Source: Eledone cirrhosa (Eukaryota). Taken from it: a DNA stretch of 64,000 nt. Each line of letters opens with the position of its first letter. The first letter of the stretch is position 1. A model generated the notes under the pieces. The model did not search any database and was not told the origin of the DNA. It saw only the letters and a list, made by a program, of their open reading frames with translations. The DNA is taken from positions 11,594,001 through 11,658,000 of the forward strand of contig OZ024758.1 of NCBI GenBank assembly GCA_964016885.1, given 5' to 3'. Shown here piece by piece: positions 1-64,000 of the stretch. Made by a program: the position numbers and the translations under genes.

Positions 1-142
1 TTCTATAAACTAAACTGGTGCCAATTTCTCTCCAAGAAAGTCATTTCAATAATATGTAAAGTAATATTCATTGATTCGATAACTCCGATATGATCAATAC
101 ACAGAAAATAAATGTATTCGTCTTTTTCAGCATATTTAAGAG

Positions 143-224
<82 letters not shown>

Positions 225-236
225 GTATATATTATG

Positions 237-375
<139 letters not shown>

Positions 376-533
376 TTATATATATATATATATATATATA
401 ATGACTATATGTGATAAGTATCTTATCTGATAAACGAGCTGGACGTAATCTGTAATGGAATAATTATATTGTTTTGTTTATTATGTAATTAAATACTTCT
501 GTACTATACCTTTACTACAGAAATACTTATAAC

Positions 534-581
<48 letters not shown>

Positions 582-1058
582 ATGCGTGTTTTTCGTCCAT
601 TATATTAAACTAGTAATAAAAAATACACTACATTGACACGAGAATACATATATGTTCTTTTATAGTTTATATATACTTTTATACACTTTGATAATATCTG
701 TAAAATTCAACAAAGATTATTGAGCATGCGTATTGTATAAAGTTGCTCCTTGTCTATTATTACAGGATGTACATTCACGTTCTTTTGTTGCAATTATTTG
801 CTTTCTTTATGCCACTGAGAAAAAATTCACTCAAGCATGAATTATTTTTCGGTAAATGTTACGCATTGATAGCACGTTCAATTGTATTACATATATTATT
901 ATAATATATTAATATTGGTTATTGATTCGTTTTATAGGTTTATAGGAATGTTCGCAGTTCTGCAACATGACCTCTATCCCAGTTGCTGGAATATATTATG
1001 GAAACCTGATGACAAAAATATTGGGAGTGATGCTGGCTGATGTTATTATTCACAAATA

Positions 1059-1241
1059 GCGGTGAATTGGCAGTATCGGTAGAGGGTTGGACGCCATGCT
1101 TTCTAGCATAGTTACGTCCCTTTACAGTCTGAGTTCAAATCCCGCCGAGGTTAACTTTACCTTTCAACCTTACGGGGTCGATAAAATAAAGTACCAGTAA
1201 TGCACTGGGTAATTGCTGGCCTTGTGCCTAAAGCAGAAACA
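1059..1241 (+). mobile_element. tRNA-derived SINE, family S1, full length
   Basis: A-box-like TTGGCAGTATCGG and B-box GAGTTCAAATCC. Conserved core CTTTCA(A/T)CCTTACGGGGTCGATAAAATAAAGTACCAG. Flanked by an imperfect repeat GTTATT(A/T)TTCA(C/T)AAATAG. Many copies in the window. Confidence 0.9.
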
Positions 1242-2077
1242 GTTATTTTTCATAAATAGATGCGTGTGTAAATCTACCTGAACTAAAGTTGTATAAAGTT
1301 TTGATATATTCTAACAATTTTCTAGTTCATGAAGATTTTATTAAACCTCATGGAAGATAGACCAGATATAATTTGTATATTTAATGAAGGAGAAATGTTA
1401 TATATATAATACTTAAAATGAAATCTTTACTTGTGTAAATGATGTGGAATTGCTTCCATTCAATATGATAAAACTGGCATATTCTTGTCAAAGAAAGACT
1501 TTATATCTTGTTGCACGGAATTCGGTAAAATATAACTAAGTATTATTTATATGCTGTACACGTATGAATAATATATAAGAGAGTGAATACGGTGGTTATT
1601 CTGTTTAGTAGTTTCACTATACTCTATTATTATAGGTTTTTTTTTATTACTATGATACATCGGAATACATGCCAGATACAAATGTTCTGTTTTAGAATGA
1701 ATCAGCAAAATTGTTTTCAAACTTGACTAAACCGTGTTGTAGATGGATGAACAAACTGGATAAAGGAATCCTCGATTTATGTATTGAACAGTAAAAAAGA
1801 TAGGTACGGCCCACATGCCACTTGTATGATAAATTACAGCAAACCATATCAGTTGTACATGAAGAAACTCTGTGATTAGACCTGAAAGAGCAGGTTATGT
1901 ATGAACTGAAAAAAGAAATACTTTAAATGTACGAATAACCTAAGAGTATATACTGTGACAACATTAACAATTGCCACAGTATAGTAAATCAGAAGATAAG
2001 CCAGGAGATTTGTCTTATATTCTCACAACTAGCTGAAATGTCTATCGTTTGTCGCGACCTCCAAGGCTCATTAAATC

Positions 2078-2325
2078 GGTGTTTGTCACAGTTTCTGTGG
2101 TGTTATGTGACCGAAAGCACAAGAATTCCTCCCTGGAGAAGTTGCCAGCCTATTGCAGGGTTAAATCCCCAGCTGATTTAGGTTCTCATTTTCAGCTGAG
2201 TATATTGGAGCAACACGAAATATAGTGTTTTGTTAAAAAACCCAACACACAACCAGTTACAGGAATTGAACCCACCATATTATGATATCAAATCTCTACT
2301 GTAACCCAGAGCTACGCATCTTCAC
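2078..2325 (-). mobile_element. Degenerate tRNA-derived SINE, family S2 (CORE-like)
   Basis: Minus strand reads GTGAAGATGCGTAGCTCTGGGTTA...GGTTCAATTCC...AACAAAACACT...GTTGCTCC, colinear with the copy at 33977. Confidence 0.65.
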
Positions 2326-2652
2326 CTTACAGCCACACTCCGTAATAAATATCAACAAGATGGCAATGTCCTATTCATCTATAAAATACACCAAGCAGAC
2401 ACACACGATTATATATAGATATATTACGATAGTAACTGTCTACATTTCTACAGCTTTATACGTAGAAGACTTTACAGAGAACTTGTTCCAATCTCTGCTC
2501 ACACTTTATTGACACTTAGAAATCTGGCTCACAAACGATAGACTAACATTTGCCAAATCTAGTATTGTTTGTTTCTTGTAACAAGGATATACACTTGTGT
2601 TCAGACAAGACAGACAGACACGGATGGGCACACACACAGATCTCTCTCTCTC

Positions 2653-2735
<83 letters not shown>

Positions 2736-2785
2736 ATATATATATATAAATCACATGAATCAAAGTTCTGTTCAAACCATTTATT

Positions 2786-2832
2786 AGCTTACAATTGTTT
2801 CGTCCAAACCTCGGTTTGGAGTCTTAGGAGCA
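2786..2832 (-). ncRNA. Degenerate type I hammerhead ribozyme motif
   Basis: Minus strand: GCT-CCTAAGA (mutated CUGANGA)-c-TCCAAAC cgag GTTTGGA-c-GAAAC aatt GTA-AGC, followed by AATAAA. Confidence 0.5.
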
Positions 2833-2971
2833 ATTTTTCAATGATTTCAATGATTGTTTACATACATGACCTCCTTTCCAACATAAGAGACATACATAAA
2901 CATATGTATATATCGATGCACAGTGGGGTGACATCCTTTAGTATATACATAACCATAAATAGTATCCTTAA

Positions 2972-3024
<53 letters not shown>

Positions 3025-3029
<5 letters not shown>

Positions 3030-3507
3030 ATAATAATAAATTTGAAGACTAAAATCCAAAGAGGGCTCGATAAGGATAAATATATATCAAATATATAAGA
3101 ACCATAGAGCAAATATTTATTAAAATAACAGATTAAAGTTTAAGCAAAGAATCGCTGCTTTCACCCTTAACGGGATCTTCTTAAATATTTGCTCTACGGT
3201 TCTTATATATTTGATATATATTTATCCTTATCGAGCCCTCTTTGGATTTTAGTCTTCAAATTTATTATTATTACTATCATACGGAACCCGGTCATTGAAA
3301 TGATCATAGTATAATAAACCTTTCAAGGATTTACACAAATCCACCCTCCTGTCATTTCATTATAATATTTAACTCCGTAATAGCACCACCAACTAGAAAA
3401 ACAAAGACGGTTGAACTGCTTTACGTTGAGTACTCTCTATCATATTACATTACGATTGACCATACGAAATAGACCAGCTCTATCAAGTGGTGAACCTCAA
3501 ACCTGAA
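3025..3507. mobile_element. Fold-back element family B (putative PLE pLTR remnant) in (TA)n
   Basis: About 95-bp inverted arms (3025-3120 / 3182-3276). The spacer holds a truncated hammerhead-like AAGA-t-CCC gttaa GGG-t-GAAA-GCAG..TTGC-TT on the minus strand. A unique tail runs to 3507. Related fragments lie near 35640, 44725, 48340, 55640 and 57811. Confidence 0.65.
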
Positions 3508-3583
3508 TATATATATATATATATATATATTCTCTTTTACCTGTTTCAGCCATCCGGCTGAGGCCATGCTGGGGCACCGCATG

Positions 3584-3680
3584 AAAAAAGTTTGTCCTTC
3601 ATCAGTGATCTTCCAACCATCATAGGCATTTCATCGCTTTATGATGGTTGGAAGATCACTGATGAAGGACAAACTTTTTT
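3584..3680. repeat. Inverted repeat with about 41-bp arms containing CTGATGA
   Basis: AAAAAAGTTTGTCCTTCATCAGTGATCTTCCAACCATCATA / TATGATGGTTGGAAGATCACTGATGAAGGACAAACTTTTTT. Related sequence occurs at about 32450-32540 and 49880-49933. Confidence 0.8.
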
Positions 3681-4038
3681 CATATGTAACCCATTTGCAA
3701 CGCCGCAGCTCCATTATTTTCATATATATATAAACATGCACTGGATGTTTTCTTTTTTTCTTAGTACCCTGTACTCGTTCATTATTCATTTTATTATTGT
3801 TTATTATTTATTCTAGTTTATTTTTGTAATGTGTTTAGCTGTAAATATCTTATTTCTGGGGTTATCGTTAGCTTTTCTCTACTTTTCACCACTAAATTGA
3901 CAACTGAGGAATTCTAGTTCAGTTAATTTCACATGTTTGCCACCCCACGCACCAAACTTATAACAATAATCCCTTTCTTTATTCATATCTTGCATCATCA
4001 CACGTATCCTCTTTTACATACTGTTCTTATTACTCCAT

Positions 4039-4108
<70 letters not shown>

Positions 4109-4298
4109 CCAAAGGAATTGTGGTAAGGAACCAGCTGGACCATAACGCACCAGAGTACTCAATACTTAGGGTAGTAGAGTGGGAAATAGGAAAAAGTATG
4201 ACCCCGACGGCAGAGCTCAAGCCGTTTCGACGGCTATTTCTGAGTTCAGAAATAGCCGTTGAAACGGCTTGAGCTCTGCCGTCGGGATCGTACTTTTT

Positions 4299-4301
<3 letters not shown>
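4109..4301. mobile_element. Fold-back element family A in (TA)n
   Basis: Head-to-head copies of GAAACGGCTTGAGCTC(A/T)GCCGTCGGG, with one long and one short arm, flanked by (TA)n. About 11 copies in the window. Confidence 0.85.
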
Positions 4302-4347
<46 letters not shown>

Positions 4348-4560
4348 TTCTCTCGCTAACTATCTCTCCATCTATCTACATCTCTCTCTCTTCTGTCTAT
4401 CTCTCTCTCTCTTTGTCTCACTATCTCTCTCTCTCTATCTCTATCTCTCTCTCTTCTCTCTCTGTCTCTATCTCTCGCTTTCTTTCTCTCGCTATCACTC
4501 TCTATCTCTCACCTCTCTCTCTCTGGCTCTATTTCTCTCTATCCTTCTCTCTCTATCTCT

Positions 4561-4599
<39 letters not shown>

Positions 4600-4868
4600 A
4601 CTTTCTCTTCTTTTATCGAAATCTAATCATCTCATTCCCGGCTTATGTTTATCCCCCCCCCCTCTCTCTCACAATTTCTGTATTTTTCTGTTTGTCTCCC
4701 TCCTCTTTTTTCTCCCTCTTTCTGATGAACATACACCACAAGAAAAAGAAGAAGAAAATAATAAGAAGAAGGAAAAGAAAGAGAGGAAGAAGATATAGTA
4801 AGAGGAGAAAGGAGATGAAGAGTTTATGTATATATATATATATAAATAGATATAGATATATATGTATA

Positions 4869-4967
<99 letters not shown>

Positions 4968-5021
4968 TATATATATATAAAAATGAAAATCCGAAGGCAA
5001 GATAAAATTCCAATCATTTAA

Positions 5022-5095
5022 TCACGACACATGTTTCAATAAGAGATAGATCGATTGTGAAGCCATGATCGATTATCACTGAACTCATCAGGTGA
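5022..5095 (-). ncRNA. Type I hammerhead ribozyme motif (minimal stem III)
   Basis: Minus strand: TCAC-CTGATGA-long imperfect stem II-GAAAC atgt GTC-GTGA. Stem I is TCAC/GTGA and the cleavage triplet is GUC. Confidence 0.75.
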
Positions 5096-5457
5096 AAATG
5101 AATTGTCTTCAAATTCTTGATATGAGGGAGAAAAAATAACGATGTTCTCTCACATAATTCATTCCCTCATATGGAGACACACCAGTCAGTCAGAGACAAG
5201 GCGACTGCTATTAGCTTTAGTTGAGGTCATAAAAGTTTTCAGACTTCTATCGCTGCAAAAGACGCTGGACATCAATCAAATCCGTAGGGATACAGTCAGT
5301 CACAGTTAGAAGTGAGTGGGTACACACACACTCCACATCCGCATACATAGGCTCGAGGTCAAATAAAAATAAAAATAAAAATAAATACATATATATACAC
5401 ATATCAACACACACCGATACGATATCCGATGATTCTATGGACATACTTTATAGTGTA

Positions 5458-5511
<54 letters not shown>

Positions 5512-5531
5512 ACTATCTATCTATCTATCTA

Positions 5532-5704
<173 letters not shown>

Positions 5705-6474
5705 TTCGTTTCTGAATTTGGCAACATGACCCTCCCAAAGTATAACAATATATATATATATATATACTATAAAGTATGTCCATAGAATCATTTGATAATA
5801 TATATACACCATTTCCTCTCCCAATTACCATAATCAACCACACAACAAACTAATTAAACCAGGCTATAAGATTAAAAGGCACCTATGAAGAAATAGTGGA
5901 TAAATAAACGACAGCCATCTATTCGCGGTCAACTGCTATATAATATTTACCCAATATTTCAATAGAACGTGGAAATCGATTAAATATACCGTCAACCATA
6001 CACAATTAGGTATAAAATTAAAGTTAGAAGAAAAAATGCATATACACATACCAGGATTACGTTTCTACCCTTAGGGTTACGATCGCTTTCGGAAATATCC
6101 TATCAAGGATAAATTCTCGAGCTTCGAACTGGTCAGGAAACAAACTCACTTGGACAAAGAATTTTCCTAAATGATCCCCGCCACAAACGAACTCAAAATG
6201 GCTAAGAACTGTGACGTGGCAGTGGTCAAGTCAGAAAGAATGTGATTGGTGCCTACGGCGAGTAGGCTGGTTGCTAGGGAGCGCAGCCGAATCTTGCCCA
6301 AATTGCATCTCAACCTTATGGGAGATTATCAAATATAAAGATTTACATATACACAAACTAGACAAAGTCACAGATATATATGTTTTCGCACCATTCACGA
6401 TGTGGCTCAATGATGAATTAATGAATTAAATAATCAGAGCAATATACTATAAAGTATGTCCATAGAATCATTTG

Positions 6475-6523
<49 letters not shown>

Positions 6524-6531
<8 letters not shown>

Positions 6532-6869
6532 AGATCAAAAGATGGTTAAAGGAGTTCAATATATTTTATTATGCGCATTTCAAAAACAAACATCATCAAA
6601 CAATAATATTTGTGTTTTCATCAGATAAAACAGGAGAACATGATATGAAGGCTAAAAAAACACTTGTTGATAGTGCAGTTTTAAATCAACATATCAAGAT
6701 ATGTTGATTTAAAACTGCACTATCAACAAGTGTTTTTTTAGCCTTCATATCATGTTCTCCTGTTTTATCTGATGAAAACACAAATATTATTGTTTGATGA
6801 TGTTTGTTTTTGAAATGCGCATAATAAAATATATTGAACTCCTTTAACCATCTTTTGATCTTATATTAT
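6524..6869. mobile_element. Perfect palindrome (about 172-bp arms, 2-nt loop) carrying a hammerhead motif in each arm
   Basis: Arms are exact reverse complements around ATC-AA-GAT (centre 6696-6697). (TA)n lies to the left, and a unique tail runs to about 6955 followed by (TA)n. Confidence 0.9.
6763..6829 (+). ncRNA. Type I hammerhead ribozyme motif (mirror copy 6564-6630, minus)
   Basis: TTTTAT-CTGATGA-AAACACAAATATTATT gttt GATGATGTTTGTTTTT-GAAAT gcgc ATA-ATAAAA. Stem I is 6 bp, loop III is palindromic and the triplet is AUA. Confidence 0.8.
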
Positions 6870-6952
6870 GCATACTCCAGTCCCACAAACTGTAGAGTGC
6901 TTCTTATCCGATATCTGCATTGCTTTATTGTACTACAATAAAACTCACCTCC

Positions 6953-7002
<50 letters not shown>

Positions 7003-7109
7003 TATGTATGTATGTATACGTACATACATATATGTATACAGACGTACAGTAGTATGTATATATATACATACATGCACACATATATATATGCACGTATCGG
7101 TTTACGTAT

Positions 7110-7600
7110 ACATACTACTGTACGTCTATATACATATATGTATGTACGTATACATACATACTTACATTTAAGTAAGTGCCGCACTAAGAGTGAGAAATGA
7201 AATTTCGTTTCATTCTATTCCATTTATCGTTTTCTGTGTGACCGGCCGACTGAACTCACTCGCTATGCAAATTAGGCTGCTCAGCCGTTAATATGCACAA
7301 GGAAAGTATATACTTTCAGACGTTCAACTATCTGGCAGGAAGGTATACGATGCTGACGATAGCTAATAAGCTTGAAACTAGTACATCGTTCCTGTGTCAG
7401 TGTTGAACAATAAGGTGACGTGGTTGCCTAAACACTGTACGGCGTAATTCGGGCTGTTTGTTTGTTTACAAACGATGTGTGCATGTATGTATATATATAC
7501 ATACTACTGTATGTATGTACGCATACATACATACATACATACTTACATTTAAGTAAGTGCTGTACTAAGAGTGAGAAATGATATTTCGTTTCATTCTATT

Positions 7601-7603
<3 letters not shown>
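7110..7603 (+). mobile_element. Non-coding direct-repeat-bounded unit (381-bp period) with central hammerhead; retrozyme- or pLTR-like
   Basis: CTTACATTTAAGTAAGTGC..ACTAAGAGTGAGAAATGA.ATTTCGTTTCATTCTATTCCA occurs at 7161 and 7542. Hammerhead motif at 7347-7389. Confidence 0.7.
7347..7389 (+). ncRNA. Type I hammerhead ribozyme motif
   Basis: ACGATG-CTGACGA-t-AGCT aata AGCT-t-GAAAC ta GTA-CATCGT. Stem I is a perfect 6 bp and can be extended by AGGAA/TTCCT. Confidence 0.85.
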
Positions 7604-7683
<80 letters not shown>

Positions 7684-7804
7684 TATATATAAATATATAT
7701 AAATATATTACTGACGTTATAACAATAGCAAAATGAATAAAGTATCTCCCTTCTTACATCGCAATACTTTGTGATAATAAAACTACTGTCATATTTGAAT
7801 CTTA

Positions 7805-7864
7805 TTCTTTCTCTTTCATTCTCTTTCATTCTCTTTCATTCTCTTTCATTCTCTTTCATTCTCT
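7805..7864. repeat. 10-bp minisatellite (TCTCTTTCAT)n
   Basis: About 5-6 tandem units are visible. Confidence 0.85.
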
Positions 7865-8364
7865 ATGTCCAACTACGAGTAACTAGCTTTCTCTTCACTT
7901 AAGTAGTAATTCATAGATCGATAGTTCCCAATTAATCAATCGTAGTCGATTGTATTATCCTCCTTTCTCTCTACAACATCGTAAATACGTTGACTTATTC
8001 GATACTGAAACTCCCTCAAGATTTGACTCATCCTTTGAAACAAGTAATAACTGTATGAAATATATTATTAAACTAATATAGCTGACATTGATTTCATTAT
8101 ACAACGACAAATAGATACGTTGGAATATATGAAAGGTCTATAATTTCTATAGTACTGTATTTTAATATTGAAACTTGAATGATAATTACAGTGTTATATT
8201 TAGTATTCATAATGAAGGAAAAGTAACGGTGAACGTTATATAGGGAGAAGTAACCTCTTAAAAAAATCAGGTCTATAATGCAGTCACATGTCTCCAATAA
8301 AGTTATTTCAAATACACTTGCCAATGTTCCTGGAGAAAGACATGGAATAAAAATCATATTAAAA

Positions 8365-8435
8365 TTGGTACTTTATTTTATTGACCGCGTAAGGATAAAA
8401 GGCAAAGTTAACCTCGGCGGGATTTGAACTCATAT
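8365..8435 (-). mobile_element. SINE S1 internal fragment
   Basis: TGGTACTTTATTTTATTGACC..AAGGATAAAAGGCAAAGTTAACCTCGGCGGGATTTGAACTCA is the reverse complement of the S1 core. Confidence 0.85.
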
Positions 8436-9930
8436 CATAAAGCACAAATGCAATATTTTCATAATCGTCAATTATACGAACGAAGATCGTTTTAAATAAA
8501 TCCCTTAGTAGACAATTTTTCCTTTTTGATTTGCTCTATATTTACTTTGCCATACTCAGACCAATCATATCTATTTATATGCTAACATACTAATAAAAAT
8601 ACTTATCATGATCGTGCATCAATTTTATCATACAGAAAACAGCAATAAACTTATCTACTTCTATAAGATAGCAAAATAATTCTTTTAAAATATATAATTT
8701 GCTATAAGTAGCCAATGTAGACAGGGTTGAACTATTTATTCAAAAATATAAGCAAATCCCAGAGCAGACCTCCTACATGAGAATTTCACCTAAAGTGCTA
8801 TTAAACGAATAGATAAATGCATGCTTAATATATATATATATGGGAATTTTCCATATATAATCAGTTGGAGATGGTAATTTCCATTCATTTTATTTTTTAT
8901 AGACTCACTTTCGATTCATAATTAGATAGAAATAGAAGAGAGGCTAAAATAATGTTTTACGTTCATAACGGAATCCGTTGTGAAATTTTAAGGAAATTAT
9001 GTTTTGAAACGGAATAAATTTCAAGAAAATGTATATGTATGTTCAATTAAATAGTTTACTTAATTGAATAAACAGAGGGACATTTTTAAAGTAGGCTTTC
9101 TTAATATTCATATTAAAGGTTTTCTTTAAGCGTGAATGTATAACAGTGAAAGGACTTTTCGTATATAATTTACTTAACGTTACTTACTAGCATCACTCTA
9201 TAATACATATATTTTCAGTTTTATGAATCGGTTTAGCGTATATTCTTGATAAAAACTGGCTTGAGTGCTACTGCATTAAATCGTTTTCTTAGATTGAGAA
9301 TAGGTGCATAAATCTCACTCTCCAGGTAGAATCTTTAATATTTGAATACTGAAAGATATTTAAAACTCTATGATATTTTCCTACCGATGGACAAATATGA
9401 TTTATTAGTACAAATCTTTTTATCAGGTATAGTTTAACAATGTCACGTACTTCGTTGAGATAGATCGAAGGTAATCGATTAACAACAGGGTTAGTTATAT
9501 TAAGATACATTAAGGACAGAGCTGATGTAAATTGAATAATAGGTTATGCATTAAAAACATCAGCTAAAGTGTGTAAAGTTAACACGTGTCCATTCATTGG
9601 AACGTAAAGCTTTTTTGTGGTGAATGCTAGTTAGGTTCTCCAAATAGATAGAAGTACTGAAAGGTGCAGAAGAAAAAGACATAGAGAAATTAGGGGACTT
9701 TAGATCTCGAACAGCTGGATATTAAAACATAAATGGAACAAACAAAAGTGAGACGATTGGCGATATACATTTTGGCAGAATAGTTTCAAACATGTCTACA
9801 TGGAAGGTGAATAGTGATGATGATGATGATGATATACACACATATATACATTTGTAGATATACATACAAGAGCGTGAACCTAATAAACCTTTATTTGTCT
9901 GCCTCTCTGTTTTGTTCCCGTCTAAATTTG

Positions 9931-9999
<69 letters not shown>

Positions 10000-10030
10000 A
10001 TATATATTATATATATATATATACACAATA

Positions 10031-10437
10031 TCTATCTATCTAAGGCGGGTAAAATTCCCGAGATCCATGGACGAGTTCTCTCCAGCGGTCTCTGTCCCTC
10101 ATTATCGCTGCCATATCCTGCATCTCCAACAGACCAGTGTCTGTCCTTAGGGCATCAACATATGTTAACCTTGGTCTTCCTCTTCTAGTGTGTCCATGTA
10201 GGGGCTCCCAAAGGAGCACTGAGTGCAATGTCAACTCTGGATGTCGGTGAGCATGTCCAGCCAACCTCAGTCTCCTCTGTGTCACTTTTGAGCTGACTTT
10301 TGGGATGCTCCCATACAGCTCTGAGTTTTTCATCCTCAGTGTATACTGATTAATGTTCAGAGCCATCCTCAGCATTCTCGTGTAGCACCCATCCACCATC
10401 TGAGTGAGTCTCTTGGTCAGTGTCCAAGTCTCAGACT
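10031..10437 (-). mobile_element. 5'-truncated RTE-clade LINE (C-terminus of the RT ORF, stop, (TAGA)n tail)
   Basis: Translation SETWTLTK..DGCYTRMLRMALNI..RRLRLAGH..LLWEP.HG..RRGRP..TYVD.L..D..DR.RWR matches the typical post-RT C-terminus of RTE-like non-LTR elements. Confidence 0.85.
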
Positions 10438-10455
10438 TATATATATATATCTATA

Positions 10456-10489
<34 letters not shown>

Positions 10490-10581
10490 TATAAATATAT
10501 AAATATATAAATATATAGTGGTAGAACACTGGAAGGTAATATCCGTAGTGGTAGAGCACTCAGTCCATGGGACGAGTTAGG

Positions 10582-10737
10582 TAGAAGTGGTTACACAACA
10601 GTTAGTTCACCATACCGAGAACAATTGTTTCATCTTAGCGGTTCCTCAGCTCGTAATCACGTAATTACGACGGGCTGAGGAACCGCTAAGGTGAAAGAAT
10701 TGTTCTCGGTATGGTGAACTAACTGTTGTGTAACCAC

Positions 10738-10743
<6 letters not shown>
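10582..10743. mobile_element. Fold-back element with a hammerhead motif in both arms
   Basis: About 75-bp arms. Minus 10616-10653: CGAG-CTGAGGA-ACC gctaa GAT-GAAAC aatt GTT-CTCG. Plus 10671-10708: CGGG-CTGAGGA-ACC gctaa GGT-GAAAG aatt GTT-CTCG. Confidence 0.8.
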
Positions 10744-10781
<38 letters not shown>

Positions 10782-10817
10782 ATGATTATATATATATATA
10801 CAATATATATATATATC

Positions 10818-11165
<348 letters not shown>

Positions 11166-11754
11166 GTGTAGATGTTCGCAAGATATAATACTATTCATGG
11201 GAATTCTTAAGAAATATTCATTCGTTGAAGTAGTAATAAGTAAATATAATCATAGAGATGTGACACTTGTCAGTATCATTTGAAGACACAGGTTCTAAGT
11301 CTTCGAAATTTATTTACAAAAATGTCACTGCATCTGGTGATAAACGGCAGGAGAAAACTGATTACAACGAAGCTTTTCATACAGATTTTCGATATAGGTC
11401 AAGGTTTTAAAGGTTGCTCGGGACAAACACGTTTGTATGTGTGTGTTATTAGTGTATATTTTTGTATATGTGCATATCTGTACGTGTGTTTCTGCACCCA
11501 TTTTTATTTCCGCTTTCTATTTTTTAAGTTTTATTTTCAAATTTGCATTTGTCAGTGGCTTAGTGATATTAGTATCTTTATATTAGATATCTCGTTCGAA
11601 TCATGACCGAACGTGTGTATAACCAGAGATACAAGACAATGAATAAGGGCCGTAAATATAAAGATATATAGAGGGAGTGATAGTAAGTAAGTGAGAGAGA
11701 GAGAGAGAGAAAGAAAGAGAGCGGAGAGATAGATAGCTGGTTAGATTCCTGTAA

Positions 11755-12010
11755 CGATGAAAAGCAAAGGTAAACTAGGTGGGATTTGAATTCAGAACGT
11801 AAAGGGCCGTAACTGTATGCTGCAAAACATTCTGTCCAACGCTCCACCGATCCTTCTGTCAATCTACCGTACTAATAAATAAATGCTAATAATTGTTTCT
11901 ACTCTTGGCACAAAGCCACCAATTATCTCAATGTATTACTGGTACTTTATTTTATCGACCCCGCAAGAATGAAAGGCAAAGTTAACCTCAGCGGGTTTTG
12001 AACTCAGACC
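11755..12010 (-). mobile_element. Two partial SINE S1 copies (head half 11755-11870; tail half 11894-12010)
   Basis: Both segments match the reverse complement of S1. Confidence 0.8.
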
Positions 12011-13443
12011 ATGGTAATAATGAAACTACAATTAATGTTAAGAATTGGTAAACTGTTTGTTAAGAAAGGAAAACGATTTAATGTAGGAAAATTAATTGAT
12101 TACTGTATGATACAGAAGAAATATTTCTAGAAATATTTCAGGAAATATTTAGATTTATTCAAACATATTCGTCTGGAATAATAACCAGAGAGTTTAAAGA
12201 CACAGGAGACAAAATATTCTGTAAACTAAACAATAAAGTAGAGGATTTCCAGTGTTTTTTTTTTAAATACTGATTAGATAAGTGATGTACCTGACAGTCA
12301 GGTGTTTATTCAAGGAATTGATTCTAAGTGACAGGGACATTAGTTTTAATGACAGGCATGTAAGAGACATGAAGACATTAAAAAAAGGGGAATGGCTATG
12401 GCTAAGTACTGCCCAGTTTGGAAATATCTAATGCAGGGGGGGGGGGCATTTCTGAATTGGTGGGGGTGGTCCAAGTTTGGATAATTTACTTGTAGATAAA
12501 TTGTACGTTGTGTTAAGTGTACAAATCTTGTTACAGTATTGGCGGTACAAACCCTACAATAGCTCAGGTTATTATTCATTAGCAATCACTTTGCAGACAA
12601 TTTAGATGCTTAATATGTAATACAACCAGTCGCATGACCAGTGAACTTTATATCACTTCATACATTCAATCATTGCCAACATTTGTCTTACAGACAGAAC
12701 CTGGATATAATGGTTTTTCCGAAGTACGTTCTGATAAGATTGGTTAGCAGTAAAACTATCTTACGAATTTTTAAAACATCGGATATAGCTTGACGTTGAT
12801 TTAATGATACATATCGTGCCCTAACGTTACTTGTAAATGGTTAAGGGTTATTATAGACTGACTTAATGATACATCTTAACGACACCAGTCTTATATTACA
12901 AAGAAATTCTAAGCTTATATGCAAGATATACTCTGCAGTGTAAGATTTGTACTGTAAATTAAACTTATTTTTTTACTCCTGGGAAATGATAAATAACTTC
13001 AAATACGTTCCATGCTGTGAAAAATACTAGGAAAAGGCAAATTCTCTTTTAAATTCATAGAAATACATGCTAAAGGGTTAAATATATAGTTTCAACAGCA
13101 TTTTCTAGATGTTTCTGAAAATGCGAAAGCACAACATATCATTCAAAATTTCATTGTATTATCGAGTAAGTTCTATGAACACTTCAAATGACATGTGGAA
13201 CGTCAAGTGAAGTGATCTGTTAGCACTGAACAAGAAATTAATTAAATATACTTTACATTGAAACGTTTATGTTGTTATTTTGTATATATTGCTTCTTATA
13301 AGCAGGAGACTCGTCCCTGATTTAGAGAATACGAAGAATTGTATCCATTGGGTAATAGGCATTTATAAAATATATACACATTCATAACCATACACATACA
13401 CACACAGACACACACACACACACAGACACATACACACACACAT

Positions 13444-13485
<42 letters not shown>

Positions 13486-13703
13486 AGATATATATATAAG
13501 AGTGGGAGTGAGTAAAATCGATGTTGCGGCGCTCAGCCACTACCCACGAAGAAAACAATATTCGGAATCTTTGTACGAAGCACTCAATAAGGGGATATCG
13601 ATAAATTGATATTACATCTTAGAGTAATAAATAAAAAAAAACTGTGCTTACGGGGACAAAGCCACAGAAGCCACAACAACAACGAAAATACAATCAGGTT
13701 AAA

Positions 13704-13870
<167 letters not shown>

Positions 13871-14152
13871 ATATATATAAATATATAAAATATGTAGTTT
13901 AACTACATATTTTTCATATTTCACAATGCTTCAAGCAAACTTTAACACCCTCATATATATATGTGTGTGTGCTGAAGACAGCATATATATGTGAAGGTAT
14001 GTATATTTCCTCTGATAGTTTGTAATAATTTTACATAGATCTATATAATATACATACCAACACACATATATATCCTAGAAACGATCGTAAAATGATGAAT
14101 TTTTTAATATAAGGAACTTGTTCTTTGTTTTTATTCATTGTTTTTATTAATT

Positions 14153-14200
<48 letters not shown>

Positions 14201-14517
14201 CAATATGGAGAAATAGACGATTATTAGGAAGAAAAATATTTTTTACTTTTTATTTTCTTCAGTTTTTTCTGGGTTAGAAAATGTTTAAAACAAAATATTT
14301 ACTTTGTGTGAAGTATTAAGGTATTAGTTAATTTATTTATTAATTAACAATGGCATTTATTTATTTATATATTTAATATTGTAGGTGAAAAATTGTGTTT
14401 ATACCTAAATATAATTTTGGAAAAATGAAGCTCTACATATAGTTTTTATCCTATATAGTATTTGATCTATTTAAGGTGTAATATGACTTGCATAGTTTTA
14501 TTTTAGTCTATTCTTTT

Positions 14518-14551
<34 letters not shown>

Positions 14552-16158
14552 CCCCCCCCCCCCCCACAGATATTTTATTCTTTATAGTTGCTTTATTAGA
14601 ACATTCATTATGTTTTATTTAAAGCATATGAAGTTTTGTATAAGAATATTCTAGATATTGTGGTGAGGTTCCATAACAGATTGTAGAATTTTGAACCTTT
14701 AGTATGTTTCCTCATCATTTATAGATATTTGGTTGTCATGATACCGAGAAGTAATAAATTATAGATTCCTTGAAAAATGAGTTTTAATTCTTATATATTG
14801 AACTATTTCCAAAACTATTGTTGAAGCGACATGTGTTTAGAAGTTAGTTATTACATTGAGTATGTAAATCCTGATAACCAATCTACCCCTGAGAGAAGGA
14901 CTGAGATTTTTATGCTGTTACCTGAGGAAAAAGCGTAGCAATCTATTTATCTCCCCTTAACTCTCTTTCTCTTCCTTTTACATTCTGAAATATTCAATCA
15001 ATGATAACTTTTTCGAAGAGTCTTGTGACCAAAGTAGCGAAGTAAGGATGTGAATGGATATTCCACACTGAATTTTACGAGTTACCAACGGATCCCTATC
15101 TATGTTGATTTTAAAGATTCCTTCTTCATAAGTTTTGGACCGAAATTTCGTGAGTACTGATCAGATATGCGCTCCCAAGATGGCGGATAGTAAAAAAATA
15201 TTTGCGAACACGGAACTCACGTGGCGTGACAACGTTTCAGGAAATAATCCCCAAGACGTTGTTTGGTTTTGTATGTTTGTTTATTTGTATTTATCTGATT
15301 AAACAATGTAACCGACATTTCAGTGTCTACTCACTTTTTCGCAGATGATAATCTCCACAAAAGTTATTATTTTGTTTAAAAAAACAAAAAGCAAATCTAA
15401 AATACCTGACAGTTTGTTTTTCCTCATATGTTTTCTAATTGATATCTGCTTCCATGTTGTTATTTTGTTTTAGATTTCATTCTAATAGTTGTTTTTAAAT
15501 TCTTTATTACATTTACCTCGCCAAATTCTGATATTTATTTTCGTTTGTTTAGAGCATTATATTGAGTTACTTAAAATCAAAAAAGCAGATAAGGGAATTA
15601 GAAGTGTTGTGGTTGATAAGACATTAGTTCAGATTTGTAGCCTACTGCATACTAGATCGTCTGATGTATATTTTAAAACTTGGCAGCCTTTAGCTGTTGA
15701 TTCTGACGATGTGATATCTTATTCCGAAAAAAAACCCCCGAAAGAAACCCCCAATCCATTGACAATAGTAGACCTACGTCAAAGGTGGTACTAGGCAACG
15801 GTTAGATGAAATATCTAAATATAAAGACACGTTTCCCGAGATTGCATTAAAGTTAGTTATAATTAACACTACGGTTGCATAGAATTGGCAATACGATAGA
15901 CATATATTGTATAAAATGACGATAAAATCAATCTAGATCGAAGACAACTGATCACTACTATAAAGCATGATATAATCTTCAACATATTCCCTTAGGAATA
16001 TTAATGGCATTAGACGTGAAACACGTACATGTACCTACCTACCTAGTGATATATATTCAAATACCTACAGACGCACATACGCAAACATTTTCGCTGATAC
16101 ACACACTTACACACACACACATATATATGCACATATACGTATATATATATATATATAT

Positions 16159-16351
16159 AATAGGAGTAAGTAAGACCCCGACGGCTGAGCTCGAGCCGTT
16201 TCGACGGCTAATTCTGTACTGAATTAGCCGTCGAAACGGCTTGAGCTCAGCCGTCGGGGTCTTACTTACTCCTATTACCCACTCTACTACCCTAAGTATT
16301 GAGTACTTTGGTGCGTTATGGTCCACCTGGTTCCTTACCACTTTTCCCTCG

Positions 16352-16352
<1 letters not shown>
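16159..16352. mobile_element. Fold-back element family A
   Basis: About 58-bp inverted arms centred near 16217, long arm on the right, (TA)n on both sides. Confidence 0.85.
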
Positions 16353-16393
<41 letters not shown>

Positions 16394-16486
16394 GTATATA
16401 TATATATATATATCACACACATACGTAAATATATATTTATGGGTTTATGCGTGTGTATGTAGTGAAAACAGCCTATCATACATCTG

Positions 16487-16521
<35 letters not shown>

Positions 16522-16524
16522 ATA

Positions 16525-16593
<69 letters not shown>

Positions 16594-16803
16594 GGTCATT
16601 CATATGTAAAGAAAGTTCGACGTGGCACCAAGCAATTTTCTGAATGAATAAGATATAGATGTTTATATAAGATGGAGCCTTGAGAAACGACAAGCTGTCT
16701 TATATATATCTACATATCTCAACGATTTGAAATGGACAGAAAGTTTATAAATCGTAACTCAAAAACAAGTGCTGTCTTGTTCAAAGCTAGCAGCAAAGGG
16801 AGA

Positions 16804-16845
<42 letters not shown>

Positions 16846-16858
16846 TATATATATATAT

Positions 16859-17005
<147 letters not shown>

Positions 17006-17101
17006 TGGGATAGTCTCTGCCAGGCTTAAAATGCCCAAGAAACGCCGTATGTCAATGCAGCGCCCCTACGGCTCTATCAGGAGTTACGGCATCACACACA
17101 C

Positions 17102-17216
<115 letters not shown>

Positions 17217-18138
17217 ATGTTGTGTGTGGGTGTATATTAAAAGAGAGTGAGAGAGAAGAATATGCTGGGTCATAGTTAAAGACACAAACGTACGATACTA
17301 GTAAAAGATGAGATGCTATATATCATATGTTGAATTATTTTAGCACATCATAGTAACTATGAACATTAAACCCCAAACAAAAAAGGCCGTCAAACCACCA
17401 ACTCTTGGTAGAACAGTATTTTTATTTACACCTAACCACTTGGAGAATATGCCAAATATTGGCGATAAGAACTGCAAAAACCATTCCACCTCATGGGGTT
17501 CCTTCCTAAGGTGTGGTGTCCTCATACCGAATTCTTAGACGAGATCTGCAATCTCGAGATCGAACATAGATGTTATAACAGCAAAATTTCCGAAATGGAA
17601 TATGCTTTATAATAAATGGTTTTTAAATTATCTTCTGCCCAGTTCGTTGCAGGCGGCGACGTCACCCGACTTATGGCGAAAGAGACAACGTTGACACTGG
17701 AGAATATCTCATCACGCCCTGGCGGCCAAGGGAGGTAACTTTAATCCTAATCTTGGCATGTACCATTGCCTTTGTTTAAACCAAGAGTCTCCAGTTGTGC
17801 CGGATATAGCGAAACGTCTTGTACGATAACGAAGAGAGATTGGATGTAGTCTGATGCTTGGTCATCTATTGTTGCGATAGGGGCCGGTCAACGAAGAGGA
17901 TAACGTGTTATGCCACCCACACACTCTTGTATTTTGAGAGAATACATATACATATATATATACATACATATATATATATATATATATACACATACATATA
18001 TATATATATACAAACATATATACATGCATATATACATACACACAAACATATCTGCATAGATGCACAATGTTTCAGTTAGTACATGTTAAAGAGGGTATAC
18101 ATATCCGTATCTTGCTACAAACACAACATGCGCACACG

Positions 18139-18170
<32 letters not shown>

Positions 18171-18220
18171 CACACATACATATATATATATATATACATA
18201 CACACACACATATATATATG

Positions 18221-18256
<36 letters not shown>

Positions 18257-18321
18257 TATACATACACACTCACACACACACATATATATATATTTAAAAA
18301 AATAGTTGTGATATATTAGTG

Positions 18322-18888
<567 letters not shown>

Positions 18889-19299
18889 AAAGATAATAAG
18901 GACGATTGGTTACTCCTTAATTGCGATTATTGTTTGGTGACGTTTATTGGTTGATATATATATGGAGAGAGAAGAGAGAGAGAGACTATGGCTTGAAATT
19001 AAATCATATTGATATACTGATAAAAGCAAGGAAGGAAGGAGATATTTGCAATTCTATAAACAGATGTTATGTGTGTGTTATCTTTAGAATAAATCTGTCA
19101 TATATGTCGCCAGATATACTAGAAAGACGTCTATAGACACTAGTTCTGACACTAACAAATGCAATGCTAAATAGACATAATTGTGTGCAATGCGCATCAG
19201 AAAAAGAGTAGTTTCTTTTACATAATCACCAAGCTGGATCTGACATACAGTAATGACCTGTTGTTCTTCTCTGTATGAGCTGAGCAGTTAACAAAAAAA

Positions 19300-19557
19300 C
19301 AGTTTATACACTCAAGAGGTGACTATGTACAAATATAGAAATGAAATGTTCTTTTATATGTGATCGTAAATCTACACTCTGACACGAGAGACCCATACGA
19401 TACGTTAAACAATGATCTAAACACAAACAAGTATATATACATATCATATGTATATATATATATATATATATATATCATATGTATACATATATATATATAC
19501 ATATACATAATATATATACATATATATATATACATATATATTTATATACATATGTAT

Positions 19558-19594
<37 letters not shown>

Positions 19595-19743
19595 AACCAG
19601 TTTATACACTCAAGAGGTGACTGTGTACAACTATAGAAATGAAATCTTCTTTTATATGTGATCGTAAATCTATACCCTGACACGTGAGACTCATACGATA
19701 CGTTAAACAATTATATAAACACAAACAAGTATATATACATATC

Positions 19744-19750
<7 letters not shown>
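19300..19750. repeat. Direct duplication of about 150 bp of unique sequence (19300-19450; 19598-19750)
   Basis: CAGTTTATACACTCAAGAGGTGACT...AACACAAACAAGTATATATACATATCATATG occurs twice, separated by microsatellite. Confidence 0.85.
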
Positions 19751-19794
<44 letters not shown>

Positions 19795-19836
19795 AATATA
19801 AATTAGCGAGAATCGTATTTCGGCTTTGGAATTAGC

Positions 19837-19875
<39 letters not shown>

Positions 19876-20067
19876 GTATAGGATTATCCTGGATGCAGTA
19901 ATGGTTAATTACTACACTGGATAGAGTTGACGTACGGTGAGGGGTTACTCAACGAGTTATGGAAGAATAGTTGAAGAAACTCAGTTCCTGATACTTCTGT
20001 ATTGCGGAGTGTAGATAGAGAATGGATAATAACAGGTAGACATTATAAAAAGGTAATTTATTCTGTG

Positions 20068-20179
20068 TGCTTACAAATGTTTCCACGGTGGTACTACAGC
20101 CTAGTTATGCTATGTGAAAATTTATAATTATTTGCAAAACACAATTATCAAATGCTGTGACCACTGTATCCTCAGAGCA
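20068..20179 (-). ncRNA. Type I hammerhead ribozyme motif in the PLE 3' pLTR
   Basis: Minus strand: TGCT-CTGAGGA-TACAGTGGT...ACCACCGTG-GAAAC attt GTA-AGCA, with a long stem II. Confidence 0.8.
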
Positions 20180-20243
20180 GAATGGTTAAAATGTAAAATG
20201 TAAATACCCTTAAGTGAGGTTATTGGGGAAGATAGAGTAGAAA

Positions 20244-20356
<113 letters not shown>

Positions 20357-20748
20357 GGGTTGGAGAAATGGGAGAGAGTGGTTTGTAGAATACAGATATC
20401 TTAATCAAAATGTTGTGGTAGGGGTTTTATTATACTGGTTACCTTAAGCGATGCGTTGCTAGTTAAGGTTGGAATTATTTATTGCCACAGAGGACAGGTT
20501 CATAGATGTGGAGAGGGAGGGAGGTGGACCGAGGGCGAGAGAGAGAGAGGAATGGAGAGAGAGAGAGAGATAGAGAGGGGACAGACGAAAGCTATGAGAT
20601 GGGTGTACATTGAGTTCATAGTTGTAGGCTACAAATTGCACTAAGTATCCATTTATAGTGATAAGCAGGGTATTATCTCGTAGTGTGGGGAATATAGTTA
20701 AGAAGTTGTTATTGAGAGAAAGTAGTTAGCTAGAAAGAAGTATTATAG

Positions 20749-21215
20749 TTACGGGTTCGAATGGTAAGTTATTTTATAGTGAGAGAATTTAGTTTTCAGT
20801 TTGTGGTTGCAGTATAATGATCGTTTGATTCTGTCATTTAGTAATTTATTTTTGGATTTTAAGATGTAAAAGAGTTCAAGGTTACATAACTTGCAGTACT
20901 TCAATCCACTCCGATATGCACTAGCGCTGGGAAGTATATCCCATTTCAAAATGAACTGTTGGCTGCGTTCATGGAGTTGCCAGGTCTTGTTGTCAAGCGT
21001 GGTCACAAAACGGTGATTAGGATGTTTAATTGAGAACCGATGACGATACCAGCGAGATTTAAAGGAGGTGGTGGTAGACCCGATGTAATACCATTTCTGG
21101 TCATTCGATTCAACAGTTGTGCGATAAACAATGTTGGACTTTAGGCATTTATTCTTCAATGGACATCTTTCAGTAGGTGGCAGTTACAGTTTTTATTGTG
21201 GGTAGCGGGTATACC
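20749..21215 (-). pseudogene. GIY-YIG endonuclease domain of a Penelope-like element (frameshifted remnant)
   Basis: CNC....CPL.NKCL.SNIVY (across frameshifts), YYIGST..SFKSRW.RH, LKW.IL and CKLCNLE..YI form the motif set of PLE GIY-YIG domains. Confidence 0.85.
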
Positions 21216-21487
21216 ATGGAGTTTGCAAATAGATATGAATTTGCACATAGCATAACTAGCCTGTATAACCACCGTGGAAACATTTGTAAGCACACAGAAT
21301 AAATTACTTTTTTATGATGTCTACCTGTTATTATTCCTTCTTTATATATATATATATATAAGGAGAGAGTTTTCAGTGCTGAGACAGGGAAGACAAAAAA
21401 AATCAGTACACAGGAAAACACTTGCAGAAAACAGATAGAAACTACTTGGCGGCTCTCTTTCTCTCTCCCTCTCTCTCTCTCTCTCTC

Positions 21488-21569
<82 letters not shown>

Positions 21570-21911
21570 ACCATTACAAAGCATACTAAAAAGAAACTAA
21601 ATTATTAGATAGGTGCAGCTTAATTTAAAATCATGGTGAAATAATTAACCTCCACACTAACGAGAGTTGGTTGTTTAAAAAGAGGGAAATAAATCAACCT
21701 TACTCTACATTACTGTACAGGCGGCGACATTCTTAACGGGCCATAAACTCTAAGTAATTAACCGAAAACAAACGAGTTCGGTAATATTAGATAAAATATT
21801 TGAGATTAAAATCAATGCTAATATTTTGCATATTATTAATGTTTTCCACCTAATATAATAACAACTCTGTCATTTAAAAAAAACAACATATGTGTAGATT
21901 TCCACAGTTTC

Positions 21912-21957
<46 letters not shown>

Positions 21958-21960
<3 letters not shown>

Positions 21961-22042
21961 AAAAGAATCAGAACCCCGACGGCTGAGCTCCAGCCGTTTC
22001 GACAGCTAGATCCGAAATCAACGATTTACCAGACCATCTTTG

Positions 22043-22045
<3 letters not shown>
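21958..22045. mobile_element. Family A variant, internally deleted
   Basis: ACCCCGACGGCTGAGCTCCAGCCGTTTCGACAGCTAGATC is joined to a tail-end-like ...CATCTTTGTT, in (TA)n. Confidence 0.7.
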
Positions 22046-22102
<57 letters not shown>

Positions 22103-22200
22103 ATTTGACACATCATGCATGCTTATTATTATTTCATTCTACTGGAGACTAGGCTTTGAGTGGTCACTTTGGTGAACCGAACAGTAACTTGACGTTACAA

Positions 22201-22285
<85 letters not shown>

Positions 22286-22287
<2 letters not shown>

Positions 22288-22438
22288 CAAAGAGGGTGTA
22301 TAAGATACCAGCTGGACCATAATGCACCAGAGGACTCGATACTTGGGGTTGTAGAGTGGGTAATATGAAAAGATTCAGGACGCCGACAACTGAGCTCCGG
22401 GCGTTTCGACAGCTAGATCTGAACTAGGGATCTAGCTG
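22286..22438 (-). mobile_element. Family A variant, long arm plus short hairpin
   Basis: Matches the family A long arm and ends in CAGCTAGATC/GATCTAGCTG. Confidence 0.75.
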
Positions 22439-22462
22439 TATATATATATATATATATATGAA

Positions 22463-22543
<81 letters not shown>

Positions 22544-22554
<11 letters not shown>

Positions 22555-22787
22555 CTAGGAATTGATCAACATATATATAAATAAATATAAAGATGAAAAA
22601 TCACAGGAGATAATTTTTCATGTTTATATTTATTTATATATATGTTGATCAATTCCTAGTTATTATTATAAAATGCTCGTACCTACAAAGTCCTAGAGCT
22701 TATTTTCCGGGCGATATGGCGCATTCCGTTAAGGAATGACACCCACAATTTCGATTCTGATTGAATTCTTTTAATCTAGCTTAATTT

Positions 22788-22790
<3 letters not shown>
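22544..22790. mobile_element. Fold-back element (about 57-bp arms, 22544-22669) plus tail, in (TA)n
   Basis: AATAATAACTAGGAATTGATCAACATATATATAAATAAATATAAA / TTTATATTTATTTATATATATGTTGATCAATTCCTAGTTATTATT. Confidence 0.7.
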
Positions 22791-22832
<42 letters not shown>

Positions 22833-23653
22833 ACTTTGATAAGCTGATGAAAATTCCTCTACAATTTTGAAGTAAACACTACATTGGAATAGTACTGATG
22901 TTATGGTGGTGTAGCATATTTTCCTATCCTAGATACCATTCAACAGAAAGCCATTTCGCCAATATATTATAGCCACTAGATTAAAAAAGTAAGATATCCA
23001 TAATTCTCATCATCCATCACAGTTAAAGCCGCTTCTGATCCTAATAAATACACATTCTTTTAATCTACGTTCGCTGTGTTTCACCTTTCACACTTCTACA
23101 AACATTTCATCCAGTCCAAGCTTATAAAAAATTCAACTCTAAAGAAATTTACTGTCGGATCTCATTTTCCTGCGTATCTTTCAACTGAAAATCGATAGCA
23201 TCAAAGTGTTCATACAGAACCGAACTGAACGCTCAACTGAATTTGTAATTGTCTTCATTCAACTTTCAGATACTAGATAAGACAAGCTGGGAAGACATGA
23301 CAGCTGCTTAAAGTGGCCAGACAATCAGACTAACCAGAATTAATTTTGATTCTAATACTGGGTATTATTTTGTTCTTTTCTTCTTTTAATGGTTTCAGAC
23401 ATTAGACAAAAAGGAAAACAAACAAATAACCCTCATGTTACTCCTGGGAACTTAAAGAAACCATGCAAGAAGCTACCTAACAACAAAGGTATACTTACAC
23501 ATACATAATTACACACTTCTGACATTATATCGACAAATGACTCTACGGGGTTAATAAAATAAAACACCAGTAACGTACTGAGGTTGATTTAATTGACTCC
23601 CCCCACCAAAACATTGTTGGTCTTGTAACTTAATGAGAAACCATTATATATAC

Positions 23654-24031
<378 letters not shown>

Positions 24032-24285
24032 CACTGAATGTAAAGAAAATCTCGTGTATTTATCATTATATCGCTCCCACGCTCTGATCTATTGAGAAGA
24101 TCCCATACCTCCTTCGCTTACCGAGTGGGGTGGACCTCGTCAAATCGGACCAAGGAAACATGGTCTTTCCATTGTTAATACTATATACCGATCGCATCTC
24201 TTGGCAGAAGGATCAACGTAAAATAAAGAGCTGGAACGAATATCACATATCATTCTTCTAACCGACGTTCTATACACATATACAT

Positions 24286-24316
<31 letters not shown>

Positions 24317-25033
24317 AGGTGGAACATCTCTCGTTATTGTTCTGATTCATTTAAGTAGTTCTTGAGCAAAACAACCAAAACATCACAGGAACAAATTTCA
24401 TTTGAATTTTCGATTTGCGCCATATTTCATCAGAGCCAAATCTCACCAAATTCAGCCACAGAAATATGTCGTGTTGATTAACCGTGAAGAAAATGTTGTG
24501 ATATCATAGAATGCTAATCTATTACTATGAGCTTCATATCACACTGGGGTTGCTTGAGGCGCGCTAAGTTTGCTTCCGCTTCATGTAGCTTATCTCTATG
24601 ATGGTAGTTATATGAAGTTAGATTGTTTGTATCAGAGAATGTTGAATCTAAATGGTATGAACAATGTTCAGTGACTGTGATGAAATATGAATTAGTAATA
24701 TTCCAGTTTGTTGTTCACTAACATATCTAATCGTTCATACATAGCTCTCTAAATTAAACTATGTGTGTTGTCCAATGACATTTCCTTTCAATATTGTTTC
24801 ATATGTTTCCAACACTTTACTATAAACAATTACACGCACACACACACTCATAAATCTGTGCGAGATTTACATTTAGGATGTATACATAGGGTAGGACTTC
24901 CACCTGAATTTTAAGATACTTGTTTCGCTTCAAAAATTATCGACCCTCATTTTAGAATAGAAACAAAATATTATTTATAAGCAATAATCATATTCTTCGG
25001 CACATTCCTCAGTGTCTAAACTTTAATGTATTA

Positions 25034-25111
25034 TTTTAATGATATTTTAATGATATTTTAATGATATTTTAATGATATTTTAATGATATTTTAATGATAT
25101 TTTAATGATAT
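25034..25111. repeat. 11-bp minisatellite (TTTTAATGATA)n
   Basis: About 7 tandem units adjoining a SINE 3' end. Confidence 0.9.
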
Positions 25112-25118
25112 ATATAAT

Positions 25119-25330
25119 GGTTTCTAATTTAGACACAAGGCCATCAATTTTGGAGGAGGAGAAAGTTGACGAAATCAACCTCAGTACATTACTAGTACTT
25201 CATTTATGGACCCTGTAAGGACGAAAGGCAAAGCTAACCTCGTCGGGATTTCAACTAGGAACGTAAATAGCCGTAAGTGTATGCCGCAAAGCATATTGAC
25301 CGACGCTCTACCGATACTGACAATCCGCCA
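25119..25330 (-). mobile_element. SINE S1, long variant, diverged
   Basis: Reverse complement of S1 with an extra segment of about 30 bp near the 3' end. Confidence 0.8.
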
Positions 25331-26308
25331 CATTACAGGAACATAACATAATAACAACAGTCTTATCCTAGGTTATTATATGCATTATTCTTTTCAAAAT
25401 CCAAGCGTTTCTACCTAAATCTAAAATCTAAACCATTCGTTGCCTGCATAAAAAGTATCCATCTTCCATAGTTTATTTATATCTACTAAACTACTAAATG
25501 ACCAATCTATTACAGGTTATCCATTAGATACTAATGCCAACTAAAATATCGATTCCAACTAATTGTGAATAATAGAGTTCGGAAGGTATTTAAAATAAAA
25601 AATATAGGTAAAGCTTTCATTATGTAAAATCTCCCCATTTTGCCTCATTTCTCCCCGATTTGGGGGCAGTTCTTTTCAAGTAACTCCCGTTTGGGTTTTT
25701 AGAGGCTGGCAGGTCTGCAGTACATTCCAGGTTCCTTCAATATATTATTTAAAATAATTGTTAAAAATATTTTAATAGCAAAACATATTCTAAATATTGA
25801 TTAATTGAATCAGATTGTTTAATACAGCATAAAATGTGCTCCATAAATTTTCCAGTTTAAGAATTTAAAAAATATTTTACATTCATTCAATGAATTCTCG
25901 AGAGACTTGTTACAAATATTTCATGACATGTGACATCGCAAAAGTAATTTTAAAAAATGAAAGAAAAGAGAGAATGGTACAGAAACCGTGGGTGTTTTGC
26001 CGAATTGGTTTTCATTATCGCTTGATAAAATTTTACCTTACTTCAATGTAGAAACTATTGCACGAACGAAAGACACGAATATCTCATCATAATTATGTCT
26101 TTTAAATGGAACAGTGTTGGTCGCTTCTGTCACGCCAGAGAGTTGTAATTCTTGAAATGGCAGTTCAACATACTTTCTATTCAGTTGACTACGTACTTTA
26201 AAGTTACACACGTTTATAGAAAAAGTTGCGACTGCTAGAATTTAGATAGATTAGATGGTTGAATTAATATGTAATACTTGAAGAAGTCGTAGGCACATTT
26301 CTAAGGCG

Positions 26309-26581
<273 letters not shown>

Positions 26582-26604
26582 GAAGTCTGAAGGAGATATA
26601 AAGG

Positions 26605-26745
26605 AAGAATTGGCCCCAGTACTGGGCTGGTAGTTTTTTTATCGATCATGAATGGACGAAAGGGTAAGTTGACATCGGCAGAAAGCCGAAACGAGTATTG
26701 CAAAGCCTTCTATCCCATGTTCTAATGATTCTACCAATTCGCCAT
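26605..26745 (-). mobile_element. Old, diverged SINE related to S1
   Basis: CTGGTAGTTTTTTATCGATC..GGACGAAAGGGTAAGTTGACATCGGC resembles the reverse S1 core, and the head ends ATTCGCC. Confidence 0.55.
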
Positions 26746-27359
26746 CTTCCTTTCATTAATCCCTTCCAAAAAAAAAAACAAAAAAGCCCACTTGATAAAA
26801 AACCATCAAATTCCTCACAAAAAGGCAGAAGTTCTATTACCCATCTCTGAAGTTTCTACAAATGTTACAGTGGTTACTTTTACACCGAGCTGGCTGGTGC
26901 CATGCCAATTCTAGTCAGACACCTCTCACTCACCCGTCTTTTATCTTTTGATCACCTAGATAATAGTAATCAATCTATAGGTCCGCACTAAATATGTTCC
27001 CCAACTCTCAGTCCTTCCACCACCAGACCACCGACGTCTGGAATTGATGCATTATTTTAGGTGCAGTCGTCTAGTTTCAACTATTGAAGCGCAATATTAA
27101 TTTTATCAGTTTCACCGGGCTCGGAACGCCCGTGAAGGTAACATAAATACACACATCTTACTTCTAATTCTCCACAGCAGAACGCAACACATATCAAACT
27201 GCCAAAGTTTATCAGGCACACATATTTAGCTGCCAATGATTCTCTGTTACATAAAGACGGGGGGAAAATGGTTAGTTAATATGATACTGTTGAATTATTT
27301 CTTTAATAAGAACTTTTTTTTAAAGTAAACAGGATAACACAGTAAACGCCAAAATAATG

Positions 27360-27584
27360 GTTTCTTATACTTATATAGGCACAAGGCCAACAATTTTGAT
27401 GGGAGGGTAAAGTTGATTAAATCGACCCCAGTGCGTGACGGGTGCTTTATTTTATTGACCCCGTAAGGATGAAAGGCAAAGTTGACCTCGGCGGGATTTG
27501 AACTCAGATCATAAATAGCCGTAACTCTATGCTGTGAAGCATGGTGTCGGGCCCTCGACCGATACTGCCAATCCACCGCCCCTC
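27360..27584 (-). mobile_element. SINE S1 long variant with 16-bp TSD
   Basis: TSD AAACGCCAAAATAATG at 27344-27359 and 27585-27600. Confidence 0.9.
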
Positions 27585-27770
27585 AAACGCCAAAATAATG
27601 AAATTTACAACAGAAGTACTTTGTTGAATAGGAAATATAAATTTAAATGATTTTAAATCTACCTTCCTAACAACTCATCCCCGATTAATCCTTTAAGGCT
27701 TTCACAGGGATACTCCCTTGATAAGGGGTTAGTAAACCCCAAAATATTTGATGTTATTAAATTTGCTAAG

Positions 27771-28088
27771 TTATGGCCCTTTGCGTTCTGAGTTCAAATC
27801 CGCCGAGGTTAACTTTGCCTTTCATCCTTACGAGGTCGATAAAATAAAGTACCAGTGGTGCACTGGGGTAATCGCTGGCCTTGTGCCTAAAGTAGAAACT
27901 CTACGGTGGATTGGCAGTATCGGTATAGGGTCGAACGCCATGCTTTGACGCATAGAGTTACGGCCCTTGCCATTCTGAGTTCAAATCCCGCCGAGGTTAA
28001 CTTTGCCTTTCATCCTTACGGGGTCGATAAAATAAAGTACCAGTAATGCACTGGGTAATTGCTGGCCTTGTGCCAAAAGTAGAAACAA
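27771..28088 (+). mobile_element. Tandem SINE S1 dimer (truncated plus full) inside one 17-bp TSD
   Basis: Units at 27771-27899 and 27904-28088. TTATTAAATTTGCTAAG occurs at 27754-27770 and 28089-28105. Confidence 0.9.
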
Positions 28089-28373
28089 TTATTAAATTTG
28101 CTAAGGTAAGATTCTATTTTTATCTTGGCGCCTTTAATTTTTTAATGCAGTGTATGGGTTTTAAAATTATTTAAATTGATCATGATAGTTATATATTTAT
28201 GCTTTCCATTAAATCATAGTAGTATTTGTAGCCATGGGTGGTTGTATAGACCCGAGTATATATTACTGATACTAATTACACTGATTCCAGAGCAGCTAAA
28301 GATAAAGCTGTCTGTAACGTAATTTGAAATCATATTCTACGCGGACTTTTGTTAACCTATCATACACACACAC

Positions 28374-28453
<80 letters not shown>

Positions 28454-28467
28454 GTATATATATGTAA

Positions 28468-28646
28468 GTTATTCGGGGTTGAATCAGGGGTAACCACAGT
28501 AAGTAAAGTACTCAATACATAGAAGAGTATAAATGTTTTAATATAGAAGAGATTCTACACGACTAGAACTGTTTCATTCGTGGGAAATCACCAGGAAGCG
28601 CTTCCTGATGATTTCTCACGAATGAAACAGTTCTAGTTAGAAGCTC

Positions 28647-28650
<4 letters not shown>
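28468..28650. mobile_element. Fold-back element family E with hammerhead motifs
   Basis: Centre GGAAGCGCTTCC. Contains GCTTC-CTGATGA-tttctcacgaat-GAAACAG.... Homologous to 44826-45014 and 55450-55583. Confidence 0.8.
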
Positions 28651-28708
<58 letters not shown>

Positions 28709-28711
<3 letters not shown>

Positions 28712-28848
28712 AACGAGTAGGACCCCGACGGCTGAGCTCAAGCTATTTCGACGGCTAATTCTGGACTAAAACCCACTCTACTACCCTAAGTATTGAGTAC
28801 TTTGGTGCGTTATGGTCCACCTGGTTCCTTACCACATTTCCTTCGTTA
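28709..28848. mobile_element. Family A, internally deleted (short arm joined to the distal long arm)
   Basis: GGAACGAGTAGGACCCCGACGG...CTGGACTAAA is fused to ACCCACTCTACTACCC...CCTTCGTT. Confidence 0.85.
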
Positions 28849-28909
28849 TACATATATATATATATATATATATATCATAAAAGATAGAGATAGAGATAGA
28901 TAGATTGAT

Positions 28910-28959
<50 letters not shown>

Positions 28960-30112
28960 TGTGTGAAAGAATGAAATAAATCAATAGTCCAACATAGATT
29001 TGAGTTGATGCATGATTCAAAAATAAAAATATTTTCGTTTGATGTCTTCAAAATTAGAAGCCATGCACACATTAGTGTCTCTGTGACTATTATGAAAGAA
29101 ATTCTGCCAACAATTTGCTTATACATAAAAAGTTTAGAAAACTTCAAGTCCTCTTGTATAGGAAATAGAAGCAATAAAATTCGCGTAACAATTAAAATAT
29201 TAAGTAAAATATTTTTTCCTCTCTTAACTGTAGAATGTAATGACTAGAGTTGTTTTATACGATAATCGAAACTTTCCTTCGAAATATATTATATTAAATA
29301 GAAAATTATACAGTAGGATAATCAACATTTAATAATCAGCATTATTTAATATATGCCTAGCTTTGATCTTTCCAATGTAGGTACTTCTATTCGGATTAGA
29401 GCTAATGACAGAAAATCGATGCAGTTTAACACGTGATATAATGTGTTTCTAAAAATAGACTGTTAGCACTGAAAGTTTTTTCTGAAGTTTGGTAAGTAGG
29501 TTACGGTTAGGTTACACCATTTGATGATGTTGCAACTCACACCAGTATGTCGATAAACCGACAATATAATTGATTTAAATTAACACAAATTATTGAACCT
29601 GATTAAATAGATAAAATATCCACCAACACGCAAAACATTGTGAGAAATGTCAGTATTTATATTTAAAAAAGAACATGAAAAATTTACAGAAATAATTTAA
29701 TAAATGAGATGATTTGATTCAGATATAACTGCATATAACATCCAATTTTCATTTACTGATTTATATAGTTAAATGTATTATAAAAAAATTAAATTATTGC
29801 TGAGCTATCTATGTGGAGTGGAACTGGGGGGCATGCCCCCTTCCAATAATTATATTTTCTTCCCAAACTACCAAAAGACACATCTCTTTAGATATGTGCT
29901 GCAATTTATGTATATATCGCAACAATTTTCTTTTGATTCTATATCGAATGATATTTAATTTAACTCATCTTACATAGAAAGTTGACTTCTCATTGAGATT
30001 TCAAGAAATTCCTAGTAATTTTATTTCTATATTTTACTAAAGTGTCACATTCGAACATATATAGACTTTATTTTAAGTATTCTGTGTGCATACATATGTG
30101 TGTATGTATGTA

Positions 30113-30218
<106 letters not shown>

Positions 30219-30636
30219 TGCGTGTGTGTACGTCTATGCGTGTACGTCTATGCACAAAGACACAGTTGCGAGTGAATGAAGTTTAGCTTATTGTCAGCAT
30301 GCCGACCACAGGTGAATACTTAAACTATTTTCAAAGACTTCCTTGTAAAAGTATAATCTTTCCTCTACTTTATAAATATTCAATGACCATTGAATTAATT
30401 TTATATAAAAGACACACACACATACGCATATATACATATATATGTATATATAAGTGTATATATATACGTACGTATATATATATCTAAGTGAATATATATA
30501 TATATATAAATATATATGTAAGTGTACATATGTGTACGTATATATATATCTAAGTGAATATATATATATATATATATATATATAAGTGTACATATATGTA
30601 CGTGTATATATCTAAGTCAATATATATATATGCATG

Positions 30637-30683
<47 letters not shown>

Positions 30684-31513
30684 TTATATATATACATATA
30701 TATATATATTTAGATATATGTACAGAGAGGGGGGGGGGAGAGGGAGAGAGATAAATAAAGAGGGGGTGAAGAGAGATGGGAATAACGAGAAAGGAAGCAA
30801 GAAAGTCACATTATAAAGAGAGATAATGCAACAATGAAACGCCAGGTGTTTTATTAAACCAGTCTTTTCTTGTAAGAGTCAGGAATACTAATTACTTTAC
30901 TGTTATCTTCTAAGACCACATATAATGGAAGGTCATATATTGATTTCTGAATATCCTTAGGCAGGCCAAACAAAAGGACATTCGATATGCGGTCATTTCA
31001 AAATAATTCACTCATATTTTCCTAATATTTGAATAAACCCGAGGTTTAAATAATGTAGCGAGATCTTGTCAAAATGTATCTGTATCAGTTTGATATAAAC
31101 CAAACATAAACATCGTTTATTTACCCGGCATCTAAAGCAAATATTTCAAGATCAGCAAACCCAAGCCCAAAGGAATGTATATTTTCAAATGCATCTTCCA
31201 ATTTGAAGGTCAGAGTTGGTGTATTAACTCGATTATTTCAATGTTTGCGGATTTGACAATTCTTATCCTTACTCTAGGCATTGAATTGACAGAGTCGTTA
31301 GAACGTTGGATATACTTTAGCAGTCCCAACACCACCCCCGGCCTAGAGCCCACCACCCTCCCTCTCCAATTCTTCTGTGAGCCCTTACCTTTTTCTTCCT
31401 TTGCCGTTTTCAGAAACACAAGAGACACAGGAACTTTTTACAAAACATTTAATTTAGTTCTTTAGTAATACAATTATTTATATATACCTAATGTTTTGCA
31501 CCTAGTTATAAAG

Positions 31514-31576
<63 letters not shown>

Positions 31577-31589
31577 TTATACACAGACG

Positions 31590-31707
<118 letters not shown>

Positions 31708-31773
31708 TGAATTTTACCTCGTAGTGAATAGTTGAATTACACTACTATAGACTGTCTGATGAAGTGTAATAAT

Positions 31774-31859
31774 TGTTTCTACTTTTGGCACAAGGCCAGC
31801 AATTATCCAGTGCATTACTGATACTTTATTTTATCGACCCCGTAAGGATGAAAGGTAAA
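31774..31859 (-). mobile_element. 5'-truncated SINE S1 with 17-bp TSD
   Basis: TSD TGATGAAGTGTAATAAT at 31757-31773 and 31860-31876. Confidence 0.9.
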
Positions 31860-32314
31860 TGATGAAGTGTAATAATGATTAACTATTGCATATGATTGAA
31901 CAATATATATTGTAGTCAGCATATATAAACAATTTATAATAGACAAGGAAACATATGTCAAAGCAAATACATTCATAATCTCTTCACGCCGAACGGGTAT
32001 ATATATTTATATGTATAACGTAAAAATAAATATCAATTTTATAGCTAAACTATAATTTTATAGCGAAACTTAATGTTAACTACATTTAGCTGTACACGTG
32101 TTAGTATTGGTAGTTATGTTTGTCATAGTATATTTATATATATTTATATATGTGTTAGTAATTAACAGAATCAATTATACATAAATACACGTAGGCATGT
32201 TTCAGATTACACTAGCGTGTAGTGAAATAGGTTCCATATTATCAAACTACAGCAGCGGAATCACAGTAATCGCAAGGAATCGGTTTTCAGTTGATCGTTA
32301 CATACAGGGTGTCC

Positions 32315-32402
32315 CAAAAAATGTATACACACTTTGATTGCCTGTACAGGCAATATTTATTAGAATTGTGTTGTAGTTTACATACATTTTGGGGGGAGAG
32401 CC

Positions 32403-32403
<1 letters not shown>
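32315..32403. mobile_element. About 90-bp Tc1/mariner-type MITE
   Basis: TA-CAGGGTGTCCCAAAAAATGTAT ... ATACATTTTGGGGGGAGAGCC-TA imperfect TIRs. A second copy lies at about 32666-32764. Confidence 0.6.
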
Positions 32404-32433
<30 letters not shown>

Positions 32434-32665
32434 AAATATGATAATAATGATGGCTGCGCGTTGCAATGGTGGGGCATATGAAAAGGTAAGTCCTTCATCA
32501 GTGACCCTCCAACCGTCCCAGGCATTTCATCGCTTTAAGGGCCATATGCCTTAGGTTGGTGCGAACAACGGCTAAAAAAAGTCGTTGGGACACGTAAACA
32601 AAGGGGACGCCAGGGTAACAAACAAAAAGGTTTAAGCAACGGAAAATATATATATATATATAAAT

Positions 32666-32764
32666 AGTGTGTCCCCCAAAAGTATACACACTTTGATTAA
32701 CTGTATAGGCAATATTTATTAGAATGCTGTTGAAGTATACATAAACTTTTGGCGGACAGGCTGT
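32666..32764. mobile_element. Second copy of the about 90-bp MITE
   Basis: GTGTCCCCCAAAAGT...ACTTTTGGCGGACAGGCTG-TA. The internal AGGCAATATTTATTAGAAT is shared with the 32315 copy. Confidence 0.6.
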
Positions 32765-33033
32765 ATATTTGGTAGTCGAAAAGCACAAGGTGTTAAACTA
32801 CTTTCTAAACAGTGTTACAAAGTAGATTTCGAAATCCTGCTTGCTGTTCGATATATTTCTTTCTTTACAGATATCTTAATCATTCCTGCGGCTATTGATT
32901 TTTGCTGCCATGTTACGTAGACCCAATTTTTGTACTCATTAATGGTGTCTCCTTTTCAATGGTAAATTTAAAACGATTTTTCAGTCATTAAGTAGAGCAG
33001 TTTTGTATTTCATACATTTGCAGTTAGAACTAA

Positions 33034-33069
<36 letters not shown>

Positions 33070-33070
33070 A

Positions 33071-33226
33071 GGGCGGTGGATTGGAAGTATCGGTAGAGGG
33101 TCGGACCCTATGCTTTGACGCATTGAGTTACGGCCCTTGCCATTCTGAGTTCAAATCGGGGGTCGATAAAATAAAGTACCAGTAATGTACTGGGTAATTG
33201 TTGGCCTTGTGCCAAAAGTAGAAACA
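33071..33226 (+). mobile_element. SINE S1 with internal deletion
   Basis: Head and tail match S1. About 30 bp is missing after GAGTTCAAATC. Confidence 0.9.
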
Positions 33227-33976
33227 ATTATTATTTTTTTTTGTTATTTTATTCATAGTATAGGTTGCGAAATCTTACATTATTTATAGGACTACTTGTG
33301 TAAAGTATTTAGTCTCTAGTACTACTCTAAGTTAACTCTATAAGAATACAATTCCCTCTGTGTTTTAGTGCTTTAAAATTACAGGTAAATTATTGTTATT
33401 TCAGTGTAATTGAAGTGTAAATCTGAAACGTTATTTATATTGATTTTATTTCAGATCTTTTAACTTTAAGGCAATGGCGATATCAAAAGCAAATACGGGG
33501 AATAAATTACTGCTTCCACCCTAAAACCATTTGTATCATACACTGTGTTCTTTAACCCGAGTCCAAAATTTTAATGCCTTGCTTGATTTTCATAATGAAC
33601 TGTCTTTTAAATTAACACAATGATGTGTTTTTATGAAGCACAACACTGTTTATTTTAAATTTATTATTCTCACAGTTTTTAAACGGAAGATGGATTCTGA
33701 GGTATATTTATTCTCGCTAAAACGTGTGGCATTTAAATGACGTAAAGAGAAACTATTGAAGTATTTACATGACAAATATTTCATATATAAGCAAACACAT
33801 AAAAGATGAAAGGGAACTATGGAACTATATTTTCCATTGATTTTTAAAACAGGTATATCTAATTAATTCTATAAGAAATAACATGAAAAGGTAAACGTGC
33901 TAAAAGGTGAAATGTTCATATTATGTATCAATTTCATATACAAGTAGACCTATGTATGTATATATATATATTTGAA

Positions 33977-34190
33977 GTGAAGGAATGTGGCTGAGTGGTT
34001 ACAGAACAGTATTCGCAATCGTGAGGTTGTGAGTTCGATTCCCGGTCCGGGTGATGCGTTATGTCCTTGAGCAAGACACTTTTTTCACGTTGCTCCTTCT
34101 ACTTGGAGGTGCGACTGATAGAAAGTATTAGCAATTGGAAACACCAATGGAAACATTGTCTCCGATTTGACGAAAGTCGCTCGACTGACG
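33977..34190 (+). mobile_element. tRNA-derived SINE family S2 (CORE-like)
   Basis: A box TGGCTGAGTGG, B box GAGTTCGATTCC, then TGTCCTTGAGCAAGACACTT resembling a CORE-type domain. The 3' boundary is approximate. Confidence 0.7.
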
Positions 34191-34441
34191 ATATGTGTGT
34201 ATGTGTGTGGATACACACATAGTTACATGCAAAAACACACTCACACCTACATGTATATATGTATTAATATATATTATATATTATTTTATTTATGTTCATA
34301 GACAGAACAAAAAAGCGCTCCTTTGTAATATGCCTAAGGTTACAAGGCCCTATTCTGACCACCTCCCCAAAGTGTGGACACTCATGCTAAGTGGAAAGGC
34401 GATCAAATGGGTGGCCGTGTCATCAGCCGTTAAAAAATACT

Positions 34442-34622
34442 TGTTTCTACTTTTGGCACAAGGCCAGCAATTAATCCAGTGTATTACAGGTACTTTATTT
34501 TATCGACCCTATAAGGATGAAAGGCAAAGTTAACCTCGGCGGGATTTGAACTCAGACTGTAATGGGGCGTAACTCTATGCTGCAAAAAGCATAGCGTCCG
34601 ACTCTCTACCGATACTGCCAAT
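34442..34622 (-). mobile_element. SINE S1, near full length
   Basis: Reverse complement of S1. Confidence 0.9.
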
Positions 34623-34726
34623 ATAAAACACTTCTTTATGAAATAATGTATATAAGTATATATATATATATAATCATACGGATTGGATACTACGGTATAT
34701 TTTGGTAGATTTATCTACACACACAC

Positions 34727-34855
<129 letters not shown>

Positions 34856-35051
34856 AAATGTATATATCTATATATAAATGTATATATGTATATATAAATG
34901 TCTACAGGTATATATAAATGTGTGTGCGTGTTTGCAGTGTTCAAATGAAAGAACTTTATATCATAGATAATGTATATATGTATTTAATGAGAATATTAGA
35001 CAACATTGTGTAGGCCATATAATTTTGTTTAATCTCCTTATCATGTAATGC

Positions 35052-35096
<45 letters not shown>

Positions 35097-35829
35097 ACGC
35101 ATGTAATTGTTCAAGTGTGACATATTTATGTATTCAAGTGAAACATTTAGAAAGATCCAAATCCCAAATGTCCGCAAGCTTTCATTTAAATATTTACTCC
35201 GGAAATTTCAATAGCTGTCAATTTTTCGTTAGACATTGAATGACAAAAAACATACAACCACTTATGAAACTCTCGAACCAACCATAAGAAATAAGATACA
35301 GCAATAAACATTGGCTAAGTGCATATTTATAAAATAATAAATATAAGTGTGTAAAGGAGATTGAATTAAAGACATCATTTAAATGTAATAAAGTAAAAAG
35401 AATGTTGTTGGAACAAAAGGAGGAGAAATGTGAAAAGAAAAGTGAAAGTACAATAAATTATTTGGCAAGAATGAATAGAAAGGAAAATAATTTGTTTAAA
35501 ATAATATAACATATAGAATATACAAACATTAGTTAGAAACTATTAATGGGTGTGCACTTTATAATATTTGTAATATTTAGGCTGGGGGATATACATATAA
35601 AGGTATATATAAACCCGTAGAATAAATGTTTATTATTAGTACAAATTAAGAAGATCCCGTTGTAGGGTGATAGCAGAAATTCTATGCTTAAACTTTAATC
35701 TGTACTAATAATATATAATATATATATAATATATATATAATATATATATAATATATATATAATATATATATAATATATATATAATATATATATAAGAGAT
35801 ATATATAATATATATATAATATATATATA

Positions 35830-35863
<34 letters not shown>

Positions 35864-36563
35864 AACAGGTACTTAAGTATCGTTGGGTTCTGTACTCATT
35901 CAGCCTGTCAGAAGATAAATAAAAATAAAGATGGCCGCCTGATTGTGCTTTCCATTTAGGAAAATATCATAAGAGTTTAAACAAGGGCAGGTAATTTAAA
36001 AGTTATTCAGAAAAATATTGTTTTTTTAAATTATATACATGCTATATATGACAAAGACACATATATGGTTTTATGTCTGTATAACTCTACAAATATCTAA
36101 GAAGAAGTCGTGTAGCAATTCCCTAATATTTACAATAAAACTTGTAAATGTTCACGTTGATATTCTTTACAAACAAGGCGTGTATTAAACATTCTGTATA
36201 AGACATTCGGTTCTTCTCTCAGAATTCCTTCTTGTCTTTTCACTAGCCTTATATATCGATTTATTCACTTCTACTGCTGTTACGTTCTTATTTAAGGATT
36301 TATTTACTAAGATATTCAATAATTGATTAATAAAGATATCCGGATTTCTTGAAGAAATGTGTTATTCATAGATTTGTTGCCTTCTATTAACTCCTTCACG
36401 TCGTGACTACGCTCTTTTATTCCTTTCTTGACTCTACATTCTTTAATATCATCAAATAATGGTTTTATATCATTTCAAAACATATTTACATAGCCGCTAA
36501 CAAAAAAAAAAAACGCATCTTAAACGCACCAAAAAACACACACACACACAACCTATATATACA

Positions 36564-36636
<73 letters not shown>

Positions 36637-36677
36637 ACACGTATGTGTACGTATGTGTATATGTATGTATTTATGTA

Positions 36678-36734
<57 letters not shown>

Positions 36735-37511
36735 GAGTGTATGTATATCTTTGTTTCTATCTGTATGAATATATAAAGTATGTCTGTGTATGTGTGTATA
36801 TACTTATGTATATATTGAATATATTATTGATGTTAATATATTTCTTTGTACTTGAGAACTCCCCTTTCATATTCTTCGAAGCCAACCTTTGTCTGTTTCT
36901 ACTTTATTTGTAACCATTTCATTCCATTCCCTTTTATTTTAACTTTCATTTCTCATGTATTTATTCTATGTATTCCTTTTCTAACGTTTGATGCAAGTTA
37001 TTTCGATTATTTAATCTGTAAGGTTATAAGTATCGGTTTTTATATTTAAACCTACTCCACTGAATGTTGCTGCTGCTTAGCAATGCAGCTATTATTTTCT
37101 TATTGATAAACATACTGAAGTTATGTCGAATCTTAAGTATAACATTTACGAAAAGTTTCTGAAGTCTATTGCTCATATATTACCTTGTTTGTTGTCATTC
37201 ATTTTGTTTCGCCATTAAAACTTATTTGAGTTGGAGAAATCTTTACAAAATCGAGGATAAAATAATGCTGTATGAATTAGATGTATTTAGAACATACCTA
37301 TGCAGCAATATATTATTAGATAACCAGGTCTATCTTTGTTACATGTCACGAGATATATGATGAACTCAAAGTAACGATTCATTTGCTTTCTTCTGGAAGG
37401 AGAATAGCAGTAAGCCCCGAATAAGAAAACACCTAATGTCATATATGAAGTATTTCCGTAGGAAAGGTACAGGAAAAGAGAGTGCTCTATGTAGGCTACA
37501 GAGCTTATTAT

Positions 37512-37644
37512 TTATGTAATAAACAACATAAGATAATTATTTCATTTACCAGTGGTTTCTGACGACTGAAGACAGATATAAATATCTGCCTTCAAGAAAC
37601 CACTGGTAAATGAAATAAATATCTCATGTTGTTTATTACATAAC
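37512..37644. mobile_element. Fold-back element with hammerhead core (37556-37612, plus)
   Basis: About 48-bp arms. TTT-CTGACGA-c-TGAAGACAGAT ataaat ATCTGCCTTCA-a-GAAACC act GGTA-AATG. Abuts (TA)n. Confidence 0.75.
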
Positions 37645-37651
37645 TATATAT

Positions 37652-37752
<101 letters not shown>

Positions 37753-38305
37753 GTTTATTGCATATTAAGAAGTAGGGATTTAGTTATATAGATCTTAAAG
37801 TGGAAGACATTTCTCATAAATAGGAAGGTCAGACATTCTCCCCAAACACCCCATCTAGAACTGTATAACTCGGCTTTGAAATTTCAGAAGAAGAAACATG
37901 GTATTCATCCGTCCCCTTATCTATAGTCCATATTGAAATATGAATGTTACATAACAACCTTATTACTTACGATGCTGTTTGATGATGTCGTGTTGGTGGT
38001 TGCGTGATGAATGCATTGTGTAATTATGAAGGAAACAAAAATATGTAAATATTTATTCCGGCAGATCTGAGCAGATCTGGCCTCCGAGGGCTCCCGGCCT
38101 TTCCCGAACCCTGTCTAAATTGCCTACCATCTTCTAGATATACCTTCTATTTGACAACAACCCATTTAAGACCTGCCTCCTTCGTGATATGCTGATTTAA
38201 TAATGCACTCACGCATTTATACATACATACACAGATACACACACACACAAAGACAGACATATATATCTATCTATATATCATTATGTGTGTATGTATATGC
38301 ATACA

Positions 38306-38490
38306 GGGCGGTGGATTGGCAGTATCGGTAGAGAGTCGGACGCCATGCTTTCCAGCATAGTTACGTCCCTTTACGATCTGAGTTCAAATCCCGCCGAGGT
38401 TGACTTTGCCTTTCATCCTTGCGGGGTCGATAAAATAAAGTACCAGTAATGCACTGGGTAATTGTTGGCATTGTGCCTAAAGTAGAAACA
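38306..38490 (+). mobile_element. SINE S1, full length
   Basis: Near-identical to 47478-47662, with flanking ATTATG.GTGTATGTATAT duplicated. Confidence 0.92.
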
Positions 38491-39298
38491 ATTATGGGTG
38501 TATGTATATAAATGTATATTCATATATATATTTATGCATAAATACATTCATAGATACATACACCCTCCCCATATATATATAAAAAAGTATATATGTGTGT
38601 GTGTGTATATATATATATATATGAACACACATACACACACACACATATATATATTTAAGGACATGTCGCCTTTGCTTTTGTTACATTCTAGTTTCACCTG
38701 CTTGTGAAGCATTGGCAAATATTTACTCTGTTTGGAATACTTCTGAAATTGATCAATATGTAATGTAAAGCAGCTTATTCCAAATACTATAGTAGAACAT
38801 TTGTTTTCAGTGTAAATATCTGCACATGAATTTGTAAATGTATTAAAAATGCAGATGTAGACACATGTAACAATCATTCTCGGTATGCTAAGACACCATA
38901 GATTTTATGTTCACTCTACAGCTTCATCGATTCTTTCGTGTATCGTGTATGTCTTTCTTTGGAACAATCAGTGTCATACAAAAGCAGCACCTGTTAGCTG
39001 CTATTTAACGACGAAAAGTGCGCTACTTCTTGTCATCTATGTTGCTTTAGTAATCACGTGATCGAAATTTTTGCTGTTTCACGTTACATATCAATAATAA
39101 AATGATTGTGAGGTGTTTTTTTTTTAATCGTCGCAGTTCAACGGGATCGAATCGTTTAAATTGTGTCAGCTGAAGTTTCAGTTTCACTCGTGTTCATGCC
39201 CCCCCCCCAAAAAGACTATCAACAACAAAATCACCCAAAAATATAACAAAAAAATACCATCAACAAATCCACCAAGAAAATATAACAAAAACAGAATT

Positions 39299-39575
<277 letters not shown>

Positions 39576-39859
39576 GTATATAACCAAGCGAGTTTGACAT
39601 GGAAATCTAGCCGAATAAATTTGAGAAAATAAGCGATCCATCTAATTTTCTGCACAGATCTTAAAATCAATAAGTACATCGCGTCACTGTTTGAAAAAGC
39701 AATCATTATCAGCAGTAAGAGAAGCTGTCGCAGTAACACTTCCGGGGACGGCCTTGAACTATCCTCCAACAGTAATAAGGTAGATGTAATTAACAGCCTT
39801 GTGCTATTTGTTTTCACATCAAGGTTTCTATTTGAATTTTGGATGACGACATCTATAGA

Positions 39860-40625
39860 ATATATAATCAGGCTTTTCGACTGATTATACATTAAGCACG
39901 GGACGACATCTTTGAAAGTAACGACAACCTCAAATATTTAGATGTGTACTTGTTATTTAACATAAAATATATAATCAGATTCTTTGAACTGATTATAAAT
40001 TAAGCAAGGGATGACATCTTTGAAAGTAACGACAACCTCAAATATTTAGATGTGTAATTGTTATTTAACATAAAATATATAATCAGATTCTTTGAACTGA
40101 TTATAAATTAAGCAAGGGACGACATCTTTGAAAGTAATGACAACCTCAAATATTTAGATGTGTACTTGTTATTTAACATAAAATATATAATCAGATTCTT
40201 TGAACTGATTATAAATTAAGCAAGGGACGACATCTTTTAAAGTAATGACAGCCTCAAATATTTAGATGTGTACTTGTTATTTAACATAAAATATATAATC
40301 AGATTCTTTGAACTGATTATAAATTAAGCACGGGACGACATCTTTGAAAGTAACGACAACCTCAAATATTTAGACGTGTACTTGTTATTTAACATAAAAT
40401 ATATAATCAGATTCTTTGAACTGATTATAAATTAAGCAAGGGACGACATCTTTTAAAGTAATGACAGCCTCGAATATTTAGATGTGTACTTGTTATTTAA
40501 CATAAAATATATAATCAGATTCTTTGAACTGATTATAAATTAAACAAGGGACGACATCTTTTAAAGTAATGACAGCCTCGAATATTTAGATATTTAGATA
40601 TGTATTTGATATTTAACGTAAAATA
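39860..40625. repeat. 108-bp tandem repeat, about 7 units
   Basis: ATTAA(G/A)CA unit starts at 39891, 39999, 40107, 40215, 40323, 40431 and 40539. Each unit carries the hairpin TATAATCAG-N10-CTGATTATA. Confidence 0.95.
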
Positions 40626-42553
40626 GATAATGAAATAAATAATGACATAATACATATAGTAACAGAATGACATATTTGAGCAGCATTTATCTGTTTAATT
40701 GGAACAAGATCAAAGTATTTAGTACATTATACATAATGGAATGTAGAATCAGAATTGTTATGAATGTAATTATGATAGTGTTATCTCCTAGAAATAGGTA
40801 AATAAATATCATCTGACAGCTATAGCCTTTCAGTTGAAGTATATACAAAAGGAGACCATGATAAACATCTTTCAAACATAAATGTCAGACGAGGTAAATT
40901 GTTTGCAATTGGATGAATATAATAATAGTTTATCAGCATCAAATACTGGTAGCTAACGATTATCTTATACAAAAAAGCATTAGTGTAATAATAAAGCAAG
41001 ATTGATTTATAATGTGAGAAAGTGAAGTACATTTTCCACCTATTGGAAGCGTTTAATTCTAAATATGCTAGTACCTTCATTAATGATTAATTACTGGTTT
41101 GCCCGCCATGGATATATAACATCAATTTAGCCAGCAAATCTCACAACCGAGAGAACTCACCATTTTCTACTCAATATCCAATATAATATTTAATATTAAT
41201 GTAATAAATTCATGTTAATTGATTATTTTTATTGAAATACTACACATAATTACATCATGTTTTAAGAGATCGAATCATTGCAAGCTCAGTAATATCACCT
41301 ACGTCAACCTATCGATTACACCAGTTCATCCAAATTAGCAATTCCCTATCAGAGCAAAGAATGTTGAAGGTCTTCTAAAATGTGACGAAAATGTGTGGGT
41401 AAGAATTATTTTTAATTTAAAACCCAGTAGTATTTCAAAAGATCTCACTGAATATTCATACTAATCGTTTCAACTTGGGAAATGAACGAATGTTACAATT
41501 TACCAGCACTCCTTACCTTAAAATCTATAAAACTAAAAAAAAAAAAAAATATATATATAATAGGAATCCATATAATTCGATGTGCCAGGATATGTAATTG
41601 TGAAATGAAATCTAAATCTAATGACGGTAAATGTAGAATTTGACTCGAGGTTAAAGTAAAGATATTTTATTAACAATCCTCAACATGGTTTGATTCAACA
41701 CATGACATCATATTTGCTTGTTAAACATCCTAACCTTTCAGCTATGCCTGAATTAATATCGATAATGTGATACTTAACCAACTTCAATATTTTATTACAA
41801 AATCGGTCTCTACTCCATAGATCTTTTTTAACTCTTTTTGTTCACAATCAACTATGTGCTTTCAGGTGTTTAATAGGTTGTAAACGTGTGAAATGTGTTC
41901 AAGATATTTTTTCTGTTTATTTGGAATTTCAAGTATTCGACTACTTAGGCAAAACAGACATAAAATAACAAGATAGTTCATGTTGAAAATCAGAAGCAAA
42001 CATGATGTAAAAGGCGATATAAAGTTATCTTTCAAAGAGAATAATGAATTGTCATTTTGGCATTTAAACTTTATACCACAAATTAGTAAAATGAAAGAAA
42101 CACATTGAAATAAATGTATTGTTGTCTAAGATTCAAATGTATTTTCAGCCGCCCTCCTTCCAGCTAAAGCAGAACAAGTGTTTTTTTTCCGCCGGAAGCT
42201 CTGAATAACATTTCTGTATTACATTACATAGATCCAGAACATACACTACATGGTTCTCTCTTGATTTCATTCATATGTTTTCTTAATTTATGTTTTCTGT
42301 GCAATACATGAATCCCCGTGCAAACATCTTCTAGAATGTTATATCTATGAAATAAATATATGTCTTAATCGGCCAAGGATGTAAATTTCCAACATTCCAT
42401 TCCCCACACGTATTAGGAATTGAGTCAATAGATACAGAGTTTAGGTATTTATTGTAGAATCTGTTGACTGTATCCTAGAAACAGAATCTTCTAATTTCTC
42501 CTTAATATATTACATGTAAAAAAGCTAATATTAAAGTCATCATTTACCTGCAT

Positions 42554-42716
<163 letters not shown>

Positions 42717-42772
42717 CACACATACTATATACACACATATATATATATGCATACACATATATATATATATAT

Positions 42773-42852
42773 TTCGTTCCTGAATTTGTTTAGCATGTGG
42801 GTCATGTTGCCAATAAGAAACACACGCACCAGTTGCTTTCACTCCAATTTAT

Positions 42853-42891
<39 letters not shown>

Positions 42892-43281
42892 TTCCGGTTT
42901 GGTTGGCTGATTCCACAACCGGACAGTTGTTCATACATTGTCAAAGTTCTTTCGTCACTCATTCTGTGACCTCTTCAGTGATTGTTGATTCCTTTCTTTA
43001 TTTTGTGCCTCTCCTTTGTTCTGTCCTACGCTATCAAGATGGCGTAGGACAGAACAAAGGAGAGGCACAAAACAAAGAAAAGAATCCCCAGTCACTGAAG
43101 AGGTCACATAATGTGTGACCAAAGAACTTTGACAATATATGAACAACCGTTCGATTGTGTAACCAACCAACCACCGGAAATTTATAAACTTTTTTGAAAA
43201 ATATTTTTAATTAACAATAAATTGGAGTGAAAGCAACTGGTGCGTGTGTTTCTTATTGGCAACATGACCCTCCCAAAGTAT

Positions 43282-43287
<6 letters not shown>
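42773..43287. mobile_element. Large fold-back element (about 235-bp arms, 42798-43270) with hammerhead motifs, in (TA)n
   Basis: Centre ATC-AA-GAT at 43033-43040. Minus 42940-42982: TCA-CTGAAGA-G-GTCAC..GTGAC-GAAAG aa CTT-TGA. The plus copy at 43091-43133 lacks the G of GAAA. Confidence 0.85.
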
Positions 43288-43344
<57 letters not shown>

Positions 43345-44381
43345 ATTTATATGTATATATACATACACTCACACACAAACAGAGATATACACACATACAC
43401 AGACACATGCTATATTGGATAATATAGGAAGACACTAACTGCTTATAAATCCCTGTGATAATCAGAATTAGATCAAATTCGCCATTGAAAGAATCTCGTT
43501 AACTACAATCCACTTCACCGGAACTACTCGTGTGGCCCACAACATGAATATAAGTGAATCAGTACGATTTGGTATAGTTAACAATAAGATACTAATATTT
43601 CAATGCTTCCTTTCATATTAACATCATTTCTCTTGATATGGCAATTACATGTGCATTCATTTAAACAAATTCTGTTTCAGATTTGAATAATGGCGTTACT
43701 CCTGGGTGGAAATAAGATAAACCCAGTAATAACAGGAAACGATGGCTGTATATCTGTATTATACATAATTTGCTCATTTGAAATTATGTATGGGACAAGT
43801 TTATTTGCATATAACATCAATGGATTCTCCTAAGCATTTGCCAAACATACAATCTTAGGACAACAAAGCTTTGTACATACTGTCAGCCAACAACATATTG
43901 TGTTTAAACAGAGAGTTTAATATTATTGGTTACTTTACATTAAGCAAACAAAATTTGGCAACGGAACGGTATAATCTATTGAATCACTCTATATTACTTG
44001 ATTTCATATATCAAATACAGCAAATAAACGACATCGATTAATCATCATCAATGAACATATATTGAATATGAAGATAGATTAGTTTAAAATAAGTGAGTAG
44101 AATATATTAAGTAAAGATTATTCATTACGTATTACATGCTTCAAACACACAGGCGCAAGCTGGGTAATATGTCGTGGCCAAATATACATACCGAAATATG
44201 TGTATACATACTTACACGCACTCACAAACACACACGCACAGACACACAGAGACATTCACACACACACACACACCCACACACATACACAAACATACACGCA
44301 CTGACACGCAGAGACATTCTCACACACACACACACACACGCATACACAAACATACACGCACTGCCACACATACAATCACAT

Positions 44382-44425
<44 letters not shown>

Positions 44426-44436
44426 CACTTCCTTCG

Positions 44437-44485
<49 letters not shown>

Positions 44486-44752
44486 ATGCATGATCTGGAG
44501 AGATGGACCATGAAACCATAAATAGCGCATTTTGTTCCGGGTATTAACATAAAAAATACATAGATAATACGTAAATAATATATATATATACAGAAGTAAA
44601 AGTTAAGTGGAATAATCCAAGAATAAGAGTACTCAGTCCATGGGACGAGTTTAGTATAAATCATTTCAACAGTGACATAAGCAGGTACTCAAGTTTCGTT
44701 GGGTTCTGGACCCCACTTCCTTCAGATTCTTTGCTTAAACTTTAATCTGTTA

Positions 44753-44825
<73 letters not shown>

Positions 44826-45014
44826 GTTATTCCGGGTTGAATCGGAGGTAACCACAGTAAGTAAGGTACTCAATACATAGCAGAGTATAAAAGTTTTAAT
44901 ATAGATGAGATTCTACAGGACTAGAACTGTTTCATTCATTAGAAATCATCAGGAATCACTGATTCCTGATGATTTCTAATGAATGAAACAGTTCTAGTCT
45001 GTAGAATCTCATCT
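44826..45014. mobile_element. Fold-back element family E, two intact hammerhead motifs head to head
   Basis: Arms meet at 44958-44960. The long arm is on the left, the short arm ends ...GAATCTCATCT, and (TA)n lies on both sides. Confidence 0.85.
44961..45008 (+). ncRNA. Type I hammerhead ribozyme motif (mirror copy 44909-44957, minus)
   Basis: GATTC-CTGATGA-t-TTC taat GAA-t-GAAACAG ttctagt CTGTA-GAATC. All three stems pair and the triplet is GUA. Confidence 0.85.
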
Positions 45015-45046
45015 ATATATATATATATAAAGATATATATATATAT

Positions 45047-45129
<83 letters not shown>

Positions 45130-45402
45130 TATATATATATATACATACACACACACAAAATCTTTATATCTATCTTTCATTTCTTTTGTTCTGTTTACAT
45201 TGTTTACGTCTGGTTTCAGTTAAATGGTTAAAACTATTCTTTGACAATTTAATTCGTAGATTTATTTCTATATTCCAATAAATCTTTGTTTGAAAATTTC
45301 GATCAAGCACACACACACATAATCCTAGTCGTAGGTAAGTCAATACATACATATATGTGATTGTTTGTATGTATATATATATGATATGAGTGAAGGGAAA
45401 CG

Positions 45403-45480
<78 letters not shown>

Positions 45481-45483
<3 letters not shown>

Positions 45484-45706
45484 AACGAGTAGGACCCCGA
45501 CGGCTAAGCTCAAGCCGTTTCGACGGCTAATTCTGGACTAAATGAAAATAAGGATAAAAATGTTCATTTAGTCCAGAATTAGCCGTCGAAAAGGCTTGAT
45601 CTCAGCCGTCGGGGTCCTACTCGTTCCTATTACCCACTCTACTACCCTAAGTATTGAGTACTTTGGTGCGTTATGGTCCACCTGGTTCCTTACCACATTT
45701 CCTCCG

Positions 45707-45708
<2 letters not shown>
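45481..45708. mobile_element. Fold-back element family A
   Basis: About 66-bp arms with a spacer of about 16 nt, long arm on the right, in (TA)n. Confidence 0.85.
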
Positions 45709-45754
<46 letters not shown>

Positions 45755-45873
45755 CAAGAAAGAAGAGTGACATGGTTTGAGTCAAATTTAGCCAAGCGTT
45801 AGGGTACTCAGAGTAGTGGATAGTACTAACTGGACTACATCTAAGGGGACTACCCATAACAATTTGTTATCCC

Positions 45874-45951
<78 letters not shown>

Positions 45952-47193
45952 TTCGTTCTCCCTTACTCATCATATTTTGAGAAAAAAAACAAATTTCTAC
46001 AAATTTCATACTTGAGGTCTTAATACCCCCCCCCATATATATATATATTAAGCAGTGTCACAGAACTCAACATATTCCTGGCTCTTACCAATATCTCTCA
46101 GTATAGGTGTGTGTGTGTGTCTTTGTGTGGGTGTGTATATATATGTAAGTGTTTGCATGTGTGCATGTGTGCATGTGTATGTGTGTGTGTCTGTGTGTGC
46201 TCTGACGTCAATGGATAGCATAGATATTGATGACAAAAAAAAAGAAGATTTGTCACTACTTTGGAAATATTTCCAGGTCAAAATCTATCATAAATATATA
46301 GATTAAATCTATATATAATCTTTGATAAATATTCAAAGTTTTATTGAAATAAGTTGAAATGAATCGAAATATAAACAAATATAAATTTAATCTCTTGAAA
46401 TGCTTATGAACAAACATAGTTTTCAAAGGAAATCCTCGTTTAAGCTTTAGTTGAAATGATATTTAAAACGGTATCTTTTTACAACTAAAATATTTGCTAA
46501 AGTATCAGAAAATATGAAAACGTAGACTGTATTCACCGGGTTTCTTTTCATACATGAGACCTGCACGAAGAAAGAACTTATTTTTTAAATAAAAGAAACG
46601 CTGTGAATCGCAACGAGTAGAAAAATAAGACCTATTTCTTCCTTAAATTTTAAATATTGAAAACTATTCTTTATATTCGAGACGGAAAATTATAGTTAGA
46701 TTCAAACTTGAATCTTTTAATAACAATATGATAACGTTTTATCTAAAGATGACGAAGCATTTCACTTTATTTATCTAATCTAGAAAGCAGCATTAGATAC
46801 AGATATTTTGAATATATTCAAAACAACAAACAGCGGAGGACGCGTTTCGCACCTTTCCGACAGACAACCTTTCCCCCACCCCGGAAAAAAACCCCAGTTG
46901 ATGGATGTGAATCCGAAATATATAGGGACAATTAAATCTCTCCCAAGGTAACTCTCTCTCGTGTTGTTATTTTTATTTTATCCTTTATACTCTTTCCTTC
47001 ATTCTTCTACACGTCTTATACACACCACGCATCTCAACGTACATCCATTTACATCTCTCTCTCCACCACCGGATCTTGTTACCCGGAGATTTACCCATTT
47101 GCATTGTCGAGGCTTCCAAACGACTTAAAGATATTTAGTTATTATTCCACAATGCTTCAAGCAACCTTCAATACTCATTTATATATATATTTA

Positions 47194-47231
<38 letters not shown>

Positions 47232-47477
47232 CATATATATATATGTTAGCAATGGTTGTTGTACATCTGTTACAGAAGACAATCTGCAATGGTGGGGGAT
47301 ATTTATTGATCACAAAGTGTGAAAGATAAGACGATTGAATTGACTTTATGTATATGATATTGTGACAAACTCCACGACTCCTATGAAGTTTTTAATACAG
47401 ATGTAGACCACGGCGTGTAATATGGTAATATATTTAATATGGCAGCTTGTAGTTTTACGTTATTCTACTCTTACTTA

Positions 47478-47662
47478 GGGCGGTGGATTGGCAGTATCGG
47501 TAGAGGATCGGACGCCATGCTTTCCAGCATAGTTACGTCCCTTTACGATCTGAGTTCAAATCCCGCCGAGGTTGACTTTGCCTTTCATCCTTACGGGGTC
47601 GATAAAATAAAGTACCAGTAATGCACTGGGTAATTACTGGCCTTGTGCCTAAAGTAGAAACA
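47478..47662 (+). mobile_element. SINE S1, full length, 19-bp TSD
   Basis: GTTATTCTACTCTTACTTA at 47459-47477 and 47663-47681. Confidence 0.95.
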
Positions 47663-47801
47663 GTTATTCTACTCTTACTTAAGAAACTTCGAAATTATGA
47701 GTTCTCCTGACTGAGAATTTGGTGAAAGTTGTATGGGTAATATATATATATATAGACATATATACGTACACACACACATATGTATATATATACATAGATA
47801 G

Positions 47802-47855
<54 letters not shown>

Positions 47856-47857
<2 letters not shown>

Positions 47858-48197
47858 CCCATTCGACACAAGAGTGCAAGAGACGGAGAGACGGATAGGG
47901 AGAAAATTAACCGATACCAGGACTTAAAGTGGGAGGTAAAAAGGATTTGGAACTGCCATGAAGTCAAAATGGTTCCGATTGTCATAGGCGCACTAGGTAC
48001 TATCTCAAAAAGTTTCCAAGGATGGTTAAAGAAAATTGGTCCCGCCCGGTTTTTGGAACACTTCAAAAGGCATGCTTGCTGGGAACAGCAAGAACCCTCC
48101 GATACGTCCTGAATATCTGAGGCTGCAGGTAGTGGCTTGATATTCATTTCAACAAACTTTCCAGTTAACTAACATCAATGACTGCGACTCAAAGAAC
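47856..48197 (+). mobile_element. 5'-truncated Dong/R4-clade non-LTR retrotransposon (restriction-like endonuclease C-terminus) in (AAT)n
   Basis: CPFDTRV (frameshifted)..EKINRYQDLKWEVKRIW...V.MVPIVIGALGTI is the REL endonuclease motif. (AAT)n lies on both sides, the known Dong target. Confidence 0.85.
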
Positions 48198-48594
48198 AAT
48201 AATAATAATAATAATGGATGTGTGTGTATGTATGTTCTTTCTTGTTGTCTCTTGAGGTCACTGGTTGTGACTTGGTGATAACTCGTATGAACATAAGGCA
48301 AGATAAATGCAACTGTAATAATAATAATAATAATAATAACAAGAAGATCCCGTTAAGGGTGAAAGTAGCGATTCTTTGCTTAAAGTTTAATCTGTTATTT
48401 TAATAAATAAATATATATATATATAGTGAAAGAGTGAATAATAACATGGTCGGCTGTACAAAAAGGGTTTTATTTACAGTATTAACAATTGTTTCATTGC
48501 TCAGGTGAGTCTAAAGACCGCTAATCACTCGAAGTTGCGTCACTCAACTTTAAATATATATTACACATAAATACACACACAAATACACGCAAAC

Positions 48595-48696
<102 letters not shown>

Positions 48697-49751
48697 GTAT
48701 TATATTTCGATTCCCTGATATTATTATCCAATGTGGCGTATTTTTTTTGATTGACGTGTGAACTACTGCGTCATGAATACCGTTCGCTGCAGTGAAATAA
48801 CGTTCTTGAACAAGTATAATTTCGAAAGAAAACATTACCTAAAATATACAATATTTTTTATATAAAATATACAACAATTTATATAAGAAAAATATGCAAT
48901 AAGACTGAAGTAAGATAACGAAAAAAAAAAATATGATTATAATCTCTATTGACACTTTCGACTTTAGGATTGTATATTAATCAACATATAGAATGTATAT
49001 TTATTATAGAGATAATATTGAAAACAGAAAAACACCGGTGTCACATTTTCTAATAATTTGCTTAATAATGAAGTGGAGCAACAACCCAGAACAACATAAA
49101 ATTTTCATATGTCACAAACAAAAATGGAATGAAAAAAATATATACCAAAGGAGAATTAGTGGTTGAAATATAAAAGGAGTACATCAAAGTATATGAATTT
49201 CCTAATATTAATGTACGAAAACAAAAAGAAAAAATGAAAAAAAAAAATGATGATAATGGTTGACATTTTGTGTATACGTCAAAAATCTACAATATTATGA
49301 GGTACCTTTTATCAGATGATTTACAATTGATATGCAGCTAGAATTGTTACTTCCTTAATATATGCATATCTGTGTAATGTGTAGATTGCATGGCAAGAAG
49401 CTTCTATGAAGGAAGAGTCGGTGGTTATGTAAGCACATTTTCACAAATATGCCGATCATACAAAATGAAAAATTGTAATATTAAAACGATGATAACGTTA
49501 ATATAAAAGACGATAAAAGGGTGTAAATAATATAAAAGTGAGAAAATGGAAGAGAGAGAAAGAAAGGGAGAGAGAGGAGAAGAGAGAGAAATAGAGGGAG
49601 AGTGAGAGAGAGAGAGAGTGAGAGAGAAAGGGCGACACACACATAGCGATTGATAGGATGACAGAAAAGGCAACATTCCACAATTTGCTTTCGGGCAAAA
49701 GATAATCCATAATATGTTCTAGCTCCTTACAAATCTCTCTCTCTCTCTCTT

Positions 49752-49799
<48 letters not shown>

Positions 49800-49929
49800 T
49801 ATATACATATATGTGTGTGTGTGGATTTGTATATGTATATTTATATATATATATATATAATCATGAGAAGAAAGAAGAATACTGCGTGGTTGCACATGGG
49901 TTACATATGATAAAATTAGTCCTTCGTCA

Positions 49930-50317
<388 letters not shown>

Positions 50318-50335
50318 CAAATCCACAAACACACA

Positions 50336-50421
<86 letters not shown>

Positions 50422-50439
50422 TGTGTGTTTGTGGATTTG

Positions 50440-50490
<51 letters not shown>

Positions 50491-50538
50491 ACATATATAC
50501 ATATACGTGTGTGTGTGAATTTGTATATATATATATAT

Positions 50539-50728
50539 AGGAACAAGTAAGACCCCGACGGCTGAGCTCAAGCCGTTTCGACGGCTAATTCTGTACTCAA
50601 TTAGCCGTCGAAACGGATTGAGCTCAGCCTTCGGGGTCTTACTTGTTCCTAATACCCACTCTACTACCCTAAGTATTGAGTACTTTGGTGCGTTATGGTC
50701 CACCTGGTTCCTTACCACATTTCCTTCG

Positions 50729-50730
<2 letters not shown>
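50539..50730. mobile_element. Fold-back element family A (long arm on the right)
   Basis: Same centre TAATTCTGTACT.AATTA as the 16159 copy. Confidence 0.85.
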
Positions 50731-50807
<77 letters not shown>

Positions 50808-51037
50808 GGTATGTATAGTGTAAACCATCGTTACTATTATTACGTAGAGATGACATTGAGAGCTTCTTCTAAAAGTTTAATGATCTAATGGGTTTAAGAA
50901 CGATATTAAACATAAAGACGTCTCAAGGAAATATGAAAGAACCTTTATATATAAAGACACTCCTGTTTTATAAAACCTTTCAAAGAAAAGTCGATCTCTA
51001 TTTACTCAGACAGATCTCTCATATTAATCTCTCTCTC

Positions 51038-51108
<71 letters not shown>

Positions 51109-51260
51109 ACAGGGTTTCTCGAGGCCTTATATTGATGTCCTGAAGACATTTGAATGTTAACTGATTGCATTGAAATTGAAACATGAAGGATTTGAAGTGT
51201 CATCTTTCCTCTTTCCTCGAAGCAACCGGAATTCAGCCGTCGGGGTCCTGACTCTTTTCC

Positions 51261-51414
<154 letters not shown>

Positions 51415-51432
51415 TATATCTATATCTATATA

Positions 51433-51474
<42 letters not shown>

Positions 51475-51592
51475 CATATATATATCTATATCTATATATA
51501 TATATATAAATATATACAATATTAACTAGAGTAAACCTCTTCAAATGAAGTTGATGTTTATTACGGTATGTCGAATATATTTATTTATATTG

Positions 51593-51658
51593 TATTTTGT
51601 CTGATGAAGGCATAGCATATTGTTAATATGATATCCCCGAAATATATATAATGAAATA
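51593..51658 (+). ncRNA. Type I hammerhead ribozyme motif (eroded)
   Basis: TATTTTGT-CTGATGA-AGG..CATATT gtt AATATG..CCCC-GAAAT atat ATA-ATGAAATA, then AATAAA. Stem I has two G-U pairs. Confidence 0.65.
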
Positions 51659-51802
51659 AATATGGTTTTATAAATATAGTTTTCCATTTATTTAATATTG
51701 TAAATATACTCCAAATATTTGTCGAGTGCTTTTATATCAGTTATAAATATTTACTAGTTGTAACCCAACAATTTTAAATATAACTTTACATGTATAAATA
51801 TA

Positions 51803-51911
<109 letters not shown>

Positions 51912-52189
51912 ATATGTATATATATATGTATATATATATACATCCGGGAGAGATGACCCCTTAGCTTTTGTCAAGGCAGAATTCTAGGAGAAGGAAAACT
52001 CTGATATAACACCTGCAACTCTGATGGTATCCAATGATGTTGACTTGTTCTTCTTTTTGGTAAATATCATCTTGGTTAAGAGAGTGGGACTGGCTTTGTG
52101 CAGTGCCTTTGATCACTATAAAAGCTTCGCGCCACAGGCATTGCTTTATATCTGGAGATCTCTCTGCACTTGTCGTCATATGGTACCAT

Positions 52190-52349
52190 GGGCCCAGCAC
52201 TATGTGTCAATAATTGTCACAGGTGTAGTGTTTGTACCAGAGTTCAAGTCGCTGGCTGGACTAAAAAGTCACACTCGTTCAGCACATCGGTAGGGGTTCT
52301 CCTACATGCTTATAAAGTAGTGGCCGTACCCGAAAACGAGTTGGCAGCC

Positions 52350-52351
<2 letters not shown>
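52190..52351 (+). mobile_element. 3' end of an RTE-like LINE with terminal C2H2 finger (frameshifted)
   Basis: CSVCTR / [16 protein letters not shown]-stop, then a short 3' UTR and (TA)n. The upstream GC-richer 51945-52190 may belong to the same insertion. Confidence 0.6.
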
Positions 52352-52434
<83 letters not shown>

Positions 52435-52476
52435 GTATATATATATATACATGTATATATATATATATATATTTAT

Positions 52477-52531
<55 letters not shown>

Positions 52532-53046
52532 AGAAAAATATGCAATAATATATATATATACTTCTCCAGCCATCCACTTCTTACCATGGAAAATATCCAG
52601 CATTTCTTCCCACACTCGATGGAACTACCTCAGGAACTTACCCACGAACATACACTCACATTTTTTTTTCGCACCACGCCATCCACAGCCAAACCACATA
52701 TAAACACAAACACACACGTGCGTACCCCCACTTATATACACTCCCATCCTCCGAATCCAGAACTTGGAACCTCGTCCTTATTCTCACATACACATACACA
52801 CTCACGTGCACCTACACACATACACAAATACCACCTTCTGCCTTTCCCGCTTCGACCCCCCTGCCTCTCTCGCCCAACTCCACACGCCACCACCCTTACA
52901 CGCCTCACACCCTTCCACCACTTGCTCATCTTATTGTTAATTCTTATGTTTATTTTTACGTTTATTTTTATTTTCATTTGTTCTCCTTTCCCCCTTTTTT
53001 CTAAATGTATTTCCACACACCCTCAGATATCTCTGCCTAACCTATT

Positions 53047-53159
53047 TATCCTGAAGAAGGGCTTATGCCCGAAACGTCCACTCTCCACTCTCAAGAGCGT
53101 CAACCTAATAAACCTTTATTTGTCTGCCTCTCTGTTTGGTTCCCGTCTAAATTTGCACT
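53047..53159 (+). mobile_element. Putative PLE 3' end with eroded hammerhead
   Basis: CTGAAGA-a-GGGC ttat GCCC-GAAACG...CGTC followed by AATAAA, with stem I not pairing. The downstream 65 bp recurs at about 9867-9934, ending at the same point before (TA)n. Confidence 0.55.
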
Positions 53160-53428
53160 ATATATATATATATATATATATATAGCGGCGATGAATTAGT
53201 TATTAATTCTGGCAATATTACGCAAATATGACCCTCCCCAAGTATAACAATATATATATATATATATATATGTCATCTTTTCAGTAATGTCACTTTGACG
53301 AAAAAAAAGAAAAGCAGTCCCTAAAATAATTTCCTTGCTATTTCCAACTTCTTTCTATATCCAATGTTTTGTATAGAACCATACTTCCCTTTTCTAATAT
53401 ACAGTATATATATATATATAAAGAAAAA

Positions 53429-53535
53429 GAGATGGAGGGTCTGTGGTTTTTCTCACATCAGATGTGAGAAAAACCACAGACCCTCCATCTCAACTCACCT
53501 TTTGAAAAGCAGAAGAACTGCGAAACCGGTAAAGG
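53429..53535 (+). mobile_element. Perfect 63-bp palindrome followed by a mutated hammerhead
   Basis: Palindrome 53429-53491 is centred on ATC-A-GAT. It is followed by CCTT-TTGAAAA (from CUGAAGA)-GCAG aagaa CTGC-GAAAC cg GTA-AAGG and then AATAAA. Confidence 0.7.
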
Positions 53536-53666
53536 AACCAAATAAATATATATATTTTAAAAAAAAATAAGACTCCAGTTGCAATTTCGATTTCTTCTCT
53601 TTTTCTTTATACCTTCACTCGTGTAGGACACCTCGGTAATTTTTCATTTTGTAAAAAAAACCTCAC

Positions 53667-53706
<40 letters not shown>

Positions 53707-53919
53707 TTAAGGATACTATTTATGGTTATGTATATACTAAAACCTTTTATAGTTATATATATTTTAAACCCTAAACAGTGAAAGACAGTAATTTATTACT
53801 ACCTTATTACCAGTAAGATAAATAGCTCAATGTAATAACATCATTTGTTCTACAGAGCAGTTATATATATATAATATATATATAAAAGGATGAATTGTTA
53901 TATATACATATATATATAT

Positions 53920-54060
53920 AACAAAGGAATTGTGGTAAGGAACCAGATGGACCATAACGCACCAAAGTACTCAATACTTAGGGTAGTAGAGTGGGTAATA
54001 GGAACAAGTAAGACCCCGACGGCAGAGCTCAAGCAGTTTCGACGGCTAATTCTGGACTCA
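53920..54060 (-). mobile_element. Family A, long arm only
   Basis: Matches the family A long arm and stops at ...TAATTCTGGACT, in (TA)n. Confidence 0.85.
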
Positions 54061-55000
54061 ATATATATATATATATATATATATAGTAGTTTTCCCCAAA
54101 TTGACGGTTAATTATTTCTTCTTGATTATATTTTATTTAGAATTAAGATTGTACTGCTTTTACCCCAACTTACACAAAGTCTGAGGATAAAGTTTTTCTT
54201 CTTGATTTGTTTTAAATTAAGATTGTATTACTTTTCCCTCATCTTACATTAACAATTTTTTCCTCTTTATGGTATAGTCACTTATATGCCTGAATTATTG
54301 TTGGCATTTTGCTTACATTAATTTCTCTATTTTCATTTATATATATATATATATATATACTGTAGAATAGATGAACCCTATAATTGGACAGGCTACAGAA
54401 GTATTTTTCCTCGTCAACTGTTCAGCATCATCAGGTAAATGATGTATTTGTAAACCCGATTGACACATTGTGTTGGAGGCCATGACCGGCCAACTCTCTT
54501 GTTAATTTTTTTATGTCGAACCCCTTTTCCAAACCAGATTATAATGTAAATTCTTTGAAAAAACTTCAAAACTTTCTTAACGTACGTCAGTCAAATTCGT
54601 ATGCTACGCTGGGTATCCATTCAAGTAAACAGCTGCTCTTACTCAGCCTTCTCTTTACGACAAGACGTGTTTGTGTATTATTTAAATACAAGAGAATTCT
54701 GCATTCACAAAGTCTTTAAACAAAGACATTTAACCTGGCATTCATAAATAGTCAAGTGAAATAAATCCTCACACAGCCTTGCATCTTTTGTATTGTGCTT
54801 CGTAATTGTCTTATTATGGACACTTGTGTTTCTACCTAAAAATGTTTAGTATAAATAAAAGAGTTTGCAATTTTGTACACTTATTTCATGGCTTGCTTGT
54901 TTATTTCATGGGCTGTCTTATAACTTATAAGGTCCTTATTTTTTCACATTTAAGTTCTTCACATTTAAATTCTTCACATTTAAGTTTCTCATGCATTCAC

Positions 55001-55084
<84 letters not shown>

Positions 55085-55449
55085 CGTATTGGTGTTACAC
55101 ATTATAACTGTTGTGTTTTAATATGTGCGATGATGCTTAGCTTCTCGATCATTTGAATATTTTGTGATTGCCTCAAACACCTCGATTACTGCCTGCTAGA
55201 TGGCAATTGCAACTTCGATCACATACCCAACCCTCTTCCTGCTATATCAAGCGTTAACCTAATATATACCTTCCATATACTGTACCGATTGTGTTGTTAA
55301 TTCTGTTTAACTTTTACATGCATACGTATTTTTTTTGTTTCTCTAAATATAGTTTTTAAAGAATCCCCTTTCTTTAAATCAATCAACCAATGACCTCCAC
55401 CCATCCCAATCACCCTCTCCTACCACTAGAACATGTATAAATACCACTC

Positions 55450-55580
55450 GGCTTTCCTGATGATTTCTATCGAATGAAACAGTTCTAGTCCTGTAGAAGC
55501 CATTTCTATATTAAATATATATACTCTGCTATGTATTGAGTACCTTACTTACTGTGGTTACCCCCGAATGAACCCGGGAT

Positions 55581-55583
<3 letters not shown>
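55450..55583 (+). mobile_element. Family E single arm with hammerhead (55450-55501)
   Basis: GGCTTTC-CTGATGA-tttctatcgaat-GAAACAG ttctagtc CTGTA-GAAGCC plus the family E tail. Confidence 0.8.
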
Positions 55584-55638
<55 letters not shown>

Positions 55639-55694
55639 TTATTAAACTAACAGATTAAAGTTTAAGCAAAGATCTTCAAATTTATTATTATTAC

Positions 55695-55735
<41 letters not shown>

Positions 55736-56525
55736 CTTTTGATCCTTTAGATGAGAGGAAGGTATGATAAATATGTGTAAAAATAAACACAGTTATATAT
55801 AAAAGACTTTTCTTGATCTTTATACATTATTACAATTCATAAGTGTGATCGATAACGTAAAATAGCTTCAGTAACATTGTAATTGCTGACAATTTATATT
55901 GAAATACACCAAATATTACAATTGAATCAATTGTATTCAATTATATAGTATATGTTTATTTATATAAGAGTTACAATTAATGAGGTTATGGTAAATAAAC
56001 GGAATCGAGTATATATTTATATAATGTTATAATGTTGAATATTTATTAACATCGTTAATTTTAATAAAGAACTACCTCAAATGATTTGGAAATAAGTATT
56101 TTAAATATGTATATGCGTAGATGTGTGTATTTATAACGAAACTTGTACACACACAAACAAACATGTGTGCCTGTATGTTGTGTGTTCCTATGCATTGTCG
56201 TGGTTGGATGCATGTGTGAGGTACTGGGTCTAAAATTATTGGTTGCCAGGAGATGAATGCTATCATTTAATTTTTATAATGAATAAATAACAAAAATACT
56301 AAAATGGAAAAAAAAAACAGTGCAATCAAATTTTTGCGGAAAAATATCTTACCTTCTCCAATAAAAAATATTATGTATTTTGCGAAATTCAGAGACTTTC
56401 AATAATGACCAGAAGTCGACCCTAAATATGACTCATAGCTCTAGGAAAGCCACGAACAACACCTCATCTTTTTAACTTTGATTTTGAAAGTAGGTTTATA
56501 ATTATCAATTTTCATTATACTTTTG

Positions 56526-56605
56526 TAGCAGTCTCGGAGGCCTAGTTGGAGGAATCATAGACGGTGGTGATCCCGGTCGGAAGTTCGATCCTGGTTGGGA
56601 GCAGG
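56526..56605 (+). other. tRNA-like remnant (SINE head or tRNA pseudogene)
   Basis: A-box-like GGCCTAGTTGG and B-box GTTCGATCC at tRNA-like spacing, with no convincing cloverleaf. Confidence 0.4.
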
Positions 56606-57201
56606 GTTCCCGGTAAATCTTTTCTGTTTTTTTCTATTAGTTGTAAAATAAAAACTGAAAGGGTTCACAAACTGAAAAAAGTTATTGCTCCTACTTAAGG
56701 TCGACTTCGCAATCACTTGGATGTTCTATAAACTACATCATCGTTTTGTTACATCTATCTAAACTATATTTTAACCTGTAATCCATGTTTCATTTCTGTT
56801 CCACCTCATTTCTCCCTCTCCTTCTTTGACCAAATGCTTTGCTTAATTGTTTTATTTATCTTTTTTAAATATCTTATTCTTTCTCTTAGATTTCAGGTAA
56901 TTTTGAAAAGCAAAGCATTGACCCTTACAATACTACAGTGGGCCCTGCAATGCTACTGTGAGATTTTGCAATGCTACCGTAGGTCTCCTGGGGCTCACTT
57001 GCCACTGAGCAGCCTGGCAATTGGCCAGTCGGTCACTGGTGTGATGTATATACAGATATGAGGGATGACAAATTATAAGGAAAGCAGATAACTGTGTATT
57101 TATTATTAGAGTGGTAACTTGCCAAGTATGTTAGATGGAAATATTACTTTTTCCAATTCAAAAGCATGTATCAATCATTCTTTCAAATATTATCACCGGC
57201 T

Positions 57202-57512
<311 letters not shown>

Positions 57513-57564
57513 TATATAGTATATATATATATATATATATATAATTATATAAATATATATATAC

Positions 57565-57643
<79 letters not shown>

Positions 57644-57674
57644 AATATATATATAAATATATATATATATAAAT

Positions 57675-57723
<49 letters not shown>

Positions 57724-57735
57724 TATAAATATATA

Positions 57736-57773
<38 letters not shown>

Positions 57774-57776
57774 AAT

Positions 57777-57811
<35 letters not shown>

Positions 57812-57926
57812 GTAATAATAATAAATTTGAAGACTAAAATCCAAAGAGGGCTCGATAATTATATAATTATAAAATAACAGTTTTATCCAGTGGTGAACGA
57901 ACAACAAACCTAAATATATATATATA

Positions 57927-58069
<143 letters not shown>

Positions 58070-58259
58070 GTATGGAACGACGAGAAATATATCTTTGACT
58101 CTCAGAAATAGTTTGTAAACGTGTTGATATATATTTTAAATCTTGATTGAACGATGAATTTTATGAAGTTTGAGATTATTATGCACAGAAAATGTTTGAG
58201 AATTGTGGTGTCAAAAAGATGGTGTAGATAATATCTAGTCACAATATTACAGATATGTA

Positions 58260-58443
58260 GGCGGTGGATTGGTGGTATCGGTAGAGGGTCGAACGCCATG
58301 TTTTCCAGCATAGTTACGACCCTTTACGATCTGAGTTCAAATCCCGCCGAAGTTGACTTTGCCTTTCATCCTTACGGGGTCGATAAAATAAAGTACCAGT
58401 AATGAACTGGGTAATTACTGGCCTTGTGCCTAAAGAAGAAACA
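58260..58443 (+). mobile_element. SINE S1, full length, 17-bp TSD
   Basis: AATATTACAGATATGTA at 58243-58259 and 58444-58460. Confidence 0.95.
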
Positions 58444-58650
58444 AATATTACAGATATGTATTCGGTATAATAGTAGGAAAGGCCTTCATGGGAAAATATT
58501 CTTCTAATTATGATGATGGTGTTAGTGACAATGATATTGATGATGATAGTCACAGTGATACTAGTAACTGAAATACTAAACATCAGAAACATCATCACTA
58601 GCAGCAGCAGCAGCAGCAGCAGCAGCAATAATAATGATAATAATAATAAT

Positions 58651-59095
58651 TGTTTCTACTTTAGGCACAAGGCCAGCAATTATCCAGTACATTACTGGTA
58701 CTTTATTTTATCGACCCCGTAAGGATGAAAGGCAAAGAGTTAACCTCGGCGAGATTTGAACTCAGACTGTAAAGGGACGTAACTTAATAATACTGGTTTC
58801 TACTATAGGCAAAAGGTGAGGAATTTCTTTTTTGGGGGGGGGGGGGGGTTGTCGATTAAATCGACCCCAATGCATTACTGGTACTTTATTTTCTCGACCC
58901 CGTAAGGATGAAAGGCAAAACTAACCTTGGCGGGATTTGAACTCAGACCATAAAGTTACGGTGCTTTATGTTCTTAGTTCAAATCCAACCAATGTTAGCT
59001 TTGCCTTTCATCTTTATGGAGTCGATAAAATAAAGTACCAGTAATGAATTGGTTCAATTTAATCGACTTTCCCCTCCCCTTTAAATTGCTGGCCT
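58651..59095. mobile_element. Cluster of three truncated S1 copies: 58651-58784 (-), 58795-58954 (-, long variant), 58955-59095 (+, long variant)
   Basis: Each matches the S1 core. The last two abut head to head. Confidence 0.85.
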
Positions 59096-61009
59096 ATAGG
59101 TTATGATGAAGCAATTAATGACATTTTATCTAGTTCTCCAATATTAGTAAAACATATTATCTGCATAAAGTGGTATGAGGGAAGTTGTGGTTTCACAAAC
59201 TTTAAACATTTGCGACAGATGGACGAGACAAAGCGGCGAAACAGTGTAAACAAGACATAAAGCTACAGAAAATGATATAATGATAAACTTGAAAGACATA
59301 CCAATCCATAGCCAAAATGGTAAAGTAAAACATTAAGCCATTATTATCAAATTCTAGCAGAGAAAATTAGTACTAATCTACAAATCGATTCCAGCCGTTG
59401 ACAATATATCGCTTCTTGAAATTGGGTAAGTATTCAAACAGAATATGGGTAGAGATTAAAACCAGAAATAATCTCGGTAATGTTTACCTTGGTAAGTATC
59501 AAAATAGCAGCATAGAAATTAATAACGCTCAGGTATTACAAACGTAGAAAATATAAATAATATAGTAATACTAGACAATGCTTAGGTATTTCGTAGATAC
59601 AATGGAAACAAACAAGAAAGAAATCTGCTTCCACCAACCTAATTCAGACATAGATGTATACAACCTTGCATTGAATACTGGAAATAACTACGACTCAATA
59701 ATGATATGTAGTAACTTAGGAACAAAATGAAACATTCGGAAATAGAGAGATTACTCGAATAAGGGCTCTGATAAATGGATACATCTAAACTATAATAAAG
59801 TAAGAAGCGCGGGATTGCGTACGGTTTATAATGTTTTATCCCATTAGTAAAATAAGTTGGATTACTTTGAATAAATAATGAATGAAATTTACATAATTTA
59901 TCTAGTAAATTTCGTGGCTGTTCATTAAATATATTTTATTATTTATTTAAAGATTCACTTCTTTAAAATTTTCAAATGTCAACACTTCCGGTGGCGATCG
60001 CTTAAATAAACATATTAATTTTCTGTCACTAATTTTCTCCTAATGCAGTTTATATATAATATCGTTTTTTTTTTAATGTATCATGGATTACGCTACTGAT
60101 TAAATAAGACAGTGTAACACAGTCTCTCTTCAATTTCTGTGTATATTGTTAATTACGATTTTATTTGACGTATCATATCTATATGTATATATATATTTGC
60201 GTATAATATCAATATATACACTACACATGCTAGTAGAAAACCACCCAAGGGGTGGTTTTTCTGCTAGTCCCTTATAATAATAGGTGCCATGCGAATTATT
60301 CAAAACGATGAATACAATTACATTACCAACACTAGAAGAAGTACAAGTAGTCAGTGTATGAATAAAGTAGCCCTTTCATTCAGAACTGTTCATATATTTT
60401 GTAAAGTACTCTCAATACAGGAGAAAATTGGAAAGGAAACTTCGGAACATTGCATATCTCAGGGGCAGGAAGCTGCTACATGAACGCAGAACCTAATAAA
60501 CCCCCAAAATAGTGAGGAATTTAATCTGACATCCAAACGACTGCAATAATTAACTGCCAGCGAGAATAAATATTGTTTATGAGCTAATATAATGTTGAAA
60601 CTGTTAACAACAATATAGTTGTCAGATGTATATTAACTTTGAATGTTACTTCCACGTCTCAACAAATGATGATAACATCTCAAATATAATATTCTATATC
60701 GTTGTTGAAATTATCCAAAGACGTATAAAATAATGCAATCGAAGGAATCGTGCTTTTGATGACCAGTGACATTTTAATGGAAGATAGCTTTTCTTTTATG
60801 AGGAACAGACGACGCGGGATTTAGAAACGGAATAAACATACGTCACAACACACACACTCCCAACACCAACAACAAAACACATTATCTTCGTATTGAATGA
60901 ATGTGACAATCTGATGAAATCCGATGCTACATCAGCGGTCGGCAGTGTCACGAGAAAATCTGCATAAAATAAGCGATCGTTTAGTAACTGGAAACATATT
61001 AAAATTAAT

Positions 61010-61165
61010 TGTTTCTATTTTAGGCACCAGGCCAGCAATTACATTATTTTATCGACCCCGTAAGGATGAAAGGCAAAGTTAACCTCAGCGGCATTTGATC
61101 ATAAAGGGTCGTAACTCTATGCTTCAAAGCATGGTGTCCGACTCTCTACCGATACTGCCAATCCA
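61010..61165 (-). mobile_element. SINE S1 with small deletions
   Basis: Reverse S1 flanked by ATTAAAATTAAT on both sides. Confidence 0.85.
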
Positions 61166-61254
61166 TTAAAATTAATGACATTTGTTTAATTACAGTCGAC
61201 TGTCGTAATTACTTGCCTACACACTCACGAAGATTGAGAAATATTGTCACACTG

Positions 61255-62312
<1,058 letters not shown>

Positions 62313-62467
62313 ATACAAAAGGATTGATATATTTGCTTAAAAAAGAAAAGAAATATGAAAAAGCTGTGGGCAATGATTCTTAAAGCGTGACAGCATCTCA
62401 TTCTAAATTCATGCGAAGAACACAACACATATGATCAACACTTTCGACACCTACAGCACCTCTACTG

Positions 62468-62650
62468 AGTAACAGCAGCAACAGTAGTAGTAGTAGTAGT
62501 AGCAGTGGTAATAGCAGTAGTAGTAGCGGTAGTAGTAATACTTGTAGTAGTAGTTGCAGTAGTAGTAGCAGTAGTTGCAGTAGTAGTAGTAGTAGTAGTA
62601 GTAGCATTAGCAGAAGTAGCAGTAACGGTAGCAGTAGTAGTAGTAATAGC

Positions 62651-62681
<31 letters not shown>

Positions 62682-62798
62682 ACAGTAACAGTAGCAGTAG
62701 TAGTAGTAATAGCAGTAGTAGCAGCAGCAGCAGTAGTAGTAGTAGTAATAGTAGTAGTTGTAATAGCAGTAGCAGCAGTAGCAGTAGTATTAGTAGTG

Positions 62799-62849
<51 letters not shown>

Positions 62850-62875
62850 TTAATAGCAGTAGTAGCAGCAGCAGC

Positions 62876-62939
<64 letters not shown>

Positions 62940-63003
62940 ATAGTAGTAGTAGTAGTAGTAGTAGTAGAAGCAATAGTAGTAGCAGAAGCAGTAGTAGTAG
63001 TAG
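62468..63003. repeat. Long (GTA/GCA)n trinucleotide tract
   Basis: About 535 bp of AGT/AGC triplets, and the source of the poly-Leu and poly-Val ORFs. Confidence 0.95.
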
Positions 63004-63500
63004 ATGAAAAAGACGGGTTGATGCCATAGCCGGAAACATAAGTGATATTAAATTGTGATGAAGGATATGATAATGATATTTATGAATAGCATAACAAATG
63101 GCAACTTTTGGGATTACCAAAAAACAAGATGAAAGTAAACATGGAGGAATACGGTCTCTTTCAGCTAATTATGACGTTATTTAGAAAGCAACAGATAATT
63201 TCTTTTGCAAATGAGATTGTAAATTCGTTTTTATTTTTCAAGCATGTAATTACATATGCGTGTCAAAGGTTTGATGCAAGTACGGGGCAAATATTACAAT
63301 TTTATCTGTAAATAATCGCACACCCCAGCTATCAAATGTGGTTTAATGCAAATGCAAGAAAATCCGTGGAATGTCAAATTAGACTCTTTCCTCCAAACAT
63401 TTATATAAACAAACAAACGGTATTGTGATAAATGTAACCGAACTATCTGATTTGAAACATCTCATATTACAAAAGAAGTCATTTAAAATTGTTCTAATAT

Positions 63501-63674
63501 TGTTTCTACTTTTGGCACAAAGCCAGCAATTAACCAGTGCATTACTGGTACTTTATTTTATCGACCCCGTAAGGATGAAAGGCAAAGTTAACCTCGGCGG
63601 GATTTGAACTCAGATCATACAGAGAGGTAACTCTATGCTTCAAAGCATGGCGTCCGACCCTCTACCGATACTGC
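63501..63674 (-). mobile_element. SINE S1, near full length
   Basis: Reverse complement of S1. Confidence 0.9.
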
Positions 63675-64000
63675 AGACAGAAAGAATGGTCAGTAAATCT
63701 TGCTGTAAATAAAACAGTAACAATCTAGCAGAAATTAATACTTCAATAAGAACTGAGCAGCGAAAACGTGTGGACACGTTACATGTAACCAAGAATGATA
63801 TATTTGAACAGTATCATGAACTTAATTTGGGTGACAGTCCATATAAAAACAATATAATCAAAGAATACTCTAAATAGCGCTCTAAATGAAAGGTAGAGAT
63901 AGTAAATGAAATAGAAGATAGTTATTATAAGGTAACACAGTCTAAAGGTATGAAAACAACCCAAGAAACTATAAACGTTGTTGACCTTTCTAAAAAAAAC

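Follow-up and report, generated by a model that had tools for sequence, protein, structure and literature searches.

An abundant 444-bp hammerhead repeat in the genome of Eledone cirrhosa with the insertion footprint of Penelope-type elements

Overview

In the 64,000-nt stretch of the Eledone cirrhosa genome analysed here (hereafter the window), the element at 7000-7603 is very probably a deleted, single-ribozyme copy of a high-copy 444-bp repeat, likely a non-LTR retrozyme pasted into a TA microsatellite by a Penelope-type (PLE) RT/endonuclease. In the proposed route, multi-unit copies would be transcribed, perhaps from a U6-like motif, and their RNA would self-cleave as a dimer and might then be ligated into a circle. 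A PLE protein would nick both strands of a (TA)n run and prime cDNA from each side, with one cDNA starting from each of two internal sites ~60 nt apart; both cDNAs would stop at variable points before being joined. The observations on the window copy, on the family to which it belongs and on a control PLE family of the same genome are presented below.

The copy at 7000-7603 and its surroundings

The element was embedded in a (TA)n run and consisted of a 106-bp inverted arm and a 497-bp arm placed back to back (Table 1), and it fitted the anatomy found across the family, with a TA run, a short-ended arm (7000-7105), a long-ended arm (7107-7603) and another TA run. The first-pass annotation had described this DNA as a 381-bp direct repeat devoid of a credible ORF. 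Both the register and the spacing were reproduced, as the 381-bp register obtained the top score (116/210 matches vs 82 for the next register) and 7160-7227 matched 7541-7608 at 94% over 68 nt, and no credible ORF was found in the repeat. The inverted copy that had been reported upstream was indeed present, but its limits (7000-7056) were wrong, the real span being 7000-7105. Other parts of the initial reading had to be abandoned: 381 bp is not the family unit, since the family period was mostly 442-446 bp and the 381-bp length was private to this copy; any circle would measure ~444 nt, from the family unit, and not ~380 nt; and the repeat boundary, which had been taken for that of a permuted insertion, was not an arbitrary permutation but a fixed Penelope-type end.

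The shortening from 444 to 381 bp corresponded to a 55-bp deletion and a net loss of ~8 nt in low-complexity sequence. The deletion junction had a single exact match genome-wide, the window copy itself, and the inverted arm retained bases missing from the main arm, so that the deletion was probably absent from the template; it probably arose during or after the insertion of this copy. A 381-nt circle was ruled out on the same two grounds, the uniqueness of the junction in the genome and the presence of the deleted bases in the opposite arm. Because it possesses one hammerhead only, the window locus is an inactive, internally deleted solo derivative, and therefore no cut-to-cut circle is possible from it.

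Table 1. Features of the element at 7000-7603 and of its flanks, in window coordinates.
Feature	Position	Strand	Remarks
Left (TA)n target microsatellite	6956..6999	.	Common to the neighbouring element
Inverted arm	7000..7105	-	Unit positions ~345 to 4; bounded on the outside by the fixed short end of the family
Main arm	7107..7603	+	Starts at unit ~392, contains one entire (deleted) unit and stops at the long fixed end (~64)
Internal copy of the ~60-nt tail (between short and long fixed ends)	7160..7224	+	
Octamer-containing motif	7264..7275	+	Matches the host U6 -77 to -79 element; promoter role putative
TATA-like box	7307..7312	+	43 nt past the motif (host U6: 47-49 nt)
Extended, interrupted helix I around the ribozyme (predicted)	7322..7408	+	
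Type I hammerhead motif	7347..7389	+	Predicted cut 7383/7384; U.U at the base of helix II
Junction of the 55-bp deletion (unit 315-369)	7473..7474	+	Private to this copy
Terminal tail copy	7541..7603	+	Stops at the long fixed end
Right (TA)n target microsatellite	7604..7708	.	

Several other repeats were present in the window. A second two-armed hammerhead element (6519-6955) adjoined the same TA run and possessed 177-nt perfect arms (6519-6874), the right one extended by ~80 bases, and ribozyme motifs at 6624 (-) and 6769 (+), with relatives at 92-97% in two other loci (L067 and L073); by eye, 12 nt of its tail and the terminal CCTCC were shared with the 3' region of the intact PLE family described below. 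A third hammerhead family was represented by two copies (28464-28652 and 44826-45010), both two-armed, with the junction inside the ribozyme and TA runs on the flanks, and its relatives were found in four of the 20 PLE loci examined. Each of these copies was followed, across the TA run, by a small repeat (28710-28850 and from 45482) that recurred in six loci, often as an inverted pair. The window also contained a further type I hammerhead motif at ~51601 (+), with a relative in L070, a 108-bp tandem repeat of 6.8 copies at 95% (39855-40591), and at 10040-10450 (-) a fragment whose resemblance is presumably to the C-terminus of a LINE ORF.

Family size and unit length

The host genome (3.0 Gb) was rich in (TA)n. 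A 33-mer from the tail had 3,061 exact matches in this genome and a 31-mer from the ribozyme had 24,001, with 0 matches for the reversed control in both cases, while the search with the unit returned 3,656 candidates, of which 40 were scored. The class suggested by the first-pass annotation, a multicopy, ORF-less, tandem-forming hammerhead repeat, was thereby confirmed: the genome-wide search for tandem copies that it had called for revealed thousands of copies, with tandems of up to 10 units, rather than a single-copy sequence. The unit measured ~444 bp, the 29 tandem spacings falling mostly at 442-446 bp (range 385-515 bp), and relatives were ~63 bases longer than the unit of the window copy. 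Near-full copies showed a median divergence of 2.1% from the family majority (133 segments), and sister units possessing the ribozyme 31-mer ranged from 420 to 538 bp and were alignable along their length. The 444 unit folded far better than its shuffles (z -7.85, compared to z -3.84 for the 381 version), its low fold energy being owed partly to the palindromic low-complexity part.

Li 2026 takes at least two complete ribozymes in succession as the mark of an 'active' retrozyme; nine of the 76 sampled elements (see next section) possessed two or more same-strand ribozymes, and the window copy has one. Contigs of three sequencing runs, of unstated kind and uninformative as to expression, displayed the long end followed by TA, and also a related sequence under a second organism label. 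A literature search, with subscription papers and repeat databases outside its coverage, returned no description of this family.

Insertion footprint

The first 100 positional matches of the tail 33-mer on one chromosome belonged to 76 elements, of which 47 were two-armed, with the arms back to back and their sense strands outward, and 29 were one-armed. Their outer ends clustered at two sites of the unit ~60 nt apart, at position ~65 (long end) and at positions ~3-10 (short end), and the inner ends of the arms were variable and scattered. In the 37 two-armed elements for which both ends could be classified, a long end was invariably combined with a short one, with no long+long and no short+short pair, the latter being under-sampled by a selection based on the tail 33-mer; in the 10 others of the 47, one end was unclassified, in some owing to parsing errors. 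Under an independent choice of ends, at least one third of the pairs would be long+long, which by our own arithmetic corresponds to (2/3)^37, or ~3e-7. A contact with (TA)5 was found at 102 of the 112 fixed ends, compared to 14 of the 29 inner ends of one-armed copies. The family shows the footprint expected of PLE mobilisation, with two fixed 3' ends, an inverted truncated arm and a microsatellite target.

A PLE family of the same genome encoding intact 900-aa RT+GIY-YIG ORFs was considered as a mechanistic control, and not as a proven partner. Its ends lay in (TA)n at two positions separated by ~45 nt (of 30 ends, 14 were long, 11 short and 5 other), and among eight hand-picked head-to-head pairs, the six that were readable at both ends were all long+short. 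The available text of Craig 2021 (PMC8557442) describes for PLEs the head-to-head layout with an inverted truncated arm, and that of Frangieh 2024 (PMC11167929) places the tail between the two sites where the RT starts and reports cutting and extension of both strands. At L293:1314-8515, a young insertion of a PLE contained two intact RT/GIY-YIG ORFs of 900 aa arranged head to head, and many near-identical copies of it were present genome-wide.

Hammerhead motif

A near-ideal hammerhead of the minimal type had been proposed at this position. Its parts were recovered, with CUGACGA at 7353, a 6-bp helix I (7347-7352/7384-7389), GAAA, a palindromic ACUAGU and a GUA site, but the type was not. Helix II consisted of 4 bp (AGCU/AGCU) atop a U.U mismatch adjoining the core, and helix I was predicted to extend further, out to 7322/7408. 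In the definitions given in the accessible part of PMC4209133, canonical metazoan type I ribozymes have a helix I of 6 bp, a helix II of 4 bp and a short palindromic helix III, and the PLE minimal hammerhead has a helix II of 7-8 bp, a helix I of 4-5 bp and an extra unpaired base. By these definitions, the predicted ribozyme is of the canonical metazoan type I and not of the PLE minimal type.

Rfam reported no hammerhead at this site, whether by gathering score or with E up to 5, and its low-score matches here were microRNA models on hairpins. Across 32 sister sequences (34 were extracted, two of which were left out owing to a deletion and a rearrangement), 96.8% of the cells were paired in the ribozyme fold, compared to 28-41% in slid controls. 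One helix I pair was altered on both sides in an inherited pattern, and covariation rests mainly on this pair, helices II and III being set by the search pattern. In two of the five comparisons with shuffles, the observed value did not stand out (241/500 and 226/500). Pairing across the sisters is thus modest support for the predicted fold.

According to the available text of PMC7229834, a palindromic helix III predicts cleavage as a dimer, so that the window copy, with its single ribozyme, could not cleave that way in cis. Co-folding of two copies did not yield the active dimer. In Xenopus, as far as the accessible part of that report goes, eight of nine predicted retrozyme dimers failed to cleave, which counts against reading the motif as active.

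Promoter-like motif

Each unit carried a motif resembling the host U6 promoter. Among 15 host U6 loci, TATGCWAATKAG lay at -77 to -79 with TATA at -30 in seven, was displaced further upstream in another seven and was missing in one, and at the corresponding place it was missing in the four U2 loci examined. In the unit, the motif at 7264 was followed 43 nt later by TATATA, a spacing 4-6 nt shorter than that of host U6. Such a motif was contained in 24 of 100,000 simulated sequences, a post hoc figure, while the alignment of the whole region to U6 upstream DNA was no better than that of shuffles (its score was attained in 28 and 35 of 300); only the positioned motif, and not the whole upstream region, resembles U6 above chance. 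Sister units possessed T6-T8 runs ahead of the long end, which, together with the short spacing, makes a plain Pol III model doubtful.

The promoter of newt satellite 2 is of the octamer/snRNA type. Schistosome SM-alpha and newt satellite 2 have in their tandem unit a promoter followed by a hammerhead, as in the present family, where the promoter is putative, and with this order propagation needs multimers. The available text of a review (PMC6765202) states for SM-alpha that a promoter ahead of the ribozyme makes multimers necessary for spread, and it assigns Pol III to SM-alpha and Pol II to newt satellite 2.

Concerning the host U6 genes, a tandem cluster of ~30 was found at G000:C19:31780605-31840331, and in 6 of the 11 examined a repeat was inserted in the promoter, the upstream motif being displaced to -271. 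At L248, upstream of U6, a full U6 was fused with a piece of the third hammerhead family and a TA run, an arrangement reminiscent of a U6 retrocopy that arose through template switching.

Template RNA

Among the arms that reached the cleavage site, 45 of 47 read past it, and the template was therefore a re-ligated or an uncut RNA. One third of the arms or slightly less (33/106) were longer than one unit, the longest measuring 4,455 nt. A linear cut-to-cut monomer was rejected as the main template, as inner ends were not in excess at the cleavage site (3 vs 2.4 expected). Inner ends at the putative start site numbered 2 vs 2.2 expected, and a mild excess occurred at a hairpin (15 vs 7.6, p = 0.012).

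Within a locus, the two arms and every unit carried the same subfamily haplotype (e.g. L120, L122 and L141). Subfamily variants were shared at 68% within the same arm, 55% between opposite arms and 6% between loci, these percentages being weighted by pair and driven mostly by a few loci (means per locus of 0.21 and 0.16). Such sharing fits one donor per insertion and would suit a circle and a multimer alike. Rare variants common to all copies of a locus were few (18, vs 541 private), so that templating by one molecule is not shown. As for RNA-editing scars, A>G changes exceeded T>C changes (96 vs 66, p = 0.03), and G>T was equally skewed against C>A (86 vs 43).

A serious alternative, though one we place short of probable, retains the same element and enzyme and differs from the best explanation in the template only: the RT would have copied an uncut linear read-through RNA, or would have jumped, with the ribozyme as a passenger and no circle. 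Arm lengths showed no step at one unit, so that a multimer fits as well as a circle, and substitutions in the ribozyme core were only modestly reduced relative to the rest (20/1917 vs 556/30241). Against this alternative, the core was identical across units of 420-538 bp, though pattern-selected. In the anole PLE system, the available text of PMC11167929 reports that unprocessed RNA was the dominant substrate and that cleavage was dispensable for insertion in vitro; the retrozyme RNAs of coral, mussel and axolotl, on the other hand, are described in the published excerpts as partly or largely circular. Moreover, truncation would presumably shrink the arrays at each round unless they were regenerated.

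Possible, but held more tentatively, is a self-promoting circular-RNA retroelement, in which a U6-like promoter inside each unit would give rise to multimers, the hammerhead would cut these to 444-nt circles, and a PLE dimer would copy one circle from both sides of the TA break, with a separate start site for each of its subunits. For the nature of the template taken by itself, our judgement gives a circle about an even chance, an uncut multimer somewhat less, and any other template a small remainder.

Search for an autonomous partner

GIY-YIG sequences were abundant in the host genome (10,597 candidates, of which 150 were scored). No autonomous partner sharing the unit sequence was detected in eight GIY-YIG families (50 loci) or in 38 more loci. 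The comparison of the tail with eight PLE families by BLAST and local alignment yielded nothing convincing, the short look-alikes in four of them being near shuffle level, and no pLTR homologue was found in the eight PLE families compared. The view that other copies would not be tied to a long PLE ORF proved correct, with 0 such ORFs in the pLTR position: across 174 loci (duplicates included), no RT/GIY-YIG ORF was found inside the element or continuous with the copies. Links to a PLE ORF at L055 and L075 were ruled out, as they were separate insertions across TA runs.

These results bear on the possibility that the family consists of solo pLTRs left behind by an autonomous PLE after 5' truncation had removed its ORF, without any independent non-coding element. 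The end footprint is identical to that of autonomous PLEs, 67 of the 76 elements have zero or one ribozyme, and the PLE families were sampled only, as given by the scored fraction above; yet upstream of the ribozyme the copies run into the previous unit and not into an ORF, they form tandems of up to 10 units (L141), their ribozyme is of the canonical and not of the PLE minimal type, and the eight PLE protein matches near family copies lie across the TA run or beyond the outer 3' end. We consider this origin improbable. A satellite or fold-back (MITE-like) repeat with an incidental hammerhead, propagated at the DNA level through recombination between TA microsatellites, would suit the low-complexity palindromic content and the insertion in microsatellites, but is very improbable given that the ends are two different fixed sites, one each (37/37), and not identical inverted termini, that the inner ends are variable, and that the layout matches an RT-encoding family.

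Relation to known systems and implications

The animal non-LTR retrozyme class and its proposed link to PLEs are already published. In the available text of PMC7229834 and of Li, Clavereau and Pollet 2026 (10.64898/2026.07.22.740005), metazoan non-LTR retrozymes have in common with the present family an ORF-less, low-GC tandem unit (150-450 bp), a type I hammerhead, no LTR, co-occurrence with PLEs, and a predominance of solo copies and short arrays. The axolotl retrozymes, as described there, include Amex1, with a palindromic tiny helix III, and Amex2, with a U.U at the base of helix II, both as here. For some metazoan retrozymes, these sources report expression, cleavage and circles, whereas in the present family all three are putative. 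The link to PLEs also differs in kind, being a measured insertion footprint here, and shared features, co-occurrence and pLTR homology in the published retrozymes as presented in these texts.

EN+ PLEs and derivatives such as MRC1 share with the family, in the accessible text of PMC8557442 and PMC11167929, a partial tandem, an inverted 5'-truncated arm, a tail confined to one end, (TA)n as the target and a hammerhead. They differ by the possession of an ORF, a tail of 30-40 nt and a minimal hammerhead, where the family has no ORF, a tail of ~60 nt and a canonical hammerhead; the tail of the control PLE family measured ~45 nt. In vitro, according to the text available, the start site of the anole PLE did not differ between strands, whereas here each insertion has one site per arm. 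Judged by these features, the family appears to work like a non-autonomous PLE and has the sequence-level features of animal non-LTR retrozymes.

The window copy itself is a damaged, ordinary family member, and the value of the finding lies in the family-wide footprint rather than in this copy. In the portions of the literature consulted, the movement of animal retrozymes by PLE enzymes from a circular template is proposed and not shown. From the family it is predicted that the RT starts at two sites separated by ~60 nt, each DNA strand having its own, that the target is TA, and that the template runs uninterrupted through the ribozyme site. The same genome contains a PLE whose ORF is intact and whose footprint matches, and an in vitro PLE assay has already been published. 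If the circular-RNA reading were true, this genome would record, thousands of times, the rolling reverse transcription proposed for animal retrozymes. The strict pairing of a long with a short end is also relevant to the way in which PLE proteins employ their pair of start sites.
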